In this document: positions 1 to 64,000 of the stretch, in pieces | How positions within the stretch are numbered: the stretch's first letter is position 1 | Layout: every line of letters begins with the position of its first letter | NCBI GenBank assembly: GCA_964352335.1 | Contig: CAYGRO010000001.1 | Span: forward strand, 31,830 to 95,829 | Length of the DNA: 64,000 nucleotides | Direction of reading: 5' to 3' | From: an uncultured Gammaproteobacteria bacterium | Lineage (GTDB): Bacteria > Patescibacteriota > Patescibacteriia > VMEV01 > CAYQCH01 | Notes under the pieces: generated by a model | What the model was told of the DNA's origin: nothing | The model's database searches: none | The model's input: the letters and a program-made list of their open reading frames with translations, nothing else | Position numbers and translations under genes: made by a program

Positions 1-264
1 GCGGAACAATTAGATCGACTTGATTATACAACCTATAGCGTAAATGTTATTGAACGAAAGTATATTGATGGTGAACGCATTAAAGATTCATGGAAATCAG
101 CAATTGAAGAAGCTGTACGAAGCGCTAATGAAATTGTACAAGCACTTTCAGTAAATCTACTAGTCTTACTCTTACTCCTTGTTCAATACTCTATTTATGC
201 ATTCATCCTAGTGATTGTTGCAAAATACGGATGGAAAGCAATAAAAAAGATTTGGAATAAGTAA
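1..264 (+). CDS. 3' end of a gene truncated by the window edge; hydrophobic C-terminal segment, product unknown
   Basis: Frame 1 is open from the window edge to TAA at 262-264 (…LLVLLLLLVQYSIYAFILVIVAKYGWKAIKKIWNK*). Confidence 0.4.
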   Translation, partial: AEQLDRLDYTTYSVNVIERKYIDGERIKDSWKSAIEEAVRSANEIVQALSVNLLVLLLLLVQYSIYAFILVIVAKYGWKAIKKIWNK

Positions 265-305
265 TCAAATATCAATAAGCAATAGATCAAAAACATATAG
301 AGATG

Positions 306-366
306 CACCCTCCCTAGGAAAGGGAGGGAATGTGCAGTGCCTAAAGGGCACAAGCGAGGGTGGGTT
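306..366. repeat. GC-rich composite palindromic repeat (CCCTCCC-N7-GGGAGGG plus GTGCC-N4-GGCAC plus AAGCGAGGG), member of a dispersed family
   Basis: Near-identical module at 33281-33360. The sequence is strongly GC-rich in an AT-rich intergenic context. Confidence 0.6.
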
Positions 367-374
367 CACGAAAC

Positions 375-410
375 CAAAACAAAAACGACTCGGCAAGCCG
401 GGTCGTTTTT
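375..410. terminator. Bidirectional rho-independent terminator (AAACGACTCGG…CCGGGTCGTTTTT)
   Basis: An 11-bp stem with one G·U pair, flanked by an A-run on one side and a T-run on the other. It lies downstream of the minus-strand csp gene. Confidence 0.6.
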
Positions 411-420
411 GATAAAGAGG

Positions 421-618
421 TTATGCACGTTGCACATTTGTCGCTCGAGGCCCTTTATCAGAGTCTTCTGTTTCAAATGTAACAGCGTCACCTTCTTGTA
501 GGTCTTCGAATGTTGCACCGCTTAAAGCAGACATGTGGAAGAAAAGATCTTTTTCTTCACCTTCTACTGCGATGAAACCGAATCCCTTGTCTGTCAATCG
601 TTTGATTGTTCCAGTCAT
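421..618 (-). CDS. cspA: Cold-shock protein (CspA family, S1-like cold-shock domain)
   Basis: A 65-aa protein carrying the KGFGFI and FFH RNP motifs typical of Csp proteins. Confidence 0.9.
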   Translation of the reverse strand: MTGTIKRLTDKGFGFIAVEGEEKDLFFHMSALSGATFEDLQEGDAVTFETEDSDKGPRATNVQRA

Positions 619-770
619 AGGTACGTAGTTTAGTGATTAGCCACAAATTTCGCCTCTTGTAGGAAAATCGATGGATCTTCACTGTACTTTGAGTCGTTTT
701 GCTTTAGAGACATGATACATGACTTCTCCTTATTTGTCAACCCATATACTGGCCTTACTTTAAAGGGCTC

Positions 771-2237
771 CTAAATAAGGGCTCCTAAATCGATCCGCTC
801 ATCTATTCGTATTTGCTCAACAAATTCTGGAATATGGCTTACTAAAATCATCGCTCCCTCATATTCATCTAAGGCTTTCGCAATAATAGGTAAATGACGG
901 AAATTGATATGGTTAGTTGGCTCATCTAAAATCAGTAAACCAGGTTCTTGCATAACCAAACGAACAAAAGAAAGTAAACCTTTTTGCCCTTCGGATAAAT
1001 GCTTAATTGTTTGTTCTAAAATTTTCCCATCCAATAAAAATTTGGCAGCCATCGCACGTAAATCTTCATCCCTCGGTGTTTTCATGACCTCCCATAAACT
1101 ATCATAAGCTTTTTGTTCAAAATCAAGCGTAGAAAAATCTTGTCGGTAATATCCAACTTTAATTGAGTCTGCAATTTTGACCCCCTTTGCTTTCCCAGTT
1201 GCCAAAGCTTCTAAAAGCGTTGTTTTTCCAATTCCATTTGGACCAGAAATAAGTAGATGGGTATTTTTTCGTAAAACTAATTCTACGTTCTTTTCTACAG
1301 GTTTTCCTTTTTTCAAAATAGAAACAGAATCAATTATCACAATTTTCCCATCAAAAAACGCATCGTATTCTTGTGTAGGAATAGTAAAAGGCCTGATTGT
1401 TTTATCTTCTCGTCGGACATCAACCTTATCTTCTTCTGCTTGTTCAGCCGCATCACGCATTTTTTTAGCTACCCCACGAAGCTTCCCACCTTTGTGAGCG
1501 AAAACTCCAGCTTGAGCTTTAAGCCGTTTGATATCTTTTTCTGCACGAACATTGAGCAATTGTTCTTTTTTCACACGTGCAGAAATTTCTTCTACCACGT
1601 CATGATACGTTCCTACATATTGCTCTACTTTTTTTGTAAAACTATCTAAGTATAAAACGCCATCTGTAAATGAGTTTAAAAATTCTGCGTCATGGGAAAT
1701 AACTAATACTGTTTTTTCATACAGAATTAAAAACATTGTTAATTGATCAATCCCCTCTTGATCTAAATTATTTGTTGGTTCATCTAAAAGTAATATATCA
1801 GGATTTTGGATTAATGCATGACATAAAAGCAAACGAGCTTGTTGTCCTCCAGAAAATTGACGAACTGTTTTTTCAACATCAATTTCTAAATTTACAATAG
1901 CCAGTACATCTTTGATTTTTTTATCGATATCATAATGCTTTTCTGTAAAAGCCGATTCAAAATAGGCTTTTACAGATAGATCTAATGCCTCTTGAGGCAT
2001 TACTTGTCTTCCAGTTGCAATCGTCGCATCTTTTGGTGTTATAAATACTTGCCCAGAATTTGTCTTGAGCTCTCCATTGATCATTTTAAACAGTGTACTT
2101 TTTCCAGCACCATTCTGCCCCATCAAAGCGATACGGCTATTATCTCGCACAGAAAAACTAACTTCATCTAAAAGCAGTTTATTATCGTATCCAAATTTTA
2201 CTTCGTCAAAACGAATGACGACATTGTCTTTTGCCAT
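771..2237 (-). CDS. ABC-F family ATPase with two ABC domains and no transmembrane domain
   Basis: Two Walker A motifs (GQNGAGKST and GPNGIGKTT) and two signature motifs (LSGGQ-like: FSGGQQ and LSEGQK). Confidence 0.8.
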   Translation of the reverse strand: MAKDNVVIRFDEVKFGYDNKLLLDEVSFSVRDNSRIALMGQNGAGKSTLFKMINGELKTNSGQVFITPKDATIATGRQVMPQEALDLSVKAYFESAFTEKHYDIDKKIKDVLAIVNLEIDVEKTVRQFSGGQQARLLLCHALIQNPDILLLDEPTNNLDQEGIDQLTMFLILYEKTVLVISHDAEFLNSFTDGVLYLDSFTKKVEQYVGTYHDVVEEISARVKKEQLLNVRAEKDIKRLKAQAGVFAHKGGKLRGVAKKMRDAAEQAEEDKVDVRREDKTIRPFTIPTQEYDAFFDGKIVIIDSVSILKKGKPVEKNVELVLRKNTHLLISGPNGIGKTTLLEALATGKAKGVKIADSIKVGYYRQDFSTLDFEQKAYDSLWEVMKTPRDEDLRAMAAKFLLDGKILEQTIKHLSEGQKGLLSFVRLVMQEPGLLILDEPTNHINFRHLPIIAKALDEYEGAMILVSHIPEFVEQIRIDERIDLGALI

Positions 2238-2367
2238 AAAAAAAGATAGTAAAGAGCCCGCTATTGCGAGCTCTTCAATAATTGCTATTCAGAATACTAA
2301 AAAATGGTCTATTGGTCAATAAAGCTAGGGTTTTGCTATAATGTAGATAACTTAACTAGACCTATTT

Positions 2368-3168
2368 ATGAAAAAACTCGCACCACTTATTGCGCTTTTG
2401 GGCGTAGTTATCCTTATTTACGTTGTTACACAAAACTTTAAAAGTGGACAAGAAGCACAAGCCCCATTTATTGATAAATCAATGGAAAAATCTATGGAAG
2501 AAAGCCAGGATATTTTGATTACGCCAATTTCACATGCATCCGCACTATTAGATTGGGAAAATGTCATCATTTATATGGACCCAGTTGGAGGAGCTGAAGC
2601 ATTTGCGGGTCAACCCTCTCCAGACATTGTCCTTGTAACAGATATTCATGGTGATCATTTAAATATGGAAACACTTGAATCCGTCTTAACTAATGACACG
2701 ATTTTAATCGCACCAAAAGCTGTTTCTGAAGAATTACCTATTCAATTACAAAAACGAGTACTTGTTTTGAACAATGGAGAAATAACAACACAATTAGGTT
2801 TCGATATCGAAGCCATTCCAATGTATAACTTACCAGAATCAGATGATGCTTTTCATATAAAAGGGCGTGGAAACGGGTATGTCTTAGAAAAGAATGGTAA
2901 ACGTGTCTATATTGCAGGTGATACGGCAGATATCCCAGAGATGCGTAACCTAAAAAATATTGATATTGCTTTTGTACCAATGAACCTTCCCTATACAATG
3001 ACGGTAGAATCAGCAGCAGATGCAGTATTAGAATTTATGCCTAAACAAGTTATTCCCTATCACTTTAGAGGGCCTGACGGTTTAAGCGATATAAATTTAT
3101 TTAAACAACTTGTTGATGCCGGCGAAAAAGAGATAGAAGTTCGATTGCTTGATTGGTACACACAATAA
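2368..3168 (+). CDS. Secreted MBL-fold metallo-hydrolase
   Basis: N-terminal signal/transmembrane segment, a DIHGDH metal-binding motif (HxHxDH variant), and later His and Asp residues. Confidence 0.55.
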   Translation: MKKLAPLIALLGVVILIYVVTQNFKSGQEAQAPFIDKSMEKSMEESQDILITPISHASALLDWENVIIYMDPVGGAEAFAGQPSPDIVLVTDIHGDHLNMETLESVLTNDTILIAPKAVSEELPIQLQKRVLVLNNGEITTQLGFDIEAIPMYNLPESDDAFHIKGRGNGYVLEKNGKRVYIAGDTADIPEMRNLKNIDIAFVPMNLPYTMTVESAADAVLEFMPKQVIPYHFRGPDGLSDINLFKQLVDAGEKEIEVRLLDWYTQ

Positions 3169-3188
3169 TACATGCTATCCCTCTAAAA

Positions 3189-3216
3189 GAAAAAACCTCC
3201 CATTGGGAGGTTTTTT
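3189..3216. terminator. Bidirectional terminator AAAAAACCTCCCATTGGGAGGTTTTTTC
   Basis: A perfect hairpin flanked by A- and T-runs, sitting between convergent genes. Confidence 0.7.
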
Positions 3217-3217
3217 C

Positions 3218-3808
3218 TTAAAAAATCAATGTCTTCCAATAGCTCCAATATTTTATCAATATTGCGAAAATAATTACGCCATACATTAGCGCTAATACAA
3301 TCCATCTGTATTTTTCTAAGAATGCTCCAATCCACTTATATTTTTCTGGCAAACGCAGGTATTCCTTGCGCAGATTATAGAGGGTTAAGCTCAAAAACAT
3401 TGGAATCGTCACAGTCCAAACAGCCATACAGTATAAACAAAGAGCACCAATGACATAAACACTTTGGTAAAAAAGCCAATAAATGAAAGTGATTGCAAGT
3501 GTCATTCCTGTCTGTGCAGTTAACCAATACCACCGTTTAAACTGCGCTTGTGCCATTATCGCCATCCCCATACAAATCATAATGGCAAAACCAGCAATAC
3601 CGATAAAGGAATTGGGAAATCCAAAAACAGAAGCCTGTGGCGTTTGCATAACAGAACCACAACTTAAAAGAGGATTGATGCTACAAGGGGGGGCATATAA
3701 AGGGTCGGCAAGGATATTCATTTTCTCTGCTGTAATAATGCCAGAAAACAAAAGTCCAATGAGCCCACCAAAAACAAGCATTGATTGCAAGAATTTCTTA
3801 GAAGACAT
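3218..3808 (-). CDS. Vitamin K epoxide reductase (VKOR) family membrane protein
   Basis: Multi-transmembrane protein with a conserved Cys pair (CSINPLLSC) and the CxxC active-site motif (CLYC). Confidence 0.7.
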   Translation of the reverse strand: MSSKKFLQSMLVFGGLIGLLFSGIITAEKMNILADPLYAPPCSINPLLSCGSVMQTPQASVFGFPNSFIGIAGFAIMICMGMAIMAQAQFKRWYWLTAQTGMTLAITFIYWLFYQSVYVIGALCLYCMAVWTVTIPMFLSLTLYNLRKEYLRLPEKYKWIGAFLEKYRWIVLALMYGVIIFAILIKYWSYWKTLIF

Positions 3809-3902
3809 ACGCTTTTGGATAAAAGTAAAGTGATTCTACTGGATTATACTACTTTGAGCAGAAAACTACGTCAATTTATGCGATAAAGCGCTCTTATTGC
3901 TA

Positions 3903-4385
3903 TTATACTGACTTAATTGTGTAATAAATATTAGTCACCCACTTGCTTGGATCTGATTCCATTTTTGGATTAACCTCATATTCTTCCACCGCAAAACCTC
4001 CCATCTCTAAACGCTGTTCTTTTAAATACTCCCCCATATCCTGATGAAGCTGGAACATCTTTTCATATCCACCAGTATGTACATATTTCAAAGCTATTTG
4101 TGGTGACACATTAGATAAAGTAAATTCTGTTCCTTCTAACTCGCTTTCCTCAAATTGTTTAACAGGAAAAGTGATAGCAAAATCTGTTGTACCCTCTTCT
4201 TGATTCCATGCATAATAAAATGTTGTCATTGGGCCAATAGGTTGTATGTTTTTTTCATCAAAATAGGTAAATATCTTTTCGCCTACTTCTCTATAAGTGT
4301 CTTGATTTGTTGCAATGCTCAATGGCACAGTTTGTCGTATTCCAAAATAAGTTCCACCAGCAAAATCTGTTTTTTCTATTTTCAT
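3903..4385 (-). CDS. GyrI-like (SbmC/AraC effector-binding fold) small-molecule-binding protein
   Basis: A 160-aa protein with the sequence pattern typical of the GyrI-like domain. Confidence 0.45.
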   Translation of the reverse strand: MKIEKTDFAGGTYFGIRQTVPLSIATNQDTYREVGEKIFTYFDEKNIQPIGPMTTFYYAWNQEEGTTDFAITFPVKQFEESELEGTEFTLSNVSPQIALKYVHTGGYEKMFQLHQDMGEYLKEQRLEMGGFAVEEYEVNPKMESDPSKWVTNIYYTIKSV

Positions 4386-4403
4386 AGTTAAATTTACTAA
4401 ATT

Positions 4404-4438
4404 AAAAAAATACTGCTTTTATTAAACAGTATTTTTTT
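4404..4438. terminator. Hairpin terminator (AAAAAAATACTG…CAGTATTTTTTTC)
   Basis: Inverted repeat flanked by A- and T-runs. Confidence 0.55.
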
Positions 4439-4461
4439 CTTAAATGCAAAGTTAGGTAAAA

Positions 4462-4923
4462 TTAATCTCTCAGTAAATCCATCAAGATATCGAGCTTTCG
4501 ATTAATTTGTTCTAATTGTTTCGCAGTTGCCGCATCGCCTCCAGATCTTTTTGACCCACCATCTCTTGAAGAGCTCCCTCCTTTATCAAAACAAGGACTA
4601 CAAAAAACTTTTTTCCCATTTGTTGGTTTAAAAGGTACTTGGCATGTGTCTCCACAATCATCACAAGTAGTTTTAAACATTTCTCTGTCACCACCAAAAT
4701 CTCGTCCACCACCTGAACGACGAGGTTCTGGACCACCTTTACCTTCAAAACAGTTGCTACAGTAAATAGGTTTACTTCCATTTGGTTTAAATGGTACTTG
4801 GCAATTATTTCCACATTCTGCACAAGTCGCACTAAACATATCTGGACGACCATTACTTCTGTCTTTAAAACCACCACCTCTTCGACCACCGTCTGATCGA
4901 TCATCTCGCTTTGGGTAACCCAT
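4462..4923 (-). CDS. Tandem zinc-ribbon protein (two CxxC-x17-CxxC units) rich in RGG/Gly/Lys; putative nucleic-acid binding
   Basis: An internal duplication is visible: TCAECGNNCQVPFKPNGSKPIYCSNCF aligns with TCDDCGDTCQVPFKPTNGKKVFCSPCF, flanked by GGRRGGG/RSGGGRDFGG low-complexity segments. Confidence 0.6.
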   Translation of the reverse strand: MGYPKRDDRSDGGRRGGGFKDRSNGRPDMFSATCAECGNNCQVPFKPNGSKPIYCSNCFEGKGGPEPRRSGGGRDFGGDREMFKTTCDDCGDTCQVPFKPTNGKKVFCSPCFDKGGSSSRDGGSKRSGGDAATAKQLEQINRKLDILMDLLRD

Positions 4924-5086
4924 AGTATTGTCTTATATTCTTAAATCCTTTTAATTGTACTCTTAATAAGTAATAAAAAGAACTCGCACCATACATGGTA
5001 TTCAATAAAAAAGCAAGGTTTGGCTAATTTTTGCATCAATTCTAATCTATGCTAAAATTATCGTATTAATAACTAAGTGCATTTAT

Positions 5087-5350
5087 ATGAAAAAAGTTTC
5101 AGCTCTATTTGCAGGACTATTACTTGTCCTAACACTAACAGGGGCAGGTTGTGAAGCAACAACAAAAGTAGAAACAAATGATAATATGATGAAAGATGAT
5201 TCTATGATGGATGATGGAGAAAAAATGAAAGATAGTGACTCCATGATGGAAGGTGAAACGATGTTAAAAGGAGAAACAATGGAAGAAAAAGAAGGAATGG
5301 TTGGCGGAGACGCAATGGTAGACGGAGAATTAAAAATGGAAGTTAAATAA
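5087..5350 (+). CDS. Small secreted/lipoprotein-like Met-, Asp- and Glu-rich protein (MM/MxxM motifs); candidate metal (Cu/Ag) binder
   Basis: Signal peptide with Cys after LTGAG. Repeats KDDSMMDDGEKMKDSDSMMEGETM are present, and the similar motif DDSMM recurs in the thioredoxin at 12750-13406. Confidence 0.6.
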   Translation: MKKVSALFAGLLLVLTLTGAGCEATTKVETNDNMMKDDSMMDDGEKMKDSDSMMEGETMLKGETMEEKEGMVGGDAMVDGELKMEVK

Positions 5351-5362
5351 AGCTACTTTCTC

Positions 5363-5397
5363 AAAAAAAGAACTGGCAATTGCCAGTTCTTTTTTAT
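5363..5397 (+). terminator. Rho-independent terminator AAAAAAAGAACTGGCAATTGCCAGTTCTTTTTT
   Basis: Perfect palindrome followed by a T-run. Confidence 0.75.
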
Positions 5398-5576
5398 TTA
5401 ACTCCCTTTCGTTTTTTGATGTTATTCTTCAGTCGTTTTCCGATAGCCGTTGGTTTTTTCGCATGTTTAATGCGAGCTCTTAGAGCGCTATTCATAGGTA
5501 TATAATCAAAATTCAAATCTTGTCGGTTGACTATAACCTATTTTTGAGTATTTATCAAGTATTTGGACGATTAAAC

Positions 5577-6077
5577 CTATTTTTTGCTAAAAGAGACCGT
5601 CTTTAATAAGGCATCAAAATCTTCTAATCGCCCATCTGATAATTCATTGTAGTTTGCAACAAAGAAGTAAATTTTCCCTTCATATGGAACAACAATCGAG
5701 CGCCCTTTATATAATCCTTCCCATTGATATTGTAGTGCTTCTTGGCCACCAACCTTCACATCTTGAGTTTCTTGATCACGATAATTTGTGAAGTTTGCTT
5801 TTTCTTCCAACCACATCATTAGATCAGTATCATTTTGATTAAAAACGTAAATTGTCAGAGAAGGCGGTCCTTCTCGCCCATCAGGGCTTCGATCCAATTC
5901 TTCTTTATCTGCTTTTCTAAGTAAGAGATAGGCTTTTTCTAAATCTTTATCATCACCTGAACTATTTGGTAATTCTTCTAATACATAGTCATTTGCAATA
6001 GCGGTGTGATCAAATGAGAATGCTAAATCATTAGTTTCGGTGACATTATTGTCTTCAGCCACAGTTTTTTTATCCAT
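5577..6077 (-). CDS. Hypothetical protein; an N-terminal signal-peptide-like extension is interrupted by an in-frame TGA
   Basis: The 166-aa ORF has no recognisable family. Upstream and in frame it reads MKKNVIIIVLA-TGA-AVIFGGIYYYS-MDKK…. Confidence 0.5.
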   Translation of the reverse strand: MDKKTVAEDNNVTETNDLAFSFDHTAIANDYVLEELPNSSGDDKDLEKAYLLLRKADKEELDRSPDGREGPPSLTIYVFNQNDTDLMMWLEEKANFTNYRDQETQDVKVGGQEALQYQWEGLYKGRSIVVPYEGKIYFFVANYNELSDGRLEDFDALLKTVSFSKK

Positions 6078-6167
6078 TGAATAGTAATAAATCCCGCCAA
6101 AGATTACAGCTCAAGCGAGAACGATTATAATTACATTTTTTTTCATAATACTATTTTTAAGAATGAG

Positions 6168-6476
6168 CTATTTAGTTTGATCGTCTTTTTTAATTCCCCA
6201 CATCCATTTCGGTGATTCACCTTTTTTATAGCAAATAAGAATAAGTGAAGACGTTAATAAGATAAGAGGTAATAAAAAAGTGAAGAGCATGTCTTGAACT
6301 GTGGCATATCCATCTACAGTAAAAGTAAAAGCAATAATTAAAAGAAGATAGATAAAAACAACTGTCCACCCTTGCCACTTCGCTGGTGCCCATCCCCAAC
6401 CGTAGAGTTTTCGTTTAAACCAATAGCCTTTAGGATTATCTTTTAGATATTCAGCGTATTCTTTGAATGAAAACAT
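6168..6476 (-). CDS. Small membrane protein, hypothetical
   Basis: 102 aa with two predicted transmembrane helices. Confidence 0.5.
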   Translation of the reverse strand: MFSFKEYAEYLKDNPKGYWFKRKLYGWGWAPAKWQGWTVVFIYLLLIIAFTFTVDGYATVQDMLFTFLLPLILLTSSLILICYKKGESPKWMWGIKKDDQTK

Positions 6477-6501
6477 ATTTGTATAATTTATTTCTTTTTT
6501 A

Positions 6502-6879
6502 TTATACTTTATCTCTATGCTGATCTACCAAAATAGCATTTCCATCGGGATCCATAAGAGTAAAACTTGTTGGTCCCGTTCCCTCTTCTGCTTTTGTGGT
6601 AAATTCAATACCAGCTTCATCAAGCTGTTTTTGCAAATCACGAATATCTGTAAATGATTCTGTCTCTTTGCCATTATGATCCCAACCTGGATTAAAGGTT
6701 AAAATATTCTTTTCAAACATCCCTTGAAATAAACCAATATTCGTTGTTCCATTTTGTAAAATAACCCAGCCTTGTTTTTCATCGCCATGAATCATAGAAA
6801 AACCAAGTTTTTCGTAAAAAGCTTTTGAAGCAGCTAAATCTTTAACAGCAAGACTTGTAGAAAAATTACCCATTTGCAT
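6502..6879 (-). CDS. VOC/glyoxalase-family protein
   Basis: The glyoxalase/bleomycin-resistance fold pattern is present (KAFYEKLGF…, DPDGN). Confidence 0.7.
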
Positions 6880-6962
6880 AAATTAAGAGAGTTAACAATC
6901 ATGCTTTTATTATAGCAAAAAATAAGAAAACAAGGTTTATCACCTTGTTTTCTTGGGTTTGC

Positions 6963-7163
6963 TTATGCTGATTCAAATTTTGCATTCATCTCTTCCATCC
7001 ACTTTGCTTTTGATGCTTTTTGTTCCTCTTCCGTCATTTCTGACATTTTTTGCATCATTTCTGCATGGGCATCTTGATAATGAGGCATCATCTTCTCCAT
7101 CCATTGTTCGAATGTTTCTGCTTCTGCTGTTGTTTCGCACATATCGCATTTGAGTGTTTTCAT
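6963..7163 (-). CDS. Small Met/Glu-rich hypothetical protein
   Basis: A 66-aa ORF with a CDMC motif near the N-terminus. Confidence 0.4.
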   Translation of the reverse strand: MKTLKCDMCETTAEAETFEQWMEKMMPHYQDAHAEMMQKMSEMTEEEQKASKAKWMEEMNAKFESA

Positions 7164-7198
7164 ATTTTTTTCATGAGTAATAAAGTCGCATTTGTTTA

Positions 7199-8152
7199 CT
7201 ACCTAACATCAAGCTCAGTATTGCTATCGACTCGAATTTGTCGCAACTCCTTTCTCGTTTCCATTCGTTCTTGTCGAGCAGAACTAATATCTGCACGAAT
7301 TTCTACAAGCCGTTCTTTATTAATAACCGGCAATTGAGATTCATCCCAACACACTCTGAGATGTGAACGAACAAAACCTCGTTCAATATCATCACTCGAG
7401 CTGACATTTTTTGCACGGAGACATGCACGAACATCTCCCAATTCTGCCTTAACAGCATCTCGTGCTTCTTGTAAGTCTACACCATTTTCTTCTGCATAGG
7501 CATAAACACTAAACCTCACAGCACGTTTTAATTTTTGACGATCTGTATCTGGAATACGAGCGAGATTATCTTTTGTAATTCCAAGACTAAATCTTTTCAT
7601 GAGATTATAGGCAGCTTCTTGTGTCCCAACATAATAGGCTCGGCAATTTACAGGAAGAATCCACCAAGCTTCCCCTTGTTTTTCAACACGTAATACAATT
7701 CGTCCTTTTAATCGAGTACCTAATTCATTGGTTCTACAAACGCTTTCTTCTCCTTTTTCAACACCTTGTACAAGCAAAGCAAAATTTTCTTCATTAATTC
7801 CTAAGGCCCGACGCTCTAAAAGTGAATGAGCAGCAGCTCCATCGGCTAAATATTCTTTGGCACCCGTTACTGGGTCAACATAATAAACTTCTCCATTCCC
7901 TTCTACGTCTAAAAGCATAAGACCTTCCATTTGTTGTGCCAGCGTCGCACTATGTTCACGACGAGGTAGTTCACTTGGCTCAGCTTCTGTAAGTTCTTCA
8001 TCTGTAATTTCATTAATATCCTCATCTGTTAATGCAAGTGAAACTTCTGTTTCTTCTTGTACTTCTGCTTCTGCAGCAGAGACAGATGGAATAAACAAAC
8101 CAAATTGAAAGAGCAATGCAATAAGCGCAATAGAGGTAAATATTTTTTTCAT
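7199..8152 (-). CDS. Secreted hypothetical protein
   Basis: Signal peptide MKKIFTSIALIALLF…SVSA followed by an acidic linker. Confidence 0.55.
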   Translation of the reverse strand: MKKIFTSIALIALLFQFGLFIPSVSAAEAEVQEETEVSLALTDEDINEITDEELTEAEPSELPRREHSATLAQQMEGLMLLDVEGNGEVYYVDPVTGAKEYLADGAAAHSLLERRALGINEENFALLVQGVEKGEESVCRTNELGTRLKGRIVLRVEKQGEAWWILPVNCRAYYVGTQEAAYNLMKRFSLGITKDNLARIPDTDRQKLKRAVRFSVYAYAEENGVDLQEARDAVKAELGDVRACLRAKNVSSSDDIERGFVRSHLRVCWDESQLPVINKERLVEIRADISSARQERMETRKELRQIRVDSNTELDVR

Positions 8153-8227
8153 AAAACCGACGTAAATAGTTAGTACCTTGATTATAACACAGCTATTGCT
8201 TTTACTTTTTAGATCAATGCAAAAGCA

Positions 8228-9370
8228 TTAACCAATCACTTGTTTTAAAGAATTGATCAAATAATCTAATGAATCTAGCTGAATACCCGCAAAACTAATT
8301 CTCCCCGATGCTGGTAGATAAACTGAATACTCTTTTTTTAATTGATCAACTTGCTTTGGAGTTACAGAAAGCAAACCAAACATCCCCGAAGTTTTATCTA
8401 AGTAATCAATGCTTCCCCCTAAGCCAGAAATAAGCTTTAATTTTCTTTGGTCAATACTTTGTCGCATTTGATCTAATTGCGTAAACCACACTTCTTTTTG
8501 ATTTTTGAAAACCTCATTCATAATCATTTGACCAAATGATGGCGGATTTGAAATAGAAGTACGAACCATTCTTTGCAAATGGGATTCAAGGATCTCTTTC
8601 TCTGCTGTTTTAATCAATAATGCCCCAGTTCTATGAGAATATAATGTTGCATTTTTTGAATAAGAAAAAGCAATCGCAATTTGTGGTAATTCTGACACGA
8701 GATGACGAAGCAATTTTGCATCAGATTCGATTGAACTCCCTAAACCTAAATAAGCAAAATCGACAAAAACAAAAACCTTTTTTTCTTTAATAAGTGGTAA
8801 TAATTGTTCTAAATCTTCTTTAGCAAAATTGATCCCGGTTGGATTATGGGTTGACCCTCCATGTAAGAGTAAAATTGCTGGTTCATTGTTTAAAGACTGA
8901 AGGGCTTTAGTATAACCATCCGTATTGAACTCTTGTTGGTTGTTTAAATGCGGAAATTCGACAAGAGAAAATCCAGAAAAAATCTTTTCATGGTTTGGCC
9001 AAGTTGGGGTGGGAAAAAGAATCGTTTTTATCCCTAGTGTTTTTGTTAGGTTTGCGAATAAATCACAAGCTTGCGTCCCACCACAAGTTGCTTGCATGGC
9101 ATATTGCGATTCATTATACAGATTTTCTCCCAATACAAGTTTGCTTGTTTGCTCTAAGAAGTAAGGATCCCCTTTAATTGGTAAATAATTAAAGTTATCC
9201 ATCGACAATTCATTGGCGACTTGTTGAATAATAGGTAAGACAAATGGCCCTCCATTGTCCGCGACATAGGCACCAATACCTAGATTCACTTTATGAGGAT
9301 TTGAGTCATTTTTAAATGCAGCTAATAAATCAAATAAAGGATCTGGAGGCAATAACTCAAGTGAATTCAT
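8228..9370 (-). CDS. Aspartate/aromatic-amino-acid aminotransferase (class I, AspC/TyrB family)
   Basis: The PLP-lysine motif SYSKNATLYSHRTGAL matches AspC SYSKNFGLYNERVGA. Length of 380 aa is appropriate. Confidence 0.8.
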   Translation of the reverse strand: MNSLELLPPDPLFDLLAAFKNDSNPHKVNLGIGAYVADNGGPFVLPIIQQVANELSMDNFNYLPIKGDPYFLEQTSKLVLGENLYNESQYAMQATCGGTQACDLFANLTKTLGIKTILFPTPTWPNHEKIFSGFSLVEFPHLNNQQEFNTDGYTKALQSLNNEPAILLLHGGSTHNPTGINFAKEDLEQLLPLIKEKKVFVFVDFAYLGLGSSIESDAKLLRHLVSELPQIAIAFSYSKNATLYSHRTGALLIKTAEKEILESHLQRMVRTSISNPPSFGQMIMNEVFKNQKEVWFTQLDQMRQSIDQRKLKLISGLGGSIDYLDKTSGMFGLLSVTPKQVDQLKKEYSVYLPASGRISFAGIQLDSLDYLINSLKQVIG

Positions 9371-9385
9371 AGGTTATAAACTGAA

Positions 9386-9817
9386 TTAAGAAGCTGAAAT
9401 ATCTTTCATCCCTACAGGCATTTCATGCAATCCCATAACATTCTTTTCCGTATCCATAAAAACAGCTATCCACCCCATATCTTTCATGATTTCTGTTTTC
9501 GGCATGAGAACAGTTCCTCCATTCGCCTCAACTAGCTCCAATGTTTTTTCAATTGATTCTGAACTTACATAATTTGTAAATAATTGACCAGGATTAGCTC
9601 GCTTCATCATCCCACCATTCATAGCACCAGGAACTTTTGGTTTATTATTCTCGTCTACATCACATGTAAAGACACTGTAATATGGTGCACCACCTGTAGA
9701 GCTATCTGCTGGCATGTCCATTTTTTCTATTCGCCAATCAAAAATAGTTGTATAAAATTTTTGTGCTCTGTCGATATCATCAACAGGGATTTCAAAATGG
9801 ACCATTGGATTTTTCAT
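9386..9817 (-). CDS. VOC/glyoxalase-family protein
   Basis: VHFEIPVDD…KFY pattern. Confidence 0.6.
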   Translation of the reverse strand: MKNPMVHFEIPVDDIDRAQKFYTTIFDWRIEKMDMPADSSTGGAPYYSVFTCDVDENNKPKVPGAMNGGMMKRANPGQLFTNYVSSESIEKTLELVEANGGTVLMPKTEIMKDMGWIAVFMDTEKNVMGLHEMPVGMKDISAS

Positions 9818-9854
9818 ATTTTCTCTTAGTTATTTACTAATCAATAAACTCATT

Positions 9855-10103
9855 TTACTTACGATGCGAACACCCTGGCCAACAACAAGGACGCCGCTTC
9901 CCTTCTTCTAATTCCTCACAGGTCCTACGTATACGACGCTCTCGTGTTTTTTCTTGTTTCGCATCTTCTACCCAACAAATAAATTCATTTCGAGCTAGTG
10001 GAGTAATATCAAGCCAAGCTGCTTGCACGTTTTTATTACGTGCCAGAGCCTTTTTTAAGTCAGCTGGTAATTTATGAACAACTCCACTAGGTAAAACCGT
10101 CAT
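9855..10103 (-). CDS. YdeI/OmpD-associated family small protein
   Basis: Shows the sequence pattern conserved in this family (…WLDITPLARNEFICWV…). Confidence 0.5.
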   Translation of the reverse strand: MTVLPSGVVHKLPADLKKALARNKNVQAAWLDITPLARNEFICWVEDAKQEKTRERRIRRTCEELEEGKRRPCCWPGCSHRK

Positions 10104-10110
10104 ATAAATC

Positions 10111-10506
10111 CTAATTACTTACCAAAACTTTAAATCCTCCATAAGCCATCTTTTTACTCTCAAATGGCATGTTTTTCATAGGGTCTGGCTGATCTTTCCT
10201 CATCTCTTCCATTTCTTTTTGTACCTTTTTATTTACTTGGTTTCGATGTGTTTTTGATTCGTATTCAATATAGGAAAAAACAACAACTTCATCTTCTTTT
10301 AATTTTGTTAACTTTGGAAATGGCAAATAAGGAAACCCACCCATGTCTGGAGTGAGGTCATCTCCAACACATTCTCGATAAGACAATGCGCCATGTTTCA
10401 TCCAAGAATCATTACCTTGTTTAGCCATTTTTTTATAGGCTGCTAGGTTTTTCTTTTTGATCACCAGCACAAATGCGTCGATGTATTTCGTTTGTTTTTT
10501 GGGCAT
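10111..10506 (-). CDS. DUF1428-family protein
   Basis: The N-terminus YIDAFVLVIKKKNLAAYKKMAK matches the family pattern. Confidence 0.5.
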   Translation of the reverse strand: MPKKQTKYIDAFVLVIKKKNLAAYKKMAKQGNDSWMKHGALSYRECVGDDLTPDMGGFPYLPFPKLTKLKEDEVVVFSYIEYESKTHRNQVNKKVQKEMEEMRKDQPDPMKNMPFESKKMAYGGFKVLVSN

Positions 10507-10585
10507 ATAAGTTTAGTTATTTAAATTAGCTCTAAGTTGATTTTAGCAAAAGGTATCTACATTTTCTAGACACGAAAGAATAAAC

Positions 10586-11377
10586 CTAAAACTCCTCATC
10601 ATGTAACAAATGACTCAACTCACTTTGCTCAATATAGGTCATTATTCCATTCACAATTCCATAAACACTTTTCTCCGATTCTCTCGTGAGTAAACGCCTA
10701 TCTGCATTATTTGTTATAAACCCTGTTTCTAAAATGATACCAACTGTCATCGGATGTAAGGAATGTTCATATCTTCTCCAATTAAAAGCATAATAGCCTT
10801 TCATTCGATTAGAAATATTGGGGTCTTTTTTTAAACCAGTAGATGCTTCATAAGCTTGCTCCATTATTTCTGCAAATGTACTGGCTTTTCTTGTGAGATC
10901 ATACCAAGAACCAGAAGCTTTATAGCCAGTTTTTGTTTTATCAGTACTTCCATCTCCATGAATAGAAACAAAAAGATCTGCATAATATTCTGGAGGAATA
11001 ATTGCAGGAAGAATTTCTACCACCAATCCCTTTTCTTCTAAAAAAGGTTTTACTTGCTCAGCAAGCATCAAATTTACCTCTACTTCATCGACTCCACCAG
11101 CACTTGCTCCTGTATTTGTTGCTAAATTAGGAAATTCATCTGGAGCTTCTTCATGTTTCCAATGTCCAGCTTGTAAAGCAATGGTAATTGGGCCTTCCGG
11201 TCGTTCCCAATTCCGTAAACTGGCTAAATACTCATCCCATTCGGAAAGTGGTTCTTCTATTTTTTTTACATCCACTTCTTCTCCTTCTGTATGCAAAAAA
11301 ACGGAACCCGCATAGATAACCGTTGCAAATCCTAAAAAAGGAAAAATAAGCATTAAAAAAGCAAAAACTCGTTTCAT
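10586..11377 (-). CDS. N-acetylmuramoyl-L-alanine amidase (Amidase_3 family), secreted
   Basis: Signal peptide and family motifs (…HGDGS…, …ETGFITNNADRRLL). Confidence 0.75.
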   Translation of the reverse strand: MKRVFAFLMLIFPFLGFATVIYAGSVFLHTEGEEVDVKKIEEPLSEWDEYLASLRNWERPEGPITIALQAGHWKHEEAPDEFPNLATNTGASAGGVDEVEVNLMLAEQVKPFLEEKGLVVEILPAIIPPEYYADLFVSIHGDGSTDKTKTGYKASGSWYDLTRKASTFAEIMEQAYEASTGLKKDPNISNRMKGYYAFNWRRYEHSLHPMTVGIILETGFITNNADRRLLTRESEKSVYGIVNGIMTYIEQSELSHLLHDEEF

Positions 11378-11463
11378 AAAGACCGTTGTTTATATTTAGT
11401 TAATACAACATCTTTTAAATAGTCTTTCTACAAAACAATATCTGAAACGTATCGCCAATCTTT

Positions 11464-11778
11464 TTATTCAAATTTCACCGCTGTTCCATAGGCAAGCATT
11501 TCAGAAGCTCCAGCCATAATCATAGAAGTTGTAAAGCGCATGCTAATAATAGCATCAGCACCAAGTTCAATGGCATCATTGACCATCCGATTATATGCCT
11601 CATCACGAGCGCTGGTTGTCATATCGGTATAGGTTTTAACTTCTCCTCCAATAATGCTTTTTAATCCAGCACCAATATCTCTCCCAACATTTCTTGTTCG
11701 AACGGTATTTCCTTTTACAATACCTAAAACTTGTCTAATTTTTTTCCCAGGAATTTCTGTTGATGTTGTTATAATCAT
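11464..11778 (-). CDS. YbjQ/UPF0145-family protein
   Basis: MIITTSTEIPGKKIRQVLGIVKGN… matches YbjQ. The start was chosen at an internal Met; the longer ORF overlaps the upstream gene. Confidence 0.7.
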   Translation of the reverse strand: MIITTSTEIPGKKIRQVLGIVKGNTVRTRNVGRDIGAGLKSIIGGEVKTYTDMTTSARDEAYNRMVNDAIELGADAIISMRFTTSMIMAGASEMLAYGTAVKFE

Positions 11779-11788
11779 ACTTGTCCTA

Positions 11789-11980
11789 TTATTTTTTAAT
11801 TTGCTCAATATCGTCTTCTTTTTTATTGAAGAAAATGTATAAACCAAGAGCAATAAACAATAAAGCCCAAATGATTCCCCAAACACCACCTTCTTTAAGT
11901 GAAGAAAGTGATGCAAAAAAGATAGATACCCCAAAAAGGGTAATGACTGTTCCAGTAATAATGCGGCTAAGTGTATTCAT
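11789..11980 (-). CDS. Small two-transmembrane membrane protein
   Basis: 63 aa, hydrophobic. Confidence 0.5.
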   Translation of the reverse strand: MNTLSRIITGTVITLFGVSIFFASLSSLKEGGVWGIIWALLFIALGLYIFFNKKEDDIEQIKK

Positions 11981-12005
11981 GTATTTATACTAGCATTGTT
12001 ACCAT

Positions 12006-12746
12006 CTAGGGTCTAAATCTATCAATTAATCCTGCTTCAAAGTTAATTGTTGCACCATAACCTGAATCTAAAACAAAGGCTTCGAACTTTTTATCATACC
12101 CAGTAAAGATTGCTATTCCAACTAGCAAAATTAAAACGCCAAAGAGTTTTTTGAGTCGTTCAGCTCCAAGTGAATGGCTCATAACTTTACGGACAATCTG
12201 TTGACCAAGATAGGCAATAAGTAAGAGAGAAAAAGCTAATCCAATGGTAAATCCAGCAAGATAGATAAGACCAACACCAAAGCTTGCAGGCAGAACTGTT
12301 GCAATAATAAATAGATATGTCGGACTACAAGAAGTGAAGACTGGTCCAAGTGCCGCCCCCATTACAATATCTCCCCAAACGCTTTGCTTATCTCTCCCTT
12401 CTTTTAAGGCCTTATCACCTTTTCGACTTAAATAAGAAGCCAAAGGAATTCTCGCCCAAGCCGTGGGAAAAAGAATTGCTAATCCAACCAAGATAATCAT
12501 GGCCCCAGAAAAATAGGCCCAGAATGATTGAGGGATTGTAATAAACAAGGTAGTCGCTTTTAACAAAAGCGTAAAAACGATAACAGAAACTGAGAGTGAG
12601 AGAATCACAATAATCGCTCGCCTAGAGATCCCTTTTTCTTGTTTTCCTGGCTCGGATGAACCAATAACAATTGGAAGCAAGGGAAAAATACATGGAGCGA
12701 GAACCGTTAATACTCCCGCAAGAATAGAAATGAGAAAAAATGTCAT
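12006..12746 (-). CDS. ccdA: Cytochrome c-type biogenesis protein CcdA / DsbD-like thiol-disulfide transporter
   Basis: Multi-transmembrane protein with conserved Cys residues (LAPCIFP and FTSCSPT) typical of the DsbD_2/CcdA family. Confidence 0.75.
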   Translation of the reverse strand: MTFFLISILAGVLTVLAPCIFPLLPIVIGSSEPGKQEKGISRRAIIVILSLSVSVIVFTLLLKATTLFITIPQSFWAYFSGAMIILVGLAILFPTAWARIPLASYLSRKGDKALKEGRDKQSVWGDIVMGAALGPVFTSCSPTYLFIIATVLPASFGVGLIYLAGFTIGLAFSLLLIAYLGQQIVRKVMSHSLGAERLKKLFGVLILLVGIAIFTGYDKKFEAFVLDSGYGATINFEAGLIDRFRP

Positions 12747-12749
12747 AAT

Positions 12750-13406
12750 TTATTGGACTTCAGTAACAAAATCTTCAAGTGTTAAACTTCCGTTCCATTT
12801 TTTGATCAGATTCCCCTCACTATCAACCTGAACAAATGTATGTTGTGTTGTCACACCATATTTTTTCTTCAACTCTGTTTGTGTATCGTAATCCGTTTTT
12901 AAGATAGTCAAACCATTTGGAATTTTTGACATATTCGCTTCGATATCAGAATTTAATGCTCGACAAGAAGGACACCATGATGCATGGAAAAATAAAACAA
13001 CATCACCATTTTGCGCATTAGCCAGTTTTTGAGCTGCATATGGTTCATACGTTCCAGCTGTCATTACTTCTATCTCTGTCTTTTGAGATGTCTCTTGTTC
13101 TATAGTTATTTTTTCCATAACTTCTCCTGAATCATCCTTGATCATAGAATCATCTTTCATCATAGAGTCATCCATCGCTTTGTCAGAACCCTCTTCTACC
13201 ATAGAGTCTTCCATTGCTTTATTAGAACCCTCTTTCATCATAGAATCATCCATGACTTCACCAGATTTATCTTCCATCATTGTTGTTGATGTTCCTGTTA
13301 GAGATGTTTCTTGTTCTTTATTCTCTAAAGTATTTGATACAAAGAAAAAAGCGACAACCGCCACAAGAAGAACGATTATGATAATAAGTAGATTGTTTTT
13401 ATTCAT
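12750..13406 (-). CDS. Membrane-anchored thioredoxin-like protein (WCPSC) with an N-terminal Met/Asp-rich repeat region
   Basis: Transmembrane segment, then repeats (MEDKSGEVMDDSMMKEGSNKAMEDSMVEEGSDKAMDDSMMKDDSMIKDDSGEVM), then a thioredoxin fold with a CxxC motif. It is adjacent to ccdA. Confidence 0.75.
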   Translation of the reverse strand: MNKNNLLIIIIVLLVAVVAFFFVSNTLENKEQETSLTGTSTTMMEDKSGEVMDDSMMKEGSNKAMEDSMVEEGSDKAMDDSMMKDDSMIKDDSGEVMEKITIEQETSQKTEIEVMTAGTYEPYAAQKLANAQNGDVVLFFHASWCPSCRALNSDIEANMSKIPNGLTILKTDYDTQTELKKKYGVTTQHTFVQVDSEGNLIKKWNGSLTLEDFVTEVQ

Positions 13407-13690
13407 ACGGATTTTTTAAATGTTTTAATAATAGAAAAGATTGATTGAGCATATGGCGTCTTTAATGGAATATAACAAGTTGTATTCCCTACCTTTATCC
13501 CTTCAATCACCCCTCTTGCCGAAAGGTAACCTAACGATTGAGAGGCAGCTGGTTGAGAAATCTTTAAAGCCTCTGCAATTTGATTTACACAAAGATTTGT
13601 TTTCGCTTCCGAAAGCAAAATGAGAATCCCCATTCGATTGGGACTTGAAAGAATTTTCGCGATTTTCACATATTCATTAATGATAATCAT
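13403..13690 (-). CDS. ArsR/SmtB-family metalloregulatory HTH transcription factor
   Basis: HTH pattern …CVNQIAEALKISQPAASQSL… The gene overlaps the thioredoxin start by 4 nt, consistent with an operon. Confidence 0.7.
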   Translation of the reverse strand: MIIINEYVKIAKILSSPNRMGILILLSEAKTNLCVNQIAEALKISQPAASQSLGYLSARGVIEGIKVGNTTCYIPLKTPYAQSIFSIIKTFKKSV

Positions 13691-13819
13691 AGATAAAACA
13701 TATAAGAATATTCTAATATATTAATATAGCTATATTTTAATATACAGCCTCATAGACATTTTTATTTCAATCACTCTTAGAAGAACAGAATACAACTACC
13801 GAGTATAAAAAACACCTTT

Positions 13820-14170
13820 CTATTTCCTCAAAATCTTTTCCATGGCCTTCCCTTTTGCCAAATCATCTACGAGTTTATCTAAATAGCGAATCTCTCGCAT
13901 TGTTTTTTCTTTGATTTCTTCTATCCGCACTCCACAAATAACTCCTTTGATTAACTTCCTTTTGGGGTTCATTTTTGGAGCTTGTTTAAAAAATGTTTCA
14001 AAATCTATTTCTTTTTTAATTACAGCTTCCAGTTTTTTGGGCGTATACCCAGTAAGCCAGTGAATAATGGTATTCACCTCTTCTTTGGTGCGCCCTTTCT
14101 TTTCTGCTTTGGCAATATAATGCGGGTAGACACTAGCAAAGCTGGTTGTGTAAATGCGATGTTTGGGCAT
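13820..14170 (-). CDS. DUF2200-family protein
   Basis: N-terminus [32 protein letters not shown] matches the family. Confidence 0.5.
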
Positions 14171-14271
14171 AGAATTCTATCGGTTAGGCTTTAATCATAT
14201 CAAAAATTTGTATATCACGTAAAAGAAATAATTAATCTCTTTATTCAAGATACCTGCTATACTTTATTCAT

Positions 14272-14583
14272 ATGATCTCACTAGAAACTTTGCGACAATT
14301 CCGTGTGCTTGATTATGCAGTATTTGATTTGGCTATCAGTTTTTTAGCTGCATGGATTTTATCTCCATTGCTCTCTTTTCTTTTTAGAAAAATAAAGATT
14401 GAAATCCCAAAACGGAATTGGATTATCTGGACATTACCAATTGCATTTATCGCGCATCTTATTGCAGGAACAAATACATTAATGACACAAAGGTTATTAG
14501 ACCCAAGTGGACATTACCTTTTGAAAATAGTGATTATTTTTTTAACCTTGCTTGGGTTTAAAGGAATAAAGAGAATGAAATAA
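14272..14583 (+). CDS. Small membrane protein, hypothetical
   Basis: 103 aa with three predicted transmembrane helices. Confidence 0.45.
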   Translation: MISLETLRQFRVLDYAVFDLAISFLAAWILSPLLSFLFRKIKIEIPKRNWIIWTLPIAFIAHLIAGTNTLMTQRLLDPSGHYLLKIVIIFLTLLGFKGIKRMK

Positions 14584-15306
14584 GTCGTTCTAATACAAAC
14601 GAAAACGCACCGCCAAAGCATTTACACCTAGTAGTACGAAAAAACTGTTATTACTCTCCCCTCCAAAAGCACAAAGTAGCTTCATAATTCCTCCTTGGAA
14701 TAAAAACAATGCAAAAAAAAATGCCCCAGATACAAGAAATGTCCTGGAGCGGTTTCAATCAAGGATTTCTCCTCTGTCGCTAGGTTGGATTTTCTCGCCT
14801 AGCAAATCCCTCTGCGCGTTTCTCTACCCTCTCCTTGATTAACAGAGCAAGAGAAATGTCGGACCGATCTACAGTCATCCTCTCGTGAAGAGTTGGGATG
14901 TGAGTATCCGAAGGGTTGCTGGTTTGAGGTATGTCATCATTTGACTCAAGGGGTTCCGATTCACTGGTCATTTATTCTCCTTCGTCAAGAAAAACTCTCA
15001 ACAGGAGACTCCAGAGCCCCCTCATTGTGGTTTCGATTATAGCCAATATCATAGAGCACCGAGTGCATCTATGTGAAGTCTAAGATAGTATGTAATATGC
15101 GCTTAACCTCGTCAACTCCCTCCACAAAAAACAGCTCTCGACGCAAGTATAAAATACTTACCAAGATACTTTTTCACAATCCATCAAAATACTCATCTAA
15201 TAGCTTTGATCGTTTTTTTACCTATTCCTTGCATAATTGTTTCTTGACTTTTTCTTAGCTAGGTGGTATCAACATTAGTCCTAAACCTGCTACTGAAAGG
15301 CAAAAA

Positions 15307-15738
15307 ATGGACAGCATTATTTACAACCTCTCCAGCAACGAATGGTACAACATCGAGTTCACCACTAACAAGGTAGACGAGTCGGACACTCGGCGAAAGC
15401 ACATGTTCAGGGTAGTCCTGATCATCACAACCATCCGACAATTTCTGGATGTCGGTATCCCCATGATCCAGAAGGCTATCGTCGATATGGGCATCGACGA
15501 CGGCGACGACTGGAACGAGATCGGAAAAAACCTGGTCTCGAAATTCGGTGAAACGTGCGAGCACGTCCTCGGGTTCTTCGATTCTCGAGAAACCGAGCCC
15601 GAAGCGATCAAAGAGGCACTGGAAAGCTTCAAGCTGAACCTGAACTGTGAAGACACTCGCGCAGTGACCTTCATGTTCCAGCCACAGCTCTACGCGGCAA
15701 TGAAGGAAGCGGTCGACTTAACGACCCCACACATCTAG
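15307..15738 (+). CDS. Hypothetical protein within a higher-GC patch
   Basis: A 143-aa ORF with local GC clearly above its surroundings. It is preceded by a ~700-nt stretch with no convincing ORF. Confidence 0.4.
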   Translation: MDSIIYNLSSNEWYNIEFTTNKVDESDTRRKHMFRVVLIITTIRQFLDVGIPMIQKAIVDMGIDDGDDWNEIGKNLVSKFGETCEHVLGFFDSRETEPEAIKEALESFKLNLNCEDTRAVTFMFQPQLYAAMKEAVDLTTPHI

Positions 15739-15933
15739 AACACCCGCGAGCCCCCACCATCTCACCATCAACCCTTCATCACTGACCTCCCTCAAGGACT
15801 TCAAGATGGGGGGTTAGTTTTTTTATATTGTTTGATGGAGAAAAAACATCTTAATCTTCATTAACACGATCGACGTCCACTTTTATTGGCTCTTAAATAT
15901 CTTAGACCAAGACTTAATTTTTACTAACTAGAA

Positions 15934-16569
15934 TCATTCTGGAAACACCACAGCCTCATCACCTTCATTCCATTGGTCATATTTTTTCATGACTTGTTTA
16001 AAACGAGCTGAGTTTTTAAACTCACTTAACCATCTCTGAACACCTGTATATTCAGTTGACTCAAACCATCCTATATCTACATGAGCAAACTGGCGAATAA
16101 AAGGTAAAAGCGCTAAGTCGGTAAAAGAAATTGTCTCTCCACCTAGATATTTATTTTTCGCTAATAGCGGTTCTAGTTTTTGTAATAATTTTTCCCCCTG
16201 CTCTCTATAATACTCCCTAGTCTGTTCTGGGTGACGATCATGATATTTATACTTATCGAGATATTTTTTAAATACACCATCATTTTCTTCGATCAATGCT
16301 TCATCTCGAAAAGGAAGACAAATACTGGGGTCAACCCATTGTTTAAAATGCGACATGATATCTATGCTTTGATCAATAATATGATCACTCTCTAGTACGA
16401 GCACAGGAACAGTTCCTTTTGGAGAAGCTTTATACAAAGCCTCTGGTCTTTCTCGCAAAACCACTTCTCGCAATTCTACTTTTTGCTCACTCAATGCAAT
16501 CATAAGCCGAGCCCTCATGGCATAGGGGCATCTGCGGAATGAATAAAGAATAGGATAATTGATAACCAT
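15934..16569 (-). CDS. Glutathione S-transferase / glutaredoxin-2-like protein
   Basis: GST N-terminal thioredoxin-like pattern (YSFRRCPYAMRARL…) and a GST C-terminal domain. Confidence 0.65.
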   Translation of the reverse strand: MVINYPILYSFRRCPYAMRARLMIALSEQKVELREVVLRERPEALYKASPKGTVPVLVLESDHIIDQSIDIMSHFKQWVDPSICLPFRDEALIEENDGVFKKYLDKYKYHDRHPEQTREYYREQGEKLLQKLEPLLAKNKYLGGETISFTDLALLPFIRQFAHVDIGWFESTEYTGVQRWLSEFKNSARFKQVMKKYDQWNEGDEAVVFPE

Positions 16570-16636
16570 AAGATAAATAGTTGAATACGGATAGGCTCAT
16601 GTTATAATACATGCATACAATTATTCAATAAAATCT

Positions 16637-17086
16637 ATGGGAACAATTCTTTTAGTAAGTTTATTAGGGGCTATCATTAGTGCAATCACGGGGACTCTTT
16701 GGTATTCAAATAAAACACCAATGGGTAAATGGCATATGCAATACCTTGGGTTTGATAAACTCTCTAAAGAAGAACAAGCAAAGAAGATTGAAGAAGCTAA
16801 ACCTAAAATGGCAAAAATCTATTCAGCTCAATTACTACTTTCGTTTCTTACATCATTCTTCATTGCTTTTGTAACAAGCTACACGGTTCAAAACGGAGCA
16901 CCAGCAACCGCAGTCTATTATTACATTCCCTTTATTTGGCTTGCTTTTACTGTCCCAATGATTGGACAAAACCTCTTATGGGGAGCGGCCGAAGGGAAAT
17001 TACTTTGGAAAAAGTTTTTCTCAGATAGTGCGTATAATCTTGTCACCTATTTGATTATCGCTTTTGTGGCGACGATGTTTTTTTAA
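16637..17086 (+). CDS. DUF1761-like membrane protein
   Basis: Four predicted transmembrane helices and a WYS…P motif. Confidence 0.4.
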   Translation: MGTILLVSLLGAIISAITGTLWYSNKTPMGKWHMQYLGFDKLSKEEQAKKIEEAKPKMAKIYSAQLLLSFLTSFFIAFVTSYTVQNGAPATAVYYYIPFIWLAFTVPMIGQNLLWGAAEGKLLWKKFFSDSAYNLVTYLIIAFVATMFF

Positions 17087-17463
17087 CTCTTTGCCTCCCC
17101 TTTTGTTAAAAAATCTATCAATACAGGAATATGAGATTTTTCTATCTCTTTTACTGAAGTTACAATTGTAAATTTTTTATTTGTGGCAAGCAAATCCGCT
17201 TTAACTTGTTTTTGTTTTGCTAGTTCGATTGTATATTTTTTACAAAATTCTTCGTACCGATTCCCCTTGTCTTCGTGATACCATTTTCGTAAATCATTTG
17301 ACGGGGTAAGCTCCTTTAACCAAAGATCAATACAAGCCTCTTCTTTAGAAATACCTCTCGGCCATAACCGATCAACTAAAACTCTTAATCCATCATTTTT
17401 TGATGAAGAATCATAGACTCGTTTTATCTGAGGGACGTCTTTTCTTTTAGTTGATTTATTCAT
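17083..17463 (-). CDS. DUF488-family protein
   Basis: …RVYDSSSKNDGLRVLVDRLWPRGISKE… matches DUF488. Confidence 0.6.
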   Translation of the reverse strand: MNKSTKRKDVPQIKRVYDSSSKNDGLRVLVDRLWPRGISKEEACIDLWLKELTPSNDLRKWYHEDKGNRYEEFCKKYTIELAKQKQVKADLLATNKKFTIVTSVKEIEKSHIPVLIDFLTKGEAKS

Positions 17464-17470
17464 AGTAGTT

Positions 17471-17824
17471 TTAAAAGAGCAAACTAAAACAAATCCGATA
17501 GATTGTATAGAAAAGAATTGAAAAAAGTGTGATCAAGAAGAAGTCCTTAAATACTTTGCTATAACTATCCCCTTTTTTTCTTCTACTAATCGCCGCCAAA
17601 ATACTTCCAATAGGAAATGTAAGAAGGTAATAATACGGAAGTGTAAATAATCCTAACTTAAACCCCGATAAGAATAGATCAAATTTTGAAAGGAATGGTG
17701 TAAATTCAGTTGCTCCGTAACTCAGAAAATATACACAAGACCCAAGACCTCCGTACGAGAGTACGCTAACAAGGAGAACTAACCCTGCAGCTGAGAAATT
17801 TTGAAATGTTTCTTCGTTCATCAT
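17471..17824 (-). CDS. Membrane protein, hypothetical
   Basis: 117 aa with four predicted transmembrane helices. Confidence 0.45.
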   Translation of the reverse strand: MMNEETFQNFSAAGLVLLVSVLSYGGLGSCVYFLSYGATEFTPFLSKFDLFLSGFKLGLFTLPYYYLLTFPIGSILAAISRRKKGDSYSKVFKDFFLITLFSILFYTIYRICFSLLF

Positions 17825-17967
17825 ATGTAGATCATATCACATTTTTGCCATAAAAATTATCAACCGATAAAAACACTTTTTGTGGAAAGCAGTGTTTTTT
17901 AGTTATTAATATCAGTTGACTCTATTAAATTTTGTTGTTACCTTGATATGAAACAAAAAGGAAAAAA

Positions 17968-18675
17968 ATGAATACAACCGAACTTCGTTGGTCTACTTTC
18001 GAACAAAACGTTATCAACCAAGCTAGGGAGATGATATCTGATAACCTAGAGGATAAAACCGTCATCCCCCCTGACTCAAGAATTCACATACTCTCACCTG
18101 GAGAGTTCAACAATACAGTCATCAAGCCTGAACAACGTGGGTATGTAGATGCAATTGTAAGCAAAGAGCATCTCTACATTAAACGAACAAGAACAAAGTC
18201 TCGTTTTATCCAACTCTTCTCGCATGAACTCCTTCACTTCGTTTCATTTTTAGGCCCTGGAAAAGTAGGAATGAATCGTATCGTTGGCTCGCATCGATAC
18301 TTCGAAGGCTTCGATGAGGCCGTGACGGAGCTGTTTGCGATTAACTTTCGTCAGCTACTGGCCAGGCGTATCAGTGCTCACCACATGACACAACGAGCCT
18401 TGAGAGACACGCATGCTTATGTCCCCGCAATCCTTCTTGTAAAAGCTCTTATTGCAAGGTCAGACAAAGAAGGAACGAAGCAGATTCCACACAGGCTCTA
18501 TCGTGACTACATTGAAGGAACTCAGCATGTCCTAGCTTCCTTCAACTATCACATACCTGGATCCTGGCAAGCCCTCAAACATATGGGCAAGTCAGATGAA
18601 GAAGCTACCCGTGTCGCAACAGAGCTCGGCCTCAATGAAGTGCTTGAAGAACTTATGCTCATCAGGACAAACTGA
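17968..18675 (+). CDS. Hypothetical HExxH-motif protein (putative zinc metallopeptidase-like) in a moderately GC-enriched patch
   Basis: HELLH motif; GC of about 46%, above flanking DNA. Confidence 0.45.
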   Translation: MNTTELRWSTFEQNVINQAREMISDNLEDKTVIPPDSRIHILSPGEFNNTVIKPEQRGYVDAIVSKEHLYIKRTRTKSRFIQLFSHELLHFVSFLGPGKVGMNRIVGSHRYFEGFDEAVTELFAINFRQLLARRISAHHMTQRALRDTHAYVPAILLVKALIARSDKEGTKQIPHRLYRDYIEGTQHVLASFNYHIPGSWQALKHMGKSDEEATRVATELGLNEVLEELMLIRTN

Positions 18676-18810
18676 GTCGCCTCAACCGCCACAAGAGAAT
18701 CGCTTCGGCGACTCATTCTCTGAGGCGGTTTTCTAATACAAAAAAACACCGTTTTTACACGATGATCTTTTGGCTCGGTTTCAGCTCTTTGAACCTTCTT
18801 TTGCAGACAA

Positions 18811-18984
18811 TCAGGTATTGGTTTCGGTTTTCTTGGTAGGAATGAAATAAATAAACCAAACACCCCAAACCAACCAGGCGGCATCAAGAATGTCAGCGTC
18901 AGACTGCAGTAGTTCTCGGACTCCGATTAGGAGAAAGAATCCCAAAAACCCTAAATACCATTGTTCACGTCTTTGCTTCTTCAT
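18811..18984 (-). CDS. Small membrane protein (57 aa), PLD-nuclease-N-like
   Basis: MKKQRREQWYLGFLGFFLLIGVRELLQSDADILDAAWLVWGVWFIYFIPTKK. This ORF was found by eye and is absent from the ORF track because it is under 60 aa. Confidence 0.35.
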   Translation of the reverse strand: MKKQRREQWYLGFLGFFLLIGVRELLQSDADILDAAWLVWGVWFIYFIPTKKTETNT

Positions 18985-19120
18985 ATAAGTAGTTTGTAAT
19001 GATGAAATAATCTCTTATATCTAAGTATATTTGAAAAACATCTATAAAACAAAGCACCCGATCGAAATCGGGAGCTTTGGATATTCGTACGCTCTCTGAG
19101 CGCTCGAACTGATTTGCTTT

Positions 19121-19144
19121 TGGCTCCGAGGGTGGGACTCGAAC
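19121..19144 (-). repeat. Inverted partial copy of the tRNA-Asn 3' end (T-arm plus acceptor: GTTCGAGTCCCACCCTCGGAGCCA)
   Basis: A 22/24-nt match to positions 19961-19984, on the opposite strand, 160 bp upstream of the tRNA gene. Confidence 0.7.
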
Positions 19145-19211
19145 TTAATTTTTTTAAAAACTATACGCCAATTTTAAAGAAAAACCCAAAAAATAAGTAA
19201 GCTCCACCCTA

Positions 19212-19240
19212 TTGCATCCAAGACCACCTTATGATATAGT
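19212..19240 (+). promoter_or_regulatory. Candidate sigma70-type promoter for tRNA-Asn (TTGCAT-17-TATAGT)
   Basis: Hexamers with a 17-nt spacer lie about 60 nt upstream of the tRNA 5' end. Confidence 0.35.
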
Positions 19241-19333
19241 TTTTTTACGAAATGACCGAAAGGCGGTCATTTTCTGATAGAAAAATCTGGCTTGTGGGCT
19301 CCGAGGTAGCTCAGTGGTAGAGCAGTTGGCTGT

Positions 19334-19946
19334 GAAACACTTATATCTGTCCCCATTCTTTATAACTAAAGTCTGGTATGGCAGAGAAAAGAACCTATCG
19401 CGACCGCGCAGAATATCTCAAAAAAGCTGTTGCAAAACGTAGACGAAAGTTACGTGAACAAGCTGTTGAGTATATGGGCGGTAAATGTCAACGCTGTGGC
19501 TATAAAACTTGCATCGAAGCATTAGATTTCCACCATCTTGATCCTCGTGAAAAAGAATTTGGAATATCTGCATCAGGAATGACTCGTTCTTGGGAACGTA
19601 TCAAAACTGAGCTAAATAAATGCATCATGATTTGTGCAAATTGCCATCGCGAAGAACATGCGAAAATTAAACGCAGCTTTAACGAGTAATCGTTATCGAA
19701 AATTGGGTGAATTCGGGGAAGCCTGTTAAATGGTAATCCCGAGCCAATCCTTCGCCGGGAAGTTACTCCCGCAAGCAAGCTTAGCCAAAAATGGCAGGCC
19801 TGCCTGCCGTAGCTTTAGCGAAGGCAGGTGTAGAGACTAGTAGGTGAGTCCCAACAATAATCCTACAATAGCGCCCAATACCCCATAGCTTTATGCGACG
19901 GGGTAATGAGATAGTCCACCCCATTATGAAAATAATGGATAATGTG
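19334..19946 (+). other. Group I intron (IC3-like) in the tRNA-Asn anticodon loop, between positions 35 and 36
   Basis: The core contains GGTGTAGAGACTAG and GAGCCAA..CTTCG..CCGGGAAG, matching the Azoarcus/cyanobacterial tRNA-intron catalytic core. The 5' exon ends in U and the intron ends in G. Confidence 0.75.
19378..19689 (+). CDS. HNH homing endonuclease encoded within the group I intron
   Basis: CQRCGYKTC…DFHHLDP…N…CANCH gives CxxC / HH / N / CxxC-H HNH motifs. The ORF lies inside a peripheral intron region. Confidence 0.8.
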   Translation: MAEKRTYRDRAEYLKKAVAKRRRKLREQAVEYMGGKCQRCGYKTCIEALDFHHLDPREKEFGISASGMTRSWERIKTELNKCIMICANCHREEHAKIKRSFNE

Positions 19947-20001
19947 TAACCAATTGGTCGTGGGTTCGAGTCCCACCCTCGGAGCTTGCTAGCTAGATTC
20001 T

Positions 20002-20031
20002 AAAAACACGCGATATCCGCGTGTTTTTTTA
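20002..20031 (+). terminator. Terminator AAAAACACGCGATATCCGCGTGTTTTTTT after the tRNA-Asn 3' exon
   Basis: Perfect hairpin followed by a T-run. Confidence 0.75.
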
Positions 20032-20089
20032 TTCTTACCTATTGACAAGCGCAATATTTTATGGAGAAAACGTGTATAATAAAGTACAT

Positions 20090-21115
20090 ATGAAATATAA
20101 AATACTCACAATCTCTCTCGTTCTAAGCTTATTCCCTATTACAGGGCAAGCACAAACTCAAGCAGCCCAAGTTATTGATATTGCTTTTCCTGTACAAGGT
20201 GGAGCCGATTATATCGATGACTTTGGTGATCCACGCTATCAACACTCTCATGAGGGCAACGACTTAAAAGCTCCAAAGCATACAGCTGTAATCGCTGCTA
20301 ATGACGGTATTGTCTCTTGGGCTCCTGTACCAGAACCAAGTTATGGTTGGGGTATTTGGGTTAAAGGAGACGATGGCTATACCTATGTCTATATTCACTT
20401 AAATAACGACACCCCAGGAACAGATGATGGAAACGGTGGCGTTGAACATGCCTATGCAGATGGAGTACGCCAAGGTTCTCGAGTTACTCGTGGACAAATC
20501 ATCGGTTGGCTCGGAGATAGTGGAAATGCAGAAAATGCAGGATCACATGTCCATTTTGAAATTAGAGATACAGAAACAGATACACCTATTAATCCCTACC
20601 CTTCTTTAAAAGCTGCTGAAGGAGAAATCCCAGAACTAGAAATTAATTTTGACCCCGAAGCTGCCGCAATATCTGCACCAACGATTAACCATGAACTTGG
20701 TTTACAGTCAGCGACAACTGCTGCTAGCAATTGTGAATCAAATAGTCTCATTAAATCTCCAACTTCTTCTTCTGTCTACTATTGTGCTGCTAATGGAAAA
20801 CGATATGTCTTTTCCAATAGTGGGACTTACTTTAGTTGGTATGCAGACTTTGCTTCCGTTTTAACTATTACAGAAGAACAACTTGCTTCTATCCCACTAG
20901 GTGGAAATGTCACCTACCGCCCTGGAGTAAAAATGCTCAAAATACAAAGTGACCCCAAAGTATACGCAATCGACACAAATGGAACCCTAAGATGGGTCAC
21001 TAGCGCCGTAATAGCCGAAGAACTCTACGGAACAAACTGGAATAAATCTATCGACGATATTTCCGAAACTTTTTTCATCAACTACCAAACCGGAGAAGAT
21101 ATTCTCTACGAATAA
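20090..21115 (+). CDS. Secreted M23-family (LytM-like) metallopeptidase with a C-terminal extension
   Basis: Signal peptide MKYKILTISLVLSL. M23 motifs HEGND (HxxxD) and SHVHFE (HxH). Confidence 0.75.
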   Translation: MKYKILTISLVLSLFPITGQAQTQAAQVIDIAFPVQGGADYIDDFGDPRYQHSHEGNDLKAPKHTAVIAANDGIVSWAPVPEPSYGWGIWVKGDDGYTYVYIHLNNDTPGTDDGNGGVEHAYADGVRQGSRVTRGQIIGWLGDSGNAENAGSHVHFEIRDTETDTPINPYPSLKAAEGEIPELEINFDPEAAAISAPTINHELGLQSATTAASNCESNSLIKSPTSSSVYYCAANGKRYVFSNSGTYFSWYADFASVLTITEEQLASIPLGGNVTYRPGVKMLKIQSDPKVYAIDTNGTLRWVTSAVIAEELYGTNWNKSIDDISETFFINYQTGEDILYE

Positions 21116-21122
21116 CCACCTC

Positions 21123-21188
21123 CTCCCTCTCTTGAAAAGGGAGCCTGCCTGCCGGCAGGCAGGGGTGCCCCTTCAGGGGCGAGAGGGT
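21123..21188. repeat. GC-rich palindromic repeat module (CCCTCTC..GGGAG, CCTGCCTGCC-GGCAGGCAGG, GCCCC-ttca-GGGGC)
   Basis: Perfect 10-bp inverted repeat. The family recurs at 306, 32701, 33281, 37949, 46533 and inside the intron at 19787. Confidence 0.65.
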
Positions 21189-21223
21189 TCATGTAAGACC
21201 AAAACACGAATGTAATTTCTCTA

Positions 21224-21362
21224 AGCGCTAACGGGGTCCGGGGTAATAGTTGCTTCTTAGAAGTAATATAGTTGCATGCACATACAAGAAGCTCCTATTA
21301 CCCCGGCGACTTTTTTGCTTCGTTTTTTGGTCGTTCAAAAAATGAAGGCCTAGCGGCGAGCG
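21224..21362 (+). ncRNA. Conserved ~138-nt structured element, copy 1 (candidate novel ncRNA)
   Basis: A second copy lies at 35213-35350 with conserved blocks (AGCGCTAAYGGGGTC, GCTTCT…AAGAAGCTCC, TTTTGCTTCGTTTTT…CAAAAAATGAAGGCC, GCGGCGAGCG). A compensatory helix is preserved: CCGGGGTAATAG/CTATTACCCCGG here versus CTGGGGGAA/TTCCCCCAG in copy 2. Confidence 0.6.
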
Positions 21363-21394
21363 TCAGCAATAAGCTAATGAACAATAATCAGTAC

Positions 21395-21428
21395 AACAAA
21401 CACAAAAAAGCTCTGAACAATTCAGAGC
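21395..21428. terminator. Bidirectional terminator AAAAAAGCTCTGAACAATTCAGAGCTTTTTT
   Basis: Perfect hairpin with flanking A- and T-runs. Confidence 0.75.
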
Positions 21429-21453
21429 TTTTTTAAATGCATTGTTTAAAACC

Positions 21454-21942
21454 TTAGTTTGAAGGCAATACCAAAGGATCACTCATTGCTGGTCCTGTCC
21501 CCTCTTCCATAAGTTCATCATCCATACATCTTGGCATTTCATATTCAGGACAGAATTTTCTTGTACAAGCAGCTAATGCTTCTTCCCCTTCTACATCGGC
21601 TCTTACACAATTATTACATCCATCAGAAAAACTCTTACAAGAAGCATCAATCATCGTTTTCCAACTATTTTGATCATAAGAAGGTGTCATCATTTCTTTC
21701 ATTTCATCCTTGAGACTTAACATTTCTGATTTCATTTGCATATAAGCATCTTTATCCATCATATGCTTACCATCCATTTTAGAATTATTCATTGGTGAAT
21801 AAACACTTGCAACAATAATACCACCAAAAACGAGGACAGATAATAACGTTAAAATACCTAAAACGATATCTAAAATAATAAGTCCTTTTGTATCAGGGCG
21901 TTCTTGTATTTGTTTTTGTTTCTCTTTTGTTTTTTTAGCCAT
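21454..21942 (-). CDS. Membrane-anchored Met-rich, Cys-rich hypothetical protein
   Basis: One transmembrane segment, then KHMMDKDAYMQMKSEMLSLKDEMKEMM, then a Cys-rich tail (CKSFSDGCNNC…C…C…C). Confidence 0.5.
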   Translation of the reverse strand: MAKKTKEKQKQIQERPDTKGLIILDIVLGILTLLSVLVFGGIIVASVYSPMNNSKMDGKHMMDKDAYMQMKSEMLSLKDEMKEMMTPSYDQNSWKTMIDASCKSFSDGCNNCVRADVEGEEALAACTRKFCPEYEMPRCMDDELMEEGTGPAMSDPLVLPSN

Positions 21943-21996
21943 AGATTTTATTTAATTATGTATAAATAGTATAGCAAATAAAAATAATATTAAAAA

Positions 21997-22033
21997 CAAA
22001 AGAACCACCTTATTGCTAAGGTGGTTCTTTGTT
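21997..22033. terminator. Terminator AAAGAACCACCTTATTGCTAAGGTGGTTCTTTG
   Basis: A 10-bp stem. Confidence 0.65.
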
Positions 22034-22062
22034 AACACAAAGCGTGTTAAAAAAAGATTGGA

Positions 22063-22347
22063 CTAAAGTACTGCGTCTTTTGCAGCTTTAGCAACACGGA
22101 ACTTCACAACTGTTTTAGCTGGAATTTGGATTTGTTCCCCAGTCATTGGGTTACGCCCTGTTCGTGCAGCTCGATCTTTTTTAACGAGCTTACCTAATCC
22201 TGGAAGAGTTAATTCTCCAGAAGATACTACTTCTTTATAAGCAAGTTCAGTTAAAGCGTCCCATAGGGCCACTACATCTTTCTTACTTAATTCTGTTTTG
22301 TCAGATAAAGCCTGCATTAGTTGAGACTTTGTCATTCCTTTTGCCAT
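22063..22347 (-). CDS. hup: DNA-binding protein HU
   Basis: HU signature …LPGLGKLVKKDRAARTGRNPMTGEQIQIPAKTVVKFRVAKAAKDAV. The start was placed at an internal Met (MAKGMTKSQL). Confidence 0.85.
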   Translation of the reverse strand: MAKGMTKSQLMQALSDKTELSKKDVVALWDALTELAYKEVVSSGELTLPGLGKLVKKDRAARTGRNPMTGEQIQIPAKTVVKFRVAKAAKDAVL

Positions 22348-22784
22348 ATTTTTAAAGGAATTAATAGTTAAGACCTCTCTATTATAGGCAAAACTTAGGG
22401 AAAACCACAAGTTAATTAAAAAAGACGTGATCAAAACTCTAGGAATTTGTCAAATTTTCCTAAAATAATTAAAAATCCTACCCTATCCGCTCATCAGTCA
22501 GTGAAAGATAAACAAGGGATAGGAGGGGAACCCAAGTATACTTTCAACTGATGAGCGGACAAAATAGGAGAATTGATTTACCAACTTATCAAACTAATTA
22601 TGACGTGTCAATAATCAGTAACCATGAAAAGAATTCTTTTAATCTCTTAATAAAGGTGTGTGTAGAAAACAAATTCCCCTCTGTTATTTGCGACAAACAA
22701 AAAACTTTTTCTATTCCTCTTACTACATCTTTCTTGTATACTAAAAACACCCACACCTCGTTGCAATCGGAGCAATGAGGTTTT

Positions 22785-23873
22785 ATGTTTTCAGACCATA
22801 TTTATCTTTATGCATTACTTAGTTTACCTAAACTAGGCCCAATTAAAATCAATCAGTTATTAGAATTTTTTCATTATGATAGTAAATTATGCTGGGAATC
22901 AATAGACAATGAAAATATACAAGGCATTTCAACTGATTTTCTCTACCACTTGCAAAAAGAAAAGAAAAAAATTAACTTATTCCAACTTCAAGAACGGCTG
23001 AAAGAAACAAATACACAGACAATTGCTAAAACAGATAAAGACTACCCGCATCTTTTAAAAGAAATCCCAGACGCTCCACCACTTTTATTCTATAAAGGTA
23101 TTTTGCCAAATAACCAGCGAAAACTTATTACCATTGTCGGCACAAGAACAATGTCGAGGTATGGTGAAAGCGTTTTACAAGAACTCCTCCCTCCTCTCTG
23201 CCAAGAACAAATAGGAATTATTAGCGGACTTGCATTTGGTATTGATGCACAATCACATAGAATAGCGATAAATCAAAAAACTTATACTGCAGCTGTTCTT
23301 GGATCGAGTGTCGACAAAATTACTCCTTCTAGACATGACCTACTTGCACAAGAACTTTTAGAATCTGGTGGCGCGATTATTAGTGAATCTCCCCCTAAAA
23401 CAAATGCTTATGACGGAAGCTTTCCAAGAAGAAACAGAATATTAGCTGGATTTTCTTCACTTACGCTTATCATTGAAGCAGCAGAAAAGTCTGGAGCACT
23501 TATAACGGCAAGATACGCCCTTGATTACAATCGAGATATCGCAACAATTCCAGGGTCAATATTTTCTCAAACAAGTAAAGGATGTAATAACTTGCTAAAA
23601 AATGGAGCTATTACCATAACAACCCCACAAGATATTATTGATGCATTAAAAGTAGAAACACAGCTTATAACGGAACAATTGCCATTAGGATTAAGCGAAA
23701 TTGAAATTCTCGTCCTTCAACTACTTAAACCTGAGCCACAACCAATAGATCTCTTATTAGCTACTTATACTGGCAGAAGTGCTGAATTATTTAACTTATT
23801 AACAATGCTAGAGCTAAAAAACTTGGTCGAAAATATCCCAGGATATGGCTATGCACTAAAGAAAAAACTGTAA
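22785..23873 (+). CDS. dprA: DNA-processing protein DprA (Smf)
   Basis: Rossmann-like DprA core with GLAFGIDAQSHRIAI and GTR…SRYG motifs. Confidence 0.8.
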   Translation: MFSDHIYLYALLSLPKLGPIKINQLLEFFHYDSKLCWESIDNENIQGISTDFLYHLQKEKKKINLFQLQERLKETNTQTIAKTDKDYPHLLKEIPDAPPLLFYKGILPNNQRKLITIVGTRTMSRYGESVLQELLPPLCQEQIGIISGLAFGIDAQSHRIAINQKTYTAAVLGSSVDKITPSRHDLLAQELLESGGAIISESPPKTNAYDGSFPRRNRILAGFSSLTLIIEAAEKSGALITARYALDYNRDIATIPGSIFSQTSKGCNNLLKNGAITITTPQDIIDALKVETQLITEQLPLGLSEIEILVLQLLKPEPQPIDLLLATYTGRSAELFNLLTMLELKNLVENIPGYGYALKKKL

Positions 23874-24006
23874 ATACATGATTAAGCCTTATTTGACAGA
23901 TATTTTTGAATAAGGCATCATGGCATTTGTGTCAAAAATTTGACAGAGATTAATTCTACGTGGTGTAATCTCTTTACAGCACCTCTTATATATAAGGAGT
24001 AAATAC

Positions 24007-26358
24007 ATGAGCAAAAAGCTAGTTATCGTTGAGTCCCCAACAAAAGCTAAAACTATTTCAAAATTTTTAGGATCTGAATATATTGTCGAATCATCATTCG
24101 GCCATATTCGAGATTTGCCTAAAAGTAAGCTCGGTGTAGATGTTGACGCAAATTATGAACCAACCTATACCATCCCAACAACTGCAAAAAAACAGGTAAC
24201 AGCGCTTAAAAAAATTGCTAAAGATGCAACAGAAATCATCCTCGCTACCGATGAAGATCGCGAAGGAGAAGCTATTGCTTGGCATTTATTAGAAGCATTA
24301 AAGATCAAAGACAAACCTGTTTCTCGAATTGTATTTCATGAAATCACAAAAGAAGCGATTGAAGAAGCCTTAGCAAACTCTCGCCAAGTAGACCAAGATC
24401 TTGTAGATGCTCAACAAGCTCGACGTATTTTAGATCGCTTAGTTGGGTATAAACTCTCTCCCCTTTTGTGGTCAAAAATTCGGCGTGGACTTTCTGCTGG
24501 TCGTGTACAATCTGTTGCCATGCGATTAATCGTGGAACGAGAACGAGAACGAAAAGCATTTGATATCGACGAATACTGGACAATCGATGGCCTTTTTGAA
24601 AAAAACGAAATCGAATTTGAAGGAAAACTAACTGAACGAAAAGGCGAAAAAGTAAAAAAGCTTGATATTAAAAATGAAGAAGAAGCCCAAGCGATTACTA
24701 ATGACCTTAAAGAAGCAACTTACATTGTTAGTGGAATTTCAAAAAAACAAGCAACAAGAAAACCACCTACACCTTTTAAAACATCGGTTCTTCAACAAGA
24801 AGCAAATAATGTTTTAGGGTTTAGCGCCAAACAAACCATGACCGTTGCACAAAAGCTATACGAAACTGGGTATATTACCTATATGCGTACAGACTCATTA
24901 AATTTGGCACAAAAGTTTTTAAACGAAGCACAAACATTTATTTCGAATAACTACGGAGCAAATTATGCCAAAGGCCCAGTTGCTTATAAAACAGGTAAAA
25001 AAGATGCTCAAGAGGCCCATGAAGCCATTCGTCCAACCGATGTAAACAAACACCCAGATCTTGTTAAAGCAGAACTAGAAGCCGGACAATGGAAATTATA
25101 TAACCTTATTTGGAGACGAACCGTTGCTACACAATTACCACCAGCAAAATTAGAACGAACAGGAATCGACTTAAAAGCAAATGATTATACTTTTAGAGCC
25201 AATGGAAGCATTGTTGTTTTTGATGGGTTTATGAAAGTGTATAAAGCTTCAAAAGAAAAAATCTTACCGGAAGTAAAAGAAGGAGATGCGGTAAATGCAC
25301 AAAGCATTACTCCTGTTCAACATTTTACTGAACCACCAGCACGATATTCAGACGCAACATTAGTAAAAGTTTTAGAAGAACACGGTATTGGCCGACCTTC
25401 TACCTATGCTCCAACAATTGGGACCATTATTGCTCGTGGATATGTTGATCGTGACGACAATAAAAAACTCTTCCCTACCGATATTGCTGGTATTGTCACC
25501 GACATGCTTATTGAACATTTCCCTAAAATTGTTGATTATGAATTTACCGCGGAAATGGAAAATTCATTGGACGAAATCGCGGAAGGAAAAATTGAATGGG
25601 CACCAATGCTTGATGCTTTTTATAAACCCTTTATTGCAACCATTGAAGAAAAAGACAAAACACTCACACGAGAAGAAATCATGCCAGACCGTATTTTAGG
25701 AAATGATCCTGAAACAGGATTACCTATTCATGTAAGAACCGGTCGTTATGGGGCATATGTTCAATTAGGTGAATGGTCAGAAGAAGATCGAAAAGCGAAA
25801 AAGAATAAACCAAAAAGTGTTTCACTTTCTCGAGATTTGCAAATGGAAAGCATTACTTTTGATGAAGGACTAGCATTGCTTGAATTACCAAAAGTTGTTG
25901 GAAAAACAAAAGAAGGAGTAGATATTACCGTACAAATTGGACCTTTTGGGCCTTACTTAAAAGGAGGAGATATTAATATCACTTTACCGAAAGAATACAG
26001 CCCTATTAAACTAGATGAGATAGATATCAATACTTTTTTTGCAGAAGCCGCTGAACAAAAGAAAAAAATGATGACTCCAATTGCTGAATTAGGGGAAGAC
26101 CCAAATTCAAAAGGACAAATCCAAATTAAATTGGGGCGATACGGACATTACGTTACAGATGGAGAAACAAATGCTTCTATTAAAAAAGATATCGACCCAT
26201 TAACTGTTACAAGAGAAGATGCTATTGATATTTTAGAGAAGAAAAGAAAAGCACCAAAACGAAATTGGGGAAAGAAAAAAACAGCAACCAAACCTAAAGC
26301 AAAAACAACAAAGAAGAAAGCCACCAAGAAAAAGACTTCAAAAAGTAAAAGCTCGTAG
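24007..26358 (+). CDS. topA: DNA topoisomerase I (type IA) with a Lys-rich C-terminal tail
   Basis: TOPRIM domain (LVIVESPTKAKTI, DEDREGE), the catalytic Tyr region, and C-terminal Zn-ribbon-like/KKK-repeat domains. 783 aa. Confidence 0.9.
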   Translation: MSKKLVIVESPTKAKTISKFLGSEYIVESSFGHIRDLPKSKLGVDVDANYEPTYTIPTTAKKQVTALKKIAKDATEIILATDEDREGEAIAWHLLEALKIKDKPVSRIVFHEITKEAIEEALANSRQVDQDLVDAQQARRILDRLVGYKLSPLLWSKIRRGLSAGRVQSVAMRLIVERERERKAFDIDEYWTIDGLFEKNEIEFEGKLTERKGEKVKKLDIKNEEEAQAITNDLKEATYIVSGISKKQATRKPPTPFKTSVLQQEANNVLGFSAKQTMTVAQKLYETGYITYMRTDSLNLAQKFLNEAQTFISNNYGANYAKGPVAYKTGKKDAQEAHEAIRPTDVNKHPDLVKAELEAGQWKLYNLIWRRTVATQLPPAKLERTGIDLKANDYTFRANGSIVVFDGFMKVYKASKEKILPEVKEGDAVNAQSITPVQHFTEPPARYSDATLVKVLEEHGIGRPSTYAPTIGTIIARGYVDRDDNKKLFPTDIAGIVTDMLIEHFPKIVDYEFTAEMENSLDEIAEGKIEWAPMLDAFYKPFIATIEEKDKTLTREEIMPDRILGNDPETGLPIHVRTGRYGAYVQLGEWSEEDRKAKKNKPKSVSLSRDLQMESITFDEGLALLELPKVVGKTKEGVDITVQIGPFGPYLKGGDINITLPKEYSPIKLDEIDINTFFAEAAEQKKKMMTPIAELGEDPNSKGQIQIKLGRYGHYVTDGETNASIKKDIDPLTVTREDAIDILEKKRKAPKRNWGKKKTATKPKAKTTKKKATKKKTSKSKSS

Positions 26359-26408
26359 CTAGTAGGAAAGTAGCTAATTGCTTTCCTCCCCTCCTACTTG
26401 CTAATTTT

Positions 26409-27905
26409 ATGCAAGATTCAGTCGATCAATTATATAAGGCGTTCGTCAAAGAGGTACAATTTTACGTACCCGATGCCTATTTTGATGTACTTGAAAAAGC
26501 CTACCTATTTGCCAAAGAAAAACATGAAGGACAATTACGACAAAGTGGAGAACCCTATATTATCCACCCTATTTTGGTCGCAACAAATTTAGCGCGCCTT
26601 AGCATGGACTCACATGCCATGGCAGCCGCCCTTTTACACGACACCTTAGAAGACACAGATGCAACCTATGAAGAGCTTGAAGAACTTTTTAATAAAGATA
26701 TCGCTCAATTAGTTGAAGGAGTTTCAAAACTAAGAGCAATCCATTTTAAAGAAGATACGCAATATATAGAAAATTTGCGTAAACTTATTATTGCAACGGC
26801 ACAAGATATTCGAGTCATTATTATTCGTCTCTGTGATCGTTTGCATAATATGCAAACACTTGAATATCTTTCTACAGAAAGGCAATTACGTATTGCCCAT
26901 GAAATTCAAGAAATTTATGGACCAATCGCCCATCGTTTACAAATCGGACAATTAAGTGGAGAACTAGAAGATTGGGCTTTTAAATATACACACCCAGAAG
27001 AATATAGATGGTTATACAATGTCACAAGAAAAAATTTCGTTGAACATGAAAACACCTTCAATAAAGCACAAGAACGCATTCAAACTATTTTAAAAGATGA
27101 AGGTATTGAAGTAATAGAAACAAAACATAGAATTAAAAATCTTTATAGCCTTTATAAAAAATTACTGCGATACGATAATGACTTATCACTTATCTATGAT
27201 TTAGTTGCTTTGCGAGTAATCGTTCCAAAGGTTTCTGATTGCTATGCAACCCTTGGTTTAATTCATCGAGAATATAAACCACTTAAAGGACGAATTAAAG
27301 ATTATATCGCCCACCCAAAAGCAAATGGATATACCTCATTACATACAACAGTTTTGATTGAAAATGGCTATATAGTAGAAATCCAAATTCGCACACCAGA
27401 AATGGACAGACAATCTGAATTTGGTATTGCTGCTCATTGGCAGTATAAAGAAGGATCTATTTATCCAAAACGCGAAATTCAAGTTTCTTGGGTAAAAGAA
27501 TTAGCTAAAATTATTCAAGAAATTAAAGACCCTAAAGATTTAGAATCTGTTAAATTAGACCTATTTAAACACAGAATTTTTGTTCTCACCCCTAAAGGAG
27601 ATGTGATTGATTTACCAGAAGACTCTACCCCTATCGATTTTGCTTACCATATTCATACAGAAGTTGGTAACCAGGCTGTTAAAGCCAAAGTAAATGGAAT
27701 CATTAAATCTGTAGATACAATTTTACAAAATGGAGACGTTGTAGAAGTTGTTACAGATAAAAACAAAAAAGGCCCAGACATCAAATGGCTAGACTCTGCT
27801 AAAACAAACCAAGCTCGTTCAAAAATAAAACATTATAACCGTCGCAAACTAGCAAAATGGGAAAAAGAACTTGAGCCTCATGAGTTAAAAAAGAAGAAAG
27901 ACTAA
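26409..27905 (+). CDS. rel: RelA/SpoT-family (p)ppGpp synthetase/hydrolase, short form (HD plus synthetase plus TGS domains)
   Basis: HD motif HDTLEDT, synthetase domain (…RVIVP…), and TGS (THPEEY…). Confidence 0.8.
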   Translation: MQDSVDQLYKAFVKEVQFYVPDAYFDVLEKAYLFAKEKHEGQLRQSGEPYIIHPILVATNLARLSMDSHAMAAALLHDTLEDTDATYEELEELFNKDIAQLVEGVSKLRAIHFKEDTQYIENLRKLIIATAQDIRVIIIRLCDRLHNMQTLEYLSTERQLRIAHEIQEIYGPIAHRLQIGQLSGELEDWAFKYTHPEEYRWLYNVTRKNFVEHENTFNKAQERIQTILKDEGIEVIETKHRIKNLYSLYKKLLRYDNDLSLIYDLVALRVIVPKVSDCYATLGLIHREYKPLKGRIKDYIAHPKANGYTSLHTTVLIENGYIVEIQIRTPEMDRQSEFGIAAHWQYKEGSIYPKREIQVSWVKELAKIIQEIKDPKDLESVKLDLFKHRIFVLTPKGDVIDLPEDSTPIDFAYHIHTEVGNQAVKAKVNGIIKSVDTILQNGDVVEVVTDKNKKGPDIKWLDSAKTNQARSKIKHYNRRKLAKWEKELEPHELKKKKD

Positions 27906-28798
27906 GTAAGCTCGTTTAATAAACGTTGCAATTCTTCAATCGAATAAAAATTTATTTGAATCTGGCCTTTTTCGCCAGATTTTTTGATAGAAACTTTCGT
28001 CCCTAATCGTTCACGTAACATTTCTTCTTGTGCTTCTCGCACTGGGTCAAACCGCCCTCCATTACTTGGGCGAGAAGCTTTTCGAGAAACCTTTGTTGCT
28101 TGTTCTAAATCTCTTACTGTTAATTTATTTTCTAAAACTTGTTTTGCATAGACGGCTTGCTCAGAAGCTGAATCTAGGCTCGCTAAAACTTTAGCATGCC
28201 CCATACTAATTTTGCCTTCCGCAACTGCTTTTTGTACTTCATCAGGCAATACAAGAATACGCAAAGCATTGGCAATGCTCGAACGACTCTTCCCTACTCG
28301 TTTAGCTACTTCATCTTGAGTAATATTAAATTCATCCATTAATCGTTGATAAGCCATGGCTTCTTCAACAGGATTTAAGTCATGTCTTTGCACATTTTCT
28401 ACAATCGCCAAAGCCATTCGTTCATGTTCATCTACTTTTCGTACAATCACAGGAACTGTTTTTAACCCAGCAAGTTCAGAGGCACGCAACCTACGTTCAC
28501 CAGCAATTAAAACGTACTTTCCACCAGCACTAATAGGCATGACAACAAGAGGCTGTAAAATACCATGTTGTTTAATCGAATTAGTTAAATCTTCTAAAGC
28601 TTGATGATCAAAATGTTTCCTCGGCTGATCAGGATTTGGTAATACATTGGACAATGCTACCTCTAAAACACCTTGATTCTCACTTTGGGCAACAGGAAGA
28701 ACCTGTGGTGTTACAGGCTTTGCTTCTTGTTCTTCCGCTCCTTGTTTAGAAGCTTGTGGTATTAAGGCTCCAAGTCCTTTTCCTAATCCTTTCGACAT
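27902..28798 (-). CDS. parB: Chromosome partitioning protein ParB/Spo0J
   Basis: ParB box GERRLRASELAGL and HTH; adjacent to parA. Confidence 0.85.
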   Translation of the reverse strand: MSKGLGKGLGALIPQASKQGAEEQEAKPVTPQVLPVAQSENQGVLEVALSNVLPNPDQPRKHFDHQALEDLTNSIKQHGILQPLVVMPISAGGKYVLIAGERRLRASELAGLKTVPVIVRKVDEHERMALAIVENVQRHDLNPVEEAMAYQRLMDEFNITQDEVAKRVGKSRSSIANALRILVLPDEVQKAVAEGKISMGHAKVLASLDSASEQAVYAKQVLENKLTVRDLEQATKVSRKASRPSNGGRFDPVREAQEEMLRERLGTKVSIKKSGEKGQIQINFYSIEELQRLLNELT

Positions 28799-28921
28799 AT
28801 GTAACTTTGTTTATGATTTTTGTGATTGACCAACTTTATCATCGAATCTACGAATTATGACCAATCTACGAATCCTGAATGTATTTATTTGTAGATTGGT
28901 TTTAATTTGTAGATTCGATAT

Positions 28922-29686
28922 CTACACAATATGGTTGAGAAATTCTTTTCCAAGTCTTTCATAAGCGCGTGCTCCTTTTGATTTTGCATCGTACTCAAAA
29001 ATAGAGAGACCATGACTAGGTGATTCTGTTAAACGCACATTACGTGGAATGGCGGTCCTATAAACATGATAAGGGAAATGCTGATACAACTCTTCTAATA
29101 CTTGTTGTGATAATTTATTTCGTTTATCGAACATGGTAATAACAGCTCCTCGTACTTTTAATTCTGGTTTTAAATGTTGCTGAACAAGATTTACTGTTTG
29201 TAATAATTGCCCTAATCCTTCCAAAGCATAATACTCTGATTGTACAGGAATTAAGACCTCATCGGAAGCAACTAATGCATTGATTGTGAGTAAACCAAGT
29301 GACGGTGGACAATCAATTAAAATATAATCGTAATCATTTCGAATTTGTAAAATTTGTTTTGTTAATTGAAATTCTCTTTCTTCCATATCAACAAGCTCAA
29401 CAGGAGCACCAGCTAAAGAAACATTCGCAGGAGCACATCTATACCCATCTACACTGGTTGTGCAAATAATATCTCGAAAGTTTTTTTCTCCAATCAAAAC
29501 ATCATACATTCCATGCTCCAAACTTCTATAATCTATCCCTAAACCAGATGAAGCATTCGCTTGTGGGTCAAGATCAATAAGCAAAACAAACTTCCCTTGA
29601 GCTGCCAAAGCAGCACCAAGGTTGATAGCGGTAGTTGTTTTTCCTACCCCACCTTTTTGATTTACGATTGAAATTACTTTAGCCAT
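28922..29686 (-). CDS. parA: Chromosome partitioning ATPase ParA/Soj
   Basis: Deviant Walker A motif KGGVGKTTT; start placed at MAKVISIVNQKGG. Confidence 0.85.
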   Translation of the reverse strand: MAKVISIVNQKGGVGKTTTAINLGAALAAQGKFVLLIDLDPQANASSGLGIDYRSLEHGMYDVLIGEKNFRDIICTTSVDGYRCAPANVSLAGAPVELVDMEEREFQLTKQILQIRNDYDYILIDCPPSLGLLTINALVASDEVLIPVQSEYYALEGLGQLLQTVNLVQQHLKPELKVRGAVITMFDKRNKLSQQVLEELYQHFPYHVYRTAIPRNVRLTESPSHGLSIFEYDAKSKGARAYERLGKEFLNHIV

Positions 29687-29800
29687 AGATAGGGGTATTA
29701 TAGCAGAAAACAAAGATCTGAACACTAATCAAAAAAGGGCATGAGTACGCTTTTTTATGGTACTCCGTTGTGGAGGATGTTAGAACAATTACTTCAATGA

Positions 29801-30622
29801 CTACTCTTGAGTATTTGAACTTACCATTTCTCTAAGTCTTGCTAATCGTTCTATAAATACAGTTATTCTCTCGTCCTTACTATCTCCAAATTCCTCATTT
29901 ACAACCTTCTCAATATCATCCACATCTTTATTGCTCAGAGCACCTGTCTTAACCAGCTCGTCTAGATCGTTCTGATGATATGGAGCTCTAAAGGTTGAAT
30001 ATAACTTGTAATAAGCAACTCTAGCAGGATGAGACATATTAAGTTGAACACCGTTAAACCCTACCTCTACTGGTTTCAGCCATCGTTCAGGTAATTTCCC
30101 ATCATAAATCCCTAATGGGATGCCAGATGAATCTCGCTTAACAATATGAACTTCAATATTTGGTAATGGGACATCAGAAAGTATTGTCCCCCTTTCATCA
30201 ATTGCTGCAATTATTCTTTTTTTCTTTGGAACGTCTTCTTTATAATCATCTGCCGTTACATGCTGCATCACCTTGTCTCCATCTTGACGGTATGACCAAA
30301 AGAAAGCATATCCCCTTTTCATGAGCTCTTTTTCAAGTGTCTCTAGTTCGTCTCTCTCAAACGAAATATCTATATCTTTATGCAACCCAATAAACTCATC
30401 TTGTCGTAATGAAACATTGGGAGCGCCATCAATAATCCAAACAACTGGAATATCCTGAAATAACTCGCCAAGCTTTTGAAAGTCGTTTCTCATTCTCTCT
30501 TTTTCCTCTTCGGTTGCATCTGGTCTTACTTGCAATTCTTCATTATCCTCAAACCTACCACGAGAGCGAGCAAACCAATCATACTTTTGGATTTTATTGT
30601 TTGGAAATTGTGGTTCTTTCAT
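29801..30622 (-). CDS. Hypothetical protein, possible nucleotidyltransferase fold
   Basis: 273 aa; WIIDGAPNVSLRQDEFIGLHKDIDISF resembles the Pol-beta-like G[GS/A]…DhDh motif. The match is weak. Confidence 0.3.
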   Translation of the reverse strand: MKEPQFPNNKIQKYDWFARSRGRFEDNEELQVRPDATEEEKERMRNDFQKLGELFQDIPVVWIIDGAPNVSLRQDEFIGLHKDIDISFERDELETLEKELMKRGYAFFWSYRQDGDKVMQHVTADDYKEDVPKKKRIIAAIDERGTILSDVPLPNIEVHIVKRDSSGIPLGIYDGKLPERWLKPVEVGFNGVQLNMSHPARVAYYKLYSTFRAPYHQNDLDELVKTGALSNKDVDDIEKVVNEEFGDSKDERITVFIERLARLREMVSSNTQE

Positions 30623-30798
30623 AGGCTTCTATATTACCACAATCCCCCCCCTGATACCTCTATAAATCCCTCCCCGTTAACAAGGCTTGGCTGTGTCACG
30701 TGAATCGCACGGTTAAATAGGGTGGCAACGTATAAGCCTCGTCACCTAGGCCACGTTGCCCACGTAAAAATCGCACTATTACTAGTGCGATTTTTACG

Positions 30799-30883
30799 TG
30801 GTACCCGAGGAGGGACTCGAACCCTCAAGCCCGAAGGCATACGATTTTGAGTCGTACGCGTCTACCAGTTCCGCCACTCGGGC
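30799..30883 (-). tRNA. tRNA-Leu(CAA)
   Basis: Reverse complement GCCCGAGTGGCGGAACTGGTAGACGCGTACGACTCAAAATCGTATGCCTTCGGGCTTGAGGGTTCGAGTCCCTCCTCGGGTACCA, with a long variable arm and anticodon CAA. Confidence 0.85.
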
Positions 30884-30925
30884 ACAAATTGTGCATGTGC
30901 CTTAGCAAATACCAATACCCAATAA

Positions 30926-30965
30926 TCTGAGTAAGATCATATTAGAAGACGAACCTTTTACTGTC
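30926..30965. terminator. Hairpin ACGAACCTTT…AAAGGTTCGT between tRNA-Leu and tRNA-fMet
   Basis: Perfect 10-bp stem. Confidence 0.6.
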
Positions 30966-31007
30966 AAAGGTTCGTAATCAAAAACCCACCACAAAGTGAT
31001 GGATTTT

Positions 31008-31083
31008 TGGTTGCGGGGTCCGGACTCGAACCGGAAATCTCCAGGTTATGGGCCTGGCGAGATGCCAATTTCTCTACCCCGCG
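31008..31083 (-). tRNA. Initiator tRNA-fMet(CAU)
   Basis: Reverse complement CGCGGGGTAGAGAAATTGGCATCTCGCCAGGCCCATAACCTGGAGATTTCCGGTTCGAGTCCGGACCCCGCAACCA. Shows the initiator hallmark C1·A72 mismatch and anticodon CAU, and position 33 appears to be C. Confidence 0.85.
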
Positions 31084-31228
31084 CCACGTAAAATTCGATA
31101 GATCGAATCACGTGGCTCGCCGTAGAGATAATTTTAATAAACAAAAATGCTCCTGTCGGAGTGGTATTACAATAATACGAATACTCAATTTTGTCAATAT
31201 ATCCCTTGTTTCACTGTAAATACATGTT

Positions 31229-31654
31229 ATGATTACCCTATCATTAATATTATCTCCTATGTCTGAAAACACAACCCCAATGGATCAAACAGAGCCACAA
31301 GAAGAAGTTCCAGCAAACTTAACTTGTGAACAATTTTGGACTTTAGAAAGTAAGGGCGAACGTCCAACAGTTTTAGATGTACGCGAAGAACATGAATGGG
31401 ATGAAGGTCATATCGACTGGGCAACCCATCTTCCATTAGGAAAAATCGAAACAGATGCAGAATCAATTTTGCCGAATAAAAGCGATACGATTATTACTTG
31501 CTGCGCCCTCGGTGGACGCGGTGAGCAGGCAGCTGCAAAACTAAAAGAGATGGGATATTCCAATGTTAAAAATCTTTCTGGGGGTTATACCGGTTATTGT
31601 GCAAAAGATGAAGTTGTTGACGAAGAATCTGAAGAAGCATTTTTTGCAAATTAG
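31229..31654 (+). CDS. Rhodanese-domain sulfurtransferase
   Basis: Rhodanese fold with active-site Cys in CCALGGRG and …LDVREEHEW…. Confidence 0.75.
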   Translation: MITLSLILSPMSENTTPMDQTEPQEEVPANLTCEQFWTLESKGERPTVLDVREEHEWDEGHIDWATHLPLGKIETDAESILPNKSDTIITCCALGGRGEQAAAKLKEMGYSNVKNLSGGYTGYCAKDEVVDEESEEAFFAN

Positions 31655-31755
31655 GTTTGTACAACTCACAACAGACCACTGACAACTGACTTTGTTTGTG
31701 TCTGGTTCGTCTGGATTAATCTGGCACGTCTAAACATGTCTCGCGCAAGCGCATT

Positions 31756-32691
31756 ATGAACATTTTTTTTGACATTCTTATTTTTGGGTTTTTAGTTTTT
31801 GATATCCTCATTGCTATTTGGTTTATCAAAAAAAAGAAGCCACAACTCAACCGATCAAAATCCTTCTCATTTATAACATTGGCATTCATTGCTTGGGGGG
31901 TTATTTTTTATGGGAGTTTTATTGCACCAAAACGAGTTAGTGTTGACCATCAAACAATAAACTTGTCAGATTCACCAAAGGAAACTATTACTGTGGCCAT
32001 CATTTCAGATCTACATGTTGGGCCATACAAAAAAGAAGATTACTTGCAAAAGGTCATTAATAAAATTATTGATCAAAAACCAAACCTTGTTTTTATTGCA
32101 GGTGATTTTGTTTCAGACTCAATTGAGGAAGTAGGCTACCTAGCCCCATTAAAAACACTCACTCAAACTATTCCAACATATGCCGTCTTAGGAAATCACG
32201 ATTATGATTTATCAGGAGCAGATGATGAAATTGATGACGAATTGGCTCAAAAAATAAGGACCGAACTCAATTCTTTGGGAGTAATACTTATGGAAGATGA
32301 AAGCCGTCCATTAGCTAGTGGCAAACTTTGGATAACAGGATCTCAAGAAATTTGGACAAATAGGAATGATCTATCATCAGCATTAAAAACACGCTCCAAC
32401 CCAGAACTCCCCTCTATTTTGCTCACCCATAATCCAGATATTATCGAACAACTCCAACCAGAAGACGAGGTACAGTTAGTGATCGCTGGCCATACACATG
32501 GTGGACAAATCCGCCTCCCCTTTCTTGGTCCAATCGGGATTATCCCAAATGTGCTAGGCCAAAAATATGACCAAGGTTTTTTTGATTACAATGGAGTAAA
32601 ATTATTCATCACCAGCGGATTAGGAGAATCTGGTCCACGCGCGAGATTATTTAATCCGCCAGAAATAGTGATGATGGAGATTGGGTTTTAA
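31756..32691 (+). CDS. Membrane-anchored metallophosphoesterase (calcineurin-like)
   Basis: Motifs DLHVGP, GDFV, GNHDY and GHTHGG. Confidence 0.75.
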   Translation: MNIFFDILIFGFLVFDILIAIWFIKKKKPQLNRSKSFSFITLAFIAWGVIFYGSFIAPKRVSVDHQTINLSDSPKETITVAIISDLHVGPYKKEDYLQKVINKIIDQKPNLVFIAGDFVSDSIEEVGYLAPLKTLTQTIPTYAVLGNHDYDLSGADDEIDDELAQKIRTELNSLGVILMEDESRPLASGKLWITGSQEIWTNRNDLSSALKTRSNPELPSILLTHNPDIIEQLQPEDEVQLVIAGHTHGGQIRLPFLGPIGIIPNVLGQKYDQGFFDYNGVKLFITSGLGESGPRARLFNPPEIVMMEIGF

Positions 32692-32700
32692 TTCGTGACC

Positions 32701-32776
32701 CCCTGCCTGCCAGCAAGCCCCTCGTCCAATCCACTTTGTGGATTAGACGTTTCCCTCCCTTTTCAAGAGAGGGATT
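32701..32776. repeat. GC-rich repeat module containing an inverted-orientation copy of the CCCTCTC/GGGAGGG hairpin
   Basis: tccctcccttttcaagagaggga is the reverse complement of the motif at 33285; a degenerate CCTGCCTGCC is also present. Confidence 0.55.
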
Positions 32777-32845
32777 TTCATTAGTCGAAGTTTCTGATAT
32801 AATGATCTAAGAACTCCCCACAATATCTTGCTGGGGTGTTTTTTT

Positions 32846-33265
32846 ATGTCTCTAAAGTTTTCAGAATTTAAGTTATCAGATCTTTATTATAAACAGTTAA
32901 GTGAAAAAGGTTATTTAGAACCAGTGAGTAAGTCATTTATCGAATCTGTACGCGTTTTACGAAAAAACATGACTCCTGCAGAAAAGATTGTTTGGAGTTT
33001 TTTACGAAGAAAGCAACTTAAAGGTATAAAATTTCTTCGTCAACACCCAATCAATGGGTATGTTGTTGACTTTTATAGTAGAGAAAAATCACTTGCAATC
33101 GAAGTAGATGGATCTATTTATCAAGATTATTTTGTAAGAATAAAAGATATAGCAAGACAAAGACTTTTAGAACAATATGGTGTGCAGTTTTTACGATTCA
33201 AAAATGAAGAAGTCTATGAAAATATCGAACAGGTCATTCAAACAATAGAAGAAACCATAAGCTAA
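32846..33265 (+). CDS. DUF559 / Vsr-like endonuclease-domain protein
   Basis: …PAEKIVWSFLRRKQLKGIKFLRQHPINGYVVDFY…LAIEVDG… matches the DUF559 restriction-endonuclease-like fold. Confidence 0.6.
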   Translation: MSLKFSEFKLSDLYYKQLSEKGYLEPVSKSFIESVRVLRKNMTPAEKIVWSFLRRKQLKGIKFLRQHPINGYVVDFYSREKSLAIEVDGSIYQDYFVRIKDIARQRLLEQYGVQFLRFKNEEVYENIEQVIQTIEETIS

Positions 33266-33280
33266 AGTCTCTTTACTGCT

Positions 33281-33360
33281 CCCCTCTCTTGAAAAGGGAG
33301 GGAAATGTGCCGTGCCCACAGAGCACAAGCGAGGGAGCTTGCCTGCCGGCAGGCAGGGGT
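33281..33360. repeat. GC-rich composite repeat with all three modules (CCCTCTC-GGGAGGG, GTGC..GCAC, CTTGCCTGCC-GGCAGGCAGG)
   Basis: Closest copy is 306-366 plus 21139-21160. Confidence 0.65.
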
Positions 33361-33420
33361 TCATATTTGACAAACCTCATCCAAAAGCACAAGATAAAAA
33401 TGGAAGAAGGAGGTTTCCAA

Positions 33421-34089
33421 ATGACTCGGATTTTACTTATAGCAATCGTCGTTTTCTCAGGGATTTGTGCAAGTGGGTGTGGCCCGCTCATGAAGTCTCT
33501 GTCAAAAAAGCCTGGTCCCTCAAAGCCATTCATCGTGGCTCGAGCGACCAACGGCAATACCGCAGGAGTGACAACTCAGTCGACTTCACCCCTGCGCTTG
33601 TTCGAAGGTGGCATTGGCACCGTTACCACCATGTCACTCACGTTCAACAAGCTCATCTACACGCTCCAGTCGGAGATGAGCCCTAACGAACTAAGAGAGC
33701 GTAACCCTCGCGTGACGATGCGGTTTGGAAACACCACCCGAACGGTAGACGTCCAAATCTCTGAAACGGGAATTCATGAGGTCCAATTCCTCAACCTCAA
33801 TGTCCGACTGCTCGGGAATATCAACCAAGAGCAACCGCAGATCAATACGATCGAAGACATCGAGTCCCTCCCCGACTACGCACAAGTTCTCGCCCTCGGC
33901 CTCTTCATCAACGGCGTACCACATGAGGACGACGGGACGAACTTTCTCCTAACCCTGGTCAAAGCTGAGACAGAGGTCCAGCAAATCCCAGGACAATTCC
34001 TCACCGAAGAGGAAAAGGAGCCAAATGAGTGGCCTCTCAATAGCCCCGGGTACAACGTGACCTGGGTCAACGAAGAACTCGCCAAGTAA
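33421..34089 (+). CDS. Lipoprotein, hypothetical, high-GC (about 50%)
   Basis: AGGAGG-N9-ATG; signal peptide plus lipobox (ICASGC). GC far above the flanks. Confidence 0.55.
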   Translation: MTRILLIAIVVFSGICASGCGPLMKSLSKKPGPSKPFIVARATNGNTAGVTTQSTSPLRLFEGGIGTVTTMSLTFNKLIYTLQSEMSPNELRERNPRVTMRFGNTTRTVDVQISETGIHEVQFLNLNVRLLGNINQEQPQINTIEDIESLPDYAQVLALGLFINGVPHEDDGTNFLLTLVKAETEVQQIPGQFLTEEEKEPNEWPLNSPGYNVTWVNEELAK

Positions 34090-34125
34090 CACCAACCCAG
34101 GAGGACGCTTGCTCCGGCATGCATC

Positions 34126-34160
34126 GCAGGTCGTACTTCAATGTGCGACCTGCTTTCTTA
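34126..34160 (+). terminator. Terminator GCAGGTCG…CGACCTGCTTTCTT
   Basis: An 8-bp stem followed by a T-rich tract. Confidence 0.5.
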
Positions 34161-34239
34161 TTGACAAAATCTTCAAAAATAGGCAATATACTCATACAAG
34201 AAAACGTTGCCTCGCAGCGTTTTTACATATCTCAAATAT

Positions 34240-34315
34240 GGCGATGTAGCTCAGGGGTTAGAGCGATGCCTTCATAAGGCAGAGGTCGGTGGTTCAATTC
34301 CACCCATCGCTACCA
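34240..34315 (+). tRNA. tRNA-Met(CAU), elongator; possibly tRNA-Ile2
   Basis: GGCGATGTAGCTCAGGGGTTAGAGCGATGCCTTCATAAGGCAGAGGTCGGTGGTTCAATTCCACCCATCGCTACCA. The 1-72 pair is a G·U wobble rather than a mismatch. Confidence 0.8.
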
Positions 34316-34386
34316 AACTAGACTCAGGACTTTCCTGGGTCTTTTTGTTTGCTATAATAAATTTAGACTTAAAGCTTTATCTCCCT

Positions 34387-34842
34387 ATGAAAAAACTTCT
34401 CATCTCACTCGCCCTTCCTCTTCTCACCGGCTTTGCTGGGTCATTTTTTACTATGAACTCTATCCCAACCTGGTATGCAACGCTAAACCGACCAGAACTT
34501 GCCCCCCCAAATTGGATATTTGGCCCAGTCTGGACTACGCTTTATTTGCTCATGGGGTATGCATGTTATCTTATTTGGAAAAGTAACCATAAACAGAAAA
34601 AACAAGCACTTACACTTTATGGTATTCAATTAGGCCTTAATGCAATTTGGTCACCAATCTTTTTCGGAGCACAAAATTTTGCTTACTCACTAGGAGTGAT
34701 TGCTCTATTAGACCTAACCGTTATTGCTACTATGATTAGTTTTTCCAAAATAAACAAAAAAGCATCCATGCTCCTCCTCCCTTATTTAGCATGGATCCTT
34801 TTTGCAAGTTATTTAAACTATCAATTTTTTATTCTCAACTAA
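34387..34842 (+). CDS. tspO: TspO/MBR tryptophan-rich sensory protein
   Basis: …PPNWIFGPVWTTLYLLMGYA… and a five-transmembrane architecture. The track ORF begins earlier because it reads through the tRNA. Confidence 0.8.
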   Translation: MKKLLISLALPLLTGFAGSFFTMNSIPTWYATLNRPELAPPNWIFGPVWTTLYLLMGYACYLIWKSNHKQKKQALTLYGIQLGLNAIWSPIFFGAQNFAYSLGVIALLDLTVIATMISFSKINKKASMLLLPYLAWILFASYLNYQFFILN

Positions 34843-35141
34843 TCTGCTTTTTTCCCTGTTACACGTTGAGAAATTTTATTCGAATACTTTCCTAAAATAA
34901 TGGTAATAATCACCACAATAATTGTAATAACAAAAGCATAAATAAACTGCGCCCAAACACTTTCTTCTGGCTTAGGAAAAAACAAAGTAAATGCCGCTTT
35001 AATCGCATCATTCCAAGCCAAAGCAGCCACCAAACCAAACCCAGCTGCAGCCAATGTATTAATTTTAGAAATAACACTCTCTGCTAATTTAGCAGCCTTA
35101 TTCGCCTCCTCTTTCGTTTGTTCTTTTTTCTTTTTCGCCAT
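34839..35141 (-). CDS. Small membrane protein, hypothetical
   Basis: 100 aa with a Lys-rich N-terminus and two transmembrane segments. Confidence 0.5.
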   Translation of the reverse strand: MAKKKKEQTKEEANKAAKLAESVISKINTLAAAGFGLVAALAWNDAIKAAFTLFFPKPEESVWAQFIYAFVITIIVVIITIILGKYSNKISQRVTGKKAD

Positions 35142-35212
35142 AAAAATAGATTAACTTGTATTACCATCATACAAAATTTGTCTTCAATCAACAAGCATAC
35201 GTACAATCAAAA

Positions 35213-35350
35213 AAGCGCTAATGGGGTCTGGGGGAATTGCGCTTCTGAGAACTAAATAGATGTGCAAATCAAGCAAGAAGCTCCCAAGTTCCCCCAGCGG
35301 GTTTTTGCTTCGTTTTTGCCCGCCCAAAAATGAAGGCCCGCGCGGCGAGC
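35213..35350 (+). ncRNA. Conserved ~138-nt structured element, copy 2
   Basis: See 21224-21362; conserved blocks and a compensatory helix. Confidence 0.6.
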
Positions 35351-35439
35351 GCATTGACCAACATTCTTTAATAAGAAAACATACACAAATAGAAACACCA
35401 CCGCCTTACTCTTCTCTTGCGAGTTTTCAGGGGTGGTGT

Positions 35440-36912
35440 TTACCGGCCGTTAAGCCAGTTGCGAAAGGAAGTAAAGAAGCTGGTGGGCTTCAATTTGATT
35501 TCGCTAGAGAGGCAAGCTTCGAGGGCTTGCTTCATCTCTTCGGGGGTCTTGTACCTTTTTTCTGGGCTTTTCTCCATCGCTTTCTTGAGGACCTTACAGA
35601 ACCTCTTCGTCAGCTTTGGTGACCCCTCGGGCAAAAGGTCATTTGGATGCGGAGGCTTCCTATAGAGCACCGCCTTGAAGAGTTCACCCAGATTCTTGCC
35701 ATGGAATGGCTTTTGCCCTGTTGCAAGGTAGAACAATGTCCCCCCCACAGAGCAAAGATCTGACATGATCGTCACCCGCTGACCGTCCACCTGCTCAGGG
35801 GACATGTAGTCGGGTGTGCCGATGATCAACCCGGCGATGGAAAGGGTTTCCGTCTCCGTATTAATCGTGACAAGCTCTTCAATGACGTCCAAAGAAACTC
35901 CTCCACCGTCTCGCTTGTCCTCGGCATTACTTCGAGAGCAGCCATAGTCAAGCAATTTGATGGTACCGTCACTCTGGATCACGATGTTTTCAGGCTTGAT
36001 GTCACGATGCACAATTTTCAGCACATCGTGAGCAACCTGTAGCACCGAGCATAACTGAAGCCCAATATGAATAGCCTCCACTTCAGAAAAGGCTCCCTTG
36101 CTCTGGACAGCTTGTTTTAGGTTTTGGCCCTCAACAAACTCTTCAACAGAAACAAGTCCAAAGTCCTCTACCAAAAGCGCGATTGGACGCACCGAGTAGG
36201 GAGAGAGAATCTTTCCCTGCAACTCGAAGGCCCGACTCACGCGCTTACACAACTCGAGCACGGACTCAGAGTCGCCAACGGTATTGAAGTGAATTTTGAT
36301 AGCCACGTCTTGCTGTGTCGCCAGGTCAAGACCACGAACAACTCGGCCGTTGCTTCCAAGACCGATTTGCTCAATGAGCTTGAAGCGATCGTGCAAGACA
36401 GCCTTTTTCGCGATGGCGATATTGATACGACCAGTGACCAACTTTGCAGCAAGGTCACATGACTCCACTTGGACAGAGTCATTCACCGTATCAGCCCCAT
36501 CACAGTCAGCGAGATGTGCAGCAACCTCATCGACAACAGGCGTCCCAATGGACACCACCTCGGACGGGTTGTTCACAACAACTTCAACGGAGCTAGGAAT
36601 TTGACTCCGCGAAACCAATCGCACAGTCCCACCTGTATCGCTCAGCCTTGCCAGCTCTCGCCGACTAAAGCGATCTGAAGCAGTGCGAGCAATCTCCTTA
36701 GCAACATTGGGCTCTTCTGGCTTCTTCAAATGACCCTGGTTGGTGATCGAAAGAAGAAGCTTGCACTTCGCACACTTGAATTCGAGAATCCCCTCCTCGA
36801 TCATGGGGTTAATGTCACGAACCCAAGAATAGCGCTTAGCCGTTTTGGCCGGGCTACACCGTGGACACGGTTGATACAATGGCACCTGAGGGCGCCGCTT
36901 TTTGTCAGTCAA
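35440..36912 (-). CDS. Hanks-type Ser/Thr protein kinase with an N-terminal zinc ribbon; high GC (about 52%); TTG start with a strong SD
   Basis: HRDIKPENI, DYG and GTPDYMSPE motifs. N-terminal CPRC…CAKC. AGGAGG lies 7 nt upstream of TTG. Confidence 0.75.
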   Translation of the reverse strand: MTDKKRRPQVPLYQPCPRCSPAKTAKRYSWVRDINPMIEEGILEFKCAKCKLLLSITNQGHLKKPEEPNVAKEIARTASDRFSRRELARLSDTGGTVRLVSRSQIPSSVEVVVNNPSEVVSIGTPVVDEVAAHLADCDGADTVNDSVQVESCDLAAKLVTGRINIAIAKKAVLHDRFKLIEQIGLGSNGRVVRGLDLATQQDVAIKIHFNTVGDSESVLELCKRVSRAFELQGKILSPYSVRPIALLVEDFGLVSVEEFVEGQNLKQAVQSKGAFSEVEAIHIGLQLCSVLQVAHDVLKIVHRDIKPENIVIQSDGTIKLLDYGCSRSNAEDKRDGGGVSLDVIEELVTINTETETLSIAGLIIGTPDYMSPEQVDGQRVTIMSDLCSVGGTLFYLATGQKPFHGKNLGELFKAVLYRKPPHPNDLLPEGSPKLTKRFCKVLKKAMEKSPEKRYKTPEEMKQALEACLSSEIKLKPTSFFTSFRNWLNGR

Positions 36913-37041
36913 AGCACCCTCCTAAGGTACGTGGTTGAAAAGAACAATCCGACGATTGAGAATACAATTCTTACGCCGATCCGTCAATACTATAACCAAA
37001 ACTAGGGGTTTTACGCAACTTTTGCTAAAATAGTTCTACTT

Positions 37042-37947
37042 ATGAAAAAAATAACCATACAAACGCTTTTAATCCTCGTTTTAGGGCTATCCCCCTTGCA
37101 AACTTTTGCCTACGAGAAAAAAACGCCCTATGAAGATTTCACTTCTTGGTATTTAAGAGAATCAGGAAGAGAAATCAAACCGTATACAGCATCTGCTCTT
37201 ATAGACGCAGAAACATTAGAACCGCTTCATTATCATGCAGAAGAACAGCCAATCCCAACTGCTAGTTTGGTAAAATTATTTACTGCAAAAACGATATTAC
37301 TCTACCCACAAAACTGGTCAGAACTATTATCATTTACAAATGCAGATAATGAAACAAGTTTACGCCCTCATGTAAACCCAAAAGATTTTATCCCAATTAT
37401 TCGCATGCAATCTGGTGACACCCTTACCCGACTCGATGCTTTTGCAGGAATGCTTATAGCGAGCGCAAATAATGCACCTTATGCTTTAGCAAGAACAGTT
37501 GCTTTTTCACTAGATGAATTTGTTTCGGTTATGAATGCAACAGCAAAGGAATTAGGTATGACAAATACCCACCTGGTAGAACCGAGTGGTTTGTCGTTAG
37601 AGAATATGAGCACAGCCAAAGATCTCGTTCATGGTGGATGCCAAGTATATAAAGAAGAAATGGTAAAAAAATACGCCGGTTATAGTTATTATAAATTCCA
37701 AACCACACTAGCTGAAGAAAAAATATTTACTCATACCCTGTATTCCCTTCGTTATGACTTAGATTATTCAGTTTATACTGCAGCTAAAACTGGTTACATA
37801 GATGAAACAGGCTATCATGTCATCGCAGAGATGAAAACACCAAAAGGTAAAACTGTTTGCGCCGCAATACTTGGTGCCGACTCTCGAGCAAGATTAGACG
37901 AAATGCTTCTCGCCATGAGACTATGGCTAGATGAAATGTATTTGTGA
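37042..37947 (+). CDS. D-alanyl-D-alanine carboxypeptidase (peptidase S11 / PBP5 family)
   Basis: Signal peptide, SxxK (SLVK) and KTG motifs. Confidence 0.7.
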   Translation: MKKITIQTLLILVLGLSPLQTFAYEKKTPYEDFTSWYLRESGREIKPYTASALIDAETLEPLHYHAEEQPIPTASLVKLFTAKTILLYPQNWSELLSFTNADNETSLRPHVNPKDFIPIIRMQSGDTLTRLDAFAGMLIASANNAPYALARTVAFSLDEFVSVMNATAKELGMTNTHLVEPSGLSLENMSTAKDLVHGGCQVYKEEMVKKYAGYSYYKFQTTLAEEKIFTHTLYSLRYDLDYSVYTAAKTGYIDETGYHVIAEMKTPKGKTVCAAILGADSRARLDEMLLAMRLWLDEMYL

Positions 37948-37948
37948 A

Positions 37949-37975
37949 TCCCTGCCTGTCGAAAGGCAGTCTCCC
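37949..37975. repeat. GC-rich hairpin repeat CCTGCCT-gtcgaa-AGGCAG
   Basis: Member of the CCTGCC palindrome family. Confidence 0.45.
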
Positions 37976-38037
37976 TCATTTGCACCATACGGACACGCCC
38001 CCCCCCCTTTTTTCCAAACACAGTGACAGTGGGGGCA

Positions 38038-38066
38038 TAAAAAAACGCCTATGAAGGCGTTTTTTC
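38038..38066. terminator. Terminator AAAAAACGCCTATGAAGGCGTTTTTTC
   Basis: Perfect hairpin with flanking A- and T-runs. Confidence 0.7.
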
Positions 38067-38204
38067 TATTTGATTTATTTGCACTGGAGTAAATTGTACT
38101 GGCTCTATTGTAGAACGTATATACCAATAGGTAACTCCTATTCCAATAATGATGGCTGCAATAATAAACTTAAAAAAAGTAGACATAATGAATATTTCTC
38201 AATG

Positions 38205-41200
38205 TTATCTAATTGTAATAATCTCATTTTCACCAATATACTTGATAGAAGGATCATCAAGTTTTATCAAACTCAACCCCTCAACAAGATACTCCCCAGC
38301 AGTTGCCACAGTACGTGCCCTATATCGAATAAGAATACGTGGACATTCTTTATTTAGAACAAGAAAAGCTTTTGCTTTATGCGCAGATGTATCATAAGCC
38401 GACTGTTCACATCGAGAATATTCCGTCCCCCAATTCATTCCACGAGTAATCGCTTGTAAACCACTCGGTAATAGATCCGTTAAGGCATAATTTCCATAGG
38501 CAGTAGAAGCATTAGTGCGCACCTCAATTTCTATATCAATTTCTTTATTCGGATTAATGACAGTTGTAGGTCCAGCACCTTGTTCATAAATACGGCTCAC
38601 CGTTACTCCCTCAATACTTTGTGGAGTTTGTCCTGCTACATCATATTGATAAAGAGCTTGTACATTTCCTCTAACAGATTCTAAAGAAAGTGTTTGCAAT
38701 TGTTCTTTTGTGAGATTAAGACCAAAGCTTTCAAAACCTTTTAATGTAACAAATTGTTCTTCTACGCCTGCAATCACTACAAAAGACATTTCAGAAATCG
38801 GCTGTCGCTCTAAACGCAATTCCCAGAATCGGGTATATGAAATAGGGTCAACAATACTTTCTTGCGCATTAAGATATGCATCAAACTCTTTCCAAGAAGA
38901 ATCTCCAACGGTAAATGCAATCAATCGAGTTAACTCTGTATACCACTGGATTTGAGTTGTACTATCAATTCCTTCCGCTTGAAAATAACGTTGTCCATTT
39001 TCTACTGCAGTATTCACCAAGATATCATCAAGAATTAATCGTGCTTGATTATAATCTCCATAGAGAATAAAGGCATCCGCCAATAAAACTCTGTCTTCTA
39101 ATTGAATATTTTCATTAGCTATAAATGCTTTTAATTCTGCATAATATGGCTTTTGCATACCAGCCAAACCACGCAATGCAAGCGAAATTTCATTTGGAGT
39201 TGAATCATCAGACAAGAGAGATTCAAAATAAGCTTGTAAGTCTTGTGTCTGAGCTTTATCACCTAATAATGTCGCAATAGAAGAACTTAATGTACTATCA
39301 CCACTTCCAAATGGAAATCGAGCATAACCACCATCTGGGTGTTTGTACTCAGAACCAATAATATCCTCTCCACCAAAAGCTGGAAGATCAAAATATTGTT
39401 GCTTCAATTCAGTAATTTTTTGTTGAGCGACGATATAATCTAATTTACTTGCACAAGAACATAATCGAGATAAAGCTGTATAGGCATTTGCACCTAAAGG
39501 CGATGCAAATCTTACCGAAACACGCCCCTCAGCTTCTTCTGGAACAATAGCTTGCCAATTTTCTTCTATAGTAACAACCTCTTGCTTTTGAGTTAAACTT
39601 CTTCCTGGCAATACAGAAAATGTTTTGATAATGATGTCTTCATATTCCCCACTTAGTGCACGTATTGCATAAACATATTTCCCTACACCAGTTGTTTCGA
39701 TCGGAAAATCAACAATAGCAATAGACTCTGCTTTTTCTTGCTTCGTAGAAATCGGAAAATCACCCAAACTATAGTGTTTCCCCTCTTCTGCCAATAATGG
39801 ACCATAAAGAGAATAAGTAACTTCTGACTTGGCAGAAAGCTGGTCAGAATAATTTCGTGCTGACACAATGATATCGTCTCCGAGAATATAAGAATCACTT
39901 TGAATGGCTTGCACAACAAATGATTGTGCAACCGTAATTTCCTTTTTCCCTAACCCACCTTGATACTGATTTGTACCAGTCGTCGCAACAATCACCCAAG
40001 TAGTAATATTATCAGGCAACTCAAACTCAACGACTCCTTTTCCATTTTTATCTGTTTGTACAAATTGATAGGTCGCTTGTTCCAAGAAATTTACTCGTTC
40101 ATCTCCTCCTCCGCCCCCCATGCCATCTGGACCCAATGTAGAATTATGTGTTGCGGTATTAACAAGAATTCTTTCGTATTGCCGACTGAATAAATCATTC
40201 AATGGATTTTGACTCCCCGCAAAAACATCTAAATCTAAGTAAGCTTTATCTAAAACATTTACATTCACCAAAGTTTCTACAGGATTCCCGTTCGTATCAG
40301 TAATAGTAATTTCTGACTTCACTTTGTCTCGAATAGCATAATCATTTTTATCTGTATCTACAGAAATAGTTAATTCATAGGGATCAGAACTAAGGTTAAG
40401 CTCTAGTAATCGATAATGTGTAAAATAGATTTTCCCTTCATAAACTGTCGCAGCGCCAATATGAACATTTGGTAAGTACTCTTCAGTAAGTTCAATGTCT
40501 TGACGGCTTGTCATTGAAACAAAATAGTTACTAAGATTTGGTGAAAGCGTAAAAAATAGTGTCGCAGCATCATTTGGTAACGTACTCATATTTGCTTCCC
40601 CTAAAATAGCCTTCACACCAATTGAATCACCAACTTGATAAGCTTGAACATCCTCATTTTCTAAATCCACCCAAAATTCTTGTTCAAAAAATGAGCTCGT
40701 TCCATTTTGACGAATAAATGGTTCGTCTGTTTCATTTTCTACATAGACTTTTCCAAATGGCAATGAATAATCAGTAAGATAGGTATAATCTAAATCATAC
40801 CGACCTAAAGAATCCAAAGCTTTCACAATAATTTTATAATTTGTATTTTCTTGTTTGGTAAATGAGAAATTCACTTCCCCTAATTCATTCGTTAAACCAG
40901 TTTGGTTTTCAACTGTCGTTTCATTGGTAGAAAAATCATAATAAAAATCTGTTTCATTTGTGAGTGGATTAAGCTCAGAAAATAAAGGAGACTTAGATGA
41001 TGTAATAGCAATAACGCTCGCTTCAAATGGAACACCTTGAGCGATATGCATTTTTTTATCTCCATCGCTTGGATATTGTTCATCATTTGTTAAATATTCA
41101 ACCCCCTTAACTTTAGCTGAGACCTCTACCTGTTGATTCTTCTCATTCGTTTCTATTTTAATATCAGTATAATCTTGAGTTACTGTCCAATAAGCATTTC

Positions 41201-43469
41201 CAACAACTTCCGTTTCATAACTACCAATTGGAATAACTCTAAGCAATGCTAAATTACTAGAATTACAACCATACTCTCCGCATGAATCAATACGAGAAGG
41301 AACCGTTACTTGTGCCTCTCCTAATTCATTTGTAGAAACAACCCCAGTATAATCACCAGAAATTTGTAAATCAATAAATCGGGCTGGTGTTCCATCAAAT
41401 CGAGCTGTTGAAATAGTTACGAGATTACTTTCCCCTGCTTCTATTCTTTGATATTGAGGATTTACAATAAGAGAAAGTTCAGGTGTAGCAAATACTGTTA
41501 CCTCAAATGATTGTTCTTTAAAGTAATGCTCACCATCATAAATGGTAAAAGAATAATAGCCATCACGTAAATCCTGTAATTGCATCGAACCTGTAAAAAA
41601 CCCTTGATCATTAACTGAGACAATTTCTTCTTGTACTTTCACATTACTATATGATCCATATTGGGCATTCCATAAGGTAACTTCAGCTCGAACCTCGTTT
41701 AATGATCCACCTTCACGATCGATAAGCCCCCAATATCGAATGGTGTCATCTGGGTGAACTAAATATTGATCAAGGTGAAAAAAACCAGTGTATTCGGGTT
41801 GTTGATCTTTTGGATCATTCCAAATTCTCACAGGATGTATTGTTGTCTGCTCACCTTGCACAAGCTTAAATGCTTCTTGTTGATTTAATTGAGCAATTTG
41901 AATCGCAGAAACAGTCACAATTCCTTCTTGATTACTAGTTCCAAGTAATTGACCACGAGAATAAACACTTACTCCTTCAAGTGGTTGATTTGATTCAGTA
42001 TCAACAGTCCAAACTAAACCTGATGTTTCTGATAAAAGAATATAAGCTCCAACAGAAGAAACAGACCAATACAATAAATCCACTTGCCCCGCAATAGAAG
42101 CCTCTACTAAATAAACTCCTTCAGTTTGTAAAGCATTTAATGCAAATAAATTTCTTGAATATTCTTCTTCTCCATTTATAGAATATTCTGCAATTGGATT
42201 CGTTAATCCAAATTCTTGTAGCAATTGCTTTGAGGCTTGTGTTTTGATTTGTGTTGGAATCCAATTATCTAATCGAGAGGTTTTTGCAATAACTTGATCT
42301 ACAACCGTCGCATCTAAACGATGCACTTTTACATTAAGCGGTGCATCTTGTGGCAATCTATAACCATAACCAGAAACTTGGACAGATTCCCCTGGCTTAC
42401 TTTGTAAAACTTCAGATGTATAACTGAAACTAGAACCCACTAATGACGCTGACTCACCAGTTGTAAACGAAAATTGATAATCTGAATTTAATTGCCATTC
42501 AGATTGATTTGCAGATGCAGGAATAAATGAAGGCTGAACCCCAAATCCATTTTTAAGTGTGATTGTATATAAAACGTCTTTTTCCCATGGAGTTTCTGGT
42601 ATAAGTTTAATCGTTCTAAAATCTTGTTCGATTCTTACTGAATGATTTGGTTGGATCTCTAAATAAGAAGAAATATCTTGCGTCTTGGTATGACTTACTA
42701 TAATTTCTACTGCATTATTTACAGGAACCCCTACACTTCTATCTGCTGGTGCTGTAGATTGAATCTTAAAATGATCCGCAACTTCAAATACCCAATGATA
42801 GGTAAAAGGTTCTAACCCCTCTTCTCCATCGATAACGGTTGCCGCAGAAACTTGTACAATTTCTCCTTGTCTTAAAGTCTCTACAGGATCGATAGTATAT
42901 TCATAACCACGCTTTATTGTTTTTATTGTAAAAGCAGAATCATTTGAAAAACGTAGATACTTTTCTAAGTCGTTTTTAGAAATTTTTGACTGACTTGTAA
43001 GAAGAAAATCTGTCTCTTCAGATATAACTCCAAAATTATCTACTACTTCTGGGGTAATTGTAAAATTATCATGAGCATAAACAGCTGGTATTAAAATCCC
43101 ACCACTTTCTCCAGGTTTAATGATATTAATAAGCCCACTTTGTTGAAAAAGAGAAAAAGCAACCACTGCAGCAACGGCAACAAGAGCAACTCCAGAACCT
43201 GCTAATGTTTTAATATGTAAAGCTCGCCAAATTGTTTTTTTCGTTTTTTGTCGCTTTGTTTCTTTTTGATGAAGCAAAGCTAAAACTTTCTTTTCTAAAT
43301 TTTCTTTAAATTCCATGCGATAAGGTTTATTTTCGTGACGAGCAGAAATCAATAATTTAGCTGTATCAACAATTGCTTGTTCATCACTATCTAATTCAGC
43401 ACGATCTTCCGCGGAAATATTTCCACGTTTTAAGAGGGTGTCGACAATTTGTTGAAATCTTTTTTTCAT
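38205..43469 (-). CDS. Giant (1754 aa) single-pass membrane-anchored extracellular protein: short cytoplasmic N-terminus, one transmembrane segment, very large beta-rich ectodomain
   Basis: A TGA-free ORF of 5.3 kb. N-terminal ~75 aa charged segment, then a transmembrane helix (LAGSGVALVAVAAVVAFSLF). It lies 14 nt downstream of an ECF sigma factor gene. Confidence 0.7.
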   Translation of the reverse strand: MKKRFQQIVDTLLKRGNISAEDRAELDSDEQAIVDTAKLLISARHENKPYRMEFKENLEKKVLALLHQKETKRQKTKKTIWRALHIKTLAGSGVALVAVAAVVAFSLFQQSGLINIIKPGESGGILIPAVYAHDNFTITPEVVDNFGVISEETDFLLTSQSKISKNDLEKYLRFSNDSAFTIKTIKRGYEYTIDPVETLRQGEIVQVSAATVIDGEEGLEPFTYHWVFEVADHFKIQSTAPADRSVGVPVNNAVEIIVSHTKTQDISSYLEIQPNHSVRIEQDFRTIKLIPETPWEKDVLYTITLKNGFGVQPSFIPASANQSEWQLNSDYQFSFTTGESASLVGSSFSYTSEVLQSKPGESVQVSGYGYRLPQDAPLNVKVHRLDATVVDQVIAKTSRLDNWIPTQIKTQASKQLLQEFGLTNPIAEYSINGEEEYSRNLFALNALQTEGVYLVEASIAGQVDLLYWSVSSVGAYILLSETSGLVWTVDTESNQPLEGVSVYSRGQLLGTSNQEGIVTVSAIQIAQLNQQEAFKLVQGEQTTIHPVRIWNDPKDQQPEYTGFFHLDQYLVHPDDTIRYWGLIDREGGSLNEVRAEVTLWNAQYGSYSNVKVQEEIVSVNDQGFFTGSMQLQDLRDGYYSFTIYDGEHYFKEQSFEVTVFATPELSLIVNPQYQRIEAGESNLVTISTARFDGTPARFIDLQISGDYTGVVSTNELGEAQVTVPSRIDSCGEYGCNSSNLALLRVIPIGSYETEVVGNAYWTVTQDYTDIKIETNEKNQQVEVSAKVKGVEYLTNDEQYPSDGDKKMHIAQGVPFEASVIAITSSKSPLFSELNPLTNETDFYYDFSTNETTVENQTGLTNELGEVNFSFTKQENTNYKIIVKALDSLGRYDLDYTYLTDYSLPFGKVYVENETDEPFIRQNGTSSFFEQEFWVDLENEDVQAYQVGDSIGVKAILGEANMSTLPNDAATLFFTLSPNLSNYFVSMTSRQDIELTEEYLPNVHIGAATVYEGKIYFTHYRLLELNLSSDPYELTISVDTDKNDYAIRDKVKSEITITDTNGNPVETLVNVNVLDKAYLDLDVFAGSQNPLNDLFSRQYERILVNTATHNSTLGPDGMGGGGGDERVNFLEQATYQFVQTDKNGKGVVEFELPDNITTWVIVATTGTNQYQGGLGKKEITVAQSFVVQAIQSDSYILGDDIIVSARNYSDQLSAKSEVTYSLYGPLLAEEGKHYSLGDFPISTKQEKAESIAIVDFPIETTGVGKYVYAIRALSGEYEDIIIKTFSVLPGRSLTQKQEVVTIEENWQAIVPEEAEGRVSVRFASPLGANAYTALSRLCSCASKLDYIVAQQKITELKQQYFDLPAFGGEDIIGSEYKHPDGGYARFPFGSGDSTLSSSIATLLGDKAQTQDLQAYFESLLSDDSTPNEISLALRGLAGMQKPYYAELKAFIANENIQLEDRVLLADAFILYGDYNQARLILDDILVNTAVENGQRYFQAEGIDSTTQIQWYTELTRLIAFTVGDSSWKEFDAYLNAQESIVDPISYTRFWELRLERQPISEMSFVVIAGVEEQFVTLKGFESFGLNLTKEQLQTLSLESVRGNVQALYQYDVAGQTPQSIEGVTVSRIYEQGAGPTTVINPNKEIDIEIEVRTNASTAYGNYALTDLLPSGLQAITRGMNWGTEYSRCEQSAYDTSAHKAKAFLVLNKECPRILIRYRARTVATAGEYLVEGLSLIKLDDPSIKYIGENEIITIR

Positions 43470-43483
43470 AGAATTCCTGTGTC

Positions 43484-44068
43484 TTATTGATTCATTGTTT
43501 CTGTAAGCTTTTGTAATTTTTTCACGGCTCTATAAATTCGGACAGAGACAACATTTGGACTAAGCTCTACAACGGCAGCAATTTCTTTTACCCCTAATTC
43601 TGCCAAAAACCGAAGCTCTACCATTTGTTGATCTTTTTTAGATAATTTCCCTACGAGCGTTAATACCTGTTCTTTGGTTTCTTTTGTCATCACTTCTTCT
43701 AAAGCTGATTTAGATTCATCCATTTTTTCTGGTAATGATTCTGAGGCAAACTCCTTATTTCTACTGGCTTTACGGTAGTAATCTGTAAGTGTATTGGCTG
43801 CAATTCGGAAAAGCCAAGCACCAAAAGGCGCTGAGGTAATAACAAATTTTGGTAATTTATTAAATGCTTTTAGAAATACTTGAGAAGTTAAATCCTCTGT
43901 CGTTTGTTCATGCCCCGTTCGACGCATGAGATAAGAATAGATTTTTGGAAAATAGTGATTGTATAATTGAGTAAAAGCTTGAGAGTCACCATTTTTGGCG
44001 GCCTTTACTAATTCCTTTTCATTCTCCAATGCAAAATCTTCCTCTTTTTGTAAGCTGAAGAAGATCAT
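43484..44068 (-). CDS. ECF-type RNA polymerase sigma-70 factor
   Basis: Region 2 (…FTQLYNHYFPKIYSYLMRRTG…) and region 4 HTH (…EIAAVVELSPNVVSVRIYRAVKKLQ). Confidence 0.75.
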   Translation of the reverse strand: MIFFSLQKEEDFALENEKELVKAAKNGDSQAFTQLYNHYFPKIYSYLMRRTGHEQTTEDLTSQVFLKAFNKLPKFVITSAPFGAWLFRIAANTLTDYYRKASRNKEFASESLPEKMDESKSALEEVMTKETKEQVLTLVGKLSKKDQQMVELRFLAELGVKEIAAVVELSPNVVSVRIYRAVKKLQKLTETMNQ

Positions 44069-44287
44069 TCCTTTCTCTAATAAATGCTGTGATAAAGAGA
44101 GAATGGCTGAGTGAACGAATGAGGCAAGAATAAAGGTCATTTCCATTTTTTAATCTTTTCTGACTATGACAACGTATGTATTTTTCTTTTATTACAATTA
44201 TGTATAGAATAGCGTTTTTTTCCTTATTTGGATACTCAACTAAGCAGAATATGATACTATAGTACAATAATACTTGAATAGAATTTT

Positions 44288-44539
44288 ATGCGCTTTCTTA
44301 TTGGATTTTTGGCCATGGCAGTTGGCTTTATTATCACATGGAAATCTGAATGGCTTTTTAGAAATTTTGGAACAATTCCCTTTTTTGATAAATATTTAAA
44401 AACATCTGGAGGAGGACGACTTGGCTATAAGCTTGTTGGGATTTTATTTATTTTTGTAGGAATCTTGGCGATTACAAATTTACATATTCGCTTGCTCACA
44501 CAAATTGCAAGCTTTTTTACCTTTGGACAAGCAGGATAA
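44288..44539 (+). CDS. Small membrane protein, hypothetical
   Basis: 83 aa with two to three predicted transmembrane helices. Confidence 0.45.
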   Translation: MRFLIGFLAMAVGFIITWKSEWLFRNFGTIPFFDKYLKTSGGGRLGYKLVGILFIFVGILAITNLHIRLLTQIASFFTFGQAG

Positions 44540-44558
44540 CTTCTCCTAAAAAAGAACC

Positions 44559-44598
44559 AAGGCCGAGTCGCAGAAGAGCAACTCGGCCTTTTTGTTTG
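44559..44598 (+). terminator. Terminator AAGGCCGAGT…ACTCGGCCTTTTTGTTTG
   Basis: A 10-bp stem followed by a T-run. Confidence 0.7.
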
Positions 44599-44618
44599 AA
44601 GCTGTTGGAGGCAATCGC

Positions 44619-44981
44619 CTAGCCAGCCTTTTCCAGAACCTCCATGGTCGTTTGGAACCGTTCTTGGAGAGGACGCTCTTCCATGTCGTTGCTGACCAAG
44701 ATCACGGCGATCTTGATCAACTCACTGATGTCGCCCAACTCGTGTTGGTGCTCAGGATTGACCCACTCGAACGTGATTCCAAGATCCTGCGCGAGATAGA
44801 ACTGCTCGCGTATGTCCAATTTGAGCGGGTTCTTGATATACCCTACGTGCACCATGCAAGCAAGTCGGCCAAATGCCTTTCGCTCAATGTCTTTTTCGAA
44901 GACACGCTTGTATCTACCAGTCTCTGCCATTTTCAATCCCTTTCTGGGGTAATAGGAAACGGAGATGTCAACGAGTGACAC
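44619..44981 (-). CDS. Hypothetical protein, high-GC patch
   Basis: A 120-aa ORF with GC well above flanking DNA. Confidence 0.4.
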   Translation of the reverse strand: MSLVDISVSYYPRKGLKMAETGRYKRVFEKDIERKAFGRLACMVHVGYIKNPLKLDIREQFYLAQDLGITFEWVNPEHQHELGDISELIKIAVILVSNDMEERPLQERFQTTMEVLEKAG

Positions 44982-45113
44982 CTCCGCATAATTTGGTACT
45001 CTGACCGATTTCAGCGCTTTGCGCAGTCGATACAGAGTTTCCCTTGCCAGGACAAGCTTGGGGATGTGAGGAGTATAGCTGAAGAGAGAGAAAAGTCAAT
45101 TTAAAAAAAACAA

Positions 45114-45217
45114 AAATAAAACCCCACAAAATGCGGGGACTTATTTTCCTAAATACTTGGTGGACCTGAGGCCTCGAGGCCCCACCTCCTCGCCCCTCGA
45201 GGGGGAGGCGCTCTACC
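45114..45217 (-). repeat. Pseudo-tRNA-Ala 3' fragment plus terminator hairpin, repeat unit 1 (degenerate)
   Basis: tggtggacc…cctcctcg-CCCCTCGAGGGG-aggcgctctac plus the hairpin AAAACCCCACAAAATGCGGGGAC. Confidence 0.65.
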
Positions 45218-45219
45218 TG

Positions 45220-45489
45220 TCAATAATAGATATGATCTGTATCATTTTCTTTAATCCATTCTATTTTCGTTTTAAATCCTTTGGATGATTTTATAAATTT
45301 TTCATAATTCATTGCTTCTGTTTTTGAATCAAACATTTTATAACTAATCAACTTCAATGGCCTTCTGCCTTTAGTAGATTTCGTTAAACCTTCATTATGA
45401 GCATATACTCTGTTTTTAATATCCGTCGTATAACCAATATAGTACCTATTGTCCTTAAGTGATTTTAAAATGTATACGTAATGAATCAT
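45220..45489 (-). CDS. Small GIY-YIG nuclease-domain protein
   Basis: YVYILKS…YIGYTTD…R…HN matches the GIY-YIG core. 89 aa. Confidence 0.7.
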   Translation of the reverse strand: MIHYVYILKSLKDNRYYIGYTTDIKNRVYAHNEGLTKSTKGRRPLKLISYKMFDSKTEAMNYEKFIKSSKGFKTKIEWIKENDTDHIYY

Positions 45490-45504
45490 AGATTATGTCA
45501 AAAA

Positions 45505-45605
45505 TAAAACCCCACAAAATGTGGGGACTTATTCCTAAATACTTGGTGGACCCGACAAGACTCGAACTTGCCACCTCCTCGCCCCTCGAGGGGGAGGCGC
45601 TCTAC
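45505..45605 (-). repeat. Pseudo-tRNA-Ala 3' fragment plus terminator hairpin, repeat unit 2
   Basis: Retains the T-arm and acceptor identical to tRNA-Ala, but the anticodon loop is replaced by the palindrome CCCCTCGAGGGG. Confidence 0.7.
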
Positions 45606-45677
45606 ATATTAATTGATTTTCATTAGAAATTCTTAGAAAACAAAAACCCCATGGCTGGGGCAATGATTATCCACACT

Positions 45678-45753
45678 TGGTGGACCCGACAAGACTCGAA
45701 CTTGCCACCTCCTCGGTGCAAACGAGGCGCTCTACCAGATGAGCTACGGGCCC
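45678..45753 (-). tRNA. tRNA-Ala(UGC)
   Basis: Reverse complement GGGCCCGTAGCTCATCTGGTAGAGCGCCTCGTTTGCACCGAGGAGGTGGCAAGTTCGAGTCTTGTCGGGTCCACCA, with the G3·U70 Ala identity pair. Confidence 0.9.
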
Positions 45754-45884
45754 ACTAAACGTGGATTGGACTATTTTTAAAGTGAACAAAAAACCGCTCT
45801 TGCGATTTGATGAAATACTAGCATAAAGTGTCTTGATTTTGCAAGATTTGCCAGATCCCCTGTTTTTGCTAGACTGCTTATACT

Positions 45885-46463
45885 ATGAAATTACAATCAA
45901 AAATCATTATAGGCTTTGTTATTGTTATTGGGGCACTTGTTATTATCCCCTTGCTATTAACAAACTTCCTTTTAAATAAGCAAAATTTACCACAAGATAC
46001 ACTTGTTGATCCACCTGAGTTTGTCGATATTAATCTTGAAACAAATACGTTTACTCTTGATGAAGGATTTGAAATTGAACAAGTTTTAACTTGGGATTTA
46101 ACAAATCATGAAGCTGATAGATCTGTAGATCGATATCGTTTTGAACGTGCTGGGAACCAAAAAGGTACTTTTACCATTAGTTTTTATGAGGATGGTCAAT
46201 ATAGTTCTTTTGATGAAGTTGTAGCAACTCGATACGGAGATGGATTTATTGAATCAACAGAAGACTTTAAATTAAATAATCTCCCAGCTCGTAGAATTGT
46301 CTCTGCCTTTTTAGACGCAGGAAATAGTTCCGATATCATCGTACAAACGGCAGAGAATACCTTTGTCTCTCTTTACGCTATTCATACCCCAGAAGGTGAA
46401 AGCTCAGCTAAAATTTTGCAAGAAATTAATACTATGCAAATGAGTTTTCAGCCAGTAGATTAA
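45885..46463 (+). CDS. Secreted/membrane-anchored hypothetical protein
   Basis: 192 aa with an N-terminal transmembrane segment. Confidence 0.5.
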   Translation: MKLQSKIIIGFVIVIGALVIIPLLLTNFLLNKQNLPQDTLVDPPEFVDINLETNTFTLDEGFEIEQVLTWDLTNHEADRSVDRYRFERAGNQKGTFTISFYEDGQYSSFDEVVATRYGDGFIESTEDFKLNNLPARRIVSAFLDAGNSSDIIVQTAENTFVSLYAIHTPEGESSAKILQEINTMQMSFQPVD

Positions 46464-46532
46464 GAAAACAAACTCACCTATATATCTCTAAAAATCCTGC
46501 ACTAGTAGCAGGATTTTTTGTTACAAATGAAA

Positions 46533-46600
46533 GAGCCCTCCTGCCTGCGATAAAGCAAAGCGGGAGGGCTCTTATGCGTGAGTCTCGTCGGGAGACGAGT
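46533..46600. repeat. GC-rich hairpin cluster (GAGCCCTCC…GGAGGGCTC; CTCGTC-GGGA-GACGAG)
   Basis: Includes the CCTGCCTGC motif. It lies at the 3' end of the high-GC gene. Confidence 0.5.
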
Positions 46601-46632
46601 TAGATTAGGCTGCTCACGAGCCTAGTGGATGG

Positions 46633-47616
46633 CTAGCCGGCGTAGTTGCCGTTGTTGCCGTCACCGAAGCTCTGACCGTAGATGGTCTTGGGCTCGGTCT
46701 GGAGCATGCCCTTGAGGAAGCGGTCCGTGTCGCCGACGGCCTCGTCGAGGTTGGCGATGATCGAGTCGATCAGGCGGGTCGACTGGTCGGTGTCGACGAG
46801 CTGCTGACGGATCATCATGAGGGCGAAGTACTTGCCACCGATCCGAGAGAAGATCGCGCGGTTGTAGCCGAAGGGCTCGAGCTTGAGCGAACCCTCGACC
46901 AGGCTCTCGCTGATCGCCTGGAACTGGCGGGTCCCGTAGGTCACGGGGGTCCAGGTCAGGTCGCAGCTGGAGAGGTTGTAGTTGGCCGTCACGAAGACCG
47001 GGATGGCCACCTTGGCACCCTGCACGACCAGGAACGTCACGACGTCCTGCTCGATGAAGGTGTTGGGGTCGAAGTCGATCACGCGGGTCGTGCTGCCGAT
47101 GTTGACCTTGTCGTTGTCGACGACCGTGACGTGCTGGAAGCGCACGTTCTTGATCGCCTTGGTGATCGAGCCGCCGTTCAGCAGGTTCAGGAAGGAGATC
47201 AGCGAGTTGTCGAACTGCTCGGTCAAGCCCATCTGGGCAATGACCCAGGCAGGGATGGTGTTGAACACCATCTTGGTCTTGGAAGCGGCGCCGATGGAGC
47301 GCTTGATCTTGAGGACGTTGGCCGGAGTGATCAGGCCGTACTCCTGCAGCTGCTCGAGGAAGACGCGCGGCGTCATGTTGGTGTCGCTGTCGACCTCGAA
47401 GACGTCGTGCAGGATCTCCGCGTTCTGGGTGGAGATCGTGATCTGCGTGGTCACGTTGCCGTTGTTCGGCTTGGAGGTCTTGAGAGGGGTCTCGGTGACC
47501 GCGGTGATCGTGGTGTTCGTGCGATCGCTGACGCGCTTCGCCATGGAGGTGAAGGTGTCGACGATGGCCGCAGTGAAGAGAACGAGAACCGGGTGCGAGA
47601 GGGTGTGAGCGATCAT
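46633..47616 (-). CDS. Hypothetical 327-aa protein with extreme GC (about 60%) and GC3-biased codon usage
   Basis: GGAG-N6-ATG. The high GC coincides exactly with the CDS. A second 327-aa ORF in another frame (46661-47644) is an artefact of GC richness. Confidence 0.55.
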   Translation of the reverse strand: MIAHTLSHPVLVLFTAAIVDTFTSMAKRVSDRTNTTITAVTETPLKTSKPNNGNVTTQITISTQNAEILHDVFEVDSDTNMTPRVFLEQLQEYGLITPANVLKIKRSIGAASKTKMVFNTIPAWVIAQMGLTEQFDNSLISFLNLLNGGSITKAIKNVRFQHVTVVDNDKVNIGSTTRVIDFDPNTFIEQDVVTFLVVQGAKVAIPVFVTANYNLSSCDLTWTPVTYGTRQFQAISESLVEGSLKLEPFGYNRAIFSRIGGKYFALMMIRQQLVDTDQSTRLIDSIIANLDEAVGDTDRFLKGMLQTEPKTIYGQSFGDGNNGNYAG

Positions 47617-48250
47617 TGAAATCTCCGTTATCTGACCAGTCCATATTTCAGGACATCTTGGTCAACAGTTGCGTATGTCGAGAGAGCCCAATGCTCCCCC
47701 AACCCCTGGTGAAGCTAATTAACTCCGAAGTGGAGATTACTAACCCCGACCTCTTCAGCTAACGAGAATAAAGCTGAAGGGATCGGAGTTATCAGCTTGT
47801 CCGAAGACGAGCGGAAAACTCCTTACCCCAAAGTGTAATTGGAAAGAGCGCAGACTTTATAAATATAGAGTCTGTAATAGAAGTTTACGAGAAAGAAAAC
47901 TTGTATTACCCACCCTCAAAGCAAATTTTTTGGAAAAAAAAAAGAAGCTCACTGGTTGTCGACTGAAGAAAACCAGGGCCCTCCTCACATTCTTTGCTGA
48001 TCAGCAAAGTTATTCATTGCTCATAAAAGGCAGTCGACACCCTTCAATATGCAAATAGATAACTTCGCTTACCAGTCAATAATGTGAATGAACTTTCCAA
48101 AATTTGCTACGTGTTAAGTTAAATACTACCAGCACAAAAACTTGTTGTCAATATATGACAACAGTAATTAATTCTCCTAAATTTCTAGCTATCAACTCCC
48201 CGCAGATCGAAGCTTCAGCGAAGACGTGTGGATAACTTTTAGAAAATCGA

Positions 48251-48277
48251 AAAACTCCACATTTAAGGAGTTTTTTC
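48251..48277 (-). terminator. Terminator downstream of tRNA-Cys (AAAAACTCC…GGAGTTTTT)
   Basis: Hairpin followed by a T-run on the minus strand. Confidence 0.6.
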
Positions 48278-48287
48278 TTTATGATAT

Positions 48288-48362
48288 TGGAGGCTCGGGC
48301 GAGGATCGAACTCGCGAATAAAGGTTTTGCAAACCTCTGCCTTACCACTTGGCTACCGAGCC
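48288..48362 (-). tRNA. tRNA-Cys(GCA)
   Basis: Reverse complement GGCTCGGTAGCCAAGTGGTAAGGCAGAGGTTTGCAAAACCTTTATTCGCGAGTTCGATCCTCGCCCGAGCCTCCA, with U73. Confidence 0.85.
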
Positions 48363-48431
48363 TCTCATATCACAAAACAAGAGGAACATTGTAAAAGCTA
48401 CTATATCAAGCTCTGTGGTATTGATCAATGT

Positions 48432-49040
48432 TTATATCTTTAGCTCATCTAAAAGGTCTTGAATTGTCTCAAATACTTGAATTGGTTGATTTTGATAAGA
48501 TCTATCTACTAATTCTAAGGTGTCTAAATCTTTTGTTGTTTTTCTTTGATCGATTAAATCACCATTTAGATAAATTTGCTCTTCTAAAACACTTACATTG
48601 CCATAAAAGGTATTAAGCTTACTTGAAAGAACCCCTAGTTTCCCTTCTTCCGTATAATAATATTCTGTTTCTCGAATCCAGTCACTGGCTGGAGAAGTTT
48701 CAAATAAAGTAACATACCGAATACTCCCATTAAAATAATGTAGGCGTATTTCTGATACGATAAGATCTTGATCAACCGTTTCTTTCAACTCCCAATCAAA
48801 AAGGATGCTTCCAAAGAACTCTTGTGCATAAATAGCAACACGCTCTGGCTCAAGCACTCTATAATCTTGATATCCTTGGTAAACTAAATCTTTTTCCGAT
48901 GCATTTTCTTCTACTTGTTGCAAAACAATAATAGCATCATCTTGCATTTGCCCTTTTTCAATAACAGATAGTATGAGCGCTAATCCAGCAATTGCAATCA
49001 AACCAAAAATAGTTAAGATGAGTTCAAACTTCTTTTGCAT
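48432..49040 (-). CDS. Membrane-anchored hypothetical protein
   Basis: Signal anchor MQKKFELILTIFGLIAIAGLALILSV. Confidence 0.5.
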   Translation of the reverse strand: MQKKFELILTIFGLIAIAGLALILSVIEKGQMQDDAIIVLQQVEENASEKDLVYQGYQDYRVLEPERVAIYAQEFFGSILFDWELKETVDQDLIVSEIRLHYFNGSIRYVTLFETSPASDWIRETEYYYTEEGKLGVLSSKLNTFYGNVSVLEEQIYLNGDLIDQRKTTKDLDTLELVDRSYQNQPIQVFETIQDLLDELKI

Positions 49041-49108
49041 AAAACAAATTCGTGAATTTCTCTTAATATTGTAGCATAACAAAAAACGCCCCGCAGGGCG
49101 TTGATTGT

Positions 49109-49690
49109 TTATAATGTATCTACTCCTCGACCTAAACCATATCGGACAACTTCTACTTTAATATGACGTCGTCCCCATTGTTTAGCATCTGAAACTTCTT
49201 CCATCCAAATATCCAATGTTTTGGTATATCGTGGATTCATACGATCTTCTACACGGAAGACTTGATCACCGAAATGATCTGGAATACGTAATTTTGTTCC
49301 GATAGGAAAATAGTTTGAAGCAATCACACCTTCTCGAGTTTGTGTAAGACTGGCTGTTCGAAAAGGAGATCCATCTGTTTGACCAGGAACACTATTATAC
49401 GCTGAAGCCATCATATAGACAGTAGCAGCAGGTTCTTGGTTTAATCGTTCTTCTTCTAATTGCTTTTGCTTCTCTTCTTTTTCAGAAGCAGCAAGCATGA
49501 CAATTGATTGCTCTGGTGGACGAATATATTCTTTTCCAATAACAGGTGCATTTGTTAAGTCACCTACTGGTAACCATTTAGCCGCACTTGTTGTTTGAAT
49601 AAGAGAGAGTGTCCCCATTGTAATCCCTAAGATTACGAGAATAGCTTGTGTTTTTGTATAACCAGAAGTGTTTACTTCTAGTTTTTTCAT
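49109..49690 (-). CDS. 3D-domain (MltA/YuiC-like) cell-wall-binding/lytic protein
   Basis: C-terminal 3D domain pattern …ASAYNSVPGQTDGSPF…IASN…PIGTKLRIPD…. Confidence 0.6.
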   Translation of the reverse strand: MKKLEVNTSGYTKTQAILVILGITMGTLSLIQTTSAAKWLPVGDLTNAPVIGKEYIRPPEQSIVMLAASEKEEKQKQLEEERLNQEPAATVYMMASAYNSVPGQTDGSPFRTASLTQTREGVIASNYFPIGTKLRIPDHFGDQVFRVEDRMNPRYTKTLDIWMEEVSDAKQWGRRHIKVEVVRYGLGRGVDTL

Positions 49691-50022
49691 ACAATAACTT
49701 TCCTTGCCACCTCAGTATTGATTTCATCTAGAATCAGAATATACATTGAAATCTCCAAAGAGATGAGCTTAATGAATGCTTATCCTCTAGCACCTTATAT
49801 CGATTAAAGCATTGCTAATCAATGGCGGGTGATAGACGATTCGCTGAATAAAGACCTTAAACTAAAATGTAACCAAATTCAAGGTTACAAAAATAATGAT
49901 ACCATATTTTGATGTTTTTGTCAATACCTTCTGCTTACCAGCCTTTATTTATGGCTAATATTAGATAAAACAAAAAGAGAGAGGATAAACCTCTCTCTTA
50001 AAATATGTAGCTGAATATTCGT

Positions 50023-50730
50023 TTAAGCTTCGTGCGTCATCGTTGATACTCCTTTAATTGATTGAAGTGATTTATAAATCAAATAGCTATAAGCCACAGC
50101 AATTGGAGTCACAATGATATTGATAATTGCAGATGCAATAGCATTTAGAACCTCTGATTGCATAACCCCAATAATTCCTGCAAAAATTGCAGCGAGTAGA
50201 GCGATAACGAGGCCAAATAGAAACATTCTTCCAAAAATAGCCCACCAATACCCTTTTACTAATTCTTTACTTCTTTGAGCTGAATCCCATCCTCTTTTAT
50301 TTTCTAAGATTAAGGCGTAATTATAGAAACCTAATGCGATAGAAAGGAAGATTCCAGGAAGAATAAATAGGACAAATCCTACCATGATAACGATTACAAC
50401 CAAGATTGATGTTAATAAATAAGGCAAAAATAGCGCCTTGCTTTCAGTAAGTACTTTTTTCCAGTCTGTAATACCTTCATCTGCAACAGATTTGACCATT
50501 GAAATCGTCACCAATAAAGTAACAATAATGCTGGCAATCATTAATAAAATTGACAATGGAGCTAGTGCGGGCATTACAGCTAATAATACCACCCCAATAA
50601 GTTGAATAATTGCAGGCAGTGCTGCTAAAAGAAAGAATAGTTCCTTTCTTTTCATGACCATGTCTTTTGCACTTGTAAGAAGCTCTGAAAAACTCGGAAG
50701 TTTTTTCATTGTTTGTGATGTTTGTTCCAT
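50023..50730 (-). CDS. Polytopic membrane protein, hypothetical
   Basis: Six predicted transmembrane helices. Confidence 0.45.
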   Translation of the reverse strand: MEQTSQTMKKLPSFSELLTSAKDMVMKRKELFFLLAALPAIIQLIGVVLLAVMPALAPLSILLMIASIIVTLLVTISMVKSVADEGITDWKKVLTESKALFLPYLLTSILVVIVIMVGFVLFILPGIFLSIALGFYNYALILENKRGWDSAQRSKELVKGYWWAIFGRMFLFGLVIALLAAIFAGIIGVMQSEVLNAIASAIINIIVTPIAVAYSYLIYKSLQSIKGVSTMTHEA

Positions 50731-50772
50731 ACCCTCAAAATAATTAGTAATAAATAATAGATGTAGTTTACC

Positions 50773-51519
50773 TTATTTTTTTGCTTGTTTCCAGAGTGAC
50801 TCAAATGACTCTATATAGGACTTTGCAATTGTACGATTTTTAATTTGAATAATGATTGGTTCTTTGCCGTAGACTTCGATACTTACCATTTCTTGTGTAA
50901 TTCTATTAAACGTAGGTGTCGACAACCCTGCTTGCCAAGTTCTTACTTCATTCCCTGGCTCTGAATGGAAATGGTTACTAAACCGAGAAGTATACCCTTC
51001 TGGGGCAATCAGTTTTTTCTTCACTCCTTGGTCTAATGCCATTTTTTGATATTTTGGATACCATCCTCCAACTAGATCATAAAACTCTTTATCAGAAGCA
51101 CCTCCAATAATACGAATCACTTTATCTGTTCTGGCCGCAGACTGCACAGCTGTCTCTAATGTTGTAATGAGACCATTTTTTCCGTAGAGAATTTCAACAT
51201 GCACATCGTCTAAATTTTTTGCTCGCAATAATTCTAATTCCTCTATGGCCTGTTTAGCGATGCGTTGTTGTTTTTCTAATTGCTCTAAAATAATAGATGG
51301 ATCTGTTGCATGCCAATTTTGGCGACCGTTTTTCATGACCATGGCAGCCATGCGCATTGATTTTAGTTTTTCTAAAGATTGGTACACCAATTGCCGATGC
51401 AATTTTGTCTGAGTCACAATTGGACCAACTGTGGTCATCCCTTTTTTGAGCAAAGCGATATAAATCATAGCTTCTCGTTCCGGGATATTTAGCTGTTCTA
51501 ATAATTTTTGAATGGGCAT
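50773..51519 (-). CDS. TrmB-family HTH transcriptional regulator
   Basis: N-terminal wHTH …LNIPEREAMIYIALLKKGMTTVGPIV…. Confidence 0.55.
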   Translation of the reverse strand: MPIQKLLEQLNIPEREAMIYIALLKKGMTTVGPIVTQTKLHRQLVYQSLEKLKSMRMAAMVMKNGRQNWHATDPSIILEQLEKQQRIAKQAIEELELLRAKNLDDVHVEILYGKNGLITTLETAVQSAARTDKVIRIIGGASDKEFYDLVGGWYPKYQKMALDQGVKKKLIAPEGYTSRFSNHFHSEPGNEVRTWQAGLSTPTFNRITQEMVSIEVYGKEPIIIQIKNRTIAKSYIESFESLWKQAKK

Positions 51520-51615
51520 AAGAATACAATTGACGACTGACAATTAACCTTTAACAACAAGTCGTTGTCACTATTTGATGATTATAATTTATCACTTTGT
51601 AAATGAAAAAGCTAC

Positions 51616-52287
51616 TTAATCGATAATCGTAGAAACAAATACATTGTCGCAAGCTGGTTCATTGACCATACGTTCTTCTCCCGCTTCTTTAACAAATATT
51701 GGACCAGATTGATACTGCTTATCAATAGAATTAAATTGAAAATATTCAAATTTTACGCGATCATCAAAATTAAGGAAATTTCCTTGTTCAGGACTATAAT
51801 AGCCACAAGACTCTTGAACCCAGATACGATCGTTTTTATACACGAAAACTTTAAAAATACCTTCACCATTTTTATCCCCCAGTTGATCAACAACCCCCAT
51901 ACGAATAGTTCCCTTTTCTTCCCAAACTGCGATTGGATTATTTTTAGGTAGATCTTCTCCCGTTTCTACAATATCTTCAATTTGAGCAACTTTAATCCAA
52001 GCATCATCTCCACTTTCTTTTAGTAATCCTAAGAATTGTAATTTAAAGTCGTCAGACACACTTAGTGGAATTGTATCACTTGGTTGTTGAACCAATGCAT
52101 AGGTTTCCCCATTTACAGTAAATCTCTCTGTAACTTGAGCAGGGTCAATATCATCAAATGAGTCAATATTCAATGCAGTTTGATTTGAACTAGGTGTTAC
52201 CACCTCATTTGTTTTGGGTGATTTACTAAGACAGCCTGTTAATAACAATGGGGCAAAAAAAAGGAAGAAGTAAAATCGATTATTCAT
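51616..52287 (-). CDS. Lipoprotein, hypothetical
   Basis: Signal peptide plus LTGC lipobox. Confidence 0.5.
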   Translation of the reverse strand: MNNRFYFFLFFAPLLLTGCLSKSPKTNEVVTPSSNQTALNIDSFDDIDPAQVTERFTVNGETYALVQQPSDTIPLSVSDDFKLQFLGLLKESGDDAWIKVAQIEDIVETGEDLPKNNPIAVWEEKGTIRMGVVDQLGDKNGEGIFKVFVYKNDRIWVQESCGYYSPEQGNFLNFDDRVKFEYFQFNSIDKQYQSGPIFVKEAGEERMVNEPACDNVFVSTIID

Positions 52288-52435
52288 AAAAATGAGATAA
52301 TTTAGTTCTTATACAATAAGGGAAAAGGGGGCTATTCGTCCACTAGACAAAGTTTTTTTCGTATGATAATCTCTTACCAAGACGCAGAAATTGTGTTTTT
52401 TTCTTTCGAAAATTATCTCTCGAACAGAAAAGTAC

Positions 52436-52511
52436 GCGGGTATAATATAATGGTTCATTATGTCAGCCTTCCAAGCTGAACATGCGGGTTCGATTCCCGC
52501 TACCCGCTCCA
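52436..52511 (+). tRNA. tRNA-Gly(UCC)
   Basis: GCGGGTATAATATAATGGTTCATTATGTCAGCCTTCCAAGCTGAACATGCGGGTTCGATTCCCGCTACCCGCTCCA. Confidence 0.8.
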
Positions 52512-52560
52512 AGAAAATCACCCTTTGTGGTGATTTTTTTGTTGAAGGCTTTTTTCCTAG

Positions 52561-53280
52561 TTAGTAAAAGCTCTCGCTTTCTGCAACCCCAGGAAACTCC
52601 ATATAAGTTTTTTTCTTCTTTTTTGGATCAACATAGACAATAACTTGCATTCCGGGTTGAACGCCAAATGCACGAGGATCTACTTGTATGCGATCGCTTT
52701 TAAAAACCTGCTCTCGTTGACCAAGTAGATCTTTTGCATACACACGAAAAACGGTTTTGCGAACAGTCACCCCTGAATTACTCGCACTGATCATTTCTTC
52801 TTCAATACGTTCAATAATGGCATCAACTTTTGTTCCATCTTTTTTTATTTTGGTAATAAATTTCTTCCGCTTGAAAATATTGTAGATAAGAACAACATAC
52901 GTAAGCCAGACAAGTAGAGCTAATCCACCAACGACAATTGTTCCCGCCCAGAGCTCCCAAGTTGAATTAACTTTTGCATTTTTAGGATTACGAGGATTAA
53001 CAAGAATAGAGATAATTTTTCCTTGGATATACTTATGTCTATTTCCCGTGCCAGCATTCGATTCAAATTCTAACAATTGCCCTTCATATTCATACCCTAC
53101 CGTGGGTAAATATGTTGTTCCATTTTCTGATGAAGAAGATCGCACGGATAAAATTTCTCCTGAAGTCTCAATACCGGAGGAAACAAACAAAGCGCTCTTC
53201 ACAAAAAGATAGACCGAAGGAATTGTCAAAATAATGGCTAACACTAAGAAGCCATTTTTTATTTTACTTAAACTATTCAT
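52561..53280 (-). CDS. Membrane-anchored hypothetical protein (DUF3592-like)
   Basis: Two transmembrane helices flank a beta-rich domain. Confidence 0.4.
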   Translation of the reverse strand: MNSLSKIKNGFLVLAIILTIPSVYLFVKSALFVSSGIETSGEILSVRSSSSENGTTYLPTVGYEYEGQLLEFESNAGTGNRHKYIQGKIISILVNPRNPKNAKVNSTWELWAGTIVVGGLALLVWLTYVVLIYNIFKRKKFITKIKKDGTKVDAIIERIEEEMISASNSGVTVRKTVFRVYAKDLLGQREQVFKSDRIQVDPRAFGVQPGMQVIVYVDPKKKKKTYMEFPGVAESESFY

Positions 53281-53357
53281 AGGACCATTATGTGTTCATT
53301 GATCTTTGACCAAATGGAAAGATCATCCTAGAATCAGCATATCATTTATATAACATT

Positions 53358-53876
53358 ATGCCAGAACAAATCATTCTTGTAGATGAACAAGATAATCAAA
53401 TTGGAACAATTGAAAAACTGGAAGGCCATAAACAAGGTCTTTTACATAGAGCTTTCTCTATTTATATTTTTAATGACAAAAATGAGCTCATGCTCCAACA
53501 ACGATCAAAAACGAAATACCATTGTGGTGGAATTTGGACAAATACAACCTGTAGCCATCAAAGAGAAAACGAAGACCATGATTCTGCCCCTCACAGAAGA
53601 CTACAAGAAGAAATGGGTTTTGATACAGAACTTAAAAAAGTGACCGAACTTATTTACAAAGTAGATTTTGACAATGGATTAACTGAACATGAATATTTAC
53701 ATGTCTATATTGGAAGACACAATAACGCTCCAGTACTAAACCCAGAGGAAGCCGATGACTGGAAATGGATTTCTTTAGAAGATCTAGAAAAATCGATTGA
53801 TGCTGACCCAACCGCTTATAGTTATTGGATGAAAAAAACCTTGCCACATATTCATGAAGCACTAAAAACTCTATGA
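53358..53876 (+). CDS. idi: Isopentenyl-diphosphate delta-isomerase, type 1 (Nudix)
   Basis: …LLHRAFSIYIFNDKNELMLQQRS…K…GGIWTNTTCSH… and a Nudix box RRLQEEMGF. Confidence 0.8.
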   Translation: MPEQIILVDEQDNQIGTIEKLEGHKQGLLHRAFSIYIFNDKNELMLQQRSKTKYHCGGIWTNTTCSHQRENEDHDSAPHRRLQEEMGFDTELKKVTELIYKVDFDNGLTEHEYLHVYIGRHNNAPVLNPEEADDWKWISLEDLEKSIDADPTAYSYWMKKTLPHIHEALKTL

Positions 53877-54856
53877 AGTATGAATTGATATTGACATGGG
53901 CAAAAGAAATTGCAAGCGAACAACAATTCATTATAAAAAAAGAATTGTATCATGGTATTTACTATAAAAAAGACCATATTAGAAATATCATTTTGCTCGG
54001 AGAATATGATTCCAAACCCGCTGTTTTAAAAGTGTACAATGACCCTAGATTTACTGATGAGCCATCATCATTGCAGGCATTTTTACATAACAATACAAGC
54101 AAAAAATTACTCGCACCCCAATTATATGCATCGAAAGAATTAGACGAGCATCGTGGTTGGCTTATTATGGAACACCTAGACAATGGTTCTTTTTTAACAA
54201 CCCCACTCTTACATAATCAAAGACACGTATTTATTGATCTTTATTTGGAGTACAAAAAGCACTTCCCAAAAACACCCCATCGACCATTAACACAAATGGA
54301 AGAAAAAGATTCGTTAAACTACACAAAAGAAAAATTTGATTTATGGTTTACTGATTTTTTAAAAGCAGAAGCCCTTCGAAAGGAACAAGGACTCCCTTTA
54401 TTTAATACGATTGAATTCCAATCGATCTATAAAGACTGTCTCGGCTTTTTTGAACAATTCTATAAAGACATTCCATTAGAATGGGTGCATGGTCATTTTA
54501 AACCGCAAGAACTCTTTATTGCCAATACTGGTGAGGCTTATCTAACAGATTTTGCTCATACCAAAATGGTACCACGCGGATATGAACTAGCATTTATTAT
54601 CTGGGCAGATCAAATCATGTCACTTCCTGTTTCTACTCCTTATGAACAATGGAAAAGCGGGATTGATGATTGGGTTAAATTAGTTGCTCCACATCTAAAA
54701 ACAATCTTTTTAGACCAGAACCAACTTCAAGCCGCAATCTGTGAACGAATTTTAGGGACACTTTTACGTGATTTTGGGTCAAGTGACAAAAACAGCAATG
54801 AGATTGAACAAATGTTCCAATTGGGGATGCGCTACCTACAAGAAGTGGTAAACTAA
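53873..54856 (+). CDS. Phosphotransferase-family (APH-like kinase fold) protein
   Basis: …VHGHFKPQELF… and …LTDFAHT… are catalytic-loop and DFG-like motifs. Confidence 0.55.
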   Translation: MKYELILTWAKEIASEQQFIIKKELYHGIYYKKDHIRNIILLGEYDSKPAVLKVYNDPRFTDEPSSLQAFLHNNTSKKLLAPQLYASKELDEHRGWLIMEHLDNGSFLTTPLLHNQRHVFIDLYLEYKKHFPKTPHRPLTQMEEKDSLNYTKEKFDLWFTDFLKAEALRKEQGLPLFNTIEFQSIYKDCLGFFEQFYKDIPLEWVHGHFKPQELFIANTGEAYLTDFAHTKMVPRGYELAFIIWADQIMSLPVSTPYEQWKSGIDDWVKLVAPHLKTIFLDQNQLQAAICERILGTLLRDFGSSDKNSNEIEQMFQLGMRYLQEVVN

Positions 54857-54888
54857 TAGCATATCAAATTTATTATTCAGACAGCCCT

Positions 54889-55575
54889 ATGAAAAAGAAA
54901 AAGCCGAACCAGTTAGTTAATGTTCTTGTGAACATTCTTATTCCAACAGTCATTTTGGTTCGATTTAGCTCAGAGGCCTATTTAGGGCCAGCCTGGGGAA
55001 TTGTGGTCGCTCTTGCTTTTCCGATTGCTTACGGAATCTGGGATTATAAAAAAAATAGTGAATCGAATCTTTTTTCGATTATTGGAATCATTAGTATTTT
55101 TTTAACGGGTGGAATTGGATTGTTACAAATCCCAACAGAATGGCTGGCGATTAAAGAAGCTGGTGTGCCATTAATTTTAGGTACATTAATTCTAGTATTT
55201 AGAACAAAGTATCCATTTATTGAAAAATTATTGCATGAAGCAATTGACTATGAACGCGTTCATACAATCTTAGAAGAAAAACAAAAAATACCTGCATTCA
55301 ATGCACGTATTCGAAAAGGAACTTATGGTATCGCTGGATCCTTTTTACTCTCTTCTGTTTTAAACTATTTTCTAGCAATTACTATTGTCACAGCTGAACC
55401 AGGAAGTGAGCTTTACACCAGCCAATTAGGCAAACTCACGGGATTAAGTTATCCAATTATTGCCTTCCCCTCCATGATTATTATGGGTATCGCGCTTTTT
55501 TATGTGCTTAGAGGAATTACACTTTATACAGACCTTACCTTAGAAGAATTACTTACCCCTCCCAGTTCTCAATAA
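54889..55575 (+). CDS. Polytopic membrane protein, hypothetical
   Basis: Six predicted transmembrane helices. Confidence 0.45.
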   Translation: MKKKKPNQLVNVLVNILIPTVILVRFSSEAYLGPAWGIVVALAFPIAYGIWDYKKNSESNLFSIIGIISIFLTGGIGLLQIPTEWLAIKEAGVPLILGTLILVFRTKYPFIEKLLHEAIDYERVHTILEEKQKIPAFNARIRKGTYGIAGSFLLSSVLNYFLAITIVTAEPGSELYTSQLGKLTGLSYPIIAFPSMIIMGIALFYVLRGITLYTDLTLEELLTPPSSQ

Positions 55576-56175
55576 TCGTTTTTCTAATTTTTCCATTAAA
55601 CGACGATCTTTTTTTAAATAGATATATCCAAGTATTGCAACAACACCTCCACCAAGAGTATCAACAATCAAATCCCACATAGTATCAACCAGCCCTGATT
55701 TTTGCATATTGAATCCCAAAAACGAATCCACAGCAAATTCTACAATTTCCCAAGCAACACCAAGGGAAACAGAAAAAGCAAAAGCAAAAAGCCCTACAAA
55801 CCCAGGGCTTAATTTTATACGTACTTGATGAACATTTAATGCATGAACTAATGCAAAACCGACAAGCCCTAAAATGAATCCAGAAAGCACATGTAAAAAT
55901 AAATCCCACCAAGGAAAGAGAACATAAAAATTATGTAATTCACCTAAATAAAGTGAGAGCACTAAAAAGACTAAAACAACGAGTTCAAATTCTGAAGGGA
56001 AATTAATTCGATACCTCCGCTCTATGAAACTTGGAAGTATTGTTAAAAACAAAGTAATAAAAGCAATGGCAATATTAATCCAGTTTTGTGTAAAAATAGC
56101 TAAAGCCCCCGCACTAAGAAGCAGTAATTGAAAAATAAGCTGAAACCAAAATCGGATTCTATCTGCTCTTGTCAT
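55549..56175 (-). CDS. DUF2238/YjdF-like membrane protein (paralog of 61993-62604)
   Basis: Alignable with the protein encoded at 61993-62604 (…EIVEF…DT…DLI…G). Confidence 0.45.
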   Translation of the reverse strand: MTRADRIRFWFQLIFQLLLLSAGALAIFTQNWINIAIAFITLFLTILPSFIERRYRINFPSEFELVVLVFLVLSLYLGELHNFYVLFPWWDLFLHVLSGFILGLVGFALVHALNVHQVRIKLSPGFVGLFAFAFSVSLGVAWEIVEFAVDSFLGFNMQKSGLVDTMWDLIVDTLGGGVVAILGYIYLKKDRRLMEKLEKRLLRTGRGK

Positions 56176-56216
56176 GCTTTTCCATTTATACTATCAATGA
56201 TGACTTGATCATACCG

Positions 56217-56918
56217 CTAACTAAAATCGGCTGGTGAAAATAAGACAGAAAATGCTCTGCACCAAATTACAATACCAGCATATTCATCTATATTTACATC
56301 TGATGGAATACTATAATTTTGATTTCCAAGATTCCCTTTTAACGCACCAAGATCTAGAAAATCTGAACCAGGATTGTTAATATCTTTAACAAGATAGACA
56401 AATAAATCTGGTCCATTTGTTACACGAAAATCTTCAAGCCGAGCAATTTTTTCACCATCTGGTAATAAAACCACATGCGCTTCCCCACTTCCTTTATGAA
56501 AGCTATCTGCATTTACAAATGTACCGCTTTTTAACAGAACAGGATCTACTGCTGGTGTTTCATTCATTTTTTCTTTTGCTTCTTCACTCATTGCATCTTC
56601 CATTTCTTCATCTACTTCTACAGGTTCAAATCCAGACATTTTGTCTACGATAGATCGTTCAATTGATTCTTTTGCTTCATCTGAAAGTGCTTCAAATGTT
56701 TCTGCATCTGGTAATTCAACCATTTTCTTTAAATCATCCATTGTAACTTCTTTTGCCTTATTCATAACCCGATCTTTCATTTCATCAATACGAAGTGAAG
56801 ATAAATCTAAATCAGGAAATTCATCATTTACTTCTTTATCAAGAAATAATGGTGAAATGAGGTAATATGCCCCTCCAGCAATGATAATAAGGAGAATTAG
56901 GCCTATAAGTTTTTTCAT
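56217..56918 (-). CDS. DM13-domain protein, secreted
   Basis: C-terminal …FRVTNGPDLFVYL…DLGALKGNLGNQNYSIP…IVIWC matches DM13. Confidence 0.65.
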   Translation of the reverse strand: MKKLIGLILLIIIAGGAYYLISPLFLDKEVNDEFPDLDLSSLRIDEMKDRVMNKAKEVTMDDLKKMVELPDAETFEALSDEAKESIERSIVDKMSGFEPVEVDEEMEDAMSEEAKEKMNETPAVDPVLLKSGTFVNADSFHKGSGEAHVVLLPDGEKIARLEDFRVTNGPDLFVYLVKDINNPGSDFLDLGALKGNLGNQNYSIPSDVNIDEYAGIVIWCRAFSVLFSPADFS

Positions 56919-57001
56919 ATAAACGAAAATTAAATACTATTAATTGTTTAACTATACTATACCATTGTTCAGTTTAAAATACCTTTGTTACAATCAATCA
57001 T

Positions 57002-57412
57002 ATGAAAACAATTTATTTGAAAGCATTTATCATAGGATCATCCTTCCCTGTCATTTTTTGGCCACTATGTTATTTAGGGGTATTTAAGTATATTTACCCG
57101 GAATCAAGTTTTATCTATTCACTCGTACCGATTACCCTTCCCTTTATTTTTGGAGGAATGAATGTATTGCAATTAGCTATTGCCGGTCGCTTTAAAAAGA
57201 TAAAAACAACAACTCGTTATTGGATTGTCGGAACTCTCTATGGACTGGGACTATCGCTCTATGGAAATTTTGCTAAAAACATCCCAGTGGAGCTCTTTCA
57301 GTTTCCAGATACAGCAATTCAGTATACAATCATTCCTCTTGCGATGATTCTGTATGGATTGGTTTGGAGATACATTGTAAAAAATTTAAATCACTTATTC
57401 GAAATTGAATAA
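57002..57412 (+). CDS. Membrane protein, hypothetical
   Basis: Four predicted transmembrane helices. Confidence 0.45.
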   Translation: MKTIYLKAFIIGSSFPVIFWPLCYLGVFKYIYPESSFIYSLVPITLPFIFGGMNVLQLAIAGRFKKIKTTTRYWIVGTLYGLGLSLYGNFAKNIPVELFQFPDTAIQYTIIPLAMILYGLVWRYIVKNLNHLFEIE

Positions 57413-57417
57413 ACTCT

Positions 57418-59019
57418 ATGAAAAAAGTCATTTTACTCGTCGGTGTGCTTATTGTATTGATTGGGGGCTTTGTCTTTGTAAAACCATTTATACAACCAGA
57501 AGAACAAGTTGCAGAACTCTCAATGGAAGCACTCAGCAATGTCACAACTGAAACAAATTTTATCCCAACTTTTACCGAAGCCTCAATTGATGCCCCACAT
57601 ACATACAATGATACAACCTATGCTTTTAGAGGTTCGTCATTAATTGATATCAATAATGACGGAACTGAAGAACTCTGGTTAGCTGGTGGGAAAAACGAAC
57701 CAGATTCTTTATTTGAATATACGGCATCAGGATTTCGTAATATTGCTGAAACAACAGGACTTGCAACAAATACCTCTACTGCAGGTGGGGCCATTTCGAT
57801 AGATATAGACAAAGATAATGATACTGATTTAATTATTGCAAGAGAAGATGGAATTTATTTAGCTATCAACTCAAATGGAAAATTTACCTATCAAAAAACG
57901 GATCTAGCTTTTGAGCAAGATGCAGTACCAATGTCGATTACAGCTGGTGATATTAATAAAGATGGATTTGTAGACTTGTATATTAGTACCTTTAAGTCGG
58001 CAAAGAAATTAAAACTGGCTACATTTAACAATCCGTCAAACCGAACCGCCAATGTTTTTGCATTAAATAATGGAGACAATACATTCACAGATGCAACGGA
58101 TGCATATGGCCTCACATTTAGCCAAAATACATTCCAAGCAAGTTTTGTAGACCTAAATAATGATACTTGGCAAGACCTTGTCCTTTCTACCAATACCGAT
58201 AAAGTTATCATCTATAAAAATAATACAGATGGGACGTTTACAGCATTAGAACCAGTAACCGATCTTGGTTTTTGGATGGGAATGGCGATCGCTGATTATG
58301 ATAATGACGGCGATCAAGATCTCTTTTTCTCAAATGTCGGAAATACAATCCCAGCAAAAAGTGCTCGTGGTGACTTACGATCAGATCAAGTACTTGATCT
58401 TGAATGGAGATTATTAGAAAACAAAGGAGATTTTGTTTTCTCTCTCGCACCAGCAGAAACAGGTCTCAATGGATTTGAATTTGCATGGGGAGCAACATTT
58501 ACTGATTTAAATTTAGACGGATTGCAAGACCTACTTGTTTCAGAAAGTTATGTTAAATGGCCTGCACATAAAATTAAACGACTTGATAGCAGATTATTAA
58601 TGCAAACTGATGAAAACGCCTTTATTGCTGCAACGGAAGCGGCCAATGCTGAAAACCCTTATTATGGAACAACTCCATTAACCTCTGACTTTAATCATGA
58701 TGGATACCCCGATATTATTTGGGCAAATTTAAATGAACCTACACGAGTTTTACTCAATGATGGTGGTAAAAACACTGCCCTTGTGGTGCAATTACCTGAC
58801 ACTGTCGAATACCTTGGTTCTAGAATTGATATTACCTATACAAATGGGAATAAATCATCACATCAAAAAATTGTAGGACAAGGTCTTATGAGCGATACAA
58901 GTTCTGAACTTTTGATCGGATTAGGACAAAATGTAATCGAACAAATCACTCTTACAAAAAGTGATGAAACAACAAGCGACCTTAAAGACCTGATCAAAGA
59001 TAATCGTATTTCTTTATGA
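57418..59019 (+). CDS. FG-GAP/VCBS-repeat protein with a C-terminal ASPIC/UnbV domain (CRTAC1-like), secreted
   Basis: Repeated DxDxDG-type motifs (INNDGTEE, DIDKDNDTD, DINKDGFVD, DYDNDGDQD, DFNHDGYPD) and a C-terminal …LGSRIDITYTNGNK…. Confidence 0.65.
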   Translation: MKKVILLVGVLIVLIGGFVFVKPFIQPEEQVAELSMEALSNVTTETNFIPTFTEASIDAPHTYNDTTYAFRGSSLIDINNDGTEELWLAGGKNEPDSLFEYTASGFRNIAETTGLATNTSTAGGAISIDIDKDNDTDLIIAREDGIYLAINSNGKFTYQKTDLAFEQDAVPMSITAGDINKDGFVDLYISTFKSAKKLKLATFNNPSNRTANVFALNNGDNTFTDATDAYGLTFSQNTFQASFVDLNNDTWQDLVLSTNTDKVIIYKNNTDGTFTALEPVTDLGFWMGMAIADYDNDGDQDLFFSNVGNTIPAKSARGDLRSDQVLDLEWRLLENKGDFVFSLAPAETGLNGFEFAWGATFTDLNLDGLQDLLVSESYVKWPAHKIKRLDSRLLMQTDENAFIAATEAANAENPYYGTTPLTSDFNHDGYPDIIWANLNEPTRVLLNDGGKNTALVVQLPDTVEYLGSRIDITYTNGNKSSHQKIVGQGLMSDTSSELLIGLGQNVIEQITLTKSDETTSDLKDLIKDNRISL

Positions 59020-59573
59020 GAAAATACTTACTAGCCACTTACTTATTACTGAGCTTGCTGATTTTTCCTCTTCAAACCCAAGCGCAAGAAGTAAATAGCG
59101 CCGTACAAGCAGAACTAGCGCAAATTCTTAGAGTAATCGTGCAGGCCATTAATAATGGATCAACTCAAACCATTCTTGACGGGATCTCCTCTGACGCAAG
59201 ACCTGAGTTAAAAAAAGAAATTGACCAAGCATTGAATAACCAACCAATTGCATATACATTGGACACCAAAACCATTACAGAAAATGACAATAAAACCTAT
59301 ACAATAAAAGGGACATTTGATGCCAAAAGCACTTCAGATGATGGAGTCAATTGGGAATTATCTGGTCTTCCTACAAGCTTTACTTTCGAAAGCAAAGATG
59401 GTGGCTGGTGGCTATTAGATACAAATTTTCATGAGCGGCTAGGAAGTGAATTCACCTTTAAAATTGTTGGACTCGTATTCAGTTTAACATCCAGCATAAT
59501 CCTATTCGGCGCCCTCTTTGTTTACTGGAAGAAGAGAATGCAAAAGAACGATAATCTGAATCAATCCATTTAA
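59016..59573 (+). CDS. Secreted protein with a C-terminal transmembrane anchor, hypothetical
   Basis: Signal peptide and a C-terminal transmembrane helix. Confidence 0.45.
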   Translation: MRKYLLATYLLLSLLIFPLQTQAQEVNSAVQAELAQILRVIVQAINNGSTQTILDGISSDARPELKKEIDQALNNQPIAYTLDTKTITENDNKTYTIKGTFDAKSTSDDGVNWELSGLPTSFTFESKDGGWWLLDTNFHERLGSEFTFKIVGLVFSLTSSIILFGALFVYWKKRMQKNDNLNQSI

Positions 59574-59584
59574 TGTAAGCTTGT

Positions 59585-60313
59585 ATGAAACTAAAACTAT
59601 TTTTTCTACTTATTGGTATTATTGGATGCATTATTCTTTTTCAAATTGCATGGCTTTTCTATTATATCCAAATTGGAAAACAAGTCGTTAAGCGATCTGA
59701 AAAATTTGAGAAAAAAATAGAAAACCCTGAAATGCGTATTCTTATTATTGGAGATAGTACTGCCTATGGAATAGGAGCCTCATCACCAATAAACAGTTTA
59801 GCTGGTTTGTATAGCCAACGATTCCCAGAAGCAGAAATTGTGAATATGGGACTAAATGGAAAAAAAACAATCGATCTACTAAACGATTTACAATCAATCC
59901 AGGATCAAAGATTTGATTTGATGCAAATTGATATTGGTGGAAATGACATTATTCGGTTTAGGCCCTATGAAGAAACGGAAAAAAACATTAGCCAAGCACT
60001 CACAATCGCTTCTACAATGGCAGATGACATCATTTTCGTAAGCACAGGCAATTTAGGGACAGTCAAGCTATTTCCTCCCGGAACTCGTTATTTACTAGAA
60101 ACAAGAACTCGAAAATTACGAGAAATATTTATTGCCGAAAGCAATAAATTCTCGAATATCAACTATGTCGATCTCTTTCGAGAGGCAGGAGAAGATCCTT
60201 TCTCAAAAGACCCAGAAAAATATTATGCAGAAGATTTTTTACATCCAAGTGATGCTGGATATGCAGATTGGTTTGAACTTATCACTATTGAGCTAGAAAA
60301 AATTGGAAGATAA
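59585..60313 (+). CDS. SGNH/GDSL-family hydrolase
   Basis: GDS motif (LIIGDSTAYG) and a C-terminal DxxH-like motif (HPSDAGY). Confidence 0.65.
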   Translation: MKLKLFFLLIGIIGCIILFQIAWLFYYIQIGKQVVKRSEKFEKKIENPEMRILIIGDSTAYGIGASSPINSLAGLYSQRFPEAEIVNMGLNGKKTIDLLNDLQSIQDQRFDLMQIDIGGNDIIRFRPYEETEKNISQALTIASTMADDIIFVSTGNLGTVKLFPPGTRYLLETRTRKLREIFIAESNKFSNINYVDLFREAGEDPFSKDPEKYYAEDFLHPSDAGYADWFELITIELEKIGR

Positions 60314-60314
60314 C

Positions 60315-60345
60315 AAAAAAGTCTCGCATATGCGAGACTTTTTCT
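60315..60345 (+). terminator. Terminator AAAAAGTCTCGCATATGCGAGACTTTTTC
   Basis: Perfect hairpin followed by a T-run. Confidence 0.75.
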
Positions 60346-60357
60346 ATTGAACTTTTA

Positions 60358-60810
60358 TTAAATCTTCCATCCCCAGCATGGTTTTGATTCTGTCCATGGT
60401 AGCCAGCCATAATGCTCAAAGAGATAAATCCCCATATCAATATTTACAAAAGGGTCTGTTTTGGACTTCCCTTGTAAATAATAGGGTGTCCCCTGTTCTG
60501 TTCTATCAAGGATTTGAAAATAACCATAGGCTGACGACTTTGGATTTTTTACCATTTTCCAATGACTTTCACAAGAAACAATTCTATTCAGTAATTCTGC
60601 ATCTAACCCCTTTTTATGAGCTTGTTCATACAAATGCTGTCTTGGAGTAATCACTTGTGCTGCTTGTGAAATAAAATGGCGCTCCAAATCGTAGTAATAC
60701 AATAGGCCCAAAGCAATGCCTATTAATGAACCTGTTACAATCACAGATAGATGGAAAATAAAATGATGATGTCTTTTCATAGATTTATCATAGCATGATC
60801 TTTTATCCAC
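60358..60810 (-). CDS. Lysozyme-like (transglycosylase/Rpf superfamily) membrane-anchored protein
   Basis: …SCESHW… catalytic Glu and …AYGYFQI… motif. Confidence 0.45.
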   Translation of the reverse strand: MDKRSCYDKSMKRHHHFIFHLSVIVTGSLIGIALGLLYYYDLERHFISQAAQVITPRQHLYEQAHKKGLDAELLNRIVSCESHWKMVKNPKSSAYGYFQILDRTEQGTPYYLQGKSKTDPFVNIDMGIYLFEHYGWLPWTESKPCWGWKI

Positions 60811-60880
60811 CTCTATCAGACTTGCTGTTTTTTTTCATTTCATTTATTATTTTGATTACATTAATTATTATCACGATACT

Positions 60881-61585
60881 ATGACAACATCAAAGGTATT
60901 ATTGGGGTCAACAGCAATTGTAGCCCTCGCATTATTAGGTAGCTCTTGTAAAACAACTCAAGAAACAACTGTTTCATCAACAGACTCTAACCAAGTCGCG
61001 GATACAATGATGGAAAAAAATTCAGACTCAATGGAAACAAATGATTCTACTTCAATGGTAGAAGGAGCAACAACATATACAGTAAGCTCCGAAGAAAGTA
61101 ATCTTCATTGGTTAGCTAAAAAAGTAACAGGGCAACATCAAGGTGATATTACAATTTCAAACGGTACAGCCCAAGTTAAAGAAGGAGAAATTATTGGTGG
61201 TGAATTCACAATCGATATGAATTCAATGACACTAACAAATGAAGAACCAAATGAAGGATTAATGAACCACCTTCGAAGCGATGACTTTTTCTCTGTAGAA
61301 AATCACCCAACATCTACATTTGTGATTACATCTGTAAAAAACCTTGATGGGAATAATTACGAAATCAGTGGAAATTTAACTATCAAAGGAATCACAAACC
61401 CATTAACTTTTCCAGCAGAAATCGACTTAACTGATAACCAAGTAACAGCAAAAGGAGTTATTACAGTTGATAGAACTCTTTATGATATGAGATTTCTTTC
61501 TGTCAAATTCTTCGATAATATTGCAGAAAAAGCTGTAGACGACACATTTACACTCGACCTAGACTTAGTTGCAAATGCAAGCTAA
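60881..61585 (+). CDS. YceI-family lipoprotein
   Basis: LLGSSC lipobox and a YceI-like beta-barrel pattern. Confidence 0.7.
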   Translation: MTTSKVLLGSTAIVALALLGSSCKTTQETTVSSTDSNQVADTMMEKNSDSMETNDSTSMVEGATTYTVSSEESNLHWLAKKVTGQHQGDITISNGTAQVKEGEIIGGEFTIDMNSMTLTNEEPNEGLMNHLRSDDFFSVENHPTSTFVITSVKNLDGNNYEISGNLTIKGITNPLTFPAEIDLTDNQVTAKGVITVDRTLYDMRFLSVKFFDNIAEKAVDDTFTLDLDLVANAS

Positions 61586-61595
61586 ACTTTTTAAA

Positions 61596-61630
61596 CAAAA
61601 AGACCTTCGCATAATGAAGGTCTTTTGTTT
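61596..61630 (+). terminator. Terminator AAAGACCTTCGCATAATGAAGGTCTTTTGTTTT
   Basis: A 10-bp stem followed by a T-run. Confidence 0.7.
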
Positions 61631-61643
61631 TAGAAACTATTTT

Positions 61644-62018
61644 ATGCTTCCTCTACAATCAAATAAATCCGATTTAGAAAAAATCGCCCAACAAAAAGGA
61701 TATCATCTACATAAGCGTCATATTTTTTTATGCACGGCTCAAGGACCATGTACAAATGGTGAAGATGCGAGTGAGCTTTGGGATTACCTCAAATTCAAAC
61801 TAAGAGAAATAGAACCAGATCCATCACTTGCTACTATTGCCCGAACGAAATCTGGTTGTTTACGTATTTGTGATCAAGGGCCAATTGCCCTTGTCTACCC
61901 AGAAGGAACGCTTTATGCAAATTTGGATAAAGAAAAACTCGATAAAATTATTACCGAGCATCTTGTAAATGGAAAAGTCGTTTCTGAGTACGCTATTCTT
62001 TCGCAACCTTTAACATAG
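61644..62018 (+). CDS. Thioredoxin-like [2Fe-2S] ferredoxin family protein
   Basis: Cys ligand spacing C…C (CTAQGPC) and C…C (CLRIC), typical of NuoE-like ferredoxins. The start was placed after the upstream terminator. Confidence 0.55.
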   Translation: MLPLQSNKSDLEKIAQQKGYHLHKRHIFLCTAQGPCTNGEDASELWDYLKFKLREIEPDPSLATIARTKSGCLRICDQGPIALVYPEGTLYANLDKEKLDKIITEHLVNGKVVSEYAILSQPLT

Positions 62019-62604
62019 CGTTCTTTTCTTTACGCAAAATGAAGACACCAACAATGGTTGCTCCAATCAAATTGAAAACAAGATCTAAACCAGTATTTAC
62101 ATATCCCCCAACCCCTGTTTCTGGCATGATTACAGTAGCAAAAAACTCGATTACTTCATTTAATGCCCCTAAACCAGTTCCCGCCATTACGATAACAATA
62201 CCTAGTCGAACCCATTTCCCATGGGTTTCTTTTAATAGTGGTTTCAGCAATTCATAGACAACCAATGTTGATAAACCAAAACCATAGGCATGAATAAGTT
62301 GATCATACTTTAGTATTTGATAACTCTCAGAAATGGGTAAAAGTATTTGTGCATAGAGAACATGATCACCAATCATCATTCCACCACCAGACATATGTAA
62401 AATACCCCAAATGGTTAACCCCCAAAGAACAGAAAGTGAAAACCCAATCTTTTTATTGGTAAATAAGATAAGGAATAAGAAAAAAACAATGACAGCAATA
62501 TAGAGAATAAATTCATAATTTTCTCTAGCAAAAAAGAGTGTCGAAAACCCGAGTAAAGCGAGAATATTAACCGCTAAAATTGGATACAGCTTTTTAGAAA
62601 GCAT
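61993..62604 (-). CDS. DUF2238/YjdF-like membrane protein (paralog of 55549-56175)
   Basis: Shares conserved C-terminal blocks with the protein encoded at 55549-56175. Confidence 0.45.
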   Translation of the reverse strand: MLSKKLYPILAVNILALLGFSTLFFARENYEFILYIAVIVFFLFLILFTNKKIGFSLSVLWGLTIWGILHMSGGGMMIGDHVLYAQILLPISESYQILKYDQLIHAYGFGLSTLVVYELLKPLLKETHGKWVRLGIVIVMAGTGLGALNEVIEFFATVIMPETGVGGYVNTGLDLVFNLIGATIVGVFILRKEKNAMLKVAKE

Positions 62605-62607
62605 AAA

Positions 62608-63411
62608 TTATGCTGATAATTTTTTTAAACCAGTTGCAAGAAAAAAGATCCCAGCTAATAAAAGAACTATGCTCGCCCCTGCTGGTAAGTTAAATTGATA
62701 GGAAAGAAGAAGCCCTAAGACAGTAAAAATGATTGCAAGGAAGGCAGAAACCACCATAATTGGTTTCATTTGCGATAAAAATTGTTTAGCAATTACGGCT
62801 GGAATGGTTAATAAAGCGATTACCAAAATAACCCCGACAACACGAATGAGAACAATCACACTTAAAGCGACCAGACAATATAAGAGTAATTCAAGCCACT
62901 TAACTGGTACTCCTTGTAACTCAGCAAACTCTGGGTCAAAGGAAATTGCTTGAAACTCTTTAAAGAACAGTAAAGAAAGAACAAGAATAAAAATATCAAG
63001 CCCAAACATAAACCAAAGATCAGAAGCAGGAACAGTAAGGATAGACCCGAATAAATAACTAAATAAGTCTGGAGCAGTGCCAGGCGCTAAGGCGATAAAA
63101 AAGACTCCTAAAGCCATCCCAACGGTCCAGAGCATCCCAATGGCAGAATCTTCGCTAATGTCTTGCTTTCTGCTTAAAAGGCTAATCATAATAGCCGAGA
63201 GCAAAGCAAAAGGAACGGCCGTCCAAATTGGATTAATCCCTAATAAAAAACCAAGCCCAATACCACCAAATGCCGCATGAGTAATTCCACCACTGATAAA
63301 GACGATGCGCTTTAGAACAACGAATGTCCCCACAATACCACAAGCCAAACCGACAAAAACGGCGGCCATAAGGGCATTTCGCATAAATTCAAATTGCAAT
63401 AATTCAAACAT
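62608..63411 (-). CDS. Metal (Zn/Mn) ABC transporter permease (ABC-3 family)
   Basis: ZnuB/MntB-like polytopic membrane protein. Confidence 0.75.
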   Translation of the reverse strand: MFELLQFEFMRNALMAAVFVGLACGIVGTFVVLKRIVFISGGITHAAFGGIGLGFLLGINPIWTAVPFALLSAIMISLLSRKQDISEDSAIGMLWTVGMALGVFFIALAPGTAPDLFSYLFGSILTVPASDLWFMFGLDIFILVLSLLFFKEFQAISFDPEFAELQGVPVKWLELLLYCLVALSVIVLIRVVGVILVIALLTIPAVIAKQFLSQMKPIMVVSAFLAIIFTVLGLLLSYQFNLPAGASIVLLLAGIFFLATGLKKLSA

Positions 63412-63412
63412 A

Positions 63413-64000
63413 TTAGTGGCAAATATTTTTTAAGGTAAATGTATCAGGGAAACCATAAGCTTTTCCAATATGCTTTACCGCTTCCGGCACGGATTGATGT
63501 AAGTGCACATCTCGATTAACAAAGAGCACTTTACTAATATGATCACAAATAATTTCGATATGATGACTAATAATAAGAATAGTCATCTTTTTATTTAATT
63601 CACGCAATAATAAATGTAATTCTTCTTGCCATTTTGCATCAATCCCAGAAGCAGGTTCATCTAAAATAAGAAGCTTAGGATCTGTTACTAATGCTCTCGC
63701 AATCAATACTCGTTGACGTTGCCCGCCAGAAAGCTCACTAATTTGACGGTTAATCAATTCGTCCATCCCTACTTTTTTGAGCGACTCAAGACAAAGTTGT
63801 TTATCTTTTTCAGTATAGCGCTTAAACAGACCTCGATGCCCTAGTCTTCCCATTAGTACAACATCTAAGACACGCATAGGAAAATCAAAATCAAAGTGAA
63901 AATGTTGAGGCACATACCCTATTTTCTCTTCAGCTTTATCTGGCGCCTCTCCAAAAACAGAAATTGACCCTTCATCTGGCTCAAGGAGACCAAGCATTAA
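63413..64000 (-). CDS. Metal ABC transporter ATP-binding protein (ZnuC/MntC-like), N-terminus beyond the window
   Basis: LSGGQRQR signature, Walker B (LLILDEP) and H-loop. Truncated at the window edge. Confidence 0.75.
   Translation of the reverse strand, partial: LMLGLLEPDEGSISVFGEAPDKAEEKIGYVPQHFHFDFDFPMRVLDVVLMGRLGHRGLFKRYTEKDKQLCLESLKKVGMDELINRQISELSGGQRQRVLIARALVTDPKLLILDEPASGIDAKWQEELHLLLRELNKKMTILIISHHIEIICDHISKVLFVNRDVHLHQSVPEAVKHIGKAYGFPDTFTLKNICH

Follow-up and report, generated by a model that had tools for sequence, protein, structure and literature searches.

The 64-kb stretch of DNA analyzed here (hereafter, the window) contains a two-gene operon in which the gene for an ECF sigma factor is directly followed by the gene for a 1754-aa membrane-anchored protein whose extracellular part is an alpha-2-macroglobulin (A2M). 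The gene pair and its promoter are conserved in related genomes, and the cytoplasmic N-terminal domain of the giant protein (hereafter, the head) co-occurs with the sigma factor gene. Together with the membrane architecture of the protein, these observations suggest that the giant protein is an anti-sigma factor of a type not described before, possibly one that responds to proteases.

The sigma factor-macroglobulin operon and its promoter

The sigma factor is encoded on the minus strand (43484..44146), and its product consists of the sigma-2 and sigma-4 domains only, as is characteristic of ECF (group IV) members of the sigma-70 family. The assignment made in the original prediction is thus upheld by Pfam (Sigma70_r2, PF04542, E 5.8e-16; r4_2, PF08281, E 7.2e-11; Sigma70_ECF, PF07638, E 5.6e-9) and by NCBIfam model TIGR02937 (102.7 bits, cutoff 42.9); the best specific model was that of the BldN family, with a score below its cutoff, so no equivalog assignment was made. 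The start codon proposed originally, at 44068, has to be moved upstream, probably to 44146 or 44140, given the lengths of the homologues, the NCBI gene call and the promoter. The close homologues (family P0016-P0030) are all 213-228 aa long and have in common an N-terminal extension of ~35 hydrophobic or amphipathic residues; the window protein comprises 220 aa when counted from the first ATG and 218 aa in the NCBI call (P0016); and the -10 element of the promoter (44174-44171) lies upstream of the ATG at 44146.

A 14-nt spacer (TAAGACACAGGAATTCTATG; 43470..43483, minus strand) with an AGGA ribosome-binding site separates the sigma gene from the giant open reading frame (38205..43469, minus strand; ATG start, TAA stop), exactly as predicted, and a scan between the two genes revealed no terminator-like site. 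The product of this frame is identified as a single-pass membrane protein with an A2M ectodomain by the Pfam A2M match, its relatives and a fold match. A hairpin (AAAAAACGCC-TATG-AAGGCGTTTTTT; 38040..38065, either strand) with 11 stem pairs, 4 of them G-C, and a loop of 4 sits between the stop codons of the A2M gene and the convergent Peptidase_S11 gene, and is likely a bidirectional terminator for both transcripts. The sigma and A2M genes form one two-gene operon, with a promoter at one end and a terminator at the other. No in-frame TGA codon (0) occurs in the giant frame, whereas its other two reading frames contain 22 and 100, and TGA is the stop codon of 7 long open frames of the window; therefore the earlier remark that the organism uses the standard genetic code holds.

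Conservation of the pair, proposed originally as a check, was confirmed. The sigma gene is located directly upstream of the A2M gene in all close relatives (L001-L007) and also in a second tier of relatives (L008, L010 and L014) in which the sigma factor is 40-45% identical; a further 20 genomes, each representing a species of Patescibacteria or Bacillota, have the pair as well. The spacing between the two genes in the relatives extends from an overlap of 44 nt to a gap of +164 nt, and 19 of the 20 values do not exceed 23 nt. The flanking genes vary among the loci, and only the sigma gene recurs.

The motif TGTAAT-N16-CGTT (44171..44196, minus strand) precedes the sigma ATG by 24 nt and combines an AAC-like -35 element with a CGT-type -10 element, as expected of an autoregulatory ECF promoter. 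Each of the 11 related loci first compared has the consensus TGTAAK-N15/16-CGTT at a distance of 7-42 nt before the sigma gene, with a single match per locus except for L010, which has two. The window itself contains 2 matches, where 0.55 would be expected in 64 kb, and the second one (23504-23529), which runs antisense inside dprA, is within chance expectation and was dismissed. The Bacillota version of the promoter is CGTAAC-N16-CGTTAATA. A generalized motif is present in 12 of 20 further sigma-linked loci (0.007 expected per search window) and upstream of only 2 of 44 sigma-less A2M genes. TGTAAT-N16-CGTT is a candidate ECF-type autoregulatory promoter of the sigma gene, and, if the proposal made below is right, the consensus TGTAAK-N16-CGTT would be an immediate starting point for building reporters and for predicting the regulon from complete genomes.

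The macroglobulin ectodomain

The ectodomain of ~1645 aa (~1650 aa without CxEQ in the original prediction, in good agreement) is a thioester-less member of the alpha-2-macroglobulin/TEP superfamily. The suggested examination for MG-type domains yielded a Pfam A2M (MG7) match above the cutoff (PF00207, E 8.6e-9, 35.6 bits, cutoff 21) at residues 1137-1204 (39858..40061, minus strand), with a conserved LPDNITTW, and a structural model resembling bacterial A2Ms. In this AF2 model (pLDDT 80.5, pTM 0.64), the top Foldseek matches are the Salmonella and E. coli A2Ms 4U48 (E 1.9e-51), 5A42 (E 3.7e-51) and 4ZIQ, followed by CD109, A2ML1, C5 and TEP1, all with a probability of 1.00. The full-length relatives of the window protein are 55, 38 and 34% identical to it, and A2M_BRD, bMG3, MG2 and bMG10 domains were found in relatives. 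Searches of genome and metagenome contigs with a narrow family alignment returned no matches, whereas the pattern of the MG7 region, used in a broader alignment (A8), retrieved at least 518 relatives.

Several further regions can be delineated, all on the minus strand. Near the N-terminus of the ectodomain, a Big_5 Ig-like domain (residues 234-337; 42459..42770; E 1.1e-4) reaches 23.4 bits in the window protein, just short of the cutoff (23.6), and clearly exceeds the cutoff in a second-tier relative. At the position of the bait region, between the A2M_BRD-equivalent and A2M domains of the model, lies a disordered loop (residues 1099-1127; 40089..40175; pLDDT 26-39) whose core, DGMGGGGGD, is invariant; the bait regions of classical A2Ms are variable in sequence. 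An all-helical region that resembles the thioester domain (~residues 1324-1555; 38805..39500) is apparent from the secondary structure of the model, and its aligned thioester column reads CSCASKLD compared with PYGCVEQ in classical A2Ms; CxEQ is absent from all six family members inspected, the window protein and five relatives. The C-terminal beta domain (residues ~1621-1754; 38208..38609) is bMG10-like, judging from modeled beta strands and a weak Pfam match (E 0.086) that rises above the cutoff in a second-tier relative.

The A2Ms of the second tier (L008, L010 and L014) contain, exactly at the bait position, a Hint module that possesses Cys1 and ends in His-Asn (PT-HINT, E 9.4e-13, above the cutoff). 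Because Asp or Glu occupies the +1 position, canonical splicing by this module is unlikely. We know of no description of a macroglobulin in which a Hint module interrupts the bait position.

The cytoplasmic head and its co-occurrence with the sigma factor gene

As predicted, the giant protein possesses a cytoplasmic head and a single membrane anchor, with the correction that the head is ~86 rather than ~75 aa long. Kyte-Doolittle windows exceed 1.6 only at residues 84-117 of the entire 1754-aa protein, and the Ala/Val-rich transmembrane helix spans ~residues 87-108 (43146..43211, minus strand); because a K/R-rich stretch precedes this sole hydrophobic segment, whose core lies at ~89-107, the N-terminus is predicted to be inside. 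The head (residues 1-86; 43212..43469, minus strand) is a candidate sigma-binding domain in light of its AF2 model, invariant residues and co-occurrence with the sigma gene. The model (pLDDT 72) consists of four helices (3-15, 20-24, 28-45 and 51-84), and a conserved juxtamembrane motif, KPyRmeFKxxLxxKv, is discernible. The head is 70, 41 and 33% identical to those of the relatives, about the same as the whole protein, and by this measure is under constraint; a helix with the pattern P-x(2-4)-F-[KQ]-x-x-L-[KR] is common to the sigma-linked heads of both phyla, Patescibacteria and Bacillota. The location next to the sigma gene, the N-in single-pass topology and the helical head all conform to the anticipated resemblance to ECF anti-sigma factors.

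The expectation that residues 1-90 would be similar to anti-sigma domains of the RskA, RsdA or ChrR type failed in comparisons with Pfam and PDB sequences, and the comparison with known structures lent it no support. Pfam searches with 16 heads (that of the window and 15 others) at E-values up to 10 yielded no match, to anti-sigma families or otherwise, and NCBIfam likewise yielded no anti-sigma family; a head profile (A9) matched no PDB chain and retrieved nothing informative from 5.8e9 proteins. Another head profile (A2), run against 1.84e9 representative proteins, recovered only the giant A2M family, apart from two repeat proteins (P0138 and P0139) with several short local "LLKRG.IS..D" stretches, which we regard as chance matches. 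A Foldseek search with the head model (pLDDT 72) matched no anti-sigma structure (best E 1.5), and the HxxxCxxC motif is absent from the head sequence. In profile comparisons with hhalign, only the heads of second-tier A2Ms matched that of the window protein, and modestly so (E 5.7e-4, probability 30%). A resemblance noticed by eye to the heads of the proteins encoded downstream of two other related sigma factors (L012 and L013) was discarded at an hhalign probability of ~0.1%. The A-x-A/acidic motif that follows the transmembrane helix was considered as a signal-peptidase site specific to signaling and was also discarded, because relatives without the sigma gene carry it too.

The presence of the head goes together with that of the sigma gene. 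In a comparison of 64 genomes, each representing one species of Patescibacteria, Bacillota or Chloroflexota, 20 of the 25 long-headed A2Ms had a sigma gene directly upstream, as against 0 of the 39 short-headed ones (Fisher p=2.7e-12, a value that ignores shared ancestry). On a rough neighbor-joining tree with long branches, at least 10 state changes are required, and in close contrasts the sigma-less relatives retain a homologous transmembrane helix without the head. The five long-headed A2Ms without a sigma gene have heads that lack the shared motif. Furthermore, the L012 and L013 sigma factors (41% and 37% identical to that of the window) have no A2M partner, and in both loci the gene that follows specifies another protein that crosses the membrane once but has a different ectodomain. 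Such variation of the downstream sensor among related sigma factors is usual for anti-sigma factors.

A separate small anti-sigma gene, which the original prediction named as counterevidence, is not conserved near the pair in the loci compared. The candidates considered and rejected include an 85-aa HxxxCxxC (ZAS-like) ORF in L006, which does not reach the Pfam cutoff and is without a counterpart in both the window and L001 (no HxxxCxxC ORF was found near the pair in the window), and an RskA_C-like gene in L008, which is lineage-specific. An 83-aa membrane protein encoded divergently from the sigma gene is an implausible anti-sigma factor because it is confined to the window family and has no cytoplasmic domain. 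The Peptidase_S11 (D-Ala-D-Ala carboxypeptidase) gene, convergent with the A2M gene and kept only in the closest relatives, and a Ser/Thr kinase gene, two genes away in the window and L001, were likewise set aside as functional partners, being cases of local synteny only.

Proposed mechanism and comparison with known systems

We propose that the two genes encode an autoregulated sigma/anti-sigma pair with a protease trap as the sensor, a reading that we consider slightly more likely than not. The sigma factor would activate both its own gene and the gene for the 1754-aa protein. This protein would be anchored in the N-in orientation by one transmembrane helix and would expose the A2M ectodomain on the surface of a single-membrane bacterium, probably one of the Patescibacteria. 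The ~86-aa helical head would be the cognate anti-sigma domain, keeping the sigma factor at the membrane. The signal could be proteolytic attack on the macroglobulin ectodomain or a trapping-type conformational change in it, and this event would take the site-1 role in regulated proteolysis, freeing the sigma factor and leading to the production of more sigma factor and more trap. Because the comparisons of the head with Pfam and PDB profiles were negative and its model matched no anti-sigma structure, it is from architecture and co-occurrence that we infer binding of the sigma factor by the head and an anti-sigma role for it; the protease trigger and intramembrane cleavage are speculative, and no site-2 protease gene is present within the 64-kb window. 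The original prediction envisaged a surface sensor or adhesin fused to an anti-sigma function, or else an ECF-regulated giant surface protein; the comparative data favor this general view except for the adhesin, which gives way to an A2M, and therefore the likely signal shifts to proteases.

A more specific version can be put forward only tentatively. A protease that cuts or trips the trap would thereby perform the site-1 event, whereupon the head would be degraded and the sigma factor released, resulting in a self-amplifying defense of the cell surface in single-membrane bacteria, host-dependent Patescibacteria among them; in related lineages, the Hint module at the bait position might make the switch self-cleaving or supply the thioester chemistry lost by the thioester domain.

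Several features of these loci would also fit a macroglobulin that is mere cargo, with an ECF sigma factor switching on a protease trap for envelope defense, the head serving some other purpose (such as anchoring, localization, or coupling to a secretion or quality-control factor), and the sigma factor being under other control, for instance that of its N-terminal extension, of a Ser/Thr kinase or of an anti-sigma factor encoded elsewhere. Every homology test of the head against anti-sigma domains was negative; the N-terminal extension of the window-family sigma factors is missing from those of the second tier and could itself be regulatory; and the loci include the kinase gene two genes from the pair in the window and L001, the RskA_C-like gene near the L008 pair and the ZAS-like small ORF of L006. 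However, each of these three genes is limited to a single lineage, and the extension is missing from most sigma-linked pairs. Moreover, the head was gained or lost together with the sigma gene in several clades while the transmembrane anchor was kept; mere anchoring would not require the head. Autoregulated ECF sigma factors also normally need a co-expressed inhibitor, without which induction runs away, and on balance we consider the cargo explanation rather unlikely.

Still less probable, in our estimation, is a head that binds the sigma factor but acts positively or dually in the manner of FecR, tethering the sigma factor or activating it after processing of the ectodomain. In FecR-type regulators, an N-terminal fragment is needed for sigma activity, and a Hint module in an ectodomain recalls the autoproteolytic sigma regulators of cell-surface signaling. 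The self-processing Hint modules of the second-tier ectodomains, as well as the same co-occurrence and adjacency of head and sigma factor, can be read in this way, and the present data do not separate activation from inhibition. Against such a mode of action, no Pfam scan of the heads detected a FecR-type domain, and the lineages involved have a single membrane without an outer-membrane transducer. As for chance adjacency or an artifact of annotation or assembly, all sequences come from metagenome assemblies; nevertheless, dozens of independent assemblies, from more than one phylum, contain the pair, its two genes overlap or lie close together, its promoter is conserved, and the giant ORF has a confident A2M fold. 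The conserved promoter, the A2M fold and the recurrence of the pair effectively refute this explanation, to which we assign a negligible probability.

Our literature search found no report linking A2M to anti-sigma factors, and the main text of the ECF Hub classification paper does not mention macroglobulins. If the head is an anti-sigma domain, the pair would join ECF sigma/anti-sigma signaling and macroglobulin traps, which are unconnected in the literature searched, and the head would represent an anti-sigma family that current domain libraries do not recognize. The module would also provide a concrete, testable answer to the question of how extracellular proteolytic attack might be sensed and countered by bacteria that lack an outer membrane. 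Patescibacteria live attached to other cells and have few regulators, and the system would be among the very few signal-transduction modules in this phylum with predictable input and output. In genomic context and architecture, it would constitute a third type of bacterial A2M besides the two Gram-negative ones: transmembrane-anchored, sigma-coupled and found in single-membrane phyla.

In structure, the window protein is closest to the type I bacterial A2Ms (SaA2M, 4U48; ECAM/YfhM, 5A42; 4ZIQ), with E-values from 1.9e-51 to 4.6e-45 and a TM-score of ~0.5, and it shares their domain order at a sequence identity of ~13%. In contrast to these proteins, which have a CxEQ thioester, lipoprotein anchoring and a pbpC (PBP1c) operon, it has neither thioester, lipobox nor pbpC, although the A2M-PBP1c linkage is loosely echoed by the adjoining Peptidase_S11, a peptidoglycan enzyme, in the window family. 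The type II A2Ms (Pseudomonas aeruginosa MagD and E. coli YfaS) share with the window protein the large multi-MG A2M fold, a TED-like helical domain, the absence of CxEQ and association with the cytoplasmic membrane. MagD of P. aeruginosa, a type II protein without a thioester, traps proteases non-covalently after bait cleavage (PMC5764988). It is encoded in a six-gene magABCDEF-type operon, whereas the window has two genes, sigma and A2M (by a comparison of the flanking genes across the loci), and it has a signal peptide and a MagB partner instead of an N-terminal transmembrane helix and cytoplasmic head of its own. Furthermore, MagD and YfaS belong to Gram-negatives, whereas the A2M family of the window protein is found in single-membrane Patescibacteria, Bacillota and Chloroflexota, and the bait-position loop of the window protein differs from type II in being an invariant glycine run. 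The autoprocessing domains of the bacterial intein-like (BIL) and pretoxin-Hint kind have counterparts in the second-tier A2Ms but not in the window protein.

Among regulators, the closest parallels are RseA, RsiW and RsiV, ECF anti-sigma factors that span the membrane once, contain class I anti-sigma domains and are subject to regulated proteolysis. Like them, the window protein is encoded directly downstream of an apparently autoregulated ECF sigma factor, with predicted co-transcription, and combines an N-in single-pass topology and a helical cytoplasmic domain in the range of 50-100 aa with a variable extracytoplasmic sensor. RsiV binds lysozyme, so that its sensor recognizes the threat countered by the regulon; by analogy, the proposed sensor would recognize a threat that its own regulon counters. 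Unlike the class I anti-sigma domains (zf-HC2, RskA, RsdA and ChrR, among others), to which it has no sequence or detectable structural similarity, the window head contains no zinc motif, and, compared with RseA, RsiW and RsiV, the window ectodomain is roughly tenfold larger and belongs to a protein class that itself acts in defense.

The sigma factor and its thioester-less partner

The original prediction of an ECF sigma ORF separated by a short spacer from a giant ORF is borne out: the sigma ORF (43484-44146, minus strand) lies upstream of an ORF of 1754 codons (38205-43469, minus strand), with a 14-nt spacer that contains an AGGA ribosome-binding site. Given its matches to the Pfam families Sigma70_r2, r4_2 and Sigma70_ECF, and to TIGR02937 above the cutoff, the sigma is, as judged from its sequence, a standard ECF factor. 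The start initially placed at 44068 is less likely than one at 44146 or 44140, because the NCBI call (P0016) is 218 aa long, the close homologs are all 213-228 aa, and they have a hydrophobic N-terminal extension in common. This extension (residues 1-35; 44041-44146, minus strand), a hydrophobic or amphipathic stretch of ~25-35 aa (e.g., MEMTFILASFVHSAILSLSQHLL), is conserved among window-family sigmas in character but not in sequence, is absent from the A2M-linked sigmas of Bacillota and of the distant loci L008, L010 and L014, and might serve in membrane binding or autoinhibition. TGA is absent in frame from the giant ORF but occurs 22 and 100 times in its two other frames, and 7 long open frames within the window end with it; the standard code is therefore used, as predicted. 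The operon ends at a strong hairpin (38040-38065), which lies where the A2M gene and the Peptidase_S11 gene converge.

The 1754-aa protein has a single hydrophobic segment (approximately residues 89-107) with a K/R-rich stretch before it, which implies an N-in, single-pass topology; the lone transmembrane helix proposed originally is thus retained, but the cytoplasmic head comprises ~86 rather than ~75 residues. The ectodomain, described originally as beta-rich and as a possible surface sensor or adhesin, is not an uncharacterized adhesin but belongs to the alpha-2-macroglobulins (A2Ms). Pfam A2M (PF00207) scores above the cutoff (Big_5 and bMG10 at or below it), three full-length relatives (55, 38 and 34% identity) match A2M_BRD, bMG3 and MG2, and more distant matches are classical bacterial A2Ms. 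Modeled by AF2 (pLDDT 80.5, pTM 0.64), residues 560-1754 comprise beta-sandwich domains arranged in series, a disordered loop (1099-1127), an all-helical domain (~1324-1555) and beta domains at the C-terminus. In Foldseek this model is closest to Salmonella A2M (4U48, E 1.9e-51) and to ECAM of E. coli (5A42/4ZIQ); CD109, A2ML1, C5 and TEP1 rank next. The protein lacks a CxEQ motif, as already noted from the sequence; the alignment column that reads PYGCVEQ in classical A2Ms is CSCASKLD, CDCATRLD or YYAGARLD in the window family, which excludes a thioester. Thus, this protein is a thioester-less A2M.

The bait position of the window protein, between the A2M_BRD-equivalent and A2M domains, is a bare, invariant glycine loop, DGMGGGGGD (residues 1115-1123), whereas the sigma-linked A2M-like proteins of L008, L010 and L014 contain a Hint/intein-like module (PT-HINT, E 9.4e-13) precisely within this loop (L014:6589-12210, protein residues 1126-1241; L008:5579 onward; L010:5536 onward). 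The Hint cysteine is flagged in many further loci of the 64-locus set described below. The junctions (...ERGG|CFxxGT...YVHN|(D/E)KGGG) retain Cys1 and the terminal His-Asn but have Asp or Glu at +1, which points to a bacterial-intein-like domain that cleaves itself rather than to an intein that splices.

Conservation, promoter and neighborhood of the pair

All seven loci of close relatives (L001-L007) have an ECF sigma gene directly 5' of, and co-oriented with, the A2M-relative gene; the two overlap by up to 14 nt or are up to 10 nt apart, and the remaining neighbors vary. Sigmas only 40-45% identical also precede genes for A2M-like proteins of 1847-1927 aa in a CG10 bacterium, a Nomurabacteria genome and another assembly (L008, L010 and L014). 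With one genome per species, A2M relatives are encoded in at least 518 genomes, mostly of Patescibacteria, Bacillota and Chloroflexota; among 64 loci with usable 5' context, ORF calling and a sigma HMM built from the window-sigma homologs place an ECF sigma gene directly upstream in 20 (44-nt overlap to +164 nt). By gene order, the pair is a conserved module. The nearest named relatives of both window proteins are from Patescibacteria (Nomurabacteria, CG10); the window, likely patescibacterial in origin, has a GC content of ~35%, small genes and no rRNA gene. Several loci from MAGs labeled Gammaproteobacteria or Pseudomonadales (L039, L040, L059, L067, L076, L092) cluster with Patescibacteria, so that these labels look wrong; they have Collierbacteria-like A2Ms, Hint modules and a CPR-type promoter.

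In each of the eight loci inspected first, the sigma gene is preceded by TGTAA(T/G)-N15/16-CGTT. Every related locus has this pattern once, always just 5' of the sigma gene, apart from a further copy in L010. The window has two copies versus 0.55 expected, the second of which, antisense within dprA, is probably due to chance. Bacillota pairs have CGTAAC-N16-CGTTAATA, and other Patescibacteria TGTCAC/T-N15-CGTT; a generalized pattern is present 5' of the sigma gene in 12 of 20 loci (0.007 expected per search window) but in only 2 of 44 cases 5' of sigma-less A2M genes. ECF promoters combine an AAC-like -35 element with a CGT-type -10 element, an architecture shared by these patterns, and the operon is therefore very probably autoregulated. 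The CGTT lies at or close to the sigma ATG in several Patescibacteria pairs (L008, L010, L034, L039, L021), right at it in L034 and 7 nt before it in L008:4968-5003 and L010:4968-5003, which points to leaderless or near-leaderless transcripts.

Divergent from the sigma gene is a gene for an 83-aa two-TM membrane protein without a Pfam family (44288-44539, plus strand), which every window-family locus (L001, L004, L005, L006; 52-84% identity) has close to the pair but which does not accompany it in Bacillota or in L008, L010 and L014. The convergent Peptidase_S11 (D-Ala-D-Ala carboxypeptidase) gene (37042-37947, plus strand) is kept in L001-L003 and L006; Ser/Thr kinase and TspO genes follow, in a stretch that includes 35440-36912 (minus strand), and the kinase recurs in L001. 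Elsewhere, a group I intron (19623-19938, plus strand, flanks to ~19996; Rfam, 75.8 bits) lies inside a tRNA gene whose T-arm and acceptor 3' half (GGTTCGAGTCCCACCCTCGGAGC) is at ~19955-19996; an ORF ending in CANCHREEH, an HNH-type homing endonuclease motif, extends into the intron's 5' part, and ARAGORN does not call the split tRNA. A GC-rich island (46600-47650; 51% vs ~35% for the window), which may be horizontally acquired, holds a 327-aa ORF (46633-47616, minus strand) that has no Pfam family, Rfam match or tandem repeats. A 533-aa FG-GAP/ASPIC repeat protein with an integrin-like beta-propeller (57418-59019, plus strand) is another large putative surface protein.

The cytoplasmic head

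The comparison of the head with known anti-sigma domains, proposed originally for residues 1-90, gave no match. No Pfam anti-sigma family matches any of 16 heads; a window-family head profile retrieves only the giant A2M family among 1.84 billion representatives; a broader profile of 19 sequences matches no PDB chain and hardly any of 5.8 billion proteins; and the AF2 head model (pLDDT 72; helices 3-15, 20-24, 28-45, 51-84) has no significant Foldseek match in PDB. On these results the head cannot be placed in a known family of anti-sigma domains.

The indirect evidence for an anti-sigma domain is, nevertheless, strong. When the 64 loci are divided into those with long heads (first hydrophobic segment from residue 40 or later) and those with short, signal-peptide-like N-termini, a sigma gene accompanies 20 of 25 long-headed A2Ms versus 0 of 39 short ones (Fisher p=2.7e-12, with loci not phylogenetically independent). 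In a neighbor-joining tree of 70 ectodomains, sigma-linked proteins fall into at least 5 clades, with at least 10 state changes by parsimony, and in close contrasts (L070 vs L022/L020; L079 vs L075; L092 vs L037/L073/L028) the head is gone from the sigma-less relative, in which the homologous TM helix persists. A helix motif next to the membrane, P-x(2-4)-F-[KQ]-x-x-L-[KR]-x-x-[IL] (KPYRMEFKENLEKKV in the window), recurs in the sigma-linked heads of both Patescibacteria and Bacillota and is missing from the five long-headed A2Ms that have no sigma gene; hhalign matches window-family heads to those of L008, L010 and L014 through this segment only (E 5.7e-4). No other anti-sigma candidate, including any separate small gene of the kind raised in the original prediction, is conserved near the pair across loci. 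In the two loci checked that encode related sigmas (41 and 37% identical) without an A2M, a single-pass protein with a different ectodomain lies downstream (L012, 187 aa; L013, 621 aa, beta-propeller), the usual pattern of anti-sigma factors; a by-eye likeness of these partners' heads to the window head is unsupported by hhalign.

Two isolated genes deserve mention. An 85-aa ORF with an H-x3-C-x2-C motif 5' of the sigma gene (L006:2925-3182; zf-HC2 E 0.041, below cutoff), present also in one JGI contig and without counterpart in the window or L001, could be a lineage-specific soluble zinc anti-sigma-like protein. The other, at a distance of 600 bp from its sigma gene and on the strand opposite to it, encodes a 223-aa single-pass protein weakly matching RskA_C (L008:3726-4397, minus strand; E 1.9e-5, below cutoff); it sits behind a gene for a SpoU methylase and is not found beside other pairs.

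Proposed mechanism and relation to known A2Ms

We propose, with high confidence, that TGTAAT-N16-CGTT is the promoter from which the sigma would transcribe the two-gene operon that encodes it, and consider it somewhat more likely than not that the A2M head binds the sigma and keeps it at the membrane. Far more tentatively, proteolytic attack on the ectodomain, or its trapping-type rearrangement, might lead to intramembrane cleavage and sigma release, whereby protease attack would elicit more trap. This last step is suggested solely by the activities of A2Ms and the usual inactivation of single-pass anti-sigmas; the lack of a site-2 protease gene in the 64-kb window and the invariance of the glycine loop sit uneasily with it.

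The lack of recognizable homology between the head and anti-sigma domains leaves some room for the A2M being mere sigma-regulated cargo, with the sigma controlled by other means, but, set against the link between heads and sigma genes, we regard this as doubtful. The same link is compatible with a head acting as a positive or dual, FecR-like regulator, which appears improbable. That the pairing is an artefact is scarcely credible given its recurrence across loci. For the preferred reading, in which the head restrains the sigma, full-text literature searches returned no paper joining anti-sigma factors, or ECF sigmas in the relevant sense, with alpha-2-macroglobulin, and macroglobulin does not come up in the main text of the ECF reclassification paper. 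We regard the module as a new form of a familiar arrangement, an ECF sigma/anti-sigma-like pair with an A2M as putative sensor and effector.

The bacterial A2Ms so far described are of two types, both Gram-negative, of which Type II (MagD) traps proteases non-covalently (PMC5764988). The Peptidase_S11 gene beside the window A2M loosely echoes the linkage of Type I A2M with PBP1c. Like MagD, the window A2M is thioester-less; unlike it, this protein is not encoded in a mag operon, brings a TM anchor of its own together with a cytoplasmic head, and belongs to a kind found in single-membrane lineages. We rate the sigma-paired A2M as a third architectural type of bacterial A2M, beside the two Gram-negative types.
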